Below, in pieces: positions 1 to 64,000 of a DNA stretch of 64,000 bases. The stretch's first letter is position 1, and each line of letters opens with the position of its first letter. The stretch comes from a virus. Its lineage: Duplodnaviria > Caudoviricetes. Under the pieces are notes generated by a model that was given only the letters and a program-made list of their open reading frames with translations, was not told where the DNA came from and did not search any database. The position numbers and the translations under genes are program-made. The stretch lies in IMG/VR virus record IMGVR_UViG_3300031151_000426; one strand, written 5' to 3'.

Positions 1-188
1 AAAAACATCGCCACTTTGCGGGTCTGGTTCGCCAGTGCGTTTTTAAACGCCCCGGGCAGAATGATGTCGCCATCGGAATCGGTGTTGTTAAAAACAGAGG
101 CGTAGCCTTCAAAAATCCCCTGTTTACCGTCACCGGTGAATTTGATTTCTGTCTCGTCGAAGGACAGCGTTTTTACGATCTCAGGCAT
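1..188 (-). CDS. HK97-family prohead protease (5' part only)
   Basis: Manual translation MPEIVKTLSFDETEIKFTGDGKQGIFEGYASVFNNTDSDGDIILPGAF; the EGYASVF...D..GD motif and the position after portal fit. Confidence 0.9.
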   Translation of the reverse strand, partial: MPEIVKTLSFDETEIKFTGDGKQGIFEGYASVFNNTDSDGDIILPGAFKNALANQTRKVAMF

Positions 189-205
189 TACGGCCCCCAT
201 AAAAA

Positions 206-1483
206 TTAAGCCCCGTTATCACGGGGCTCTTTGTTGGTTCCTAAATCGGTGATCGGCACGTATTGCGACTGGCGCATTGCCACATCGCCACCCGGCAATG
301 GCGGGAGGTTGTCCGTTCGTCGCATCTCGTTGATAGTGCGTAGCCCTGCCTCTCCCATTGCCTTCATAAATGCAGCGCGGGATGCCGAATCGCCCCTCAG
401 CAGGCCGTCGAGGTTGTGCTCAGCATGAATTCGGCCAACATCCTTAGCAGGAATAAGCCACCGCTGAATGCTGTTTTCCCAACGGGAGATATAGGGCTGC
501 AGGGTGTACTGCAGGAAGCCGAGATTCTGCTGCTCGATGCCCGATCCCCAGCTCGTTGATTTCTCGACGTCGCCTACAAGGTGAGGCGGTACGCCAAAGA
601 ATCGCGCCAGTTCACTTACCTGAAATTTTCGGGACGCCATCATTTCGGCATCCTGCGGCGTTACGCCAATTGCCGATGTGGAAAAGCCCGCTTCCAGAAT
701 CCAGAGGCGTTTTTTAACCGGACCGCCGGCGATCTCTTTGAAGTTCTCTTCGACCTGCGAGCGCTGCTGTTCAGTCAGCACCTTTTCGCCGGTGGAGAGG
801 ATTTGCGGAGACTTGGCGCCGTTGGCAAAGAAATCTCGCTGCTGGTCCTCCATCGCAACTGCCACACCTGCCGATTTACAGGCAAAAGCAATTGGTGACA
901 GGCCGACCAGCCCGGTGAATCCGAAGCCTTTAAGGTGAAAAATCTCTCTCTGCGAAAAGTCGGCGTATTCGCTGTCGCGTTGATAGCGATAAACCACTTT
1001 TTTTCCGACGAGTTTCACATCCATATTGGCAGACTGAAGCGGGAGAAGGCTGATCACGTCACCCGCGCTGTTGCGGTCCACCAGTGCATACGCGTTACCG
1101 TAGAAACAGAGCTGCATCGTCATGGCCTCCCTGAATTCCTGGGCTGTCATGTACTGATTCGGTGAGTAGCGCAGCAATCGCGCCAGCGGATTGCTCAAAC
1201 CCACTTTTTTGCGGTTGTCATTCTGGTCGGTTTCGAAGACATCAAGCGGTAAGCATGCCGTGAGCGTTGAAATCAGGCTCACGCAGCGCCAAACCGTCGA
1301 AATTTGCAGTATCCGTTCATCGTTAATGGATGAATCGCCCAGGTGTCCGTGGGCCGAGACAGGCCCCGTCTGTGAGCCCTGATTTGGGGTGACTAAACGC
1401 CCGCCGACAAACCAGGACTGCAGCCTTGCCCACCAGCCGTTATTGGTTCGCAGGTCAATCGTGTATTTAGGTTCTTCCATCAC
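206..1483 (-). CDS. HK97-family portal protein
   Basis: 425 aa with GNAYA, GLSPI, FFANGA, ARFFGVPP and GIEQQNLGF motifs; follows terL. Confidence 0.95.
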   Translation of the reverse strand: MMEEPKYTIDLRTNNGWWARLQSWFVGGRLVTPNQGSQTGPVSAHGHLGDSSINDERILQISTVWRCVSLISTLTACLPLDVFETDQNDNRKKVGLSNPLARLLRYSPNQYMTAQEFREAMTMQLCFYGNAYALVDRNSAGDVISLLPLQSANMDVKLVGKKVVYRYQRDSEYADFSQREIFHLKGFGFTGLVGLSPIAFACKSAGVAVAMEDQQRDFFANGAKSPQILSTGEKVLTEQQRSQVEENFKEIAGGPVKKRLWILEAGFSTSAIGVTPQDAEMMASRKFQVSELARFFGVPPHLVGDVEKSTSWGSGIEQQNLGFLQYTLQPYISRWENSIQRWLIPAKDVGRIHAEHNLDGLLRGDSASRAAFMKAMGEAGLRTINEMRRTDNLPPLPGGDVAMRQSQYVPITDLGTNKEPRDNGA

Positions 1484-2994
1484 ATGCTCAGCGGTCGGAA
1501 AATGAAGTCATCGAAGTCACCACCCTGTTCGGTAACTTCCCCATTAGCAGCACCAACGGACATTGTCATTGCGACCATGCCATCAATACGGCCTGTTGCT
1601 TTGGACTTATCGAGCTTGCGGTTGCCAGCGGCATCTTTCACCACCACCGCATTCACAGCACACATCGTTAATACGGGGTGCATGCCATGCCTCACGCGCC
1701 CGTTAAGCATCAGAGACTCCAGCGTGTCTACAGCTGGCCCCATATCCTTAAAGCCCTGGCCGAACTCGACCAGCGGGAGGTTCAGCCCAATGGCATCGGC
1801 ATCCTTCCTGAACTGGTCAATGCGCCAGCGGTCAAAAGCCATCGAGGTAAGGTCGAAATCACCGATAATTTCAGCGATATCCGCAACGACGAATGAGTAA
1901 TCCACCGAAGCGCCTGGCGTGGTGCGCAGCAGCCCCTCCCTCACCCAAACGTCATAGGGTGCGCGGTCCGTTTTGGTTCGCTCTTCAAGAGTCTTTTGCG
2001 GTGTCCAGAAGAAGGGGAAAACATCCCAGACACCATCATCTGCTTCACCAGCTATAACCAGCGCCGTTAAGTCGTTCCTGGCTGACAGATCCAGCCCCGC
2101 GTACCACTTCCTCGGGGTGTTAATCGGCATCTCTCCGCAAAGCTCCCACACGCTGCGGGAAATAAACGGCGATACGGTAGAAACGCGCTGATTGAGGTTG
2201 AGGTTTCGGAAGGTGTTTTCGAAGCTTGGCATTCGGCCAGCTTTCTCAGCCTGGCGCGCCATGTCTTTTTCTGACCTGAATGTGCCCAGCGCCGGGTTCG
2301 CGGCCAGCCAGGACTCGCGTTTACTGATATCAGCGTCTTTTGGCGCTTCATAAACGTGGCACACGATGTGCGGGTCTTTCGATTTGACTGCATCATCAAT
2401 CCAGATGCTCAGCAGGTCGGCGTCATTTGCTGCCTGCGTACTGATAACAACCAGCAGCGGGTTCTCATGCGCCCCCTGCGCGGTAGTTATTGCATCGATA
2501 AAATCATCCTGTGGTCCCCTTACCTGCCCGGTTTCATCAAGAATGGCCAGAATGGGGGAAAGGCCGTGCGTCGTCTTACCTTCTGCGGATAAAGCCTTGT
2601 ATTCGACGTTACACGGCAAACCAATCAGCTTTTTGCCGCTTGGCGTAATGTGAACAATCTCCTGCAGCTTAGGGTTCAGGTTGACCATCTTCACCGCGAG
2701 GTTAAAAACGATGGCCGCCTGTTCCCGGCTGAGTGCACCGCTGACAATCTGCGTGTTCTGAACCGCTTCAGGACCCACCAGGTGAGCCAGCAGGATTCCA
2801 GCGATTAAGCCTGTTTTACCGTTTTTTCGGGCGATGCTGAGGATCGCCATATCCGTTCCGGCTGGATTGTCGTAAACCGCCAGGATGAAATCTTTCTGAA
2901 AGGGGTCCAACCGCATAGGCTGGCCGATAAGCTTGCCTTCCGGCACGATGCAAAAGCGCTCAATGAACGCTATTACACGCTCACCTCGCGTCAT
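1480..2994 (-). CDS. terL: Terminase large subunit (HK97-like)
   Basis: ARKNGKT Walker A, ILDE Walker B, GLDLS nuclease motif and RIDG. Confidence 0.95.
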   Translation of the reverse strand: MTRGERVIAFIERFCIVPEGKLIGQPMRLDPFQKDFILAVYDNPAGTDMAILSIARKNGKTGLIAGILLAHLVGPEAVQNTQIVSGALSREQAAIVFNLAVKMVNLNPKLQEIVHITPSGKKLIGLPCNVEYKALSAEGKTTHGLSPILAILDETGQVRGPQDDFIDAITTAQGAHENPLLVVISTQAANDADLLSIWIDDAVKSKDPHIVCHVYEAPKDADISKRESWLAANPALGTFRSEKDMARQAEKAGRMPSFENTFRNLNLNQRVSTVSPFISRSVWELCGEMPINTPRKWYAGLDLSARNDLTALVIAGEADDGVWDVFPFFWTPQKTLEERTKTDRAPYDVWVREGLLRTTPGASVDYSFVVADIAEIIGDFDLTSMAFDRWRIDQFRKDADAIGLNLPLVEFGQGFKDMGPAVDTLESLMLNGRVRHGMHPVLTMCAVNAVVVKDAAGNRKLDKSKATGRIDGMVAMTMSVGAANGEVTEQGGDFDDFIFRPLSM

Positions 2995-3000
2995 AGTCTT

Positions 3001-3486
3001 TTATCCGTGCTTGGGAAAGGCGATCAGGTTGTCGTCCTGGTCCTGATGCTCGGTTTTGGTATTTCGTGCATCACGATCATTCTGATTGCGTTTCTTCTGG
3101 TCGCGGCTTTCGCCGTTGGTTGCGTGGGAATGGATCTGGAGGTCACGGCGCTGAGCCAGAATAGTTCGCTGCAGCTCAACAATTTGCTTGCGGAGGTCTT
3201 TGATAAGCCCTTCTTCGCGGCCCTCTCCGCGTGTTCGCTCTTCTTTGCGTAAATCCTTACGTAAAACCGTGATATAGAGCTGGTTATTTGCCAGTTCTAC
3301 AGCGGCCAGAAGGTCGGCCGGCGTCCAGCTGTCCAGAGCTTTCGATCTGATATTGTCATGCCAGAATGGTTCGGCTTTTTTTTCCAAACCTGCATGGGAC
3401 GGAGGATCGATGGTGTCCACTGCTGCATTTTTCATGGCCTGAACCGCTGCCGCCGAACTGTCGGAACGGGTTCGTTTATCTGCCAT
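3001..3486 (-). CDS. terS: Terminase small subunit
   Basis: 161 aa between cos and terL; HK97 gp1-like. Confidence 0.85.
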   Translation of the reverse strand: MADKRTRSDSSAAAVQAMKNAAVDTIDPPSHAGLEKKAEPFWHDNIRSKALDSWTPADLLAAVELANNQLYITVLRKDLRKEERTRGEGREEGLIKDLRKQIVELQRTILAQRRDLQIHSHATNGESRDQKKRNQNDRDARNTKTEHQDQDDNLIAFPKHG

Positions 3487-3535
3487 ATGTCAACACCTTA
3501 AAACTAAAAAAATCGGGTTAGCGTTAAAATCAAAC

Positions 3536-3545
3536 TTTGGCGGCG
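3536..3545 (-). other. Putative cos cohesive-end site CGCCGCCAAA
   Basis: Matches the HK97-type 10-nt 3' overhang as I recall it; lies in the intergenic gap upstream of terS. Confidence 0.65.
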
Positions 3546-3670
3546 GTCATTTGGGGCAAAGGTTTTGAAGATTTGCTCCCCCCCCTGCCCTTGATGGTAT
3601 TCATTCTCATTTGATATCGTTGCATTTGAAATGATTTCACATGACAGGTAATCGACTTACCGCCGCCGCG

Positions 3671-3874
3671 CTATGCCGAATGTTTGTCTACCTGTTCGAG
3701 TTTCTGAGCGCCTTTCCCATGCTCGGGCCACACATGCCCTGAAAAGGTTAGCGTCGGCACGTTTTCTCCTACCGTGTGGGAGAACTGGATAGAGGTAACG
3801 GTCTTCATCGCTACGCCATCAATTGCCAGCTGAACAAACTTACCGTCACGATACTCGATGATGAGGTCTTTCAT
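3671..3874 (-). CDS. Hypothetical phage protein
   Basis: 67 aa, translationally coupled to the HNH gene. Confidence 0.6.
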   Translation of the reverse strand: MKDLIIEYRDGKFVQLAIDGVAMKTVTSIQFSHTVGENVPTLTFSGHVWPEHGKGAQKLEQVDKHSA

Positions 3875-4215
3875 TGCGTGCTCCAGTGAGAAGCAGGATC
3901 TAGCGGGTAGCCATTGGCATCACAGCCTATTACCGCGCCGCTCTTCTCCATTCTCTGTTTGGTTGAGTCATGATGTGCTTTGCACAGTGGCTGCCAGTTC
4001 TCTTTACTCCAGAACAGGAGCTGTGCTTTCGATATGGCCAGCGTGTTACCTGACTTAAGCGCCTCTTTGAGTTTGTGGGGCTCGATATGGTCAACCACCG
4101 TTGCTGGGGTTATGCGTCCCTGCTGCTCGCACATCACACATAGTGGGTGCTGCTGCAGGAAACGCAGACGGGCTTTATCCCATCGGCTGCCATATACGCG
4201 GGGCTCTTTGTTCAT
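3871..4215 (-). CDS. HNH endonuclease (packaging-associated)
   Basis: CxxC, VVDHIEPH and NWQPLCKAHH motifs; next to cos/terS as HK97 gp74 is. Confidence 0.9.
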   Translation of the reverse strand: MNKEPRVYGSRWDKARLRFLQQHPLCVMCEQQGRITPATVVDHIEPHKLKEALKSGNTLAISKAQLLFWSKENWQPLCKAHHDSTKQRMEKSGAVIGCDANGYPLDPASHWSTQ

Positions 4216-4799
4216 GCCAGTCTCCATGCGCGGCGGCGTTCCGTCCTCGGCTCGTTGTCAGGGTGACGCTCAACCGTCGGCATGTCGGCATGATCCACCA
4301 GCGAGTAACACGGATAAATCACCCGGCCACCGAATGCCTCACCGACGGCGTAATCAGCTGCCAGCGTTTTATTCCAGGTGCTGAGCATGCGCCCCAGCCT
4401 GCCCTGAGGAGGGCTGTAACATACGCCGTGAATCAGTTTGCTTAATACGATGTGGTCACCACAGACGCGATCCGCATCCACCAGCATTCCGGCAATCTCT
4501 TTCTGATACTGCGGCGGTCGGCCAGTACCAAGATAAAAGCTCAGCATGTCGTCAGGGAAGCGCACCAGCCAGTCAGTTACCTTATCGGTGAAGCCCTGCA
4601 CAGGAAGCGCGTCGTCTTCCAACACTACTACCCGGCAAGGTTGCTCAGCAGCCCATTCGATTGCACGACGATGATTCCAGTTCGCGCCGTGGTTACCGCC
4701 ATCAATCAGCAAATGTGCGCCTATAGCAGAGGTCAGCGCCTCAGCCTGCTGCCGTCTGGCGTGATGACCGACCACCGCAAACTTAATCTCTTCAGCCAC
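4212..4799 (-). CDS. Putative GT-A glycosyltransferase (GT25-like)
   Basis: NH..A..W...VVVLEDDA motif and late SLVDH; coupled to the HNH gene in the late operon. Confidence 0.65.
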   Translation of the reverse strand: MAEEIKFAVVGHHARRQQAEALTSAIGAHLLIDGGNHGANWNHRRAIEWAAEQPCRVVVLEDDALPVQGFTDKVTDWLVRFPDDMLSFYLGTGRPPQYQKEIAGMLVDADRVCGDHIVLSKLIHGVCYSPPQGRLGRMLSTWNKTLAADYAVGEAFGGRVIYPCYSLVDHADMPTVERHPDNEPRTERRRAWRLA

Positions 4800-4817
4800 C
4801 AGCGAATCTCCAATAAG

Positions 4818-4838
4818 AAAAGCCGCACGATGGCGGCT
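4818..4838 (-). terminator. Rho-independent terminator in late operon
   Basis: AGCCGC/GCGGCT stem with a short U-tract on the minus strand. Confidence 0.5.
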
Positions 4839-4938
4839 ACTGTCTGAATATCAGGGTGTTGATTATGTCTAGATTTAGGTATGTTAGGTGCTACCCAAAC
4901 GCTACTTGGGTGCCCCTTAAAATAAAAAAGGATTAAGT

Positions 4939-5172
4939 ATGTCTGACAATATCATGCAAGAAATCATGGAAAATTTGATTTATAAGGTCGATGCATTGAA
5001 TTCAATTGTTGTTCAAATGCAAAACGTATTGACTCCTGAACAGCTTAATAAATTCCAAACCAATACAATTGAAACATGGAAATTGGTTGAAGAAAAAACA
5101 CCTCATGAAGCAATTGAAACGGTACTTAAAACCAAGAAATTTGCATTTAAGTATTCTGGGATAAAAGAATAA
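4939..5172 (+). CDS. AT-rich moron, hypothetical protein
   Basis: 77 aa, opposite strand to the late genes, AAGGA SD, downstream hairpin at about 5208-5240. Confidence 0.7.
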   Translation: MSDNIMQEIMENLIYKVDALNSIVVQMQNVLTPEQLNKFQTNTIETWKLVEEKTPHEAIETVLKTKKFAFKYSGIKE

Positions 5173-5268
5173 ACGTTGCAATTGCATCTTCGATGATGTT
5201 TTTTACAATTGGAGCAATTACATTCGAAGTTGCTCCATTCTTGAGATTATTCATAAATCACCCTTCCA

Positions 5269-6726
5269 TTATTTATGTTGCCACCAAGCTGACTCTTTGC
5301 CTAAACCATCCGTTTTGAATACCGTATGAACCAGAGGGCCGGTGACCAGCCTGTCAGCGAACGACTGCGCGACAATACCGAACGCCAGCATGTCACCCAC
5401 CGCGGCGCCAGCCTGTTCTTTCTTCCAGAAACGATAACTCTCGATCCGGTAGTAAAGACGGATGATGCCGTGAGCGAACGCCATTACATCAGCGCGGGTG
5501 CCACCCAGCAGACCAGCGTTAAGCATCACATCGCCGCGGTGCGCTTCAATGAATTCCTGATAGATACGCTCAGGATGATTCTGTTTCGCCCAGGAGTCGG
5601 CGTAGGTCTTCGGTTCAGAACCGACATACACCTTCCCGGGTTCCATTTCTTCCCACGGCGCGCGAAGCATTTCGACATCGGTACCATCAGTACACCAGAC
5701 GAACCGGTATTCAGGGTGATCGCGCAGGTGCTGCCAGATATGCAGCCAGCGCCGGAAGTAGACATTCATCTTCACGTCAGGTACGAGATACAGCTCAACA
5801 TCTGCCGGTGCCGTCAGTAATTCATCCACCAGCGCAATACGTCCACAATTCCGAAGCGAGGCCGCCCACCTGGTCAGCATGTCAGGTGAGGCCGTCATTT
5901 TCGTGCCGCGCTGAGGGTCAGGCTGGCTGGTCAGTAACGTAGTGATAACCACGTCGCGCTGACGTCGATATTCAACGTAATCGGTAAAGCCGGTATCACG
6001 CCGTTCGTTGTGGATTTTAACGTTACGTTCCACCAGCGCCTGTCGGTCTGGTTTCGGCACTGACCGCTCCACAGCCTCATGCTCATCGAGGGAATGAATC
6101 AGCTTTTCTGAACCGACGACATCAGCGTAAGCCCACGTAGTCAGTCCTGCGTTATGGATGCGCAGGGCAAGGTCGCTGTGTTCGTACATGCCGCGACCAT
6201 AAACCGGATCGAATCCGCCCACTTTCTCGATGGCGCTGCGGTGGTAGTACAGCATCACACCGCGCTGCCCGGTGTAAGCCATATGCTGTTCGTCACGGTA
6301 AAGCACCGAAAGGTCATTCAGCTTGTTGCGGCCAGCCAGATCGAGAAACTGGTAAGCCAGATGTGGCTCGGGTGATTCGATGTAAGGAAGATGCCAGTTA
6401 TCAGCGATAGGCCAGGCGTCATCATCCCATAAAAATAGATGCTCACACCCGGCATCCATCAGGGCTGACAGGCTGGCGTTCTTCGAAGCAACAATGCCGA
6501 GTGATGTTTCATGGCGAAGCAGCTGCACGCCGTCAGGCACCACTGCGGCAGGTTTAGAGCCGTCGTCGATAACCACCACCAGCGCACCGACAGGAAGATG
6601 TTTGGTGTGCTGCTCAATGGCGCGCTTTAGATCGTCCGCCCGGTTGTGGGTGGTAATCGCAATGCCAATCCGTGACGCTGAAACACAGGCAGGCAAATAC
6701 GGGACACCATCAATAGTGACCTGCAT
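5269..6726 (-). CDS. Two-domain glycosyltransferase (GT2-type N-domain plus second GT-A domain)
   Basis: ITTHNR, VVIDDGS, LWDDD, VGGFD..YG...EHSDL; C-domain FVWCTDGTDV and LNAGLLGG. Confidence 0.85.
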   Translation of the reverse strand: MQVTIDGVPYLPACVSASRIGIAITTHNRADDLKRAIEQHTKHLPVGALVVVIDDGSKPAAVVPDGVQLLRHETSLGIVASKNASLSALMDAGCEHLFLWDDDAWPIADNWHLPYIESPEPHLAYQFLDLAGRNKLNDLSVLYRDEQHMAYTGQRGVMLYYHRSAIEKVGGFDPVYGRGMYEHSDLALRIHNAGLTTWAYADVVGSEKLIHSLDEHEAVERSVPKPDRQALVERNVKIHNERRDTGFTDYVEYRRQRDVVITTLLTSQPDPQRGTKMTASPDMLTRWAASLRNCGRIALVDELLTAPADVELYLVPDVKMNVYFRRWLHIWQHLRDHPEYRFVWCTDGTDVEMLRAPWEEMEPGKVYVGSEPKTYADSWAKQNHPERIYQEFIEAHRGDVMLNAGLLGGTRADVMAFAHGIIRLYYRIESYRFWKKEQAGAAVGDMLAFGIVAQSFADRLVTGPLVHTVFKTDGLGKESAWWQHK

Positions 6727-6843
6727 AATTTTTCCCCGATTTACTTTCTATATTGATAACTTGTTAAGGTATTAGTTTTAAAACAAATGTAATCTGAGAA
6801 GGCAGGCGTACTTTTGCACGTTGATGGTTAACTGGAGAATAAA

Positions 6844-7404
6844 ATGCAACAACAAAGCGCTATTGCAAGAAGACTTAGTGCAGCATTCACTGAGTTTGGC
6901 ACTAAAGACTACGAAACCACCTTACTTCATCTCTTTCCTGCTTTAGATTCTACGGCGAAAAAAAGAAGACCAAAATCAGGGGTTGGAGACAGAATCCGTA
7001 AGTTTCTTGAAGATGATGAAGATCTTCTATCCTTTATCGCCCTTGGGTTATGTGTAACTAACATTGAAGCTGGTGGTAAAACCATACCTCAAGCAATTTA
7101 TGAGTATGGTCGCTGCTCAATAGAACATGAGGGTGAACTTGACAAAAGGCTGACAATAACCGAAGAACAACAAATGCTATTAGGAGGCCAGTGGGTACTT
7201 CCAGTAGGATATATTTTTGGCATGATGATGTTAGTTTTAGTCGCGCCTGAGAACAAAGATGAAAAGTTTACCTCCGATTTTGGCATTATCGTGAGGGGTG
7301 TACAATTCAACGCTAATGAAAGTTGGGGTCAAATTTTGACGTGCAGAGAAAAAATTGGTCTCAATGCCATGAAACAAAGAATCTCTTCAAGTCGTCACAG
7401 TTAA
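6844..7404 (+). CDS. Moron, putative HEPN-like protein
   Basis: 186 aa, AT-rich, inverted, GGAG SD; R-x4-H motif (RCSIEH). Confidence 0.6.
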   Translation: MQQQSAIARRLSAAFTEFGTKDYETTLLHLFPALDSTAKKRRPKSGVGDRIRKFLEDDEDLLSFIALGLCVTNIEAGGKTIPQAIYEYGRCSIEHEGELDKRLTITEEQQMLLGGQWVLPVGYIFGMMMLVLVAPENKDEKFTSDFGIIVRGVQFNANESWGQILTCREKIGLNAMKQRISSSRHS

Positions 7405-7503
7405 AATATATTTATCATTTATCCCCAAATGTTGATTGCTGATTAATAAACCACTTTGGGGATAACTATTATCAAGCCCACCAGCAGGTGAGCTTTGTAA
7501 TGG

Positions 7504-7740
7504 CTAGCCGTCAGAAAAAGAAACGCCGAGGTCGATAATGACTTTTTTCTGTTTCTCAATACGACGTTCCAGCTCTGCTACAGCATGAGGTCGGATTGCC
7601 TCTTCAAAGGCAGCATCCTGATATGCTGACTGGATAGTCACACCGAGACCACCTCCGCCAGCGATGAGATCGCGCTGTTTTTGCAGTTCTCGAATGTTTT
7701 CCCAGATGCTATAGGCATGACTTAAATCCTGAACTTTCAT
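7504..7740 (-). CDS. Hypothetical phage protein
   Basis: ORF after the spanins; start MKVQDL chosen from the upstream AAAGAGAG. Confidence 0.55.
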   Translation of the reverse strand: MKVQDLSHAYSIWENIRELQKQRDLIAGGGGLGVTIQSAYQDAAFEEAIRPHAVAELERRIEKQKKVIIDLGVSFSDG

Positions 7741-7806
7741 CTGTGGCTCTCTTTTGGGTGGGTATGGAAATATCCCCGCTATTGAATGTGAACACAGTAG
7801 CATCCG

Positions 7807-8022
7807 TCACTCCTGCTTCTGGCAGTTCGCCTGCCACGCTTTGTCATGCGCCAGGATGTCTTTCTTCGTCTGGCGGGCCATAACGTCTATGTCGTGATCA
7901 GTCAGGTAGATTGGCTTTACCCAGTCACAGGCAGTATCAACCACCACCGGGACGCTTCCACGTTTCGCGCAGCTCGCGATCAACATCGTCATCAGGCATA
8001 TGGTTAACAGTCTGCTGTACAT
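7807..8022 (-). CDS. o-spanin (Rz1-like lipoprotein)
   Basis: Lipobox LIASC; overlaps the i-spanin gene. Confidence 0.8.
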   Translation of the reverse strand: MYSRLLTICLMTMLIASCAKRGSVPVVVDTACDWVKPIYLTDHDIDVMARQTKKDILAHDKAWQANCQKQE

Positions 8023-8212
8023 TGCTGGCCTCTTTCGTTGCTTCTACCCGACGTTCGGCTAATGCTTCAGTGGCAGCGGCCTTATCTTCGGCGCGCTGCT
8101 GGTCAGCTTTCTCTTCCGCTTTGCTGGTGCCGCGTGAATGACCAATGCCAAAAGCACCAGCGATAGCAGCCATTACCAGCGCAGCAATACCGACGATCGT
8201 TTCTAATCCCAT
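7937..8212 (-). CDS. i-spanin (Rz-like)
   Basis: N-terminal TM segment plus coiled coil; follows endolysin. Confidence 0.8.
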   Translation of the reverse strand: MGLETIVGIAALVMAAIAGAFGIGHSRGTSKAEEKADQQRAEDKAAATEALAERRVEATKEASNVQQTVNHMPDDDVDRELRETWKRPGGG

Positions 8213-8219
8213 CTCTAGC

Positions 8220-8846
8220 TCACACCAGTACCGTTTTGGCCTGACCGAAGCGAGCGCGACGATCTTCAAGTCCGTTCGTTCCGCCGTTGATAATCTTCGT
8301 CACCTGCAACAGGTCGCCGGAATACTTAAGGCAGCCCTTAGTTGTGAAGAACCACGCCGCGCTTCTTGCGGCATAAAGGTCTTTCGCTAAAAGTTCAGGC
8401 TCCTGTACAAGATCAACCTTGAGCCCATTGCCGCAATCACGGTAATTTTTGAGACCAGTAATCTGGATAAGGCCACGCCCACGGTATAACCATCCGTCAC
8501 CCGGCGCATTGTTGCCGTTACGTTTGCTGTAGACCAGATTGGCAATGGCGCGCTGGCGTTCGATCGGTAATGTCCGTTCCTCAGGACGGCGGCCAAGCTC
8601 ATTTGCCTGTTCTGCTGTGAGGCGTCCAGCGCGGATGAAATTAACCAGGCCAGCAATCCGATAGTTGAAACTCTCCACCAGCAAAGTAAAACCAGCTGAT
8701 TCATGCCCTGTCTGAGCAATAAACATTGCCTGGTCTACCGGCCTGGTGATGCCGAACTCTTTCATTGCTTCGCTTACTGGCTGAAACCAGCGCGCGGCTA
8801 ACTCGACGCTTAACCCAGCCGCCTTTTGAAATTGTGATTGGTTCAT
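8220..8846 (-). CDS. Endolysin, GH19 family
   Basis: [18 protein letters not shown] and INGG.NGL motifs. Confidence 0.92.
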
Positions 8847-9127
8847 TAGTGCCTCAGTGCATCAACCAGGCGTGCTACGTTTCCCCGAGCCCAGAGAACG
8901 GCAGCACAGATCAGGACGTTGACCAGCACCACAAACCAGTGTGATTCATGGTACAAGCCGAACAGGTAACGGAAAGGGACGCTGGCGTATACCAGCACCG
9001 TAAAATAAGCCATCAGCGAAATCAGAGGGCGATGTCTCGCCCCGCCGCGCTGGTAGAACATCAGTGCAATAACGATAACAGCAGAGATAATTGCGTTTGC
9101 CATCGCACTCGGATCACTTGTTACCAT
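8846..9127 (-). CDS. Three-TM holin-family protein (DUF754-like)
   Basis: Hydrophobic 93 aa ending RGNVARL; in the lysis cassette. Confidence 0.8.
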
Positions 9128-9509
9128 TGCTGGCCCCTCCACCACGTAATCGTGAGAGAATTCCAAACAGGCTACCCAAATCCTGACTGTTGACGAACGT
9201 CAGCAGCTTAATCGCAATAGCGGCTACTATTACCGCGCCCAGCGCATCAAGTGGCCTGTCGCTATACCCCGTCCATTTAGAGAAGTAAGATCCAAGCAGT
9301 GGAGCGCCAATAACGCCGAAGATGAATGAGGTGATGAAATAGCCCACCAGCTTAAGGCGACTGATATTAACCGCCGTAGCGACGTAGAATACCGCACCGG
9401 CGAATGCGCCAAACACCACACCGTAATCGATGCCGGTTGCCAGGCCGAACATGCTGGCCCCCATGAGACCACCAGCCGCTACCGTAGTGCCAGAAACAGG
9501 ATCGGACAT
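9114..9509 (-). CDS. Putative holin
   Basis: DYGVVFGAFAGAVFYV with several TM segments; first lysis gene. Confidence 0.85.
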   Translation of the reverse strand: MSDPVSGTTVAAGGLMGASMFGLATGIDYGVVFGAFAGAVFYVATAVNISRLKLVGYFITSFIFGVIGAPLLGSYFSKWTGYSDRPLDALGAVIVAAIAIKLLTFVNSQDLGSLFGILSRLRGGGASNGNK

Positions 9510-9555
9510 TTAGCCCCCTCTTATTGCCGTGAGTCCTCTCATAACTGAGGGGAAA

Positions 9556-9582
9556 TAAAAAAGGCCCGCCGAGGCGAGCCTT
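9556..9582 (-). terminator. Rho-independent terminator upstream of holin
   Basis: AAGGC.CGC/GCG.GCCTT stem plus U-tract on the minus strand. Confidence 0.65.
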
Positions 9583-9623
9583 AAATTTTTTAGTTTAGAA
9601 TTCAGTTCATACTACTGACCGTT

Positions 9624-9905
9624 TCATTCACGGGGAGGAGAGAGTTTAGCTTTAACTTTCAGAAACCATTTTGGAGGTTTAGATTTTGGTCGCCATAAAG
9701 CTCGTGCCTCTCTGCGTGCCCGCTCTTCTGTCATGCCAGGAATTTCCATCCATCTTTTATAGCTTCGGTGTTCAAAGAATCTATTTAATAAATATGAAAG
9801 CAGAGGAAGAATAAATTTGATTATGGTCGCGACAAAGACAAGGGTTGTCATTGCTGCAAAATGCTCTACCAACTTACCAGGAAGCGATGTTATGAATTCA
9901 AGCAT
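9624..9905 (-). CDS. AT-rich membrane-anchored hypothetical protein (moron)
   Basis: 93 aa with one TM segment and a basic tail; between two terminators after the Q-like gene. Confidence 0.6.
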   Translation of the reverse strand: MLEFITSLPGKLVEHFAAMTTLVFVATIIKFILPLLSYLLNRFFEHRSYKRWMEIPGMTEERARREARALWRPKSKPPKWFLKVKAKLSPPRE

Positions 9906-9913
9906 TTTTCATC

Positions 9914-9941
9914 CAAAAAAACCCGCGGGTGGGGCGGGTTT
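9914..9941 (-). terminator. tR'-like terminator
   Basis: AAACCCGC/GCGGGTTT stem with U-run, just downstream of the Q-like gene. Confidence 0.65.
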
Positions 9942-9992
9942 ATGTTTTGTTCTGTTGCTCAGTACGCTTTACTGTCCCGAGCCTAACACAAT

Positions 9993-10571
9993 TTAAGCAC
10001 TTTCTTGCTCACTCTGCAACTTATATCTGTCGCTATTTGTGCCGAACGCGTCACAAAGTGGTGCATACAGGATCGATTCGGCCAAACTTACCCATGTGTC
10101 AATTCGGCGGCGGCAGGTGATAAGGGTCCAGTCAGGATGTTTTGCATTAAGCTCGTTGGCCATCTGCAGCTTGCTCTTACGGAGTCGATGGCGGTCGACG
10201 ATGACGCCATAAAGTGATCGGTAGTCGTCATTCATCAGTACGGAAGCAATAACACCATCCACCTTCAGACCTTCTTCATCCGAGCAGAACGCCAGGCCGC
10301 TTTTGTTTTTGCTGTCGAGGATTTCGCGCAGGTATGCTTCCAGCTCAGGTTTAGTGATGCCGGATTTCTTCATGCGGCGCAGCGCATCGTTGATTGCTGT
10401 CTTGGTGATTTTCCCGGATGCCAGTAGCTGGTTAAACATGTTGCCTCCTGATCCGCCACCGATATAAGACCAGCGGCCCCACATACGGAGCTTACCTTGT
10501 ACCCAGATGCTTTCGAGAGTTCGAAGGCGAACCATCTCGCCGGATTTGCCAACTTCGGAAGGATTGATCAT
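9993..10571 (-). CDS. DUF1133-like protein, probable late antiterminator
   Basis: WVQGKLRMWGRWS signature; occupies the Q position before lysis. Confidence 0.75.
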   Translation of the reverse strand: MINPSEVGKSGEMVRLRTLESIWVQGKLRMWGRWSYIGGGSGGNMFNQLLASGKITKTAINDALRRMKKSGITKPELEAYLREILDSKNKSGLAFCSDEEGLKVDGVIASVLMNDDYRSLYGVIVDRHRLRKSKLQMANELNAKHPDWTLITCRRRIDTWVSLAESILYAPLCDAFGTNSDRYKLQSEQESA

Positions 10572-10584
10572 GTTGCGTCTCCAC

Positions 10585-11574
10585 TTACGCCAGTGCGCCG
10601 ATTGCCAGCGCACGATCTAAAAACCGAAACAACAGCGTTAACTGGTCGCCGTGCTTCGCTTCAAATGCCACAGGATCAGCGTGCAACTCATCGTGATGCG
10701 CTCTGCACAGCGGTATCACAAACAGGTCGTGCGCTTTGGTACCCATTCCACCCTGCCCGTGGCCTATCAGGTGGTGTGGGTCGTCTGCCGGGTTATTGCA
10801 GCAACTGCACTGCTGCGACTTAACCCAGCGGGTGTACGTCTCGTTCTCCCAGCGGCGGCGCTTTGGCCTCAGCATGAAAGATTCCGTTGATTCAGGGTCT
10901 ACCTTAACGGAGACAACCTTCTTCACCTTCTCCTGGAGGATTTCAGTCGCCGGTAATGACGGAACAATGTCGCTTTCCCGCATCACTGAACTGTGCTTTT
11001 CTGGCTTAATCCTTAGGGCCTGGCTCGCCACTGATTCAGGAATCAAGTCAGCTAGATCGTTACGTACCATCCACCAGCAGAGCTCCGGCAGCGTCAGGGT
11101 GTGGTCTGCGCTAAAGCCCAGCATAATATTCACCCTTTCGAGTAGCCATTTTACCAGGTTCTGCATGGCAATTCCTGCCAGTCTTTCAGTGGTTTGTTCA
11201 CGTAACTGGTTATCACAGCCCCAGCAAAGGCGAATGCTTCCGGGGGCATGACGCATCACCGTAAAGTCCTTTGAGTGCCATTCATTGTGGGGCCACTGAC
11301 ATTCGAATTTACGTTCCAGCCAGGCATCAAGACTGCTAAGCCCACCAGCACGCTGAATAATCCGCTCGTTCAGGAAAAGCTCCTGCATACTGACATCATC
11401 TGTCAGTGGCTGGTGCGCTTCAGGAATCAGGCCAGATGGCAGGTGCTGGATTGCTTCGGAAGGCGTTTCAATCACTACACGGCCACGACGAAACAGCCAC
11501 AGCAATTCGTTACCTGGGCGGAACAGTACCACCCCGGACATTGGCGCAACTTCAGGTGTCAGTATGGCTCTCAC
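10585..11574 (-). CDS. DUF968 family protein (C-terminal HNH-like)
   Basis: C..C...ADDPHH..GHG.GG...K.HD...PLCR.HH. Confidence 0.85.
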   Translation of the reverse strand: MRAILTPEVAPMSGVVLFRPGNELLWLFRRGRVVIETPSEAIQHLPSGLIPEAHQPLTDDVSMQELFLNERIIQRAGGLSSLDAWLERKFECQWPHNEWHSKDFTVMRHAPGSIRLCWGCDNQLREQTTERLAGIAMQNLVKWLLERVNIMLGFSADHTLTLPELCWWMVRNDLADLIPESVASQALRIKPEKHSSVMRESDIVPSLPATEILQEKVKKVVSVKVDPESTESFMLRPKRRRWENETYTRWVKSQQCSCCNNPADDPHHLIGHGQGGMGTKAHDLFVIPLCRAHHDELHADPVAFEAKHGDQLTLLFRFLDRALAIGALA

Positions 11575-12308
11575 GCAATTTGCCCCTTAGCGATATGTTC
11601 AGCCCAAAGGCCGCCGATCCAGCGAACACCCTTTGCTGTAAAGCGCGACTGATTGAATGCGTAGTTGGTCTGGTTGGTTGTGCCGGTCTTAACTTCAAAG
11701 CGCCCTGCTTCGATATGTTTGCTCTTCGGCGTAAGCACGCGGTTCAGGCGGTACATGATGCTGTTCTCAATGAGGAACATAGCGAACTCTGGTTCTTTGG
11801 CATTAAGAAGCTTGGCAACCTGCCGGAACGTCATTGAACCAGTGGCCTTGACATAGCGATCAACAAATTCTGCCTTTGGCGCTGCTATAGCCAGTTCTTC
11901 ACTCAGGCGTTGCTTCTGTTCGGCAAGGTCAGCGGCCAGGCGGAGTGCTTCAGGAAGCGTTTGAGGTACCACCATCCCGGCCCCGCTCTCCAGTTCCTGC
12001 CAGCGGTCAACCAGACGGGCAGTAAACTCAGGGCAAAGCTGCGCGACGATTACGTAACTGTCTCGCTTGTTAACTTCGTAGTAATGGTAAACCTGCTGGT
12101 TCTGAGGGTGGGTGTACTGCATTGCAGCATACCCCCCAATTACGCCAGAGTTCATCAGTCGTTCGATGGTCACACACACATTGCTGTGGCGTGAGTCGAC
12201 AAGTTTTGCAATCTCACGGCTGGACATCGTTATCTGCTGCCCCATCGCGGCGGCGGAGTTAGTCGGGCACATTACGGTGATATTCATCTGATTCATGCTC
12301 TTCTCCAC
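11571..12308 (-). CDS. Rha/KilA-C (Ant) family antirepressor-like protein
   Basis: MSSREIA..H, PQTLPEALRLAADL, APKAEFVD and FTAKG motifs. Confidence 0.85.
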   Translation of the reverse strand: MEKSMNQMNITVMCPTNSAAAMGQQITMSSREIAKLVDSRHSNVCVTIERLMNSGVIGGYAAMQYTHPQNQQVYHYYEVNKRDSYVIVAQLCPEFTARLVDRWQELESGAGMVVPQTLPEALRLAADLAEQKQRLSEELAIAAPKAEFVDRYVKATGSMTFRQVAKLLNAKEPEFAMFLIENSIMYRLNRVLTPKSKHIEAGRFEVKTGTTNQTNYAFNQSRFTAKGVRWIGGLWAEHIAKGQIA

Positions 12309-12311
12309 TTA

Positions 12312-12701
12312 TCAGGCGGCTGCACCCGCCAGAGGTTCATGTTTCTTGATCGATATCTCTACTCGTCCACCAGGTACTTTCGGACCCCACTCCACCAGCA
12401 TTCTCTGCACCTGGCTGTCATCCTCCCAGATGCCAGCGTGCGTAAGCGCGTCAAACAGAGCCTTGTTGTAGTTGTCGATGTCGCGGCGGCGTTCGTCAGG
12501 TGGGTACAACATTATCTCGACGGCAGCCGGTACTGTTGAAGGCTTTGGAAGGAAGCGAAGCTGCTCGACGATCGCCACACAGGCAGCGCTTTGATATGCC
12601 CTGCCTTTGGCGCTGATAAGATGGCGGCCTTTTAACGGCCCCTTGTTCGGGGCTCGCCAGTAGGTGTTTACGCTCGGCGGGAACGGGAGCACCAGTTTCA
12701 T
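12312..12701 (-). CDS. rusA: Holliday junction resolvase RusA
   Basis: PFPPSVNTYWR, RRDIDN..KAL.DAL and EDDSQV. Confidence 0.93.
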   Translation of the reverse strand: MKLVLPFPPSVNTYWRAPNKGPLKGRHLISAKGRAYQSAACVAIVEQLRFLPKPSTVPAAVEIMLYPPDERRRDIDNYNKALFDALTHAGIWEDDSQVQRMLVEWGPKVPGGRVEISIKKHEPLAGAAA

Positions 12702-13018
12702 AAAGTCACTCCCTGTTTTTTCAGCCATTCCACCGCGTTATCTCTGGCCATGTCTCCACCGGATAACAGGCCTTTAATGATCGCTACCGGATCAGCATCC
12801 CATTCTGTTTTGACGATAGTAATGCCCCTGGCAGCGCCAGGAGCAACGGAGATATACCCTTTTTTCTTGAGCGCCTTTACGTGCTCAGCAGCAGCGTTCG
12901 GTGATGCGCAGCCAATTAACCCGGCAAGCTCCAGCATCGTCGGCGGGAATCCAGTTCTTTCCTTGTAGAGCACTATGGCATCCAGCACTTCACTCTGACG
13001 CGACGTTAATTCAGTCAT
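12698..13018 (-). CDS. LexA-type DNA-binding-domain protein without peptidase domain
   Basis: LTSRQ...G.PPT..ELA...G..SPNAA.EH.KAL.KKGYI...PG.ARGI mirrors the LexA N-terminal domain. Confidence 0.85.
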   Translation of the reverse strand: MTELTSRQSEVLDAIVLYKERTGFPPTMLELAGLIGCASPNAAAEHVKALKKKGYISVAPGAARGITIVKTEWDADPVAIIKGLLSGGDMARDNAVEWLKKQGVTL

Positions 13019-13677
13019 GCAACCTCCCCTTTAGCCCAGTCGATAGCGCAGACAACACCCGGTAACAAATGAACGGCTGGGCGCTCAGCCTGATTTCCCC
13101 AATGGTCCCAGCCAGGCGCAGCGCAGCGGCTGAAGAGTTCGATGCGAGGAACGTCACCGTAAAGTTTTTCCAGGCGGAAACGCGCCTCGGCTGGCTTCTG
13201 GCTGTGTTCGCCGAGTGGGCTGTAGATAACCTGCTTGATGCTGGCACACTGGCGTTCGAGCCCATTTCCCCTGGTGGCAATCAGCAGGTCTTCAGTATTG
13301 GCTCGGGTGTAGTTGCCGCCGTTCATGCGGGTCTGTGCGTTCAGCAGGTCGAGGAAATCGTAAAAGCCCTCTACTCCACCAGCCTGAAGCGCTTTGTTGA
13401 TGTGCTGCTCCGCCAGCGGGTTGAACTTCACCCAGGTAAAGCCCTTCATCGTGCGGACCTTAAAGCCCCATGCTTCAGCCAGCTCAATGGCTTCGCGGGT
13501 ATGCGTGCCGGTGAACCACATGGCCAGAACAGCATCCTCTGCAGCTAGGTCCCAAACAGGGAGGCGCTTCATGTCGATCAGCTTCATCGTGCCGTAGTGA
13601 TTAGTAGCCGCGCCGTTGCTGACGGTGTTCCCGTATTCCCAGGCAGGGTCAGCGTAAATAAGTGAATATTTCATCAT
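13015..13677 (-). CDS. MT-A70 family adenine methyltransferase
   Basis: YADPAW, FTWVK, TRANTE, EHSQKP, RIELF and GWD.WGNQ. Confidence 0.9.
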   Translation of the reverse strand: MMKYSLIYADPAWEYGNTVSNGAATNHYGTMKLIDMKRLPVWDLAAEDAVLAMWFTGTHTREAIELAEAWGFKVRTMKGFTWVKFNPLAEQHINKALQAGGVEGFYDFLDLLNAQTRMNGGNYTRANTEDLLIATRGNGLERQCASIKQVIYSPLGEHSQKPAEARFRLEKLYGDVPRIELFSRCAAPGWDHWGNQAERPAVHLLPGVVCAIDWAKGEVA

Positions 13678-13687
13678 ATTCTTCCCC

Positions 13688-14440
13688 TCAGATTTCTAAG
13701 GCCAACTGTGGAGTAAAGCGGTCTCGTACTGCGTCATACTTGAGAGCGCTTGCGCTGTTAAATGCCTCAATACGCTCAACGAGGACGGCGGCGCGGGTTT
13801 CTTTGCTGGCTGGCGCATAGGCTGATTTATCCCATGCCTTATCAATACCGATATTGCGTGCCACGTTTGTGCTGTCAGCTGATGAGAGCGGTATGTGAGT
13901 AAAAATGTCTTTATTCAGCATGCGAAGGCCATGGAGCTTGGTAATCGGATAGCCATTTGAATCGACAACGTGACGGATAAGGTCTCGCAATTTTGCCCGG
14001 CATGCGCGGGGACGCTTTGCATCGTATTCACCCATAGAACCAATGCAGACACGCGGAAACTCATGGCAGAGACGTATGAATCTCTCGTCAGGTTCGCTCA
14101 TATGCCAGACAGGCGCACCGACGAATTTACCGTGCGGCCATTCAGCGATAAGCGCATCGTTCTCTTCGCTGGTGCCTCCGATAACATCAGGGATAACTGC
14201 AAATGAGAAACGAGGGTGATTCATCCACTCCTTGACGAATTCGTAATAGTCGAACCAGTTAACAGGCTGGCCCTTATCCCAGAAGCTGAACGCTCCGTTA
14301 TCAAGTGCGAAAGATTGAGTTACCTCACTGGCAAGCTTAAGTTGCCCAGGGTTAGCGAAGCTGATGAACGCATGGCGACCTTTCCAGGCTTTCAGTGCGC
14401 ACGTATCAGGCGTGATTGGTCCTCCGTGGAAGTGGATCAT
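13688..14440 (-). CDS. TGT/DpdA-like TIM-barrel protein
   Basis: LDNGAFS, PDVIG, PVWH, LHGL and SADST resemble transglycosylase-fold motifs. Confidence 0.55.
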   Translation of the reverse strand: MIHFHGGPITPDTCALKAWKGRHAFISFANPGQLKLASEVTQSFALDNGAFSFWDKGQPVNWFDYYEFVKEWMNHPRFSFAVIPDVIGGTSEENDALIAEWPHGKFVGAPVWHMSEPDERFIRLCHEFPRVCIGSMGEYDAKRPRACRAKLRDLIRHVVDSNGYPITKLHGLRMLNKDIFTHIPLSSADSTNVARNIGIDKAWDKSAYAPASKETRAAVLVERIEAFNSASALKYDAVRDRFTPQLALEI

Positions 14441-14934
14441 CAAACGTTCCTCGCTCGGCCAGCCAGACACCAATCATCGCCGGTGGTTTTAACCCTCGGC
14501 GCCATACTTAGGCAGCGCTTACGCTCCTTGAGAATTTTGGCTCGCTTAGTTTCGTTCTTTGATCGATTGAATGCTTCCATCAGAACGGTTGCGGCACGCA
14601 GGAACAGGCCTTTGTCGGAAAGTTCTTTAGCCTTATCCATCAATGCAACGACAGCAGGGTTTGGTATGGTTTCCTGCTTTGGCTCAGGAGCTATTTCAGC
14701 TTTTTCTACCGGGTAGCGCGGGACAATCGGCCCGATTGGACCAACCGGCGCTTTTGCGTAGTAACGGAAGTTGTGGCGTTCGCCTTTGCGCTCAGCGCGG
14801 TTAAGCATGACCAGGCGGCATACCGCACGCTGCACGCTGTGTAATTCGTACTCCGGCAGTGCTGCGGCGATCTCTTTGTTCGTCAGTCCAGGGTTATTGG
14901 CCACGAACAGCTGGATTGTTTTCAGAAAGCTCAT
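14440..14934 (-). CDS. Winged-HTH/PerC-like regulator
   Basis: N-terminal HTH and C-terminal A.EL..KGL..RAA PerC-like segment. Confidence 0.6.
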   Translation of the reverse strand: MSFLKTIQLFVANNPGLTNKEIAAALPEYELHSVQRAVCRLVMLNRAERKGERHNFRYYAKAPVGPIGPIVPRYPVEKAEIAPEPKQETIPNPAVVALMDKAKELSDKGLFLRAATVLMEAFNRSKNETKRAKILKERKRCLSMAPRVKTTGDDWCLAGRARNV

Positions 14935-15872
14935 TGAGTACCTCCGGAAACACGAAAACCTGAGTTGGCTGGAACGCTGTAATCAACGTTCTGAAAGTTG
15001 GCTTTAAAGTTAGGGTCAGAGCCACCGCTGAGTTGCCAGCGTCCTTTGACACACGCAGGCCTGCCGCGCTTTTGCCATTTCTGAGCCTTGTCAAAATACT
15101 CAACGCAATTTTCTGGTCCAAAGAGAGTGCTCGGGCGAAGGTAATCATCCATTTTTGGATCATCAGCCCATTTTGCTGTGAGGTAGTCCACCACAAGCAT
15201 CAGGTCTTCAGCGCTGTAGTCCTCGGAAAGTCTTCCCCTGATATATCCTAAAACGGTTTTGTTGCGCCCCCCCTTCCCGTATGACGAACCAGTAACCTCG
15301 TTGAAGTGGGATAAGACACGAATTGCCGGATCGCTGTCGTCTGGTTGCGACGCAACCGGACAAGAAGGGGTTTTAATATCTGTAGTAATCTCTGTTGTAT
15401 TCTCTGTAAGAACATCAGTGCAATTTGACCTGATGAGAGCGGTTCGTTTTGAACCGATGGAGCGTTCCACTTTGACCTCTTCCATCAGTTCATTTTGACC
15501 TGATGGAAGAGTGCATTTTGAACTCTTCGATTTGGTCACTTTGACCTCATCTAAAAGCTCGCTTTCATAGTTGATCGTGTAGTAGTTCGTCATGTCGCGC
15601 TGAGACTTGTTCAGTTGCTCAACTTTGAGCACGCCAAGGTTCTTCAGGCGGGTGAATGTGCGCTTCAGCGTAGACTCAGACCAGAATGGGAACTGCTCCA
15701 GCCACTGCTCGTTGGTGTTGTAAATCCAGCGCACGCCGTCACGCTCCAGTCCGGAGGTGGTTTCTTTAAGCCAGTAGTTAACCTGCTGCAACGCAATGGC
15801 CTCGTTCAGGCCAATGCTGTACGCAAGGTCAGGGTTTATCACTATCGGCCGGGATGGCATCAACAGGCTCAT
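14931..15872 (-). CDS. Phage replication initiator (O-like)
   Basis: WIYNT...W..QFPFWS..T.KR and C-terminal YLRPSTLFG. Confidence 0.85.
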   Translation of the reverse strand: MSLLMPSRPIVINPDLAYSIGLNEAIALQQVNYWLKETTSGLERDGVRWIYNTNEQWLEQFPFWSESTLKRTFTRLKNLGVLKVEQLNKSQRDMTNYYTINYESELLDEVKVTKSKSSKCTLPSGQNELMEEVKVERSIGSKRTALIRSNCTDVLTENTTEITTDIKTPSCPVASQPDDSDPAIRVLSHFNEVTGSSYGKGGRNKTVLGYIRGRLSEDYSAEDLMLVVDYLTAKWADDPKMDDYLRPSTLFGPENCVEYFDKAQKWQKRGRPACVKGRWQLSGGSDPNFKANFQNVDYSVPANSGFRVSGGTQ

Positions 15873-16041
15873 GGTCGTCCTTTAACTCTGTAAATTTACG
15901 CTGGAATTGCTCAAGAGGGCTGAAGCACTCATGATCGTACCCTTCGCGAAGGTATATAACGCGTCGAGTCTCGGGCTCCCACCTGATGACGTGGACGGTG
16001 ATGCCTCTGTGGTCTCTGAATCGCCGGTCAACTTCAGCCAT
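15829..16041 (-). CDS. DUF4222-like small protein
   Basis: RD.RG..V.V..W.....VIY.R.GY..EC..P...F; a paralogue lies at 57078-57275. Confidence 0.7.
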   Translation of the reverse strand: MAEVDRRFRDHRGITVHVIRWEPETRRVIYLREGYDHECFSPLEQFQRKFTELKDDHEPVDAIPADSDKP

Positions 16042-16220
16042 TCCTCACGCCCCTTCTCGTTCATCAGTGCAAATGCCTCTACCATCGCGTTCTCAGGCTG
16101 GTAGTTGTTCTGATCCGCCTGGTTGTTTAATCTCTCCACATAGCCGAACGGGGAATCTTTTCCCACCAGTGGAAGGCATCTGAATTGCTTCGCTGGTCTC
16201 AATCGGTTTAAACTGTTCAT
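15882..16220 (-). CDS. Hypothetical protein
   Basis: GGAG SD; its 3' half overlaps the DUF4222-like gene. Confidence 0.5.
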   Translation of the reverse strand: MNSLNRLRPAKQFRCLPLVGKDSPFGYVERLNNQADQNNYQPENAMVEAFALMNEKGREEWLKLTGDSETTEASPSTSSGGSPRLDALYTFAKGTIMSASALLSNSSVNLQS

Positions 16221-16281
16221 GCGTTAGTTTCTCCACTGAATACGACACGCCACGACGCCCGGAGCTGCACACTCGCGGGCG

Positions 16282-16752
16282 TCACTTTTTTTGGCTTTTC
16301 TTACGGCTAAATAGCGCGACAATCGCGCGGATCTCTTCTTCACGCGCTGCCAGATGACGGCGGTGATATTCATTGATTTCTTCAGCTTCATGACTTTCGA
16401 TTACTCCATCTTCGAGAGCTCTCTGGATCACGGTATCAACACGTCCACGCGCTGCTGACGTTCTCATGGCACGATCAAACAGGTCGACACGATCAAGGTC
16501 TTCAAGTTGAGGAACGTCCACCAGCAGCGCACCACGACGACGGGCAAAGTAATCTGCCAGGAGGGACGTATTCGAGATGTCTTCCATGGCCTCCAGCTCG
16601 TTCACTTCAAAGAAGCGGCAGCCGTTCTTCTCGTACAGGTTGTTGTTGAACTGCGTTACTGACATGCCAAGAGCACCGGCCATAGCCTCGCGGCCTCCTG
16701 GGTACGTTTTGCACATCGCTTTAACTACTTCTTTCAGGCTTGGCTCTACCAT
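16282..16752 (-). CDS. YmfL/CII-like regulatory protein
   Basis: YPGG...MA..LG.....F.N.L; lies after cro. Confidence 0.75.
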   Translation of the reverse strand: MVEPSLKEVVKAMCKTYPGGREAMAGALGMSVTQFNNNLYEKNGCRFFEVNELEAMEDISNTSLLADYFARRRGALLVDVPQLEDLDRVDLFDRAMRTSAARGRVDTVIQRALEDGVIESHEAEEINEYHRRHLAAREEEIRAIVALFSRKKSQKK

Positions 16753-16783
16753 GTTGTTTTTCCTTTGGTAGTTAATTTACAAC

Positions 16784-17041
16784 TTAGAGTTGTGTATTGT
16801 TCTCAACTGTTGGCAACCCGTCATTTTGATTAGGGTAGATATCAGGTCGAAGCTGATGGGGTGTTACCGTCCAACCTCCCCACTGACACAACTGGATAAC
16901 CCTTTCTGATGGCACTCTATTTTTGGCTATCCAATTAGCAACTGATTGAACTGATTGGAATTCGAATCTTCTTGATACTTCTGAAATTGATCCCACCGCC
17001 TTCACAGCTTTGGCGGTCACATTCTTAAAATGAGGTGTCAT
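16784..17041 (-). CDS. cro: Cro/YdaS-like repressor
   Basis: HTH plus LRPDIY motif; divergent from cI. Confidence 0.85.
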   Translation of the reverse strand: MTPHFKNVTAKAVKAVGSISEVSRRFEFQSVQSVANWIAKNRVPSERVIQLCQWGGWTVTPHQLRPDIYPNQNDGLPTVENNTQL

Positions 17042-17072
17042 GTTGTCTCCTATAGTTAAGCACCAACCAATA

Positions 17073-17153
17073 CTACTTATAGTAGCATTTATTCGCAACT
17101 TAAAATAGAAATGACAACTATGTCTTGTGCGCTTAATCTTCTACTTATGGTGG
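17073..17153. promoter_or_regulatory. OR operators of prophage 1 (CTACT-N3-AGTAG type)
   Basis: CTACTTATAGTAG 17073-17085, CAACTTAAAATAG 17096-17108, CTACTTATGGTGG 17141-17153 (overlapping the cI ATG). Confidence 0.7.
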
Positions 17154-17830
17154 AAGATGCTAAATACAAAGACTTTGCCGACAGGCTAAATAAGTCTCTC
17201 CAAGAGAAATCTATTGGAGTAAAAGAATTGTCAGAGTTCAGTGGTGTCTCATACGAGATGGCGCGGCGCTATACTCTTGGCACAGCAAAGCCTAGAGACG
17301 AAAAGATGATTCGGATTGCTGAAAGGCTTGCGGTCTCCCCGGCTTACCTTGATTACGGAGTTCCAGTTAACGGTGGGGACCTGCCTCCACCGGGGACCGT
17401 AAGAATTGAGCAATTGGATGTTCATGCGTCAGCTGGTTCAGGTTTTATTAACCAACCTTTCCCAACGATAGTTAGTTCAATCGAGATCCCCGAAGAACGG
17501 ATTTACGAATTATTCGGGCGAAGAACTCTCGATGGCATTGTCATGATCAACGTTGACGGCGATAGCATGATGCCCACGCTATGCCCAAAAGATTTATTGT
17601 TCATTGATAGCCGCATTGAACGGTTTAGCGGAGATGGCGTTTATGTTTTCAACTTTGAAGACAGCACTTTTGTTAAACGGCTTCAGAAGGTTAAGGGGAG
17701 ACGTTTGGCAGTACTCTCTGATAACGAGCACTACCCTCCCTTCTTCATAGAAGAACATGAAATGAACGAAGTCTATATTTTTGGAAAGCTAATCAGATGT
17801 TTACCATTAAAAATGGTTGAATTTGGTTAA
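17147..17830 (+). CDS. cI: CI repressor (HTH + S24 peptidase)
   Basis: HTH, SAG cleavage site, GDSM serine and VKRL lysine; probable start at MVEDAK. Confidence 0.92.
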   Translation: MVEDAKYKDFADRLNKSLQEKSIGVKELSEFSGVSYEMARRYTLGTAKPRDEKMIRIAERLAVSPAYLDYGVPVNGGDLPPPGTVRIEQLDVHASAGSGFINQPFPTIVSSIEIPEERIYELFGRRTLDGIVMINVDGDSMMPTLCPKDLLFIDSRIERFSGDGVYVFNFEDSTFVKRLQKVKGRRLAVLSDNEHYPPFFIEEHEMNEVYIFGKLIRCLPLKMVEFG

Positions 17831-17845
17831 AGCGAACATGTTCAC

Positions 17846-17869
17846 AACCGGCGAAAGCCGGTTTTTTTT
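17846..17869 (+). terminator. cI terminator
   Basis: ACCGGC-GAAA-GCCGGT plus T-run. Confidence 0.85.
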
Positions 17870-17920
17870 CGCCTAAAATTCATGAGGATACCCCTACAAG
17901 CTACATAATATTCACTTTTT

Positions 17921-17963
17921 CTACTTTTTGTAGTTGATTTCATCTACTTAAAGTAGCTATATT
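17921..17963 (+). promoter_or_regulatory. pL/OL of prophage 1
   Basis: Operators CTACTTTTTGTAG (17921) and CTACTTAAAGTAG (17944) flank TTGATT, with TATATT downstream. Confidence 0.7.
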
Positions 17964-17998
17964 TATTCCAACGACAGCGAACATTGTGAGTAAGCAAC

Positions 17999-18289
17999 AT
18001 GAGCGAGCAATCAAAGGGTGTAGTTAGCTTAAAGGCTGGATTCATTTATCAGAAGTTAGGGGCAACCGAAAAAGAGCCAGTTATCGACGCAAGTGGAATG
18101 TCTGATGAGCAGATCTTTGGATGGATGGAGAAAAAGGTTGAGGCAGTAAGGCGGCTTCAGAGTCTGGTTCTCACTAAAGCCGAAATTGAAAAACAATTAT
18201 CTACCCTGAATGCACAAATTGAAGAGGCTACTGCGCAGAGTCGAATAGAAGTTTTTCGGCCAGATCAGGATCCCACTCATCATCGATAA
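17999..18289 (+). CDS. Hypothetical coiled-coil protein, first pL gene
   Basis: 96 aa directly after pL. Confidence 0.6.
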   Translation: MSEQSKGVVSLKAGFIYQKLGATEKEPVIDASGMSDEQIFGWMEKKVEAVRRLQSLVLTKAEIEKQLSTLNAQIEEATAQSRIEVFRPDQDPTHHR

Positions 18290-18680
18290 AATCAGTAAAG
18301 GTAATTGGGTATCTCCCTGCAATCATTGTAGAAAAGTAGCTTTTAGCTTGACCCTCAAGAGATTCGAGTGATAGTTCATCATGAAGTGCGATAAAAACAT
18401 CTGAAAGGCTCATCGCCCGAATCTCTGACAGTGGCCAGTTATATTTCTGAAGAAGTTTGTGGTGGAGAGCTTTAGCGCCGGGGAGTTTGTTAATCGTGGT
18501 CTCATGCTTATTGCGATGTGCAGCAAGCAATAAGTCGAGGACGCATAGTTGAACGGCGCGATTGGTTACTTTGGATAATTCGTTAGAGTCAACAAAACCG
18601 ATGGTTTTGATTTCTCTGATTTTTGCAATGTGCTGCTCCGTTGCGGAGTATAGGTGACCAAATCCGTTAATCATGAGCAT
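18228..18680 (-). CDS. Hypothetical protein antisense to the pL operon
   Basis: About 150 aa, AAGAAGG SD, protein-like composition. Confidence 0.6.
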   Translation of the reverse strand: MLMINGFGHLYSATEQHIAKIREIKTIGFVDSNELSKVTNRAVQLCVLDLLLAAHRNKHETTINKLPGAKALHHKLLQKYNWPLSEIRAMSLSDVFIALHDELSLESLEGQAKSYFSTMIAGRYPITFTDFIDDEWDPDLAEKLLFDSAQ

Positions 18681-19448
18681 TACCCTTCTTGGTTGTGTGA
18701 GAACTCCAAGAATACCACCGAGCCTAATGTGGTGAAAAGACAGGCAGCAGTTGCAGTACGGCATATGGCACATGTGCCGCAGCGGTCCGGGGATTCCTTG
18801 CAAGACATATCCAGATCCAGCGGATAGCCGGAATGTGCAAGCCAGGCGAGTACGACAGCCAGAAACGCTTCACCAGCGTGGCGATCAGGTGTGACACCTC
18901 GGAACAGACGAGGATGCAACGATGAGAGCACTATCTGTGAATAAGCACACCAGATCGAAATGCGATACGTGATGCCCAATCGATAGCTGTTAGAAACATC
19001 ATTTAGTGCTCTTAACGTTGTGGTGAAAGCAGGCACCGATGTGTCGGGACACAAGTGGAGTAACAAGAAACGATGTCGGCGAGTTCCCGGCCACCACAAC
19101 CAAATCACGTAGCCAGCGTGGTAACCCGTAGTAGCTGTACCAGATGCTGTGTGTAGTCTTGGCGGTCGGCAGTTGTGAATGTCCTTAATGTCGACCGCCC
19201 CTTTTACACAACTGAAAGCGCGTTCAGCCGGTTCCTTGAGAGGCCTCGGTCGTTAAATCAATCTCAGGAGAGCGCGCTCCCAATTGTGGAGAAGCTAACT
19301 GGCGGTGGCAGCCGCCCGTTTCACTAAGTGCCCAGGTAGGGTGCTTACTAAAACGAAACCCCTTTATTTTTTGTCGCCACCCGGCGAGGGATTCGTGCAA
19401 CCAAAAATCAGCGCTGTGCAGAGCGCTTATAACACGGAGAAACTATCC

Positions 19449-19808
19449 ATGACGAACACACAGAACGTCACCGAGTTACAACCACGCATGACCAGAGAGC
19501 AGCTTATCGACGCAGCTCGTAAGGCCGCCCCTCTCCTCCCTGCCGCTTACTGCTGGATGGTTAACGAACTGGCTACACGCCTTGATGTTACCAGCGTCGC
19601 GCTCTGTGAAGCGATGGCGCAGCGTAAGGAACTTGCTGAGCAGAACGCCACCCTGCGTGAGGATGTTACCTACTGGGCCAAAGAGTGCGATCGCATCGAA
19701 GAGCGCCACACCAAAACGCCTACCAACATGCACCTACTGGAAGCTCAGCGAGAACTCCGTGAGCTGCCTCGTGTCGTCATTTCCCTGAATAATGAGGTCA
19801 CTCTCTAA
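19449..19808 (+). CDS. Hypothetical phage early protein
   Basis: GGAG SD; coupled to the next gene. Confidence 0.7.
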   Translation: MTNTQNVTELQPRMTREQLIDAARKAAPLLPAAYCWMVNELATRLDVTSVALCEAMAQRKELAEQNATLREDVTYWAKECDRIEERHTKTPTNMHLLEAQRELRELPRVVISLNNEVTL

Positions 19809-20830
19809 TGGCTAACTCATTCAAGCAAATGACCAAGGCCGGTGTAATTAAGCGCACCGATACCGGGATGTTTATCGCTCTTTCCGATATCCACGTTCGT
19901 GAAGGTTTCAACAAGCGTGAAGACGATGAACGCACCCGCCAGGCTGATAATGACCTGTTCAACTATCTGATGAACGGCGGATCAGTTCCACCGATTGAAG
20001 TTATCGCGCGTGATGAAGGTGGTGTTTGGGTTGTTGAAGGTCACCGCCGTCGCCGCTGCTATGCGCGCTGTGCTGAAGCTGGCAAGCCAGTAGACCGCAT
20101 ACACATCATGCCGTTCAACGGTAACGATGTGCAGCGCCTGGCGCGCATCATGACCAGTAATAACCAGCTGCCGCTCTCCGATATGGAACAGGCTGCAGTT
20201 ATTCAGGAGCTGCATAACGCCTTCAACCAGACCACCAGCGAGATCGCAAAACTGGTCAATAAGTCAGTGGCCACGGTAGAGAAGTTGCTGCTTCTGAGCA
20301 CGGCGAACCATGACGTTCAACAGGAAGTTAAATCCGGTGCGGTGTCAGTCGATGTCGCAGTCGATCGCGTCATGGAGTATGGCGAACAGGCCGGAAAAGT
20401 TCTCCAGCACGATAAGGCTGTAGCGGCAGCCCAAGGGAAAACGAAAGTTACCCGCAGTTCTATCGCTCCTGAACTCAGCGTAAAGAACGCGCGCCGGTTC
20501 GTTGAGCTTATGGCTCAGGCCACGATCAGTGATGAAGGTGTTTTCACGCTTGAAGGAACTGCCCTTGCTGAAGCGCTGGCCATTATGGACGAGCACAAAG
20601 CAATAGCGGAAGCGCGTGAAACATACCGCCTGTCACAGCCAGTGCCTGAAACAGAGGTGGTAGGAAAAACGCTTTTCGTGAAACTGGAAGGAATTGAGAT
20701 CGGTACCGCTCAAATCTATCGCGGCAAGAACGTCATCCTGAATGGGATCGTCACCAGCCGGTCAAAGGCTGTTGCCCACTTCGTTAAGCAACACAAACTG
20801 CAGCAGGAAAATAATCATGACAGCCAATAA
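19808..20830 (+). CDS. ParB-like domain protein
   Basis: FN.R...VPPIEV...VVEGHRR followed by an HTH. Confidence 0.8.
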   Translation: MANSFKQMTKAGVIKRTDTGMFIALSDIHVREGFNKREDDERTRQADNDLFNYLMNGGSVPPIEVIARDEGGVWVVEGHRRRRCYARCAEAGKPVDRIHIMPFNGNDVQRLARIMTSNNQLPLSDMEQAAVIQELHNAFNQTTSEIAKLVNKSVATVEKLLLLSTANHDVQQEVKSGAVSVDVAVDRVMEYGEQAGKVLQHDKAVAAAQGKTKVTRSSIAPELSVKNARRFVELMAQATISDEGVFTLEGTALAEALAIMDEHKAIAEARETYRLSQPVPETEVVGKTLFVKLEGIEIGTAQIYRGKNVILNGIVTSRSKAVAHFVKQHKLQQENNHDSQ

Positions 20831-21437
20831 ATTTATGACCGGCGAACAGCTGGATGAACTCATGACTGTTGCAGTGAATATGCAACGCGATAGTGAAAAA
20901 TCGGGTGATCGCCCTACCGCTATGTTCGCTTATGCAGTTCAGGTTGCCGTTCTGGAGTTGCGCAAGGTTCGCAATCATGCTGCAAAAATACCTGAAACCA
21001 GCATGAGCATAGCCCGTTACTGGATTAGTCCTAACGGAATTGCCTGTGAAGATAATGAAGGCAAGTTTGTTAGATACGAAGACTATGCCGTACTTGAAGC
21101 CAGATGCACGGCGCTGGCTGCGGAGAATGCGGGGCTGAAGGACTGGAGTCCTAATCCGCATAGCGCCTCGATGTTTGAAGCTATCGAGAAAGCTGAGCAA
21201 CTCATGGATGACGGTATGCCTGAGCTGGCAATGGTCGAGGCGTTCGAGATTCTCAAGCTTAAACGAACCCAGGCCACCGATGCCTACCTGGCTGAAGTGC
21301 GGGCGCAGGCTGTTGATATGTGCTCAGCCGAGATACAGAAACAAACCTGGGATGAGCGAGAAGGTGATGGGATTGTCGCGGCAATTGACGCTATGGAAAT
21401 CTATGCACTTCAGCTTCGCAAAGGAGTGCAGTCATGA
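20817..21437 (+). CDS. Ead/Ea22-like early protein
   Basis: LAAENAGLK and ATDAYLAEVRAQ mosaic motifs. Confidence 0.7.
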   Translation: MTANKFMTGEQLDELMTVAVNMQRDSEKSGDRPTAMFAYAVQVAVLELRKVRNHAAKIPETSMSIARYWISPNGIACEDNEGKFVRYEDYAVLEARCTALAAENAGLKDWSPNPHSASMFEAIEKAEQLMDDGMPELAMVEAFEILKLKRTQATDAYLAEVRAQAVDMCSAEIQKQTWDEREGDGIVAAIDAMEIYALQLRKGVQS

Positions 21438-21646
21438 GCAAACCAACCGACGAAGAAATTATTCAGGCACTGACAGCGCATGGTCGATGCATGACCTACG
21501 TTGTGACCAACGTTCTCCGCCGAAAATACTGGCCTCTTGATACCGCATGCATACTGCGCCGCCTGAAGAAGCTAGAGGTGGAGGGAAAAGTTCGCCGCGT
21601 TAAAAGTAGCTACGCAGTCCAAATCTGCTGGGAGGCCGCCCAATGA
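21434..21646 (+). CDS. Small winged-HTH-like protein
   Basis: ATGA coupling; RRLKKLE..GKV. Confidence 0.65.
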   Translation: MSKPTDEEIIQALTAHGRCMTYVVTNVLRRKYWPLDTACILRRLKKLEVEGKVRRVKSSYAVQICWEAAQ

Positions 21647-22113
21647 GAAACATTGACAAACAAGATTTGACTGCTGAATCAGTGCGCGAGTCAGGAAACA
21701 TCCTGCTCATCGTAGCCGCTCGTATGGCTCGTCGTGAACTCTTCACACCACTGCATTACGTCAGAGAGCTTCCTCAGAAAGTGGTCAGTATGCGCGTATT
21801 CCGTGAAGCGCTGGAGAGGTCTGAGGAAACTCTACAGCGTGAAGTATGCAAAATCGTGGACGGTCACGATCTTATGCAAAAGAAGCTGAAAGAGGCTGAA
21901 GAAAAGCTGGAAGCCGCAGAGAAGCGCGTGGCCGAGCTGGAGGCCATCGCTAAATCTGTAAAATTTGACCCAATTCCAATGGAAGATTTAGGCAACAAGA
22001 GCGACGGCAAAAAACACCCATACATGTTTGGTGCTGGATATAACAGCGCAGTGGTTCACTGTGAAAGCGTGTTGCTTCAGGCGTTCGCCGCCGCAGCCGG
22101 TAAAGGAGAGTGA
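21643..22113 (+). CDS. Ead/Ea22-like coiled-coil protein
   Basis: LEAAEKRVAELEA motif; coupled. Confidence 0.65.
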   Translation: MRNIDKQDLTAESVRESGNILLIVAARMARRELFTPLHYVRELPQKVVSMRVFREALERSEETLQREVCKIVDGHDLMQKKLKEAEEKLEAAEKRVAELEAIAKSVKFDPIPMEDLGNKSDGKKHPYMFGAGYNSAVVHCESVLLQAFAAAAGKGE

Positions 22114-22295
22114 GCATGAAGCTTGATGTCACTCCTGCGCAGCTCGAAGCAATTAAGCGCCTAACCGATGACTGCGCATCGATGGTCGGCTGCGGTGAGG
22201 AAGAGTCAGACAAGGCGTGGTCGAAAAATATTGACCTGATTGACCGCATGCTCAAAAAGAATGGCCACGAACGGGAATTCAAAGGTGAGGACTAA
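22110..22295 (+). CDS. Hypothetical protein
   Basis: 61 aa, coupled, AAGGAG SD. Confidence 0.6.
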   Translation: MSMKLDVTPAQLEAIKRLTDDCASMVGCGEEESDKAWSKNIDLIDRMLKKNGHEREFKGED

Positions 22296-22298
22296 TCC

Positions 22299-22961
22299 AT
22301 GACATTAACCAAAGAATGGCTTCGGAAGACAATCGCGGAGCTTGAAGAAGAGCGCGATGCTGTGCCAGGCGCAGTAAACGAAGACGCGGCCAAGGCGCTC
22401 GCTGCGATGAAGCTGGCGCTGGCATCGCTCGAAGCTGAGCCTGCCATTCACCGCTGGCGTCGGGTGACCGTTGAGCCATACGGCCCTTATCCTTGGCATT
22501 ACGGTAATTTTATCGGCTTCTCAAAACCCGTTGAGGGAATTGAGGACGAGTATTATTACTCCGCCACGCCAGCGCCGGTATCTGTGAAAGACCACCAGAT
22601 TCGTGAGCTGGTAAATGAGCTGCGCGACATCGCTGTTGAGTACCACGGCACGCAGCAGCTGCGCGAACGCATTGCCAGAACCGTCCGCGCCGCCATGCTT
22701 CAGGGTGCAGATGGCAACTCTCCGGTGATGCCGGATGGTTGGGTAGCTTGCAGTGAGCGGATGCCAGATAAAGGCCAGAATGTGCTTATATCTGTGAACT
22801 TTGATAGCCCGCTGATTGAACCTTTAATCTGTTCAGCTCGCTATACAGGTAGTACGTTTCGAAGAGGTGACGTAACAGTTAAGCCAGGAGAGGGAGTTGA
22901 AGAGGTAACCCACTGGATGCCACTGCCAGCAGCACCGCAGCAGGAGGTGAAGAATGGCTAA
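22299..22961 (+). CDS. DUF551/Eaa-like protein
   Basis: GWVACSERMP ... VTHWMPLP. Confidence 0.85.
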   Translation: MTLTKEWLRKTIAELEEERDAVPGAVNEDAAKALAAMKLALASLEAEPAIHRWRRVTVEPYGPYPWHYGNFIGFSKPVEGIEDEYYYSATPAPVSVKDHQIRELVNELRDIAVEYHGTQQLRERIARTVRAAMLQGADGNSPVMPDGWVACSERMPDKGQNVLISVNFDSPLIEPLICSARYTGSTFRRGDVTVKPGEGVEEVTHWMPLPAAPQQEVKNG

Positions 22962-23256
22962 CCTGCAACTGGCTGTTAACGGTGAATACTTCGACCAGAT
23001 GAAGTCTGGTGAGAAAACCGAAGAGTACCGACTGGTAAATCCGTACTGGTGCCGCAGGCTATCGCATGGCCATAACCAGCAATTACCGCGGCGCTTTGAC
23101 CGCCTGATTATTACCCGCGGCTATCCAAAACGCGGGGACGCGAGCAAGCGCATCGACATCCCGTATGACGGTTACGAGGTGAAGGTGATAACACATCCGC
23201 ACTTCGGCCCCGACCCGGTGAAGGTCTTTGCCATCAGGGTGAACATCCATGCCTAA
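22954..23256 (+). CDS. ASCH-domain protein
   Basis: YFD.MKSGEKTEEYR signature. Confidence 0.75.
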   Translation: MANLQLAVNGEYFDQMKSGEKTEEYRLVNPYWCRRLSHGHNQQLPRRFDRLIITRGYPKRGDASKRIDIPYDGYEVKVITHPHFGPDPVKVFAIRVNIHA

Positions 23257-23322
23257 CCCATTCGACTTCGTGATGTTCGTGCTGCTGGCAATCTGCGCAC
23301 TTCAGCAAATGGGGTGGCTGCC

Positions 23323-23592
23323 ATGGTGAGTAAACTCAAACAGCGGCGCCTGCGCCGCCTTAAAGCCGACGTAGTCTGGTGGAAAGGTGAAGCATCGGAC
23401 CTGTACGACAGAGTCATGGAGCAGGCAGACGAAATAGCCGAACTCCGCAGGCTGGTTATCCGTGTGCCGATGCCGGTACTCATACCTAAAGAGATGGCCC
23501 ACCAGCTTTATTACACCGAAACGAACAGATGTCGTACCTGCAATGATGGCCTCCGTGGTGGTTGTTCATCATGCATTTTCTATAAGAGATAA
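23323..23592 (+). CDS. Hypothetical protein with C-terminal Cys cluster
   Basis: CRTC...CSSC. Confidence 0.6.
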   Translation: MVSKLKQRRLRRLKADVVWWKGEASDLYDRVMEQADEIAELRRLVIRVPMPVLIPKEMAHQLYYTETNRCRTCNDGLRGGCSSCIFYKR

Positions 23593-23625
23593 CCGGGTGC
23601 AGCCGGTTGAGTGGAGAACTATACG

Positions 23626-23853
23626 ATGAGCGGACAAAGCCAACGTTTTCTTACCCCTGATGACCTCTATCAGCTTACTGGTTATCGTCGCCCTTCCCTT
23701 CAGTGCCGAGCGCTGAAAGAAAGTGGTGTATTTTTCGTGCCACGTAAAGACGGCAGGCCAGGCACCACATGGGATCATGTAACCAACCCTGCAGGCCTCA
23801 AGCTGGTAGTAAACAATCCAGAGGAAGAAGAACCAAACTTTAAGGACATGTAA
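23626..23853 (+). CDS. Excisionase-like protein (DUF4224)
   Basis: LTGY..PS.Q...L...G.FF..R.DGRP; coupled to int. Confidence 0.85.
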   Translation: MSGQSQRFLTPDDLYQLTGYRRPSLQCRALKESGVFFVPRKDGRPGTTWDHVTNPAGLKLVVNNPEEEEPNFKDM

Positions 23854-24863
23854 TGCCCAGAATCCGCAAAAACCCAGATGATAACTGGATGCCGCCCCGC
23901 GTTCGCCGGGGCAAGTCAGCCTATGAGTTCAGAACGCCTGACGGAAGAACAGTAAGATTGTGCAACCACGATCTCACTAAGTCTCAGGTATGGGCAGCCT
24001 ATGAAAACTTCATCAACGATATCAAGGTTGGTTCCAACTTCCACGCACTTTGCGAAGAGTTTTTTAACTCTGGTGACTTTCATGAACTGGCAACAGAAAC
24101 CAGAAAGGATTACCGGAAATATGGTTCGAAGGTAAATGTTGTTTTCGGAAAGATGAAACCAGAAAATATCAAGCCGGAGCACATCAGAAAGTATATGGAT
24201 AAGAGAGGAGTTAAGAGCAGGGTTCAGGCGAACCGAGAGAAAGCGTTTATGTCGAGAGTGTTCAGGTGGGCATATGAGCGTGGCAAAGTGAAGATGAATC
24301 CATGCCAGGGTGTGAAGCAGTTTAAGGAGCAGGCGCGCACACGTTACGTCACGGACAAAGAATATGATGCACTATTCAGCGTTTCTTCGGTACCGGTGAA
24401 GATTGCTATGGAATTGGCCTATTTATGCTGTGCACGTCAGGGTGACATCCTGGATCTTAAAAAGAGTCAAATTCTTGATGAAGGTATTCTAATTCAGCAA
24501 AGCAAGACGGCAGTTAGTCAAATTAAAGCGTGGACAGTACGCCTGGCAAATGCGATCACCCTGGCTGATTCCCTTCCGTTAGCTAGCGGCATGGTAAGCC
24601 TGTACGTGATCCACCAGCAGTCAGGTTCTCGTTACACACGAGATGCATTTAACTCTCAGTGGATGAAGGCGAAAAAGTTAGCTGCAGAAAAATTTTCTGA
24701 GCTCGAATTTAACTTCACGTTCCATGATCTGAAAGCTAAAGGGATATCTGATCTGGAAGGAACGCTGCATGAGAAACAGGAAATTTCAGGCCACAAAAAT
24801 GCTTCGCAGACTGCAAGATATAACCGCAAAATATCTGTAGTGCCGGTGGTTGGAGGGCAGTAA
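23853..24863 (+). CDS. int: Tyrosine integrase of prophage 1
   Basis: CARQGD (R), QSKT, FHDLKAKG, SGH and ARY; adjacent to att. Confidence 0.93.
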   Translation: MPRIRKNPDDNWMPPRVRRGKSAYEFRTPDGRTVRLCNHDLTKSQVWAAYENFINDIKVGSNFHALCEEFFNSGDFHELATETRKDYRKYGSKVNVVFGKMKPENIKPEHIRKYMDKRGVKSRVQANREKAFMSRVFRWAYERGKVKMNPCQGVKQFKEQARTRYVTDKEYDALFSVSSVPVKIAMELAYLCCARQGDILDLKKSQILDEGILIQQSKTAVSQIKAWTVRLANAITLADSLPLASGMVSLYVIHQQSGSRYTRDAFNSQWMKAKKLAAEKFSELEFNFTFHDLKAKGISDLEGTLHEKQEISGHKNASQTARYNRKISVVPVVGGQ

Positions 24864-24887
24864 TGCCCTCTTTATCTGGTGAAGTCG

Positions 24888-24914
24888 AATGGCGAAACAA
24901 TGGCGAATGGCGAA
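24888..24914 (+). repeat. Three AATGGCGAA direct repeats, probable integrase arm sites
   Basis: Copies at 24888, 24899 and 24906, between int and the att core. Confidence 0.6.
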
Positions 24915-24925
24915 AAATAGACAAT

Positions 24926-24948
24926 AAAAAACCACCTTTCGGTGGTTT
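24926..24948 (-). terminator. leuZ-type tRNA terminator
   Basis: AAACCACC-GAAA-GGTGGTTT plus U-run on the minus strand, downstream of the tRNA 3' end. Confidence 0.8.
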
Positions 24949-24989
24949 ATACGACACTGCTTATCATTGATTTTATTCTACTTTTCCCA

Positions 24990-25046
24990 TGGTAGCCGGA
25001 GTGGGACTTGAACCCACACAGCGCGAACGCCGAGGGATTTTAAATC
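24990..25046 (-). pseudogene. leuZ: 3' fragment of tRNA-Leu(TAA): hybrid att site between the two prophages
   Basis: Minus strand GATTTAAAATCCCTCGGCGTTCGCGCTGTGTGGGTTCAAGTCCCACTCCGGCTACCA: anticodon loop, variable arm, T arm and CCA; the 5' half is absent. Confidence 0.92.
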
Positions 25047-25163
25047 GTGCGCTTTCTTCTTAAATATCAATTTGATAGCGCACTTTTTCATAACATCAAA
25101 TGTTAGCGCAACCTTTATCATTCAGTTACTTACAATAAGTTAATGTCCGATATTACGTATACA

Positions 25164-25204
25164 TTGACCATATCTACGATCCCATTTACTGTGTATGCAT
25201 ACAG
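25164..25204 (+). promoter_or_regulatory. LexA-repressed promoter (SOS box)
   Basis: TTGACC-17-TACTGT with CTG-TGTATGCATA-CAG (25189-25204) overlapping the -10. Confidence 0.85.
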
Positions 25205-25222
25205 CGAGAAAAGGATGGTTTT

Positions 25223-25492
25223 ATGGCTACCGCAAAAGAGTCGAATGCAGGAGCAATGCCTGAGTTAACTGATTTTGCTATCAGTTACTGCGCGCTCACA
25301 GAACATGTTCTGTTACACGCCAAATTTACAGACACTATGGCTTCTGTCCCATCATGGCCGTCAGTGCAATTCCCTGATCAAACGATCTGCTTGTCCCGCA
25401 GACAAGCTGAAAATCTCCTGCATGAACTAAAGAAAGCCGTCGATTACATAGATGCTGGCATTGAGCATCCTTCCATTAAATTCATCGACTAA
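25223..25492 (+). CDS. SOS-controlled hypothetical protein
   Basis: 89 aa, AAGGA SD, first gene after the SOS box. Confidence 0.7.
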   Translation: MATAKESNAGAMPELTDFAISYCALTEHVLLHAKFTDTMASVPSWPSVQFPDQTICLSRRQAENLLHELKKAVDYIDAGIEHPSIKFID

Positions 25493-25502
25493 AAGGTGTC
25501 TC

Positions 25503-25769
25503 ATGTTCGTTGAACTGGTCTATGACAAGCGAAATGTTGAAGGGCTCCAAGGGGCCAGAGAAATTATTCTGGCCGAGCTGACGAAGCGGGTGCACCAGAT
25601 TTTCCCTGATGCCGAAGTGAAGGTGAAGCCGATGCAGGCGAACGGTTTGAATAGCGATGCAAGTAAAAACGATCGTGAAAAGCTGAACCGCATGCTGGAG
25701 GATATGTTTGAAGAGTCCGACATGTGGCTGGTTTCTGAATTCCCATCAGTCCGCCAAGTTGGACTGTAA
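25503..25769 (+). CDS. dinI: DinI-family protein
   Basis: MFVELVYDKRN...EL.KR....FPDA.V.V...EESDMW. Confidence 0.88.
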   Translation: MFVELVYDKRNVEGLQGAREIILAELTKRVHQIFPDAEVKVKPMQANGLNSDASKNDREKLNRMLEDMFEESDMWLVSEFPSVRQVGL

Positions 25770-25897
25770 TATCTCATAGGATTCAGCAAGATGATGCTGA
25801 GGTGTCGATCTTATGTCGTGATGGTGGTAGCCTATGTACCTTTGAAAACTGACGTATAGATTATGCGGTTCTATCTTAGGATCGAGGTGAGCGATAA

Positions 25898-26071
25898 ATG
25901 AAAATTTCCATATCATCTTTGTCAAAGTGGGCCGTTAGATTAGCTGGAAGTTTAAGCGCATTATTCCTTTTGACAGGAAAGTCATGGGGTGATATGTCAC
26001 TTGCTACCATCGAGGTCTTAGCAATTATCATGTGGGCAGAAACTGAATATAGATTTTTGAAGAAAAAGTAG
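25898..26071 (+). CDS. Small membrane protein (57 aa, below ORF-track cut-off)
   Basis: GAGGTG SD; MKISISSLSKWAVRLAGSLSALFLLTG...KKK. Confidence 0.5.
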   Translation: MKISISSLSKWAVRLAGSLSALFLLTGKSWGDMSLATIEVLAIIMWAETEYRFLKKK

Positions 26072-26129
26072 GTTTCTGGTTTTTAAATATATTTTTTAAG
26101 ACAGTTACTATTTTTAAGGTTGTTCACAA

Positions 26130-27284
26130 ATGAATGTTTTTGTTGAATATGCGATTTTGTTTACTTTCTTAATAGGGTGCGGATTAATATTTTCCTTACC
26201 TAAGTTTGGTTTTGTGGATGACAAAGAAATTTCCAATACAAATCATAACACCCCAATGGATGCATTAAGATTTTTTCTTGCGTCTTTTGTATTCATCAGT
26301 CATGAGATAGGTTTCTTTTATTATTTTACTGATGGTAAATTCACACATCCATTTGTTGGCATTAGTATGCTTTCGCATGTTGGTGTGGCTTTATTTTTCT
26401 CTATTACAGGGTATCTATTCTGGGGTAAAATTAAGCGAGGCAGTGTAAATTGGATTTCTTTGTATAAAGGGAGATTCTTTAGAATAGTTCCTTTAGTATG
26501 GTTTAATTCATTACTTATTATTTTAGTTGTTTGCTTTCTCTCTAGAGAAATGCCAAGCATGAATGCATTACACTGGTTTGACTTTATAAATAATCACCGC
26601 CCTGATTTTACATCATATAAAGAAACATTTATGTTCACGGCTGGTGTATTTTGGACTCTTGCTTTTGAGTGGGGTTTTTACATAGCTCTTCCTGCCTTAT
26701 CGTTGATTGTAAAAAGATCTTTTGAATTCAGCATGTTCTTTGTGTTCGTTCTCGTTTACGCTTCTCCTTACATAACATTAAAAATTCCTTTTAACTTTTT
26801 TTTGTTTTTTGCTATAGGAATGCTTGCGTCAGACGTTGCGGAAAAAATTAATTTACAACAAAAACACTTTAATTTCATATTCATTTCCTCTCTGATTGCT
26901 TTGTTATTTTGCGATGACAGGATTTACCGAGTTGACTCTTTCTCGAATGTTCTTTTGTTTTTAATCATACTTAGCGTAGCTAAAGGGGCAGATTTATTTG
27001 GATTGCTTAGCATAAGAGGATTCAGGCGGTTGGGTGTCGCAAGTTATAGCATATATGTAATGCATGCTTTCGTTATAATGTGTGCGTTCAAGCTATTCAA
27101 CTCGCTAGGTATCTTAAAAAACAATCCAATTACAATAATGCTATCTCTAAGTATTTCCGTACTGTATATTTCATTAATAACATACCATTTAATTGAGAAA
27201 AGATTCATGACCCTTGGTCGAGGGGTTAAATTTAACGCACCCGCACTTACAGATAAAAATGCTAACCAAATAGAAAAACCATAA
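26130..27284 (+). CDS. Acyltransferase-3 family membrane O-acyltransferase (moron)
   Basis: DALR....V..SH, GV.LFF..TGY, R.FRI.P, WTL..EW.FY, G..SYSIY..H and IEK; very AT-rich. Confidence 0.9.
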   Translation: MNVFVEYAILFTFLIGCGLIFSLPKFGFVDDKEISNTNHNTPMDALRFFLASFVFISHEIGFFYYFTDGKFTHPFVGISMLSHVGVALFFSITGYLFWGKIKRGSVNWISLYKGRFFRIVPLVWFNSLLIILVVCFLSREMPSMNALHWFDFINNHRPDFTSYKETFMFTAGVFWTLAFEWGFYIALPALSLIVKRSFEFSMFFVFVLVYASPYITLKIPFNFFLFFAIGMLASDVAEKINLQQKHFNFIFISSLIALLFCDDRIYRVDSFSNVLLFLIILSVAKGADLFGLLSIRGFRRLGVASYSIYVMHAFVIMCAFKLFNSLGILKNNPITIMLSLSISVLYISLITYHLIEKRFMTLGRGVKFNAPALTDKNANQIEKP

Positions 27285-27326
27285 AAAGAGGGGGGGGAGC
27301 CCCTCTTTCATTTTTTGATAAATATA

Positions 27327-27728
27327 TTAAGTGGCAGGAATTTCGGGCCATGTAATATCTGGCGCAGTTGATGTATCAACAGCCTCCAGTGCATCCATAT
27401 AGTCCAGCCATTCATTAAATGACTGCTTATCCTCATCAGACAGGCGTCCAAGTGCCAATTTCGAAGGCCACTGGTTGCTATCGATATAGCTATTGGCATC
27501 ATTGATTAATGACTGCTTTTGGTTTTCTGCCTGCTCAACAAGCTCTTCATGCGTAGGTTCTGGCTCAGGCGGAGCTTTAAACTCTTTGCCGTCATAACTC
27601 CAGCCGATACCAACGCCGAGCCCATCAATGTTTACAGTCTCATACCCTTCAAAAATATTTCCCTCGCCATCCCACACGACAGTATTTACGACCTGCCCGT
27701 CCTTAATCAGTGCATAAATAGACATCAT
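27327..27728 (-). CDS. Tail fibre assembly chaperone
   Basis: W..Y..AL..VDT..APDI.WPE.P. Confidence 0.88.
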   Translation of the reverse strand: MMSIYALIKDGQVVNTVVWDGEGNIFEGYETVNIDGLGVGIGWSYDGKEFKAPPEPEPTHEELVEQAENQKQSLINDANSYIDSNQWPSKLALGRLSDEDKQSFNEWLDYMDALEAVDTSTAPDITWPEIPAT

Positions 27729-28681
27729 GCATACTCCTCAATAATGACAATACCCGAAGAACCCGCTCCACCAGCCACTGCCGTGGTGCCATTCACGTAT
27801 GTGGTTGCCGCGCCTGCGCCCCCGGCACCATACCCTGTTCCGGCACCCGGCACGGAATTGATTACGAGAGCGTGTCCACCTCCACCGAGCACAGAATTAC
27901 CTCCGCGACCGCCTTTTGCGGATGAGGATGTTGTCGTTCCACCAGCCGTACCCGTTGCAAAGGACATTTGCCCCCAACCACCCTCTCCAGGAACATTCAG
28001 CAGGACGCTGGAGCCGCTACAGTCACCTGTTTGATTTAAATCAGGCACCAGACTGAAAGTGGCTGTTCCCGATGCGCCATATTTTCCCCCATCTCCACCA
28101 GGCGCGGAAATAAATGTACCGAATGATGATGCTCCACCGGATGTACCGTTCCCGCCAGCTGAACTGGTGCCAGCTGATCCAACGGTAACCGCAACTGAAG
28201 ATAAAGAACTGACATCAATCAGGCCCGTTTCACCATAAGTTCCCGCAGAGCCGCCATGACCCGCGGCTAATGTCCCGGATGAGGTAGAGGCGGCAGCACC
28301 ACCACCAGCCCCGCCTCCACCAACGATGCGAACCCTGATTTTCTTCGTGCCCGCTGTTGGTGTATACGTTCCACTCGCAGTGAAAGTACGAACGTTCAGC
28401 AGACGACCATTTGTATTGGCTTTCAGGGCATTGAGAAAATTGGTCAGAACTACGGATGTGTTTCCGTTATCAAGAACGTCCTGGCCGGTACTGTCTGCGA
28501 TGAATTGTCCGATAACGCTTGCCATCACCGTTCCCTGGCGAAGGGCTTTATTCACCTGCGCACTCGCAGCTTTACCGGACTGAAATCCTGTAAGTAGTGC
28601 GGTTAAGGCTTCCCAGTCTGCTTGCGACATGACGTTTGCGCCCGCGCCTGTAGCGAAAGGTTTGAAGTTATTTGTTGCCAT
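27725..28681 (-). CDS. Gly-rich tail fibre protein
   Basis: N-terminal NNFKPFA...GF..G.A.SAQVNKALRQ anchor followed by a Gly-rich domain. Confidence 0.8.
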   Translation of the reverse strand: MATNNFKPFATGAGANVMSQADWEALTALLTGFQSGKAASAQVNKALRQGTVMASVIGQFIADSTGQDVLDNGNTSVVLTNFLNALKANTNGRLLNVRTFTASGTYTPTAGTKKIRVRIVGGGGAGGGAAASTSSGTLAAGHGGSAGTYGETGLIDVSSLSSVAVTVGSAGTSSAGGNGTSGGASSFGTFISAPGGDGGKYGASGTATFSLVPDLNQTGDCSGSSVLLNVPGEGGWGQMSFATGTAGGTTTSSSAKGGRGGNSVLGGGGHALVINSVPGAGTGYGAGGAGAATTYVNGTTAVAGGAGSSGIVIIEEYA

Positions 28682-29361
28682 TAAAGTAGTTTCCCCCATG
28701 CTCCTACATCGAACCCGCCGATGTATTCATTGTCCAAATCAAACCCAAAGAATTTAGAGCCCTCGGATGGTGTTTCTATCGAAGGCGTTTCAACATCACC
28801 GGCCCAGACGCCAGCAGCTTTTACAGTCAGGTAGCCCTGTTTGATAGCGGCGATCAGTTCGAGAGACACATCAGAAATATCAGTCCCGGGAAAAACCCAG
28901 ACCGAAATCGTCATGTCCTGGTTGTCGACGATCTGCATCTTCAGGCCAGAGCCTGCAGTCGCAGCGTCAAGAATGGGCGGCAGGGAATCGTTGCGGCCGT
29001 CCCAGTTGTTGATAGCGATTTTTGCTTTCAGAATGATTCGGTAGGTGTCATCACTCAGCGAGGTATAACCGGAATCAGGGTCATACGGCCCTTGCCACAC
29101 ACCCTGGTCATATCCAAGCCCGTCGGTGTCCCAACTGAAATAAACACCTGTAATCGGCTGGCTGATTATGCGGCTACGTCCGATCCAGAGCCCGAGGATA
29201 TCAAGCTGAACGCCTACAGCTGTGTCGATGTCAAACGCGCTAACCAGCCCCCGAGTGGCTGATGTGATGTCAATCAGCGGCCGGGTGCTCAGGTCGATGT
29301 GATCAAAGTATTTCGGTCTGGTGGCGTGGTAGTTAGTGATTAAGTCTGTGTACTTGCTCAT
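28681..29361 (-). CDS. Baseplate wedge protein (DUF2612-like)
   Basis: FDIDTAVGVQLD.LG..IG.SR. Confidence 0.85.
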   Translation of the reverse strand: MSKYTDLITNYHATRPKYFDHIDLSTRPLIDITSATRGLVSAFDIDTAVGVQLDILGLWIGRSRIISQPITGVYFSWDTDGLGYDQGVWQGPYDPDSGYTSLSDDTYRIILKAKIAINNWDGRNDSLPPILDAATAGSGLKMQIVDNQDMTISVWVFPGTDISDVSLELIAAIKQGYLTVKAAGVWAGDVETPSIETPSEGSKFFGFDLDNEYIGGFDVGAWGKLL

Positions 29362-30557
29362 GACGTCACCGTTAGAACAATGTTTTCGGGCTTACATGAC
29401 GCTGATTCGTTGTAGGCAATATTGATATTCGCCGCCGCTACAGTTCCCGCAGATTTTCCAATCAGCAGCTCCTGAATGTCGTAATAGCGTGCACTGCCAC
29501 CACTCACCACGCCGAGGTTCGCCGGGGAGTAAATGCGGCTCAGCAGAACAGAATCACCGATCGTCAGCCCGTTGATGTAATCCGCGACGGCCTGCTGAAT
29601 CTGCACGCCAATTTGCGACGTGTAGCCCGTAAAGGCTTTGAGTGTGATATGCCCGTAAATCGGAACATCCGTTGACCGTGAGAAGCGAATCACATGGGGA
29701 TTCCCGTATTTGTCGGGTACCGTGACGGCTGTTGTCCCATACGTTGATACTCCCTGCCCCTTATTACCCCGGATGGCCTGGGCGATTTCAGTCAGATCAC
29801 CGCCATCGACGATGGCGGAAATAGAGTGGTCCGGTAAGCCGTTGCTATCAGTCGCTCCTGTATCGTTTTCGTAGAGCTTGTGACGTGTCACGCCTGCAAC
29901 GTTGGCGATCGCACCATCGACGCCTTCAAACGGAGTGATAGAGGGTAGCGCTACGCTCTGCCCCTGCCTGATGCGCAGCTCTGCGTCGGTTTCAGCCGGT
30001 GCGCCAACGGTGGCCGCCGCTGGATTGGTCACAGATGTCCAGCCACGGGTCGGGGTGTTGATAGTTGTGATAGTTCCAGCCAGCGCGGCAACTGCCCCAC
30101 TGTTGGAACAGGTGGCCGTTACCGTCACCGTACCGTCGACACCAATAACCACCGAGGCAGGAAGACGCCAGATCACGTTATTGGTGTCTTTCACGGTACC
30201 GTTCGTGATAGTTGTCCCTGCGGTGCCGGTGAGCAGCAAATCCACGGTGGAGTTCGTCGCCCCTTTGCGCGCGATACCGTTAATTTTCACGTTACTGGTC
30301 AGCGCTGCGCCGTAACCCGTAGCAGGTGAGAAGCAGTTGTAAACAGTAATGGCCGTGTTATTGGCATCGTGAATAGCCAGCGCCACCAGCGCCACCATCT
30401 GGCCGTCTTTGCTGTCCGGCTCCAGATAAGCGTCACTGCCATAAATCTGCTGAAAATAGCTCGTCAGGGTATCGATTATCGTCTGGTAATCAGGCGCGCT
30501 GATCCCCTCAGCGGTTACCGTTGCCGATAAGCCGAGTGTGTCCAAATTGAGGGCCAT
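29358..30557 (-). CDS. Baseplate J-like protein
   Basis: G...ETDAELR.R motif; 399 aa. Confidence 0.9.
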   Translation of the reverse strand: MALNLDTLGLSATVTAEGISAPDYQTIIDTLTSYFQQIYGSDAYLEPDSKDGQMVALVALAIHDANNTAITVYNCFSPATGYGAALTSNVKINGIARKGATNSTVDLLLTGTAGTTITNGTVKDTNNVIWRLPASVVIGVDGTVTVTATCSNSGAVAALAGTITTINTPTRGWTSVTNPAAATVGAPAETDAELRIRQGQSVALPSITPFEGVDGAIANVAGVTRHKLYENDTGATDSNGLPDHSISAIVDGGDLTEIAQAIRGNKGQGVSTYGTTAVTVPDKYGNPHVIRFSRSTDVPIYGHITLKAFTGYTSQIGVQIQQAVADYINGLTIGDSVLLSRIYSPANLGVVSGGSARYYDIQELLIGKSAGTVAAANINIAYNESASCKPENIVLTVTS

Positions 30558-30911
30558 TTATGCCTCGCTGGTTACTGTCGTTGTTCCGTAGATAGTGTCG
30601 ATCTCAGCGAAGAACTGGACGCGGCGCGTCGTCGTGTTCACTGTCGTATTGAAAGAGAGAATGGATTTAACGCCCCGCATTTCGAGGATGCGCTTACGGA
30701 TCGCCAGGTTGTAGGTTTCCGGCTTCTGCTTACCGAGTACGGACTGAATCCACGGTGTCCCCTCTGTGGTGTCGAGAAACCACTGCCCATACCACAATTC
30801 GAATCGCGTTTTCACAGCCTGCGCCACGGCCTCCGGTGAGTTAATCAGCCAGGTATCATCGCCGCTGCCAAAGGTGTAATCACCGTCGGCGTCTTCACGT
30901 CTGTATCGCAT
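30558..30911 (-). CDS. Baseplate protein (gp25/gpW-like)
   Basis: AVAQAVKTR..L..G.WFLD...G.PW. Confidence 0.8.
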   Translation of the reverse strand: MRYRREDADGDYTFGSGDDTWLINSPEAVAQAVKTRFELWYGQWFLDTTEGTPWIQSVLGKQKPETYNLAIRKRILEMRGVKSILSFNTTVNTTTRRVQFFAEIDTIYGTTTVTSEA

Positions 30912-31666
30912 CAGTTAGGCGCTCCTGTGTTACCGCCGCCGGTCTGTACTCCGCCGTGCGTATGAGTCATCAGGCTCTTACCTCCAGCTTTTACATCGTT
31001 AGTCACCGTGACAGGGCCGAGCATCGTCGCGGTACCGCCACTTTCACCCATCCCCTGAGAGAGATTCCCGTTTATTGTCACGTTGCCGTTTAGCGTGATG
31101 GTGGGTGATGTGATCGTGGTACCTCCTTCTGCTGTCGCCGTCAGCGCGCCGGGGGTTTTAACCGTGATGTTATGGCCTGTGGCCACTTCCACAAATGCAG
31201 CGCCATCATCAGTACGCAGCTGCGCGCCACTGGTGCTTATTCCGCTTATTTTCTGCGCCTGAGACTGCGGCCCGACGATACAGAACGCATCCGATAAATC
31301 ATGCACCCGGTCGTCGACAGGCTCCTGCACCCCGCCGTTCTGCCACCAGAAATCGATGCAGCGATCGGCGAAAATCACCAAGCATTCATCGCCGGCTTTC
31401 ACCGGGAAAGTTAACGTGCAGCCGCCGCCGCGCGGAAATATCACAGGCACATCCACCAGCAGCGGGTAATTTTTGGTAATGCGGTTGCCGTCGTTATCCA
31501 TTTCAACCGAACGGATAGCAGGCTGCACAACCGCCGTCACCGCGCCGGGATCGAATGACTGAACAATGCCAGGCAACGCGACTCGTAGCTGGTTCTTTGT
31601 TGTGTCCCGCTCAGATTTAAAGGTTTCGGCAAGGTCGCCGCTGCGGGTCTGGTCAGATACTGCCAT
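30911..31666 (-). CDS. Baseplate spike (Gp138-like)
   Basis: GDECLV.F.DR.ID.W and C-terminal HTH iron-binding motif (THTHGGV). Confidence 0.88.
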   Translation of the reverse strand: MAVSDQTRSGDLAETFKSERDTTKNQLRVALPGIVQSFDPGAVTAVVQPAIRSVEMDNDGNRITKNYPLLVDVPVIFPRGGGCTLTFPVKAGDECLVIFADRCIDFWWQNGGVQEPVDDRVHDLSDAFCIVGPQSQAQKISGISTSGAQLRTDDGAAFVEVATGHNITVKTPGALTATAEGGTTITSPTITLNGNVTINGNLSQGMGESGGTATMLGPVTVTNDVKAGGKSLMTHTHGGVQTGGGNTGAPN

Positions 31667-31685
31667 TTGGTAGGCTCCAGAAAGC

Positions 31686-31709
31686 AAAAAACCCGCCGGA
31701 TGGCGGGTT
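31686..31709 (-). terminator. Terminator inside the tail operon
   Basis: AACCCGCC/GGCGGGTT plus U-run. Confidence 0.7.
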
Positions 31710-31888
31710 ACTGATCAAATATCAGGATATAAATTATCAGGTGTTGGTGTTACACCTTTTTCGGCTCATCTTGATGGCAATAGTCTTTAAGAACGATTTT
31801 TGCCTCTCCATAAAAGACCAAAGCCAACAAAGTTCCAGCCAGTGACCATATAGCATTAATTCTTTTCCGGAAGGAGCCGCCAAAGGTT

Positions 31889-32254
31889 ATGACTAAATCA
31901 GTTTTCAAAGTACGCCTCTCAAAATCCATAGGGGAAGAATTGATCCCTTACATCGAGGATGTTATCCCCGCTGAAGCCCGGAAAATGGGTGTAAGGGCGC
32001 GGGTAGGTGATTCAGCACCGTCTGCATCATCACCCGCATCGGTGATACTCGGGTATATTTTTGAATTTATTCAAAACAAAGATGTTTGCTACAGCGTTGC
32101 TGCTGTTGTTGCTGCATGGATTCGAGCAAAACACAGCAAGAAGATAATTATCAAAAAAGGTGGCTACAAAATAGAAGCAAGCAACCTCACTGATGAACAA
32201 CTTTTTAAGCTATTCAGTGAGGCTAAAGAAGAAATTGAGATCAAAAAGGAATGA
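31889..32254 (+). CDS. Inverted moron, hypothetical protein
   Basis: 121 aa, opposite strand, lower GC than the neighbours. Confidence 0.7.
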   Translation: MTKSVFKVRLSKSIGEELIPYIEDVIPAEARKMGVRARVGDSAPSASSPASVILGYIFEFIQNKDVCYSVAAVVAAWIRAKHSKKIIIKKGGYKIEASNLTDEQLFKLFSEAKEEIEIKKE

Positions 32255-32273
32255 TTAAACTAAGTGCCTGCCT

Positions 32274-32621
32274 TCAACCAGGCACTTTCTTACACGGGAA
32301 AGATCCGATGATTCTCGGCGCGTCCATGCTGTTCTGCAGCAGCTGGACGTTCAGGAAACGGGTTTCGGTACCAGGGCGATGGATATACTCAAACCCATAG
32401 TTGTTGCCATCTTTAGCAGGCATCAGTCCCATTTTGATTTGCATGCCTGTACCGTCTTTGCCCAGCATCTTAACTTTTTGGGATGTTACGGTTTCGCCAT
32501 TGATTTTAAACAATGAGTCAGGGATCGCGTCCATACGAAAATTACCACATTGCATCGTTATGGTCTTTGCACTTGCGCCAACAGACGCTAACACCAGTAA
32601 TGAAAAAATCCATCGTTTCAT
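32274..32621 (-). CDS. Secreted hypothetical protein
   Basis: Signal peptide MKRWIFSLLVLASVGASA. Confidence 0.7.
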   Translation of the reverse strand: MKRWIFSLLVLASVGASAKTITMQCGNFRMDAIPDSLFKINGETVTSQKVKMLGKDGTGMQIKMGLMPAKDGNNYGFEYIHRPGTETRFLNVQLLQNSMDAPRIIGSFPCKKVPG

Positions 32622-32623
32622 TT

Positions 32624-33688
32624 CTATAAACCCCTCTGCAATGCGGTGCTCGATGGCATATCCTGCGCGCCACGCGCTTCGCACATCATATCCATGTACC
32701 ACGCCTGGCCCCTTGTGTCGCCAGTGTACATAATCCCGCGCACAATATAAACGCCATCCGTTGCGATGCTTGCAGGCTGCGCCGTGGTGCCGCTGAGCGT
32801 GATATTTCCGTCCGTGTTCTGGTCGGTGATGCGGCCACCAGCCATCGCGATATCATTGTTCGACAGCGCGGTGCGGAATACCGAAGCCTGATCCAGCTGA
32901 ATGAGCCCGTTAACCCGGATGTTCGGGTTAATCAGTGCGCGGACGTTTACGCCGTTGCCGATAGTCTGCTGCGGCATACCGATAAGCCCGGTGGCGCTGT
33001 TGAGCACAATCGCGTCGTGAACATACTCGTTATTCGCCACCATCTGCCGCTGGCCGTCCACGAACTGCCATGTTGCACCGCATTGTCCGGCCACGTTGTC
33101 CATAAGATGCCGTGTCATGCCGAACAGCACCCGGCCACGGGGAAACACGGTAGCAGGCATTTCAGGCGTCAGGCCTTCGGTCGCGCCTTTGGCCTCGAAG
33201 TCTTTCATCAGCGCGCGGTTCACGTCTGCGACCGTGTAACCGGCTGCCAGCGTCTGCGAGGTTATGCTGGTGGCAAACGCCAGATCCGTATCGGCTGCCT
33301 GAATCAGGACGTAGGAATCAATGGGGCTGTCTTTTCCTGTGACCGAGTAGCGAATTTCACCGCTGAAAATCAGTCCGTAGTTCCGGCCATCACTCTGGCC
33401 CACGTCCGCCGCGTCGACTTCGCGCACGGTCCCGACATCGCTTGCCGACACCTCCGGCGCGATTCCGTCGTAACCGGCAATTAGCCGCACCTTAGAAAAC
33501 TCCTGCCCGGTGATGCGGTTCACCGTATCAGCTGACAGGTTGTAAATTTTGAACGTTCCAACCCGTGACGCGCTGCTGATGTTGAACCAGTCGATCGTAA
33601 AGGTCACTTTAAAATCGCCGAGCTCGATACCCTGCCCGTTCTCGTCCACGAGCTGCAGCTCGAAATGTCTCATCCAGTTCTGTGACAT
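32624..33688 (-). CDS. Baseplate hub protein
   Basis: IYNLS, L.AGY and GDTRG..WY; position fits. Confidence 0.8.
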   Translation of the reverse strand: MSQNWMRHFELQLVDENGQGIELGDFKVTFTIDWFNISSASRVGTFKIYNLSADTVNRITGQEFSKVRLIAGYDGIAPEVSASDVGTVREVDAADVGQSDGRNYGLIFSGEIRYSVTGKDSPIDSYVLIQAADTDLAFATSITSQTLAAGYTVADVNRALMKDFEAKGATEGLTPEMPATVFPRGRVLFGMTRHLMDNVAGQCGATWQFVDGQRQMVANNEYVHDAIVLNSATGLIGMPQQTIGNGVNVRALINPNIRVNGLIQLDQASVFRTALSNNDIAMAGGRITDQNTDGNITLSGTTAQPASIATDGVYIVRGIMYTGDTRGQAWYMDMMCEARGAQDMPSSTALQRGL

Positions 33689-33690
33689 GC

Positions 33691-33993
33691 TTACTCCGTT
33701 GATACCAGTAAATGACTGCGACCGCCCAGGTCGGTTTTCGTCGGATAATCCTGTGTACTGTCGTCACAGACCAGTACCAGCTTAAAGCCGAGGCCCATAT
33801 AGCCATACTGCGCCAGCAGGTCAGCCCCCGTTACGAGAGGAATACCAGAGATTACCGGCTCCCCTCTGTCGTTCTGCAGGTCCATAATCCAGTACAGATC
33901 GCGCCAGATGATGCTAATCCGCCAGGTGGTCCCCGCAAGGATGATGCTGAATTGCTGGTTATCCGCTGTCAGCGGGATTTCCTGAATTGCCAT
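33691..33993 (-). CDS. Baseplate plug-like protein
   Basis: GIPLV.G.DLL.QY.Y. Confidence 0.75.
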   Translation of the reverse strand: MAIQEIPLTADNQQFSIILAGTTWRISIIWRDLYWIMDLQNDRGEPVISGIPLVTGADLLAQYGYMGLGFKLVLVCDDSTQDYPTKTDLGGRSHLLVSTE

Positions 33994-34580
33994 TAGCCGA
34001 ACCCCAGTAGTGACGCCGCGTTACCCGTGATGCTTTTCAGCAGCGAGGTATTTGGCGGCTTTGTGGTTTTGTTGCCGGTATTCAGTACCGCCGACGTGCT
34101 GGCCCCGTCCTTCATGTTTGTTTTATCCGCAACGGTAATCTGCTGAGTCTGCGAGATAAGAACCTCTCTCAGAGTGAGGACGGCAGATAATACGTTTTCG
34201 GTCGTCTTGTCTGTCGTCACTTCCAGCGCACGGATCAGCATGTTGCTGTACAGCCGCTTACCGGTCACCACATCGAAAGGAATTCGGCTCGCCTGCAGGT
34301 CGAGTATCTCCTGATACGTCTGCTGGGGACTCAGGCCCAGTAAGCTGGTGGCCGTCAGGTTACTGGCAAAATCCAGCAACGCTCCGCCACCAGCGAAACC
34401 GACCTCCATCACCACTTCGGACGGCTTTTTGTAGGCATGGTCTGCAATGGCTGCCCCGACCTCGACAGGGTGCTCGGTTATCTCCAGCGTATCGGTATGC
34501 TTCTCAGAAACCACCACGCTGGGGACGATCATCCCGATTTTTCGGGTCTGCTGTTGAAAGAGAGTAGAGAGAAAATCCAT
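33993..34580 (-). CDS. Dit-like tail/baseplate protein
   Basis: E.H.....ITEHPVE.GA.I.DHA...P. Confidence 0.8.
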   Translation of the reverse strand: MDFLSTLFQQQTRKIGMIVPSVVVSEKHTDTLEITEHPVEVGAAIADHAYKKPSEVVMEVGFAGGGALLDFASNLTATSLLGLSPQQTYQEILDLQASRIPFDVVTGKRLYSNMLIRALEVTTDKTTENVLSAVLTLREVLISQTQQITVADKTNMKDGASTSAVLNTGNKTTKPPNTSLLKSITGNAASLLGFG

Positions 34581-36589
34581 TAGCCCACCTTCGTTTGATT
34601 GCCACGCATGACCTGAGCGTTTGCCGACTGCTGGCGGCGCTCGACCTCGGTACCAACAGAACGCGGATCGCCACCACCGTAGATGTGATAGGTGTTCTGC
34701 TGCTGTACCTGCGCCCCCTTCCCGGGCATGTTACTCAACACCTTAGGAATGTAGTTGCGGGTTTCCTGCGGCATCAGGGCCATTCCGTGCTTCTGCACAT
34801 TCCCGATCCCCCAGTTATATGAGGCCAGCGCTTTGCTCAGGTCACCGCCGTTAGCCTTCAGCAATTGCGAGAGATATTTAGCGGCTGCCTGAGCGGCCTT
34901 TTCAGGATTGAACACGTCGTTCCCGCGCAGTCCCATATCACGCGCGGTACCGTCCATAAACTGAAACAGCCCTTTAGCGCCAGCACCTGAAACGGCGAAC
35001 TGATTACCGCCCGATTCCGTGATGGCCACACTGCGCAGCAAACCTTCCGGAAGCCGATAGAGTTGTTCCAGGCTAGTGAGCATCGGCTGCATCCATCCCA
35101 GCAACTCAGAACCCGCTTTGGTTGGCTGTGGCCGCTTGACTGACTGGCCGATTTGTTCAGGCTCATCATCACCAAACCAGCCGCGTACAGTTCGGCCCAC
35201 GCTGCGAGGATCGAATCCCCAGTGCTCTTTAATCCAGTCGGCGGTACCGTTGGCGCTGTCTGTTACCATCGGCATCGCTGACGGGTTTTCACTACCTTGG
35301 TTCAGCAGTTGTTTGCCGATGCTGGCGGCATCAGCCCAGCGGCCATCTTTAATGGCGTTGAGCAGGTCGGCGATCATATTCAGCATCCTGCTGAACTCGC
35401 CCATCTGGTCGATGAAGTTGCTGAAATCCCACTTCAGGGACCACGATTTGGGGTCAATATTGAGCAGTTTCGCCAGCGCTTTCGCCAGATCGTTAACGGT
35501 CCCCTGCAGGTCATGGACCATTTTTAGCGCGGCGTCGACTTCCGGTTTCCACTTGCCCCAGTCAATCAGGCTCTGACCGCCTTCCTTCCAGGTCTTATAA
35601 TCCTCCCACAGGAGGGCAATACCCGCCGCCAGCGCGGTAATCAGGCCAATCGGTGACATCCAGAACGTGCTGTTCAGAATGCGCAGCGCAATCGTCAGCG
35701 CGCCAAACAGCGAGATCAGCTCCCGCGTTTGCTTGTCCAGTGATTTCCACCAGGTAATAAGGTCTGATGTCCCCTCGATGAGCCGGAAGAACAGCCGCCC
35801 GATAATGTCCCCGAGCGCCAGAATGCCTTTTATGGCCTTCGTCAGCGTCTGCTCGATGCGCGGGAAGTTATCCAGGATGTGGCGGCGCAGGGTGTCCAGC
35901 GAACCCGCCAGGCCACCAGCGAGATTAGAGCCGATTTTATCCCGGGCCATACCCGCCATCGCGCCGAACTCGCGCAGGGATGTCATAAACTTGTTGGAGC
36001 TTCTGGCCGCCTCGTCTGCATTGAAGCCGATCGCCTTCGCCATTGCGCTGTACTGCCCGGAGAAACCACCCACGCCACGGCGCATCGCCATGAGGGTATT
36101 TTCATCAATACCCAGCATCTGGGCATACTGGTTAGCCCGGTAATACGGCATGCTACTGAGCTTCTGGCCGACACCCGTAAAAATGGCGGCCATATCGCGC
36201 ATGTTACCGCTGGCGTCACGGGTCTGGACACCCAGTCGGTTCAGGAACCCTTCCGCGCCGGGGTTATTTCGTACAAACCGGGAGAGGCTTTCCAGAGAGC
36301 CGCGCGCCGCGTCGACGCTGCCGCCCACCTGCGAAACCGCATAGCCAATCGACTGAATCCCCTGAACCGTCGCGCCGGTGCGCTGTGATGCCCAGTAGAG
36401 ATTATCCAGACCGGAGGCGATCTTAGCCGTAAAGGCCACCACGGTAAGCGCGGCACCTTCGACGGCCAGCCCCATTTTGATGGCGTTTGCGGTCGTACCT
36501 GCGAGGACTGAATCGAACTTTTCCGCGCCTGCTTCGTCGATATCGAAACCGAGCGAGACGAGGAAATCTTTAATAGTCTCAGCGTTCAT
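34580..36589 (-). CDS. Tape measure protein with lytic transglycosylase domain
   Basis: IKDFLVSLGF N-terminus; ES.G...A.S..GA.GL.Q.M...ASYNWG...ET.NY. Confidence 0.9.
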   Translation of the reverse strand: MNAETIKDFLVSLGFDIDEAGAEKFDSVLAGTTANAIKMGLAVEGAALTVVAFTAKIASGLDNLYWASQRTGATVQGIQSIGYAVSQVGGSVDAARGSLESLSRFVRNNPGAEGFLNRLGVQTRDASGNMRDMAAIFTGVGQKLSSMPYYRANQYAQMLGIDENTLMAMRRGVGGFSGQYSAMAKAIGFNADEAARSSNKFMTSLREFGAMAGMARDKIGSNLAGGLAGSLDTLRRHILDNFPRIEQTLTKAIKGILALGDIIGRLFFRLIEGTSDLITWWKSLDKQTRELISLFGALTIALRILNSTFWMSPIGLITALAAGIALLWEDYKTWKEGGQSLIDWGKWKPEVDAALKMVHDLQGTVNDLAKALAKLLNIDPKSWSLKWDFSNFIDQMGEFSRMLNMIADLLNAIKDGRWADAASIGKQLLNQGSENPSAMPMVTDSANGTADWIKEHWGFDPRSVGRTVRGWFGDDEPEQIGQSVKRPQPTKAGSELLGWMQPMLTSLEQLYRLPEGLLRSVAITESGGNQFAVSGAGAKGLFQFMDGTARDMGLRGNDVFNPEKAAQAAAKYLSQLLKANGGDLSKALASYNWGIGNVQKHGMALMPQETRNYIPKVLSNMPGKGAQVQQQNTYHIYGGGDPRSVGTEVERRQQSANAQVMRGNQTKVG

Positions 36590-36821
36590 TATCCTCTCTC
36601 CATTTCTCTATACGGCGCTGGTTGTCAGCCTTAACGGCCAGGTGGTCATTCATCAGCGCGATATCGCACAGATCGACAGATCCATCCTTCAGCGCGTAAT
36701 AAGGGATTAACCCGGCGTCAACCGGGTCAAGGAGATAAGACAGCCCGTCAGGCAGGCTGTTGAGGGTTAGCCCTGAGGCTGGTCCGCCGTCGCGCTGGTA
36801 GGGCTCACGGGCAAAAAATTT
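36579..36821 (-). CDS. Frameshift extension (gpGT-like) of the tail assembly chaperone
   Basis: -1 frame open from slippery A-AAT-TTT (36821-36815) to TGA at 36579, encoding ...LKDGSVDLCDIALMND... Confidence 0.7.
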   Translation of the reverse strand, partial: KFFAREPYQRDGGPASGLTLNSLPDGLSYLLDPVDAGLIPYYALKDGSVDLCDIALMNDHLAVKADNQRRIEKWREDNER

Positions 36822-37219
36822 CCCAGCGAATCGGCGACCACCCGCGCCACCAACTGCAGCATGGTCAGCAGGTCGATATCATCGAACATCAGCTGACCGC
36901 TGTTAAATACCGGCGTCCATCCGTCCATGTGCTTGCGTGATACCACGGCCAGGCAAGGATGAATAATCGCGTTGGTGTCTTCTTCGGTCAGGGAAGACAG
37001 TTCCTCAGCGATACGCGGGAGCAGGGTTTCAAACACCGGTTTCAGCTGATCGAATTTCACGGTGTCGATTTTGCCGTCAGCAGGCAGCAGGGAGCGAATG
37101 CTCCCGAAATCTGACATCATGCCTGCCAGAACCGGCAGGAGTTTGCGGGTCACTTTCAGCTGGTCAAAAACGCTGAGTTTTGCCACGCGGTAATCGTGGC
37201 CTTTGATTGAGCATTCCAT
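36767..37219 (-). CDS. Tail assembly chaperone
   Basis: Lies between tube and tape measure; KL..FDQ..V.RKL.P. Confidence 0.8.
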   Translation of the reverse strand: MECSIKGHDYRVAKLSVFDQLKVTRKLLPVLAGMMSDFGSIRSLLPADGKIDTVKFDQLKPVFETLLPRIAEELSSLTEEDTNAIIHPCLAVVSRKHMDGWTPVFNSGQLMFDDIDLLTMLQLVARVVADSLGNFLPVSPTSATADQPQG

Positions 37220-37222
37220 CTG

Positions 37223-37663
37223 TTAAAACTCTCCGAGTACCTGGTCGATTTTGCCGCAGTCAAACACCCAGGGCATCGTATTACCTGCTTTAGCGTTGGC
37301 GTTATCCGGCTGTTTCTGGAACGCCACGCTGCGCGCCGTGATGATGTCACCGCTCACCTTGTTACGGATCACAATGACGTTGTTCCCCCAGGTGCCTGAG
37401 GACTGACTCTGGGCGTTGTACGCCAGCGACAGCTTTTTGTTCGTCGGTGAGGTTTTCAGCAGATTGATGGTCACCGTGCCGCTTTTATCCGCGTGCAGGC
37501 TGTGCATCACTTCGCCGTCAGCACCGATGGTCATGGTGTTTTTTGGGCCGCCCATTGCAACGGTGATCCCCTCCTCTGAACTGGCGGAACCATAGCCCAG
37601 ATCAATCTCACCGGTCGGGCCGGAAAGGGACGCCGTGACGTCCATAAAAGAATACGTAGCCAT
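37223..37663 (-). CDS. Tail tube protein (DUF3277-like)
   Basis: IGADG..MHS....SG.VT..LL.TSP.N. Confidence 0.85.
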   Translation of the reverse strand: MATYSFMDVTASLSGPTGEIDLGYGSASSEEGITVAMGGPKNTMTIGADGEVMHSLHADKSGTVTINLLKTSPTNKKLSLAYNAQSQSSGTWGNNVIVIRNKVSGDIITARSVAFQKQPDNANAKAGNTMPWVFDCGKIDQVLGEF

Positions 37664-37674
37664 TCATGTTCTCC

Positions 37675-48571: not shown

Positions 48572-48817
48572 ACGCTTACCTGAAATCGAGTGCTGTTTAT
48601 ATTTTGTTCAAAATTATTTTTCCGCATTTTGCGTGCGGAATAATTCTGAGAAAAAATCTGCTCCGGGGCCGCAAGCCTGCTGGGTTTAAGTGCGGAATTA
48701 AAAACGTCAAAAAATGCGGAGTTATCTATTTTCCGTAAAAACTGCGATTTGATGCCCGGAGGCCGCGCAGAATGGGGAGATAGTGGATCGCCCTAATATT
48801 TCCACTATGTGGATAAC

Positions 48818-49831
48818 TCAGTCCAAATCCATCTCCACCACCTCACCGAACAGGTGACCGTATACGTCCATTGTTGTTTTGATGTTCGAATGCCCAATAA
48901 GTCGGGAAACCTTCAAGATATCGACGCCTTTGTTTGCCAGTCGAGATACAGCAAAGTGGCGAAGATGATGGAATCGCTTAATGCCATAGTCGTTCAGAGT
49001 TCTGACGAGAACGCCCTGAGTGCCGTAACTGGTAGCGAGGCATGCGCCGGTAAACTTGTTGCAGATAAGAGGCTCAGAGGTACCGAGTTTACTTTTATCC
49101 AGCAACGCGAAAAGCTCACGCGGCATCCGTACCCGGCGCTCCACTCCTCTTTTCAGTCCCTCATGTATAACGCCGTCAACAACATGCCCCCGAATGTCGA
49201 TCCAGTCGGCTGATACGTCGTTATACGTAACCGCCAGAGCCTCACCGATGCGCAGGCCACAAATCCCGAGCCAGCACGCGATACGCTCACGAACTGGCGC
49301 GTTATTCAGTAGCTCCCTGACCGATGATGATGGCGGTATGGTGATAGGCCGACGCTTCCGGCGCGCGGGACGGTCAACAGGGTTAAAAGTGATGAGCCGC
49401 TTTTCCACCAGCAGGAAAAAAGCCGAACGAATCCAGCGATGGCAGCCGGTGCGAACCGAATCAACGATATCGCGATGGCTGATATGGAGAATGTTTTTTT
49501 CCAGTATCGGCCCGTCTACAGCGAGAAGATCGTGACGGCATTTCGTATATGACGAGAGCCGTATGATATTTTTTTCCAGCTTGCCGGCCTGATACCCCAG
49601 ATAAAACAGAATTAACTTTCGGAAAGACCAGGAATGGTCTATTCCGGTCCAGCTGGCAGTTCGACAATCCAGCTCGATATTCTGTTTTTGCCAGAAAAGA
49701 TGTGCAGCATCATCAATATTCTTAAAAATGCGACGGCGTCCATGACCGGATTTCTCATCCTTCCAGTGGACGTAATATTTTGATTGTCCATTGGCATCAG
49801 TGGATTCTTTTATCGAAGCCATGCTGAACAA
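48818..49831 (-). CDS. Second tyrosine recombinase, in the late operon
   Basis: GLRIGE (R), K, HHLRH, IGHS and T..VYGH: complete catalytic set. Confidence 0.9.
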   Translation of the reverse strand: MFSMASIKESTDANGQSKYYVHWKDEKSGHGRRRIFKNIDDAAHLFWQKQNIELDCRTASWTGIDHSWSFRKLILFYLGYQAGKLEKNIIRLSSYTKCRHDLLAVDGPILEKNILHISHRDIVDSVRTGCHRWIRSAFFLLVEKRLITFNPVDRPARRKRRPITIPPSSSVRELLNNAPVRERIACWLGICGLRIGEALAVTYNDVSADWIDIRGHVVDGVIHEGLKRGVERRVRMPRELFALLDKSKLGTSEPLICNKFTGACLATSYGTQGVLVRTLNDYGIKRFHHLRHFAVSRLANKGVDILKVSRLIGHSNIKTTMDVYGHLFGEVVEMDLD

Positions 49832-49889
49832 TCCTCACTCAAAAAGCATTACATAAACCACTTAGTGAATGGCTTTTGTAATGCCAATG

Positions 49890-49913
49890 AAAAAAGCCAC
49901 TTCAAGTGGCTTT
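49890..49913 (-). terminator. Terminator upstream of the late recombinase
   Basis: AAAGCCAC-TTCAA-GTGGCTTT plus U-run. Confidence 0.75.
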
Positions 49914-49948
49914 GTGATGTCAATGTAACGTCTTGAGGGAGCTAACCC

Positions 49949-50149
49949 TCATTTATTCATCGCTGCCTGAATCGCATCTGCCAACGCATCAATGTTAGCA
50001 ATTGCATGCTTCATATCCCTATCGAGCTTTTCTTTACCGTCATAGTTAGTTGAGGCGGATACTGATGATTTAATGATTTCAAGCGCGGCATTAACAATCT
50101 CACCACGGTTTCGTTCTTCTTTAGTTGAGTAAGCGTAATTCTCAAACAT
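49949..50149 (-). CDS. Small hypothetical protein (moron-like)
   Basis: 66 aa, GGAG SD, AT-rich upstream region. Confidence 0.65.
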   Translation of the reverse strand: MFENYAYSTKEERNRGEIVNAALEIIKSSVSASTNYDGKEKLDRDMKHAIANIDALADAIQAAMNK

Positions 50150-50250
50150 GTCTAATCTCCATATAAACCATGCGTTTCATGGTGCTTTTATATTGGTGAT
50201 GAAATCATTAATTTCAATACGTTGAGCTACTTAAATTTTCAAACTGTGCA

Positions 50251-50766
50251 TCACTTCCGTTCTTGCTCGATTTGGCGTATACCAGCCAGCTGGTTATTCG
50301 CTTTTTCGATAGTGGCCAGCAGCGGCTTTATCCAGAGAACAGTCTGGCAATACGTCAGCGTGCTGGGGGGAGTGGCACGATCACCGGCTGCGTCAGCGTA
50401 CCCGGAATCGGTGTGCATTGCGCTGGCACGTAAACGGTGCGCGTATTCGAGCAGCCCACCAGCGACATCAGCAGGAACAGGCAGATCACAAGTCTTTTCA
50501 CGGCGGAGAATCTCCCGGTATTCGATAACAGTTTTTTCAGTGCTGACGTCAATCAGGGAATTCAGCATGTTGGCGTGTTCTGCAATCTGATTGAACCGAT
50601 TGAAGTTGAAGGCCTGAGTGGCAATAACCTGCCCCTGCAAAGCGTTGTCACTCCGTAAAACGTCGTTATCACTCTGTATGCTGCTGGCGTATGAGCAACT
50701 TTTAACGAGCGCGATTGAGAGACCCGCAATGATGACTACTGCTATTGGGAAAGGAGTCAATTTCAC
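50251..50766 (-). CDS. i-spanin (Rz/LysB-like)
   Basis: N-terminal TM segment plus coiled coil; follows endolysin. Confidence 0.8.
   Translation of the reverse strand: MKLTPFPIAVVIIAGLSIALVKSCSYASSIQSDNDVLRSDNALQGQVIATQAFNFNRFNQIAEHANMLNSLIDVSTEKTVIEYREILRREKTCDLPVPADVAGGLLEYAHRLRASAMHTDSGYADAAGDRATPPSTLTYCQTVLWIKPLLATIEKANNQLAGIRQIEQERK
50355..50501 (-). CDS. Embedded o-spanin-like lipoprotein
   Basis: GTG-KRLVICLFLLMSLVGC lipobox followed by a Pro-rich segment. Confidence 0.65.
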   Translation of the reverse strand: MKRLVICLFLLMSLVGCSNTRTVYVPAQCTPIPGTLTQPVIVPLPPAR

Positions 50767-50779
50767 AGGACATTCCACC

Positions 50780-51409
50780 TCAGACCAGCACGGATTTTGC
50801 CAGGTTAAACAGCGCGCGGCGTTTTTCAAGCCCGTTATTGCCGCCATTGATAAGCAGCGTTACGCGCTCAACATCGCCGGAGTGAAGCAGGCAACCGCGA
50901 GACACATAAAACCACGCAGCGGAACGGGCGGCGTGCTCATCAACCTCCAACAATTCAGGATGCGCCACCAAGTCAAGTTTTAGCGCCTGGCCGCAGCTGC
51001 GATAGTTGCTCAGACCAGTGATTTGCTTCAGTCCCCGACCGCGATATTTCCAGCCATCACCAGCGACCTGATTCCCCAGTTTCTCTTTGCCCCACTCGCC
51101 GCCGTATACCAGATTGGCAATCGCTTTCTGGTTGGCTGGTTGTGTTGCCGTTCTACCGAGCGCGGCTGCCTGCTGGGGAGAGATTCGGTGCCTGCCAAAT
51201 ATGGGGACCAGGTTTTCAGCCGCATAGTTCAGGCTTTCCACCAGCCGGGTATACCCGCCTGACTCATGCCCCATCTGTGCGATAAACATGGCCTGATCGA
51301 GCGGTGCCGTGATGCCGAATTCATTCATGGCAGCTTCGATCTGTGGAAACCAGCGCGAAGCGAGCCCGGCGCTAATGCCAGCCGCCTTTTGAAATTGTGA
51401 TTGGTTCAT
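50780..51409 (-). CDS. Endolysin, GH19 family
   Basis: AQMGHES, YRGRGLKQITG and INGG.NGL. Confidence 0.92.
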   Translation of the reverse strand: MNQSQFQKAAGISAGLASRWFPQIEAAMNEFGITAPLDQAMFIAQMGHESGGYTRLVESLNYAAENLVPIFGRHRISPQQAAALGRTATQPANQKAIANLVYGGEWGKEKLGNQVAGDGWKYRGRGLKQITGLSNYRSCGQALKLDLVAHPELLEVDEHAARSAAWFYVSRGCLLHSGDVERVTLLINGGNNGLEKRRALFNLAKSVLV

Positions 51410-51687
51410 TAGTGCCTCAGATGATCAACCAGGCGCGCCATATTTCCACGAACTTTCAGGACGGCGGCGAAGATAAGAATGTTTGCCACCACCACCAGCC
51501 AGCTGGAATCACGGTAAAGACCGAAGATGAACTGCAAGGGGATCGCGGCGTAAACCAGCACGGTTATGTACGCCAGAATAGAAATAAAGGGGCGATGCCG
51601 GGAACCATGTCGCTGGTAAAACATCAGCACGACGACGATGGCCGCGCAGATAAACGCATTAAAGACTGCTGACGGGTCAATTGCCAT
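51409..51687 (-). CDS. Three-TM holin-family protein (DUF754-like)
   Basis: Paralogue of 8846-9127. Confidence 0.8.
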   Translation of the reverse strand: MAIDPSAVFNAFICAAIVVVLMFYQRHGSRHRPFISILAYITVLVYAAIPLQFIFGLYRDSSWLVVVANILIFAAVLKVRGNMARLVDHLRH

Positions 51688-52066
51688 TTCCCCCTCCCCC
51701 GCGTAGCCGCGAGAAAAACCTGAACACGTTGTTCAGATCCTGGTTGTTAAGATAAGTGAGGATTTTTATACACAGGGCAGACAGAATCACTGCACCCAGT
51801 GCATCCAGAGGTTTTTCATAGTGCGAAGCAGCATTTAGCAGTGAGCCAATAAGTCCCGCCCCAAGCACCCCAACGATAAACGACGTCAGAAAATACCCCG
51901 CAAGTCGAGCACGAGACAGGTTTGTTGCTGTCGCGACGTAGAACACCGCTCCACCAAACGCACCAAACACCACACCGAAATCAGTGTGAGTGAAAAAACC
52001 GTACAGGACTGAACCCAGCAGTCCGCCGCTGAGTACTGCGCCGGTGCCGGTTAATGGATCGGACAT
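51677..52066 (-). CDS. Putative holin
   Basis: Paralogue of 9114-9509. Confidence 0.85.
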   Translation of the reverse strand: MSDPLTGTGAVLSGGLLGSVLYGFFTHTDFGVVFGAFGGAVFYVATATNLSRARLAGYFLTSFIVGVLGAGLIGSLLNAASHYEKPLDALGAVILSALCIKILTYLNNQDLNNVFRFFSRLRGGGGNGN

Positions 52067-52190
52067 TAAGCCCCCTCTTATTGCTATGTATCCTCTCAGA
52101 TAAATTGAGGGGAAATGAAAAAGGCCACGCAAGTGCGCAGCCATTAGGTTAAGGTTTGATCAACGAAGCGATAGCGGTTATCATCGTCAC

Positions 52191-52297
52191 CGTCTGATAA
52201 CCTTTAAGCGTTTAGGGTTATCAGGTTGCTGGAACGGCCATATTATTCTCAGTATCTCTTCGCCCACCACCTAGTTTCCTTGTGTGGGCTTTTTTTT
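52191..52297 (+). ncRNA. Candidate sRNA of about 105 nt
   Basis: TTGATC-17-TATCAT promoter (52156-52184), 5' hairpin and GCCCA...TGGGC-T8 terminator, in a non-coding gap. Confidence 0.5.
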
Positions 52298-52348
52298 GCC
52301 CAAAGAAAAGGCCCACCGAAGTGAGCCTTTGATAACGCATTGAGTTCG

Positions 52349-52464
52349 TTGTGGTGCGGAGTGCCTCTCCGTGAACCTTTGGTCAGCCACCGTGGTCCGC
52401 ACAGATTAACGTCGATGAAGAGATTTGCTGTTTATGCCCCGCCGCACAGGGGGATTCACCACAA
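52349..52464 (-). ncRNA. Candidate structured RNA element
   Basis: Closing helix TTGTGGTG/CACCACAA with internal hairpins CCCC...GGGG and CGGAG-AGGCA-CTCCG. Confidence 0.45.
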
Positions 52465-52588
52465 TGAAAATTTAACATCCAGCTAATTTATATTCAATGC
52501 CTTTGGGTTTAGAGGCGATACTCACCCCATTGAATCTACGGAATTTCTCTCGCGCTCAATACGGATTTAGATGTATGCAATTTGTGAA

Positions 52589-52825
52589 TCAACTATTTTT
52601 TGCATTATCACGCCGATACAAAGCCCATTCCTCTATGCGTTCGCCTGAAGGTAAAGTGCAGTACCCAACTTCACCTTTGTCAGTTTTCACAATATCGAGT
52701 TTTCCTCCCTGCTTAACGCAGTATACCGAAGCTGGGTTCGCCATTCCGAGCACAGGTCTTTGTTCCTGTTGGGCAGAGCATCCTGCGGCAAGCATTACTG
52801 ACATGGTAAGGATCGCTTTCTTCAT
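52589..52825 (-). CDS. DUF333-like lipoprotein
   Basis: Lipobox AAGC; MANPASVYC...GG...C.LP.G...EEW.LYR. Confidence 0.88.
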   Translation of the reverse strand: MKKAILTMSVMLAAGCSAQQEQRPVLGMANPASVYCVKQGGKLDIVKTDKGEVGYCTLPSGERIEEWALYRRDNAKNS

Positions 52826-52875
52826 AACATCTCCTTTCTTAAAAAGACGATGTTAATCACCTCACACCAGAAAAG

Positions 52876-52971
52876 CAAAAACCCCGCCGAGGCAGGGTTT
52901 CAATGTTTGATTTCGTTTGGACGGTATCTTCCACGATTTGAAGCATACATGACAAGTTCGGACAAAATCAA
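52876..52971 (-). promoter_or_regulatory. pR' late promoter and tR' terminator of prophage 2
   Basis: TTGATT...TATGCT just after Q; hairpin plus U-run at 52876-52900. Confidence 0.6.
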
Positions 52972-52990
52972 GCTTAAAGTCGCTAATATG

Positions 52991-53794
52991 CTAAATTTTG
53001 TTCACATTATCACGAAAGCTCGTTGCGTCCTGAAACGCCGAGTCTGCTTTTTGTTCTTCCCTGTGGCAGACATCGACAAGCACCTCCAGAAACGGCTTCC
53101 AGTTACGGGTCCACGTTCTGACGTGCAGATCCGGGACTCGTTTCAGTATCACTTTATAGGCTGCAGTAGACGGCACCCCAGAAAATCCATTTCCGCTGCA
53201 GCGCTCGCAGGTTTTGAACACCGGCGCGCCACGCTCACTTGTGGCTTTGCGGTCGAGCACCTCACCTTTTCCGCCGCAACGGCATCGGGCCAACAGCTTA
53301 CCTTTACCGTTACATGCCGCGCATTTACGCTTGACCAGTTCGTGCTTGATTTTCGGCGGGACGATTTCCATTCCGTCAGAGTTGAAGACTCCGGGATATT
53401 TGATCACATCTTCATACTGAGAGGTTAATCCGCTGCCGCTACAGCTGTGACACGTCACGCTGGTTTCCGCTGAACGGGAGTATTCTGCAAAGGCGAATTG
53501 TGCCAGCATCTGCATGCACCATCCGAACTGCCCACCAGCTGCTTTGCGAACATTCTTTGGTGCCGCGTCCATCGCATATCGCGCCAGCGCCTGAACTGCG
53601 AGCTGTTCATCCGTTTTGCTGATACCAGCCTTTCCGAAGAAAGCAGCCAGGCCGAAGCGCGCACGGCTGCTGGTGGTGCCAATCGCCGCCATTACATCTG
53701 TACCGGTAAGACGATCCGGAGAGGTTCCTTTCACGTCGTCGCTGATGTGCATACCCTGAGGGCTGAAATGTTTGAGTGATGCTTCCAACTTCAT
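52991..53794 (-). CDS. Late antitermination protein Q
   Basis: K.FSP..., LTGTDVMAA.G, CxxCxGxG zinc fingers and W.RNWKPF. Confidence 0.88.
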   Translation of the reverse strand: MKLEASLKHFSPQGMHISDDVKGTSPDRLTGTDVMAAIGTTSSRARFGLAAFFGKAGISKTDEQLAVQALARYAMDAAPKNVRKAAGGQFGWCMQMLAQFAFAEYSRSAETSVTCHSCSGSGLTSQYEDVIKYPGVFNSDGMEIVPPKIKHELVKRKCAACNGKGKLLARCRCGGKGEVLDRKATSERGAPVFKTCERCSGNGFSGVPSTAAYKVILKRVPDLHVRTWTRNWKPFLEVLVDVCHREEQKADSAFQDATSFRDNVNKI

Positions 53795-54102
53795 TGAATG
53801 GTTTCTCCTTTCTCAGCAGTGCCAAACCAGCCTGGGTGCGCCCACTGGACATCAGTAACTTTCTCGCCGTTACCCCACAGAGTCAGAACACGAATAGCAA
53901 CGTAGTGCATAAGGATTTTTTCATGCTCTCGCCACTCATCATCTGGAGTGTCTTCAACAAATTCAGCGATTGCCTCAGCAACAAGACCGAAGCACTCAGG
54001 AAAGTCACTATGACCGATTGCGATGTCTTTGGCCGTTTCCTGAAGCTCCAAAAAACGCTGTTTGGTAAAGAGGTACGACATTTCTCTAATTAGGCGATCC
54101 AT
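53791..54102 (-). CDS. Hypothetical protein
   Basis: Coupled between helicase and Q. Confidence 0.65.
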   Translation of the reverse strand: MDRLIREMSYLFTKQRFLELQETAKDIAIGHSDFPECFGLVAEAIAEFVEDTPDDEWREHEKILMHYVAIRVLTLWGNGEKVTDVQWAHPGWFGTAEKGETIQ

Positions 54103-54104
54103 TT

Positions 54105-55976
54105 TTAATACCTCGTTGCGTTGGTGGCTTCCCACTCAATATCAAGTTCACTTTGCTGTTTGCCGGCCAGGTAATTGAAGGGCCCTTTATCACCTTCGAT
54201 AAACTGGTGAGAGCGAGAGTCGAAATTAGCTCCGATGTCACCGATCCACCCTTCCCCTTCTCGTTGCTTCAACAAACGAATCATTGAGGCGGGAAGATTG
54301 ATTGCGGCCTGTTCGTCTTTGTCGAGGCTCTCATAACCCATACGATCCGCTTTTCTCTGCGCCAGCTCACGGGGAATGTTGCGCCAAACGGCCATCACGT
54401 TGTCGGGCATATCCGTTAACGCACCAGTCCCTTTTACGTCCATCTTTCCGGTTGGAGCGGAGTCGTTTGTTTTTCTGGCATGAGTTACCAGCAGGACGTG
54501 ACAGTTATGCTCGTTCTTGAAGTCGCAAAGCGTATCGATGAAGTCCTTCTGACCTGTGTAGTCTTCTTCGTCTAAACCACATTTTGCCAGGTTATCTATG
54601 ACGAACAGCTCAATGCCATAGCGACGCCGGGCATAGGCAAAAATCTCAAGAAGCCGGTCGGCTTTGGCCGTTCCAGTGAGTTTGAATACCCAAAGGCGGT
54701 CAGAAAACCATTCGTTGGTCATAATGATTTCTTCACGCTTCGGTGAAGAGGTGCAGATGGTTTGCCGCGTGAGTCGGGCAAGCATTTTGCCGGGTTTCAG
54801 TTCCAGAGACGCAATGCATGTCCTTACGCCCTGACTCATTGCATCAATCGCGATATGTCCAACGAGCTCTGTTTTGCCATGCCCATTCACGCCATTGACG
54901 AGGGTCAGTTCACCGGCACGGAATTTAAAGTTGTTGTTCAGCGAAGCCCATGGGCTTGTAAACAGACCGGTATCCCGATGTTCGAATGCCTCGATAGTTT
55001 CCTGAAGCAAATCCCCTGCTGAGCAAAGCTCATCGGGATCGAAGAATTTAGCGCGCTCCATGTATTCCAGAATGGAGTCGCTGTCCATGCCGTTCATAAG
55101 GCAATCGTTGATGTCTTTGTGGGGAAGTTCAACCATGCGGCAACGATGCTCACCAAGACGTCTGGCGATTTCTTTTGCAGCTTCACGGCCTACATCGTCG
55201 TTGTCCAGGCACAGCCAGATTTCCTGGAAGCGATCGAGATTGTGGTATTCATATTCAATCCACTGCTGTTTGGCACCCTTGCCTCCGCCAAAGGGAACAG
55301 ACAGTGCATCATAGCCAAGCTGCGTGAAGGTCATGCAGTCAATCTCACCCTCGCACAGCACTACCAGGCGGGTGTTTTTATCCAGCGCCTGCCAGCCAAA
55401 CAGGCATGGTTCACAATCAGCTTCAGCCATGATCAGCTTTTTGCCGTTTGGCCGTTCAGTACCAATACGTTTTACCTGCAGCAGTTCGCCGTTCCGGATG
55501 TACGGGAATGCCACGGCAGGCACCTCGCGGTTTTCGTCGTGGTACCAGACCACCGCGTCTGTCACTTTAAAACGATCGGCAGTTTCACGGGTAAGGCCAC
55601 GCGAAGCGAGATAGTCGTAGCATTTACTGGCCGATTTAACGCCCTTCTTCGTCGGACGAGAGAACGTTTTTTTCTTCGCTTCAAAGTGGTGGTCGTCGTC
55701 TTTCAGGCCAAGAAACTCTTTCGCTTCTCGCATGGCGTCATGCAACTGACAGTTACGCACCAGAACCCAGAGATCCAGCAGGTCACCGCTGTCACCGCTG
55801 GCAAAGTCAGCCCATGACTTTTTACCGCCGATATTGACCTTGAGGCTTTTGCCTGAGTCACCGTTCGTATTGCCAGCACACCACTCTTTCCCCTCCAGAT
55901 GTCCTTTCGGGAGGAGAAATTTGGCGACGCGCTCGGCGTTATCCCATAGTTTTTCTGATAGTTCAGCAGGGGTCAT
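54105..55976 (-). CDS. Primase-helicase fusion (TOPRIM + DnaB-like)
   Basis: EGE.D, D.D..G, KD.ND; G.NGHGKT Walker A; IDNL; H.RK. Confidence 0.92.
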   Translation of the reverse strand: MTPAELSEKLWDNAERVAKFLLPKGHLEGKEWCAGNTNGDSGKSLKVNIGGKKSWADFASGDSGDLLDLWVLVRNCQLHDAMREAKEFLGLKDDDHHFEAKKKTFSRPTKKGVKSASKCYDYLASRGLTRETADRFKVTDAVVWYHDENREVPAVAFPYIRNGELLQVKRIGTERPNGKKLIMAEADCEPCLFGWQALDKNTRLVVLCEGEIDCMTFTQLGYDALSVPFGGGKGAKQQWIEYEYHNLDRFQEIWLCLDNDDVGREAAKEIARRLGEHRCRMVELPHKDINDCLMNGMDSDSILEYMERAKFFDPDELCSAGDLLQETIEAFEHRDTGLFTSPWASLNNNFKFRAGELTLVNGVNGHGKTELVGHIAIDAMSQGVRTCIASLELKPGKMLARLTRQTICTSSPKREEIIMTNEWFSDRLWVFKLTGTAKADRLLEIFAYARRRYGIELFVIDNLAKCGLDEEDYTGQKDFIDTLCDFKNEHNCHVLLVTHARKTNDSAPTGKMDVKGTGALTDMPDNVMAVWRNIPRELAQRKADRMGYESLDKDEQAAINLPASMIRLLKQREGEGWIGDIGANFDSRSHQFIEGDKGPFNYLAGKQQSELDIEWEATNATRY

Positions 55977-56083
55977 TAGACACTCCGTAAATCAAAATTG
56001 ATAAAGCACCACGTCACGAATCCCTCGCGCAGAACGCCGTGGTTATATCCGGCCACCAGCACACGCTTGAGGAGTAACTTCAT
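55976..56083 (-). CDS. Small protein (35 aa) coupling rep and helicase
   Basis: ATGA and TAATG overlaps on both sides; MKLLLKRVLVAGYNHG... Confidence 0.55.
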   Translation of the reverse strand: MKLLLKRVLVAGYNHGVLREGFVTWCFINFDLRSV

Positions 56084-57081
56084 GGGCGATACCCGCCACG
56101 GTTCATGCGATCGATTGCTGACTGATTTATAAACACCTCGGCAGAGCCATCGTCAGACTTTGCGTACCACTCGTAGCGAGACTGCTCTTGTCGCGTAGGG
56201 GGTCTGTTTGCCGGAGTCTCTACCAACCATGCTTCATCGAAATGTTTATCAGGTCCGAAGAACGTTGCCGCCTGCTTGACAAACGAAGTCCCGATCTTGC
56301 CCTCAGAAGCCATGAAAGCTGCATAGCGCTTAACCCCTTCCAGCATCGTCTCTGGTTTAACACCCTGCTTAATACGGGCGTTCCAGGCTTTAAACGCGCT
56401 TAGCTTGTTATTTCCACCGCTACGTTTTGGGTATGCCTGCCAGGCTTCTTCGAATGCAGGAGAATAATCATTTGAAGATTTCACTTTCGGTGTGTCGGCT
56501 TCAGCCGATGCACCAAAAGATTTATTCTCTGTATTAATCTTCTGTGTAGTCTCCTGGTAATCTACTGTATGAATGGATGCGGAATTTCCACATGACTGCT
56601 CGTTGGTTTTCCCCACACCTGCATGCTGGTTTTCCGCATCACTGTTTGCGGAATTTCCGCATCCTTGTTTGTTGGTTTTCCCCACACCTGCATGCTGGTT
56701 TTCCGCATCACTGTTTGCGGAATTTCCGCATCCTTGTTTGTTGGTTTTCCCCACACCTGCATGCTGGTTTTCACCAATGAGGAGCTCTTCCAAACGCTCC
56801 TGGTTTACTCTGAAATATAATTTCGCTGGGATGCCACGCTTTGCTTCTTCCAGTACGCCACAGGAAACCAACTTTTTACGCGCGCCCTCTTGCTCGTAAC
56901 GCGTTAAACCAGTCTCTTCTTCGAGATCTGTCTGGGTTTTGTAGAACCATTGGCCTTCCATGCGGTTCTGCCAGTAGACAATCTGAGACAATAGCAACGC
57001 ACCGGTGATGCCCACGCCAAGGCGAACGAAGGAACGTTGAAAGGCTATTGGACGATCAACGAGCTGTAAGAAATGGCTCAC
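56080..57081 (-). CDS. Replication initiator with internal repeat region
   Basis: LLSQ..YW, FYKT, FE.AW..YPKR and KQAATF.GP. Confidence 0.85.
   Translation of the reverse strand: MSHFLQLVDRPIAFQRSFVRLGVGITGALLLSQIVYWQNRMEGQWFYKTQTDLEEETGLTRYEQEGARKKLVSCGVLEEAKRGIPAKLYFRVNQERLEELLIGENQHAGVGKTNKQGCGNSANSDAENQHAGVGKTNKQGCGNSANSDAENQHAGVGKTNEQSCGNSASIHTVDYQETTQKINTENKSFGASAEADTPKVKSSNDYSPAFEEAWQAYPKRSGGNNKLSAFKAWNARIKQGVKPETMLEGVKRYAAFMASEGKIGTSFVKQAATFFGPDKHFDEAWLVETPANRPPTRQEQSRYEWYAKSDDGSAEVFINQSAIDRMNRGGYRP
56578..56772. repeat. 69-bp tandem repeat, about 2.8 copies (probable origin iterons)
   Basis: Unit starts at 56602, 56671 and 56740; encodes a 23-aa repeat ENQHAGVGKTNKQGCGNSANSDA. Confidence 0.9.
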
Positions 57082-57275
57082 TCCTCAACCCTCCTAAAAT
57101 AATTTTGGAACTTCCAGACAGGCTGCATGCATTCATACGGGTAATTCTGCCGGGTGAAGTACACCTGCTGCTTATCACTGTTCCAGCCGGTGACATGCAC
57201 AATCACACCGCGCGGATCGCGATAATCGATATCTAATGGCTTAATTTGGTTTTCGGTAGTGATCGATTGCGACAT
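57078..57275 (-). CDS. DUF4222-like small protein
   Basis: YRDPRG..VHV..W...VYF.R..Y..EC..P. Confidence 0.7.
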   Translation of the reverse strand: MSQSITTENQIKPLDIDYRDPRGVIVHVTGWNSDKQQVYFTRQNYPYECMQPVWKFQNYFRRVEE

Positions 57276-57276
57276 A

Positions 57277-57492
57277 TCACACCTTTGCGGATGGGTGAGG
57301 AAAAATTTCTTCGATCAACACCTTTCGATTTGATTTACTCAATGCGGAAGCAATGAGATGGCATGTCTCAATGTCAGGAACTCTCCTGCCAGATTCATAG
57401 TGGCAAATAGAGCTCTGAGTCTGGCCTATGCTATTCGCTAACTCACATTGCGTTAAGCCACTGGCGATACGTAGCTTTTTTAAATTGCTCAT
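57277..57492 (-). CDS. cro: Cro-like XRE HTH repressor
   Basis: LTQ.ELA..IG..QS.I..YE.GRR.P; divergent from cI. Confidence 0.85.
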   Translation of the reverse strand: MSNLKKLRIASGLTQCELANSIGQTQSSICHYESGRRVPDIETCHLIASALSKSNRKVLIEEIFPHPSAKV

Positions 57493-57518
57493 TTTTGTCT
57501 CCTGTACTTTCAGGAGAT

Positions 57519-57591
57519 ATTACATATTGTATTTGAAATTATCAAGAATATATTACAGAATGTGCATTGAAACCTTATCACATACTGTAAT
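57519..57591. promoter_or_regulatory. OR operators of prophage 2 (ATTAC-N5-GTAAT type)
   Basis: Copies at 57519, 57552 and 57577; a perfect copy at pL, 58400-58414. Confidence 0.7.
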
Positions 57592-57602
57592 ATTATTGGC
57601 TT

Positions 57603-58262
57603 ATGAAAACAGAATGGTATGAACTGGCGAAAGCCAGAATGTCTGAAGTAGGGATTACCCAAGCCCAATTGTCAGAAGAGTTAGGTATTACCCAAGGTGC
57701 TTTGAGCCACTGGCTTAACGGCAGGAGGTCAGCTTCGCTTGCTGAAATAGGCTCGATTTTCCGAATCCTTGGCATCGTTGGAGCAACGCTCAACCTAGAC
57801 GGTTCCTTCACCATAGGATCTAGTCAGCTTTCCGAGCCACCCAAGCCTCATTTCGAATACCCTGTTTTCTCTCACGTTCAGGCTGGTATGTTTTCACCAG
57901 AGTTCAGAACTTTCACTGAGCGGGATGCTGAGAACTGGGTGAGCACGACTAAAAAAGCCAGTGAGAATGCCTTTTGGCTTGAGGTTGACGGTCATTCTAT
58001 GACGGCCCCTACAGGCTCGCGTCCGAGCTTCCCTGAAGGCATGCTTATCTTGGTTGACCCAGAAGCACCTGTTGACCCGGGCGACTTCTGTATCGCTCGC
58101 CTTGGAGGTGATGAATTCACATTTAAGAAGCTGATAAAGGATGGTGGGCAGACCTTCCTTCAGCCACTTAACCCTCAATTTCCAATGATACCTTGCAACG
58201 AGCATTGCAGATTGGTAGGAAAAGTAGTCGCATCTCAATGGCCTGAAGACACTTTCAGCTAA
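57603..58262 (+). CDS. cI: CI repressor (lambda-like)
   Basis: HTH, VQAG.F cleavage site, G.SM.AP.G..PSFP.G and TFKKL. Confidence 0.93.
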
Positions 58263-58282
58263 AACAATATGTTAACTATTTG

Positions 58283-58306
58283 AACCCGGCTAATGCCGGG
58301 TTTTTT
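58283..58306 (+). terminator. cI terminator
   Basis: ACCCGGC-TAAT-GCCGGGT plus T-run. Confidence 0.85.
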
Positions 58307-58447
58307 GTCTCTGCTATTCCCCATTAAATAAATACACTTTGAAATCATAAGCTTTAACCAAATAATCAAGTTTTATTTCATTTTGTATAGACAATCGTGA
58401 TTACGTTTTGTAATATCATCTCATCGGCAAACAACGGAGCCAATGAG

Positions 58448-58741
58448 ATGAACATAACCCCCCAACCAAAACCAGCAAGCCAGGCATTTGATATTCACGC
58501 CAAGCTTAAATCAGCCAATTCACATTGGTCTTATTGCTATACTGTGCAGCCTTGCGAGAAAGGATTTAATTACCAATTTAATACGACATTTGTTGGTGAG
58601 ATGGAGTTCGCCGTTTACGAACGCATCGATAACTATTTCGTCCTGGTTGATTTCTTCAAGTCATATGAAGAAGCATGTGATGATGCTAAAAAAATCATTG
58701 ATGACCATCCTGACATTAAGAAAATGTTCTCTGCTATTTAA
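58448..58741 (+). CDS. Hypothetical first pL protein
   Basis: GGAG SD, downstream of the pL operator. Confidence 0.65.
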   Translation: MNITPQPKPASQAFDIHAKLKSANSHWSYCYTVQPCEKGFNYQFNTTFVGEMEFAVYERIDNYFVLVDFFKSYEEACDDAKKIIDDHPDIKKMFSAI

Positions 58742-58808
58742 CTAACTAATTAACTCAATGAATCATAATTAACACCTTTTAGGGTGGGGGAAAACTCACC
58801 CTGAGGAA

Positions 58809-59201
58809 ATGAAAATGCAAAATGCTATCGCGATTAATCAGCCAATAAAAACTCATCAAATGCTGTTCGGTTCAGACAATATTAATGACTTTGGCAACCG
58901 GGTTCAGAGCTGCCGGATGGAAGGTGATTCAATGCAGCCGACCATCGAACCATGTGAGGTTGTGGCGTTCGTTGATTGCGGTGGCCGTGCGCTCACTCCT
59001 GGCATTTATGTTTATACGATGGATGTTTTCAGTCGCCCATGTCTGTTCATTAAGAGAATAGAGCCATTAGTTTGTGGTTCGTTGAAAATTATTTCTGACA
59101 ACCATCATTACGAAACATTCACCCTCAACACCGATGAACTGAAAGATATCAAAATTCACGGTCGGGTAGTCGCTTCTTTGGCAGTGAGGCGCTTCGTATG
59201 A
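58809..59201 (+). CDS. Stand-alone S24 peptidase-domain protein
   Basis: GDSM.PT, G.YV, IKRI, SDN..Y and I.GRVV; no HTH. Confidence 0.85.
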   Translation: MKMQNAIAINQPIKTHQMLFGSDNINDFGNRVQSCRMEGDSMQPTIEPCEVVAFVDCGGRALTPGIYVYTMDVFSRPCLFIKRIEPLVCGSLKIISDNHHYETFTLNTDELKDIKIHGRVVASLAVRRFV

Positions 59202-59305
59202 CTTTCATCAAGGATAAAACGGCATACAGAACAGCATGCCTTTATGCGGCTTGTGGTTACGAGGTAATCGCTCGCCTTTACCTCAAGAAAGCTTATGGGT
59301 ACTAA
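59198..59305 (+). CDS. Small protein (35 aa)
   Basis: ATGA coupling; MTFIKDKTAYRTACLYAACGYEVIARLYLKKAYGY. Confidence 0.5.
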   Translation: MTFIKDKTAYRTACLYAACGYEVIARLYLKKAYGY

Positions 59306-59307
59306 CT

Positions 59308-59661
59308 ATGAATATTATCGATACCTACCGACGCCGAATTGCCACTGAGGCATTGGCGCGACTCCAGCGTAAGACTGGAGGAAATTTACTGATTATAAAA
59401 CTGCCCGATAACAAAATTGAAACCGTAGAAGTAAATAAGAATTTCATGCTTCAGTTGTTATTACGGTTTGAAGGGTTAACTCGCGCCGGGCTTAGCAGAT
59501 ATGAGGGTGATACCACCATCAAGACCGCATATCAAAATGCCATAGGGATTAATAAACACACCGAATACCTGACTGATTCAGGGAAATTAATTATCGACGA
59601 ACTTCTGAACGAGGTTGTTGATTACGTGAAAAAGAAACACGCAAGTGGAGGAATTAATTGA
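59308..59661 (+). CDS. Hypothetical protein
   Basis: Operon continuity. Confidence 0.65.
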   Translation: MNIIDTYRRRIATEALARLQRKTGGNLLIIKLPDNKIETVEVNKNFMLQLLLRFEGLTRAGLSRYEGDTTIKTAYQNAIGINKHTEYLTDSGKLIIDELLNEVVDYVKKKHASGGIN

Positions 59662-60164
59662 TGGCAGTAAATAACGAAAACATCAAGCAGCTTGTCGCCA
59701 GATTGAAAGATATCCACGAAAGGACCGGTATGAATTTCCCTGCATGGATGATGGATGAAAATCGCAGTGGAGACCATGAGTTGACTGCTGCTGAACAGCA
59801 AGAGTGGGCTGAAATCATTTGTGAGTCCATGCGCGGAACTGTCGCTCTCCTCTACCTGATTGAATGCGAAAAACGCTGGGGGCTTCGTGAAGGTGAGTAT
59901 GTGTTCAAAAGTGAAGAGGAAGTTTTAGGTCTTACAAGGGTGCTGATTGAGAACGTTTTGATCAAGTACGTGGAAGAAGACCTTCTCCAGCACAAGCCAA
60001 TGGAGCGCTATATGGCCGTGTTCCAGTTCTACTGTGCAAATGACCAGCGCGTTCAAGCAGGTGAAGCGTCATGGTTCAACGAATTCCTGGATGGGATTTT
60101 TTTAGATGTCGCGCGCCGGTTGCGTGCCGGTGAAAAGCCTCCAGTAAAACCAATTTTGCATTAA
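59658..60164 (+). CDS. Hypothetical protein
   Basis: GGAGG SD; coupled. Confidence 0.7.
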   Translation: MMAVNNENIKQLVARLKDIHERTGMNFPAWMMDENRSGDHELTAAEQQEWAEIICESMRGTVALLYLIECEKRWGLREGEYVFKSEEEVLGLTRVLIENVLIKYVEEDLLQHKPMERYMAVFQFYCANDQRVQAGEASWFNEFLDGIFLDVARRLRAGEKPPVKPILH

Positions 60165-60176
60165 GGAGAAACGAAA

Positions 60177-61037
60177 ATGGCAATGAAAACTGAACTAGCA
60201 CCAGTAGCGGCTCGTGATTTGCAGATTATCGAATATCGCGGTCAACGCGTTGTGACCACTGAGCAGTTGGCTGCTGGTTATGGCACGGACGTGAACAATA
60301 TTACGGTCAACTATCACCGCAACCAAGACCGCTTTGCTGAGGGCAAACATTACTTTGACGTCCAGGGGGAAGAGCTTCGCGAAATGAAGAACTGGATATC
60401 TTTAAGTAATGCAGTTGGTAAGCGAGCCCGCAGCCTGCGTCTTTGGACCGAACGTGGTGCGGCCAACCACGCGAAGATGCTGGAAACCGATCAGTCGTGG
60501 GACTACTACAACGATCTGACCGAGTTCTATTTCACTAACCGTGAAGTAGTTGCTCTGCCTACGCCGGCAACCATCTCCCGTAAAGAACTGGCACTGATGG
60601 TGATTGAGGCAGAGGAACGTGCCGAAGCCGCTGCGCTGGAAAACAAAACGCTCAGTGCCACCGTTGAGAGCCTGGAGAAACACTTCACCAAAGGCATGAC
60701 GATCCCTGCATTCTGTAAGGGTCTGAACGGCGTGAACGTCAGCAAAATGTCATGGTGGGCTTATGAGCGCAACTGGCTCTACAACGCCCAACGAGATCCG
60801 GAGAAAAGCCCGAAGTGGCGCGTTGCTTCCTATGCCCGCGACAAATATCTGACCGAGGACGAAACGCAGATCACCCCGCACGGCTCCGACGAGTTTACCC
60901 GGTTCACTCCAGTGCTGCTGGAGAACGGTTGTCACCGTCTATATCAGCTCTACATGAAAGGCGAACTGCCGATGAAAAAGACCTGGAATGGTGAATACAG
61001 CCACGATAAAGCCCTTTATACGCCGGAGGAAAAGTAA
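60177..61037 (+). CDS. ORF6N/KilA-N-type antirepressor-like protein
   Basis: IEYRGQRVVT..QLA..YG...N..RF.EGKHY and LWTERGA..HAKML.TD. Confidence 0.85.
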   Translation: MAMKTELAPVAARDLQIIEYRGQRVVTTEQLAAGYGTDVNNITVNYHRNQDRFAEGKHYFDVQGEELREMKNWISLSNAVGKRARSLRLWTERGAANHAKMLETDQSWDYYNDLTEFYFTNREVVALPTPATISRKELALMVIEAEERAEAAALENKTLSATVESLEKHFTKGMTIPAFCKGLNGVNVSKMSWWAYERNWLYNAQRDPEKSPKWRVASYARDKYLTEDETQITPHGSDEFTRFTPVLLENGCHRLYQLYMKGELPMKKTWNGEYSHDKALYTPEEK

Positions 61038-61297
61038 TGAAACTGCTTCCCTGCCCGCTTTGCGGAAATGATGAAATAGATTTGGATGCTGTGATGTATG
61101 AGGGAGAACGAATGTTTGTGGTCCGCTGCGATTGTTGCAGTGTAAATCTGTCTCCGCAAGACCGAGAAATGGCTATGGCCATCTGGAACCAGCGAGCACC
61201 ACGACCAGCACGAGCGACAGAGTCATACCAAATTCTTGAGCACCCATCAGTTGGGCGATTTCAGATAATTAAGCTAGAGGGCGATGAGTATGAATAG
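61037..61297 (+). CDS. Lar-like (restriction alleviation) zinc-finger protein
   Basis: LLPCPLCG...C..C...A...WN.R. Confidence 0.7.
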   Translation: MKLLPCPLCGNDEIDLDAVMYEGERMFVVRCDCCSVNLSPQDREMAMAIWNQRAPRPARATESYQILEHPSVGRFQIIKLEGDEYE

Positions 61298-61709
61298 TGA
61301 TATCTGGACACCAGCTCGATCACTCTTGGAGGCCCATCAAAGGGCCTTAACATGGGTGTGTGATGCCTATCTGTTCCACTTGGTCTGCATGCATAGACGC
61401 CCAGTGTACCGCCATCAGTACGGCGATATTTCGCTAGACCAGCCAGCGGTTAAGGGGTTTATCGACTCCTATCTGGAAGATAAAGGCTGGGATATGGATC
61501 GTCGCCGTGCACATTACATCAATATGCTCGATCTCATCGCCTATATGAGCCGAAAAAATTCAGACTTTATCGACTGGGGAACGGTACCTGCGCTAACCCC
61601 ACGGGGCATCCGCTGGATGAATGCCTGTTTTTCAAGACTTGGTGAAATGGTGAACAGTTATGGCGGATGGGAAGGCTACATCACTGCTACTAAGGAAGGT
61701 GCTGAATGA
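61284..61709 (+). CDS. Hypothetical protein
   Basis: Operon continuity. Confidence 0.65.
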   Translation: MSMNSDIWTPARSLLEAHQRALTWVCDAYLFHLVCMHRRPVYRHQYGDISLDQPAVKGFIDSYLEDKGWDMDRRRAHYINMLDLIAYMSRKNSDFIDWGTVPALTPRGIRWMNACFSRLGEMVNSYGGWEGYITATKEGAE

Positions 61710-61831
61710 AAAAAATCTTTGATCTGGTGCTAATTACCTTCGTGTTCTTCAGCATCGCTGGCATGGGGGTTACAGCAGGGTTCTTCTGCTTTATTACCGT
61801 ATGCAAACTTCTTTGGAGGATTGTTGGATGA
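61706..61831 (+). CDS. Small membrane protein (41 aa)
   Basis: ATGA overlaps on both sides; MKKIFDLVLITFVFFSIAGMGVTAGFFCFITVCKLLWRIVG. Confidence 0.55.
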   Translation: MKKIFDLVLITFVFFSIAGMGVTAGFFCFITVCKLLWRIVG

Positions 61832-62184
61832 AAGCTAACTCCATTGATGTTAACCAACTGGTCACAATAAACGATCACCTGCAGGCGCTGGTAACTGCTG
61901 AAGATGTCATTGCCAGTATCAGCTCGCAGCTTGAAACCGTTATCGATAACGAATACGGCTGGCGGCACAGGGCTAATGTAGCTCTGGTTAAGTGGCAGAA
62001 CACACGGAAACGCATTACTGCCCGCCTGGCCGTACTGCGTCAACTGGAGCGAGAGAAAAATATTGAGCGTCAAAAATCGCGGGATGAATTGCTCATCAGA
62101 GCCCTGAGAAATGAGGTATCAGCTGAAGTTTTTCGCCGTTGCTGTGAGTCTGTAGAAAGGGAAAAGGAGGTGTGTGGTGACTGA
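61828..62184 (+). CDS. Hypothetical coiled-coil protein
   Basis: GGAGG SD before MKANS. Confidence 0.65.
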   Translation: MKANSIDVNQLVTINDHLQALVTAEDVIASISSQLETVIDNEYGWRHRANVALVKWQNTRKRITARLAVLRQLEREKNIERQKSRDELLIRALRNEVSAEVFRRCCESVEREKEVCGD

Positions 62185-62509
62185 ATCCAATCTGTTCGAG
62201 CTGGTTAAATTGATTAAATCTGCTGCCGGTGATCCATCGGCAATGACAGATGCTATCTGGGAGGCTGGTTATCGCCAGCCTGAACGGACTGCCGAGGAAG
62301 CGGCGCAGATAACTATCGACACGTTCTTCTACTGCAACTCCTACGATATGCCCACTGAATTCTGGCCGCGCAACTATGACAGCGTTCTCCAGAATGAACT
62401 GATGAAAGCAGTGATCGGTGAAGATGGTGAGCTTGACGGCACTGATGCGGCAATCATCGCTAAAAACGTAATCAGCGCGGGATTCAGCAAGGAGGCGACC
62501 AATGGGTGA
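62174..62509 (+). CDS. Hypothetical protein
   Basis: AGGAGG SD. Confidence 0.65.
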   Translation: MVTESNLFELVKLIKSAAGDPSAMTDAIWEAGYRQPERTAEEAAQITIDTFFYCNSYDMPTEFWPRNYDSVLQNELMKAVIGEDGELDGTDAAIIAKNVISAGFSKEATNG

Positions 62510-62738
62510 AATGGTTGACATAAACGACGAACTGGTTCGCTCAGTCGTCACCGTTGACGATGGCCGGGACTATACCGCACAGCTGGTATGGAGGATGGGT
62601 AACCGCAGAGATATGCGTAATGGTATTTCAGTACCGATCCCTCCAGCGCCAAAGGTTTCAGCAGTGCGAGTTGAAGCGAAGAGAAAGCCCCGGAAACGGG
62701 GTTATCGGGTAGTTCAGAAAGCGATTGGTTCAGTGTGA
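62502..62738 (+). CDS. Hypothetical protein
   Basis: AGGAGG SD. Confidence 0.6.
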   Translation: MGEMVDINDELVRSVVTVDDGRDYTAQLVWRMGNRRDMRNGISVPIPPAPKVSAVRVEAKRKPRKRGYRVVQKAIGSV

Positions 62739-62747
62739 GGTGGAAGT

Positions 62748-62975
62748 ATGAACAACGAAACAGACATTATCTCTGACGCTGATATTGAAAAGTTGACCGG
62801 TTATAAAATACCGTCTAAGCAATGCGAAAGCTTGCGTGATGCTGGAATATTTTTTATAACGAGGCGCGATGGACGCCCTCGCACAACGTGGGCGCATTTC
62901 AACAATCCGCTTTCTCACCGACAGAAAGCTATTGATGCTAACGGGCCTCAGCCTAACTTTGGAGCTCTTGACTAA
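62748..62975 (+). CDS. Excisionase-like protein (DUF4224)
   Basis: LTGY..PSKQ...L...GIFF..RRDGRP; paralogue of 23626-23853. Confidence 0.85.
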   Translation: MNNETDIISDADIEKLTGYKIPSKQCESLRDAGIFFITRRDGRPRTTWAHFNNPLSHRQKAIDANGPQPNFGALD

Positions 62976-64000
62976 TGCCACGCGCACGTAAAAACAAAGA
63001 CGATGCCTGGATGCCTCCGAGGGTTTACCTCGGGCGTTCAGCCTTTGAGTACCACCCAAAAGGAGGCGGAAACATCCGCCTTTGTGATAAGACCTGTACA
63101 CAGGCTCAGGTCTGGACAGCATGGGAAGCCCTGATTAATGACAGGCCGGATGAGTCAACACTTTCTGGACTGATTGATAAATTTTTCCAGTCTGGAGATT
63201 TTTTTGAACTGGCCGCTGAAACACAGAAGGATTACCGCAAATACTCCAAAAAGATAATCGATGTTTTCGGGCAGATGCCACCAGACAGCATTAAGCCTGA
63301 ACACGTACGTAAATACCTTGATAAACGTGGCGTAAAGAGTCGAACCCAAGCCAATCGGGAAAAGGCTTTTATGTCACGCGTGTATCGCTGGGCTTACGAA
63401 CGCGGCTATGCCAAGGGAAACCCCACAAAAGGGGTTAAGCAATTTAAAGAGACTGGCCGGGATCGCTATATCACGCACGAAGAGTACAACGCCTTATTTA
63501 GCGTTTCTCCCGATGTGGTGCGTGTTGCTATGGAGCTGGCCTATCTGTGCTGCGCACGTCAAAACGACGTCCTTGAGATGAAGAAAAGCCAGCTTATGGC
63601 TGAAGGAATACTGATTAAGCAGAGCAAAACTGCAGTCGCGCAGATAAAAGCCTGGTCAGACAGACTGAGAGCAGCAATTGACCTTGCCAAAGCCCTTCCC
63701 CTCAACGAGGGTATGAGCAGCCTGTTTATTCTTCATCAACCTACCGGGCACAAATACACCCGCGATGGTTTCAACAGCCGATGGAGAAAGGCCAAAGAAG
63801 AAGCGCGGATCAAATACCCGCACTTGAGTTTTGACTTCACATTTCATGACCTGAAAGCAAAAGGCATCTCAGACCTGCAAGGGAATATTTACGAGAAACA
63901 GGCTATCTCAGGACACAAAAACGTGGAGCAAACAGCACGGTATGATCGCAAAATTGCTGTAGTTCCGGTTGTTGGTGGTCAATATAATATTATGAAGTGA
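62975..64000 (+). CDS. int: Tyrosine integrase of prophage 2
   Basis: Close paralogue of the prophage 1 integrase (CARQ, QSKT, FHDLKAKG, SGH, ARY); stop codon at 63998-64000. Confidence 0.93.
   Translation: MPRARKNKDDAWMPPRVYLGRSAFEYHPKGGGNIRLCDKTCTQAQVWTAWEALINDRPDESTLSGLIDKFFQSGDFFELAAETQKDYRKYSKKIIDVFGQMPPDSIKPEHVRKYLDKRGVKSRTQANREKAFMSRVYRWAYERGYAKGNPTKGVKQFKETGRDRYITHEEYNALFSVSPDVVRVAMELAYLCCARQNDVLEMKKSQLMAEGILIKQSKTAVAQIKAWSDRLRAAIDLAKALPLNEGMSSLFILHQPTGHKYTRDGFNSRWRKAKEEARIKYPHLSFDFTFHDLKAKGISDLQGNIYEKQAISGHKNVEQTARYDRKIAVVPVVGGQYNIMK

What the first reader, a model, noticed from the sequence alone, without database searches (positions are those of the whole stretch)
48780..49831. 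Extra tyrosine recombinase inside the late operon with a candidate core site next to its stop codon
Seen: a 337-aa recombinase with an intact R-K-HxxR-H-Y set, unlike either integrase, co-oriented between lysis and terS and downstream of a terminator. Nine bases past its stop codon lies a 29-bp inverted repeat, ATAGTGGA-N13-TCCACTAT (48780-48808), compatible with 11-7-11 core geometry. No invertible tail-fibre cassette or att duplication explains it. Inference: a packaging-linked, probably Q-dependent recombinase that builds concatemers from circles, acts like Cre, or partners XerD at the nearby sites with non-consensus XerC arms.
Basis: partly seen in the sequence, partly recalled or inferred. 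Interest (0 to 1): 0.72.

Follow-up and report, generated by a model that had tools for sequence, protein, structure and literature searches.

The report
Late phage recombinase wedded to small terminase
An intact DNA-recombining enzyme sits in this prophage's late genes directly in front of the gene that chooses which DNA gets packaged, the pair is kept together in every relative examined, and it probably joins or separates copies of the phage genome at a fixed spot beside the packaging start.

Summary
An intact tyrosine recombinase (conserved form 334 aa, window 48818-49822, minus strand) lies between the lysis genes and terS, behind two terminator-like hairpins. The palindrome ATAGTGGA-N13-TCCACTAT (48780-48808) starts nine bases after its stop codon.

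The main result is linkage. With terS as the query, 69 of 69 informative viral contigs carry this recombinase about 245 bp upstream. The pairing survives down to 25-43% identity, with three large-terminase types, in integrated prophages and in phage-plasmids. All 77 distinct complete gene copies are intact, and dN/dS is 0.03-0.14.

The palindrome is inherited with the recombinase. The CCGCA repeats further on are inherited with terS. The two blocks meet at an invariant 13-mer (48738-48750).

No second site was found in the 81-kb record or in four host genomes. 33 of 34 recombinase-bearing phage records matched none of six general-recombination families tested.

Best reading (about 0.4): a late recombinase that recombines sister phage genomes at a site beside pac, making the DNA forms that headful packaging needs. 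The XerD-partner idea is not supported, because the nearby Xer-like sites travel with the terL module. The scan had already noted this pairing on other DNA (e1-135489).

The parts
49893..49913 (-). Terminator-like hairpin (9-bp stem plus T-run) after the phrog_5901 gene, upstream of the recombinase
   Evidence: scan; sequence
49846..49884 (-). Conserved hairpin followed by a T-run, 25-65 nt upstream of the recombinase start. It marks the left edge of the conserved module and probably acts as the gene's own terminator/insulator.
   Evidence: (I10). The stem is 7 bp. In three of its pairs, 6-10 of 26 sequences changed on both sides and kept the pair. Sequences upstream of it are unrelated between loci.
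48818..49822 (-). Tyrosine recombinase, 334 aa. N-terminal three-strand sheet plus helix (res 2-52), core-binding helices (67-140), catalytic domain (165-334) with R191 K224 H285 R288 H311 Y321.
48780..48808 (.). Palindrome ATAGTGGA-N13-TCCACTAT, the candidate recombinase site (S)
   Evidence: In linkage with the recombinase 3' end, not with terS. Clade-specific versions sit at the same place.
48738..48750 (-). Invariant 13-mer AAATCGCAGTTTT (gene orientation). It is the junction between the recombinase block and the terS block.
   Evidence: linkage breaks between window 48767 and 48733; run X17 carries another allele replaced exactly at 48574-48737; L144
48621..48720 (-). TCCGCA repeats: gene-orientation copies at 48715-48720, 48691-48696 and 48634-48639, and an inverted copy at 48621-48626. 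Probable TerS recognition sites (pac region).
   Evidence: The motif changes with the terS allele, not with the recombinase allele.
47969..48571 (-). Small terminase (N-terminal helix-turn-helix), the obligate neighbour of the recombinase

Best explanation
The gene encodes an active, late-expressed tyrosine recombinase of the phage-integrase type. With the small-terminase gene it forms a fixed two-part locus: [own terminator - recombinase - palindrome S] joined at an invariant 13-mer to [TerS-binding repeats (pac) - terS].

Its most likely target is S, just behind its stop codon. The genome holds only one S and no host copy was found, so the reaction open to it is S x S between sister phage genomes. 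That means fusing monomer circles into multimers, or recombining direct repeats of S in concatemers or terminally redundant DNA. This is the kind of job Cre/loxP does for phage P1, but here it is timed with packaging and placed directly beside pac.

In phages and phage-plasmids with no general recombination system, this would supply the multimeric substrate (or the re-circularisation) that headful packaging requires.

Shown: intact and conserved enzyme, late/insulated position, obligate linkage to terS, S co-inherited with the enzyme, single copy of S, lack of recognisable single-strand annealing proteins. Inferred: that S is the site, that the reaction is S x S, its direction, headful packaging, and the benefit.
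For: 1) Linkage.
- With terS alignment A2 as the query, 69 of 69 informative IMG/VR loci have the recombinase upstream; 8 more loci were uninformative because the contig ended.
- All 3 phage records that hold this terS family also hold the recombinase; in one of them (YP3, a scrambled record) the two lie at separate places.
- All 5 E. coli complete genomes with a match, of 5426, have both genes.
- The spacer is 244-247 bp in 62 of 72 loci.
- Adjacency persists in L151 (43% id, Terminase_3 terL), L152 (42%, Terminase_6 terL), Erwinia LS-2018a (31%), Sodalis phiSG1 (25%), and Arsenophonus and Providencia phage-plasmids (29-35%).
- Phages with 80% identical terL but another terS family have no recombinase.

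2) Selection. Of 81 distinct copies, 77 are intact, 4 are cut by contig ends and 0 are broken. dN/dS is 0.03-0.14. The catalytic residues are invariant.

3) Late and insulated. A conserved covarying hairpin plus T-run precedes the gene, and the window has a second terminator. No sigma-70-like promoter was found in 47800-50400.

4) The site.
- The palindrome is in linkage with the recombinase 3' end (r2 0.6-0.9) and at r2 about 0 with the terS block.
- Other clades have different arms at the same place and with similar geometry: ATATCCGA/TTGGCTAT with two double changes, GTAAGGAG-N11-CTCCTTAC, TTTAACC-N14-GGTTAAA.
- It is not a stable RNA hairpin (z +0.59).

5) Single copy. There is no other copy in the window, in the 81-kb record or in 4 host genomes.

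6) General recombination genes. In 34 recombinase-bearing records, matches were RecT 0, ERF 0, Rad52 0, Bet 0, YqaJ 0 and AAA_24 1. 2 of 3 recombinase-less relatives with the same terL family have such a protein (SEN34, yong1).

7) Many distant homologues sit on non-mobilizable 28-104 kb plasmids that are phage-like where examined (2 of the 27 records were read in context). Multimer handling is a classic recombinase job on plasmids; this is established knowledge for P1 Cre/loxP, recalled rather than taken from a call.
Against: - No recombination product was observed. No locus shows S split or joined to other DNA.
- The mosaic junction between the two blocks lies at the 13-mer, 30-40 bp beyond S, not inside S. 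Either inter-phage exchange is homologous, or the crossover point is not S.
- The left arm of S is degenerate in 14 of 68 unique spacers, with an uncompensated A.C.
- S lies upstream of terS. If packaging runs in the direction of terS transcription, as I recall it does in P22 and P1, S would not lie in the terminal redundancy of the first headful.
- A late-only enzyme would not be present at infection to re-circularise DNA.
- A resolution reaction late in infection would work against packaging.
- Some phage-plasmids also carry a serine recombinase next to terL that could do multimer resolution.
- The protein has an N-terminal domain of the kind that binds 'arm' sites in integrases, but no arm sites were identified.
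- The 34 records in the recombination-gene test are related to each other, the control has only 3 genomes, and one recombinase-bearing record has an AAA_24 (Sak4-like) hit.
- A paralogous clade (44-45% id) sits in a baseplate cargo slot, not next to terS.
Confidence: 0.4

Rival explanations
1. Packaging accessory acting on a single site. The recombinase, loaded at S beside the TerS-pac complex, nicks, relaxes or helps cleave DNA at packaging initiation. This would parallel the HNH endonucleases encoded next to the terminase genes in HK97-like phages (recalled knowledge), without carrying out recombination.
For: Obligate linkage with terS rather than with terL. Fixed spacer length. Late, insulated expression. 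A single S per genome. The paralogous clade is also paired with a protein whose N-terminal HTH resembles that of TerS (hhalign probability 69%, E 4e-5).
Against: The full catalytic set of a strand-exchanging recombinase is conserved. The associated large terminases of L151 and L152 have their own RNaseH-like nuclease domains. Tyrosine recombinases leave a protein-linked 3' end, which I do not know to be used in packaging.
Confidence: 0.15
2. Module-exchange or selfish element. The recombinase persists because it promotes swapping of packaging/structural modules between co-resident phages at the rec-terS junction, or simply hitch-hikes at a mosaic boundary, with no role in the individual infection cycle.
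For: There is a sharp linkage break at the invariant 13-mer, with three terS alleles combined freely with recombinase alleles. The flank upstream of the conserved hairpin is mosaic. A paralogue sits in a cargo slot of the baseplate cluster. One recombinase-less copy with S and the spacer retained exists in the scrambled YP3 record.
Against: Retention is 69 of 69 and no copy is broken. dN/dS is 0.03-0.14. Adjacency is conserved down to 25% identity. The exchange point is not in S, and a short conserved box is enough for homologous exchange.
Confidence: 0.15
3. A second integration module (int plus attP-like region) that lets the phage or phage-plasmid integrate at another host site.
For: The fold is closest to full-length lambda Int and Tn1549 Int. 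The N-terminal sheet-plus-helix domain fits an arm-binding domain. The site directly follows the gene and the spacer is about 245 bp, as in int-attP arrangements (general knowledge). Homologues are annotated 'site-specific integrase' on phage-plasmids.
Against: It lies in the late operon behind a conserved terminator, and no excisionase lies beside it. The prophage already has int and xis at its end (62748-64000). Every locus with enough downstream sequence shows a terS-type gene after the spacer, so no lysogen is split at S. No attB-like copy was found in 4 host genomes, although a short core would escape that search. The repeats in the spacer follow terS, not the recombinase.
Confidence: 0.1
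4. The recombinase replaces XerC and works with host XerD at the two Xer-like sites that flank terL-portal-MuF.
For: Two sites with an exact 11-mer that I recalled as the XerD-binding arm of E. coli dif lie at 47796-47823 and 43919-43946 in direct orientation. They are conserved in many relatives.
Against: The sites follow the terL module. There is no convincing site in 6 recombinase-bearing loci with other terL types, and one is present in recombinase-less Hafnia yong1. Their left arms are not similar to S. The protein scores 26-28 bits against XerC/XerD models whose cut-offs are 330-335. By recall, the left arms look acceptable for host XerC itself.
Confidence: 0.03

Closest known systems
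Cre/loxP of phage P1 (recalled knowledge; structures 1crx, 3crx and others appear)
   Same: Both are tyrosine recombinases of a headful-packaging temperate phage or phage-plasmid, with a single palindromic site next to the gene and close to pac. Both use site x site recombination between genome copies (cyclisation, multimer handling).
   Different: There is no specific sequence relationship (Foldseek E about 3e-5, TM 0.37). This protein has an extra N-terminal sheet-plus-helix domain. It lies inside the late operon behind a terminator and directly upstream of terS, whereas by recall cre has its own promoters and lies a few kb downstream of pac. No activity has been shown.
Lambda Int / Tn1549 Int (heterobivalent phage and transposon integrases; 5j0n, 1z1b, 6emy)
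   Same: These are the best structural matches over the whole chain (E 2e-9 to 1e-8). They share the three-domain layout and have the site immediately downstream of the gene.
   Different: Here no attB, no arm-type sites and no excisionase partner were found. The gene is late rather than early, and the prophage integrates with another integrase.
Tyrovirus gp50 and similar recombinases inside structural modules of Bacillus and Lactococcus phages (PMC9703825, passages read)
   Same: A tyrosine recombinase co-oriented with late/structural genes, with an inverted repeat immediately downstream of the gene. That paper states the function is unknown.
   Different: The position differs (between neck and tape-measure genes, not at terS), as do the hosts. 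No homology was tested here.
HNH endonucleases encoded next to terS/terL in HK97-like cos phages (recalled knowledge)
   Same: A nucleic-acid enzyme gene kept next to the terminase genes, as part of the packaging locus.
   Different: The enzyme class and chemistry are unrelated. Those phages use cos ends.
   Same: It describes the same recombinase-terS spacer. It read the TGCGGA repeats as TerS sites and remarked that the recombinase is always next to this terS.
   Different: That note did not address the palindrome, the linkage break, the phage-plasmid relatives or the lack of general recombination genes.

Membership tests
Tyrosine recombinase superfamily (Pfam PF00589) | Catalytic-domain profile match above the curated cut-off | tested here: met
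   57.3 bits against a cut-off of 27.1, E 2.2e-15
Tyrosine recombinase superfamily (Pfam PF00589) | R-K-H-R-H/W-Y catalytic residues | tested here: met
   R191 K224 H285 R288 H311 Y321 are invariant in 26 homologues
XerC/XerD (NCBIfam TIGR02224, TIGR02225) | Score above the equivalog cut-off | tested here: not met
   28.2 and 25.8 bits against cut-offs of 335 and 330
XerC/XerD (NCBIfam TIGR02224, TIGR02225) | Co-occurrence with dif-like sites | tested here: not met
   The Xer-like sites follow the terL module. They have no convincing counterpart in 6 recombinase-bearing loci of other terL types and one is present in a recombinase-less phage.
Integron integrase (TIGR02249, NF011946) | Score above the cut-off | tested here: not met
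   36.3 bits against 265, and 24.8 against 435
Heterobivalent phage integrase (lambda Int type) | N-terminal arm-binding domain (three-strand sheet plus helix) | tested here: inconclusive
   The models show strands 2-8, 14-21 and 28-33 and a helix from 36. Whole-chain best hits are full-length lambda Int. The domain-only search gave only generic matches (best Z 5.8; AP2/ERF 2gcc Z 4.8). There was no Pfam hit.
Heterobivalent phage integrase (lambda Int type) | Arm-type sites flanking a core, an attB partner, and an excisionase | tested here: not met
   The repeats in the spacer follow terS, not the recombinase. No second site was found in the record or in 4 host genomes. No xis lies beside the gene.
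Cre/loxP-like single-site system (works-like, not homology) | One palindromic site next to the gene, with no partner site of another kind | tested here: met
Cre/loxP-like single-site system (works-like, not homology) | Recombination between two copies of the site | not testable with these tools
   Needs an in vivo or in vitro assay
Known anti-phage defence systems (PADLOC) | Profile match | tested here: not met
   0 families for the recombinase, TerS, the small upstream gene and the paralogue's neighbours

The most novel reading that the evidence does not exclude
The recombinase and TerS together form a previously undescribed packaging-initiation module. TerS bound to its repeats positions the recombinase at S, and the enzyme fuses monomeric phage or phage-plasmid circles (or stays on the DNA that is packaged). 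In this way site-specific recombination, not rolling-circle replication or general recombination, creates the substrate for headful packaging in this whole group of Enterobacterales phages.
Probability: 0.2. Interest if true: 0.85.

Novelty: new variant of a known kind. Interest (0 to 1): 0.62.

Why it matters
Headful-packaging phages need multimeric DNA to package and must re-circularise after injection. The textbook solutions are rolling-circle replication plus general recombination (Red, Erf, RecT, host RecA), or Cre/loxP in P1. This group of prophages and phage-plasmids from Enterobacter, Citrobacter, Klebsiella, Erwinia, Yersinia, Arsenophonus, Providencia and Sodalis almost entirely lacks recognisable general recombination genes. 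It always keeps a late tyrosine recombinase glued to its pac/terS locus.

If the recombinase provides the DNA-form conversion, that is a second, independent example of a Cre-like strategy, and one that is wired into the packaging operon. It would also offer a compact recombinase-plus-site pair as a possible tool, and would explain why this terS never travels alone.

Even if the function proves different, a 69-of-69 association of a recombinase with one small-terminase family is an unexplained rule. One deletion mutant can test it.

Tried and rejected
- Complex prediction of recombinase with TerS: no answer, so it is not used as evidence either way.
- Sequencing runs: all holders are kept as assembled contigs, so molecule ends, pac cuts and transcripts could not be read. 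The RNA-library contigs are 14-30 kb and may be DNA. The only useful point was an alternative spacer allele bounded at 48738.
- Adjacent-site four-gamete counts along rec-spacer-terS showed recombination or homoplasy everywhere and did not localise a hot spot. The r2 matrix did.
- RNA-hairpin reading of the palindrome: the fold is no better than shuffles (z +0.59) and the minimum-energy fold uses other pairs.
- Domain-only fold search of the N-terminal 65 residues gave only generic matches, so the arm-binding assignment stays inconclusive.
- Pfam on the N-terminal and middle parts found nothing useful.
- PADLOC: no defence family.
- The search for a second site found nothing in the window, the whole record or four host genomes. 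A core of 7-15 bp would escape these searches.
- The Bacillus prophage phBC6A52 hit is an ordinary end-of-prophage integrase.
- Three literature searches found no paper on a recombinase-terS pair. I read passages of PMC9703825 and of the preprint 10.64898/2026.10.03.756212; for all other papers I saw only the listings. Supplements were not opened.
- A family-wide genome sample found terS in only 4 of 401 genomes, too few for a co-occurrence test, and I did not check those four loci for the recombinase.
- The YP3 record (PV092592.1) looks mis-assembled: it has duplicated spacer pieces and holds the recombinase and terS at different places. I did not count it as a clean case either way.
Full report
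**What is there**

The window is part of an 81-kb IMG/VR provirus record. On the minus strand it carries a temperate phage with a contractile-tail structural module and lambda-like control. Its genes, in order:
- integrase and excisionase (62748-64000), repressor (57603-58262), O-like initiator, primase-helicase;
- Q (52991-53794), two holins, endolysin, Rz (50251-50847) and a small phrog_5901 gene (49949-50149);
- the recombinase, then terS (47969-48571), terL (46157-47785), a portal, a Mu-F-like protein, and head and tail genes.

The recombinase ORF is real. The start shared by homologues is the ATG at 49822 (334 aa). It matches Pfam Phage_integrase. R191, K224, H285, R288, H311 and Y321 are invariant in 26 homologues. 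It does not resemble either integrase of the record.

The palindrome ATAGTGGA-N13-TCCACTAT is at 48780-48808, nine bases after the stop codon, and is unique in the window. By itself it is only mildly unusual: an inverted repeat this good occurs in about 2.7% of random 82-nt windows.

**Linkage to terS**

I fetched loci with the recombinase as query and tabulated the neighbours.
- The upstream side (lysis and cargo genes) varies.
- The downstream side is always the same terS family at a nearly constant distance.

The reverse test started from terS (alignment A2).
- 69 of 69 informative viral contigs have the recombinase upstream.
- The other 8 loci end too close to terS to tell.
- The spacer is 244-247 bp in 62 of 72 loci.

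In the phage collection the terS family occurs in exactly three records, and these are the three best recombinase records. In 5426 complete E. coli genomes, five have a match and all five have both genes.

Adjacency survives deep divergence:
- L151: recombinase 43%, terS 40%, Terminase_3-type terL.
- L152: recombinase 42%, terS 52%, Terminase_6-type terL.
- Erwinia phage LS-2018a (31%) and Sodalis phiSG1 (25%; lysis - recombinase - terS homologue - terminase - portal).
- Plasmids of 28-104 kb in Arsenophonus, Yersinia, Erwinia and Providencia, 26 of 27 typed non-mobilizable; the two I read in context (Arsenophonus, Providencia) are phage-plasmids.

Conversely, phages whose terL is 80% identical to this one but whose terS belongs to another family have no recombinase (SEN34, vB_EcoM-606R2, Hafnia yong1). 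The partner is therefore terS, not terL.

The gene is under strong purifying selection. Of 81 distinct DNA copies, 77 are intact, 4 are cut by contig ends and none is broken. dN/dS is 0.03-0.14 in four comparisons.

**Anatomy of the module**

Left edge. A hairpin followed by a T-run lies 25-65 nt before the start codon and is conserved. Its 7-bp stem covaries: in three pairs, 6-10 of 26 sequences changed on both sides and kept the pair. Everything upstream of it is unrelated between loci. In the window a second terminator-like hairpin lies just upstream of that (49913-49893), and no sigma-70-like promoter was found between 47800 and 50400. The gene therefore looks insulated from upstream transcription and dependent on terminator read-through. 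That fits a Q-dependent late gene, but it is an inference.

Right side. An r2 matrix over 61 unique recombinase-spacer-terS sequences shows two blocks.
- Block 1: the recombinase 3' end, the palindrome and about 50 bp after the stop codon.
- Block 2: from about 85 bp after the stop codon through the terS 5' part.
- r2 between the blocks is about 0.
- The break (window 48767-48733) contains the invariant 13-mer AAATCGCAGTTTT (48750-48738).

Other data agree. A contig of run X17 carries another spacer allele replaced exactly over 48574-48737. In L144, a window-type recombinase (72%) is joined at this 13-mer to a third, distant terS allele whose repeats are TCCGAG instead of TCCGCA, the same as in L152, where the recombinase is only 42% identical. 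So the repeats follow terS, not the recombinase. This independently supports the earlier scan note e1-135489, which read them as TerS recognition sites.

The palindrome belongs to the recombinase block. It is perfect in 47 of 68 unique spacers and has an uncompensated A.C in 14. In the 58%-identity clade it shows two double changes that keep the symmetry (ATATCCGA/TTGGCTAT). Other clades have different arms at the same place with an 11-14 bp gap: GTAAGGAG-N11-CTCCTTAC overlapping the stop codon, and TTTAACC-N14-GGTTAAA in Arsenophonus. As RNA it is not a stable hairpin (z +0.59). I therefore read it as a protein-binding palindrome and the best candidate site, but this is not proven.

**The protein**

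The AlphaFold model (pLDDT 89) has three domains: an N-terminal three-strand sheet plus helix, a helical core-binding domain and the catalytic domain. The best solved matches over the whole chain are full-length lambda Int and Tn1549 Int; Cre is much weaker.

The N-terminal domain modelled alone keeps the fold. The domain-only search gave only generic matches (best Z 5.8; AP2/ERF Z 4.8), so 'arm-binding domain' stays a likely but unconfirmed label. The protein is far below the NCBIfam cut-offs for XerC, XerD, XerA and integron integrases and matches no defence family.

**No partner site**

No second copy of the palindrome or of the 80-bp left block exists in the window, the 81-kb record or four host genomes that carry such prophages. 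A very short shared core would not have been seen.

Every recombinase locus with enough downstream sequence continues into a terS-type gene, so no lysogen integrated through this site was seen. That leaves site x site recombination between sister genomes, or an action on a single site.

**Lack of general recombination genes**

The window's prophage has no recognisable Erf, RecT, Red-beta, Rad52-like, exonuclease or Gam gene. I tested 34 recombinase-bearing records: the window's own record, 32 IMG/VR contigs of 35 kb or more (22 virus records, the window's own among them, at least 90% complete by CheckV) and phage EKP1.

| Family | Records with a match (of 34) |
|---|---|
| RecT | 0 |
| ERF | 0 |
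| Rad52 | 0 |
| Bet | 0 |
| YqaJ exonuclease | 0 |
| AAA_24 (Sak4-like) | 1 |

Of three recombinase-less relatives with the same terL family:
- SEN34 has RecT/Bet and exonuclease by search, plus annotated Gam, NinB and Rap.
- yong1 has a Rad52-like protein.
- 606R2 matched none of the six families.

The control is small and the 34 records are related to each other, so this is suggestive, not decisive.

**Reading**

The data fit a late site-specific recombinase whose site sits beside pac and which recombines sister genomes. The nearest functional analogue is Cre/loxP of P1 (recalled knowledge). Because expression looks late-only, making multimers from circles for headful packaging fits better than re-circularisation at entry.

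Arguments against are real:
- no product was seen;
- the mosaic junction is at the 13-mer, not in the palindrome;
- the site is upstream of terS;
- some phage-plasmids also carry a serine recombinase near terL;
- headful packaging itself is inferred only from the gene families (portal PF06381, Mu-F-like protein, Terminase_3/6 relatives).

I put this reading at about 0.4. The rivals are a single-site packaging accessory (0.15), a module-exchange or selfish role (0.15), a second integration module (0.1) and an XerD partner (0.03).

**The Xer idea**

Two sites carry an exact copy of the 11-mer that I recalled as the XerD arm of dif. They lie at 47796-47823 and 43919-43946 in direct orientation and flank terL-portal-MuF. 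They are conserved in many relatives, but they follow the terL module. No convincing site exists in six recombinase-bearing loci with other terL types, and one lies upstream of terL in recombinase-less yong1. They are a separate and interesting feature, not the recombinase's target.

**A paralogous clade**

Recombinases 44-45% identical (L154, L155, L156, L017) sit in a cargo slot of the baseplate gene cluster. One of them is on the same 97.7-kb contig as a terS-linked copy. They have their own palindrome at the stop codon, CCGCAT/ATGCGG repeats, and a downstream 174-aa protein whose N-terminal helix-turn-helix resembles that of TerS (hhalign probability 69%, E 4e-5). The conserved unit may therefore be 'recombinase - palindrome - repeats - TerS-like DNA binder'.

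**Literature**

Three full-text searches found no description of this pair.
- A paper on Bacillus 'Tyroviruses' (PMC9703825, passages read) describes a tyrosine recombinase inside the structural module with an inverted repeat just downstream, and says its role is unknown.
- A preprint on a Yersinia phage-plasmid (10.64898/2026.10.03.756212, passages read) lists an integrase/recombinase in a backbone related to Erwinia LS-2018a and phiSG1, without a function.

**Verdict**

This is a new variant of a known kind. An obligate recombinase-terS late module is not described in the papers I could search, although this scan had already noticed the pairing on other DNA.

Noticed in passing
window 47796-47823 and 43919-43946 (minus strand): Two dif-like sites (AGTGCGGGTAA-CGACCA-TTATGTTAAAT and GGTGCGGGTAA-GAACCC-TTATGTTAAAT) lie in direct orientation and flank terL-portal-MuF (3.9 kb). 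The right arm is invariant and the left arm variable across many relatives. One site also lies upstream of terL in Hafnia phage yong1. They may mark a Xer-exchangeable packaging module, comparable to the pdif modules of Acinetobacter plasmids (recalled).
   Followed up: partly
L098:7854-11350 (IMG/VR contig); also L005, L006, L130, L133, L158: The terS-terL gap just before the Xer-like site is an insertion hot spot. L098 has about 3.3 kb there with transposase-like ORFs (322 aa and 467 aa), and other loci have 0.3-0.7 kb extra.
   Followed up: no
L154:4695-8062, L156, L017, L155: A paralogous recombinase cassette sits in the baseplate gene cluster: a lipoprotein-like ORF, a 194-aa ORF, the recombinase, a palindrome, CCGCAT repeats, a 174-aa double-HTH protein and a 62-aa ORF. 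L154 lies on the same contig as the terS-linked copy L109.
   Followed up: partly
window 31687-32702: The corresponding cargo slot in the window, between the baseplate hub gene and the gpV-like gene, holds a 142-aa lipoprotein-like ORF (phrog_3443) and an opposite-strand 121-aa ORF with no family.
   Followed up: no
L201:1500-1880 and L001:5990-7130 (Yersinia phage YP3, PV092592.1): The record looks mis-assembled. One place has the recombinase joined directly to terL, with the spacer cut after the 13-mer. Another place has Rz - palindrome - spacer - terS with the recombinase ORF missing from start to stop, and a tandem duplication of the last 70 bp of the spacer.
   Followed up: partly
window 47830-47960 and L290:4294-4513: Repeated TTATGCAC-like motifs lie in the terS-terL gap, both in the window and in yong1. 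They may be further terminase recognition elements.
   Followed up: no
window 48733-48750 and the homologous positions in other alleles: Right after the invariant 13-mer, every allele has a short T-run/A-run palindrome (T4-6, 2-5 nt, A4-6). Its meaning is unknown.
   Followed up: no
L151:9612-10205, L286:8637-9242, L287:8283-8873: Small serine recombinase genes lie next to terL in several phage-plasmid relatives, in addition to the tyrosine recombinase upstream of terS.
   Followed up: no
OM284015.1 (phage EKP1): This record is labelled as an Elizabethkingia phage, yet its recombinase (77%), terS (73%) and lysis genes are those of Enterobacterales prophages. The stated host may be wrong.
   Followed up: no
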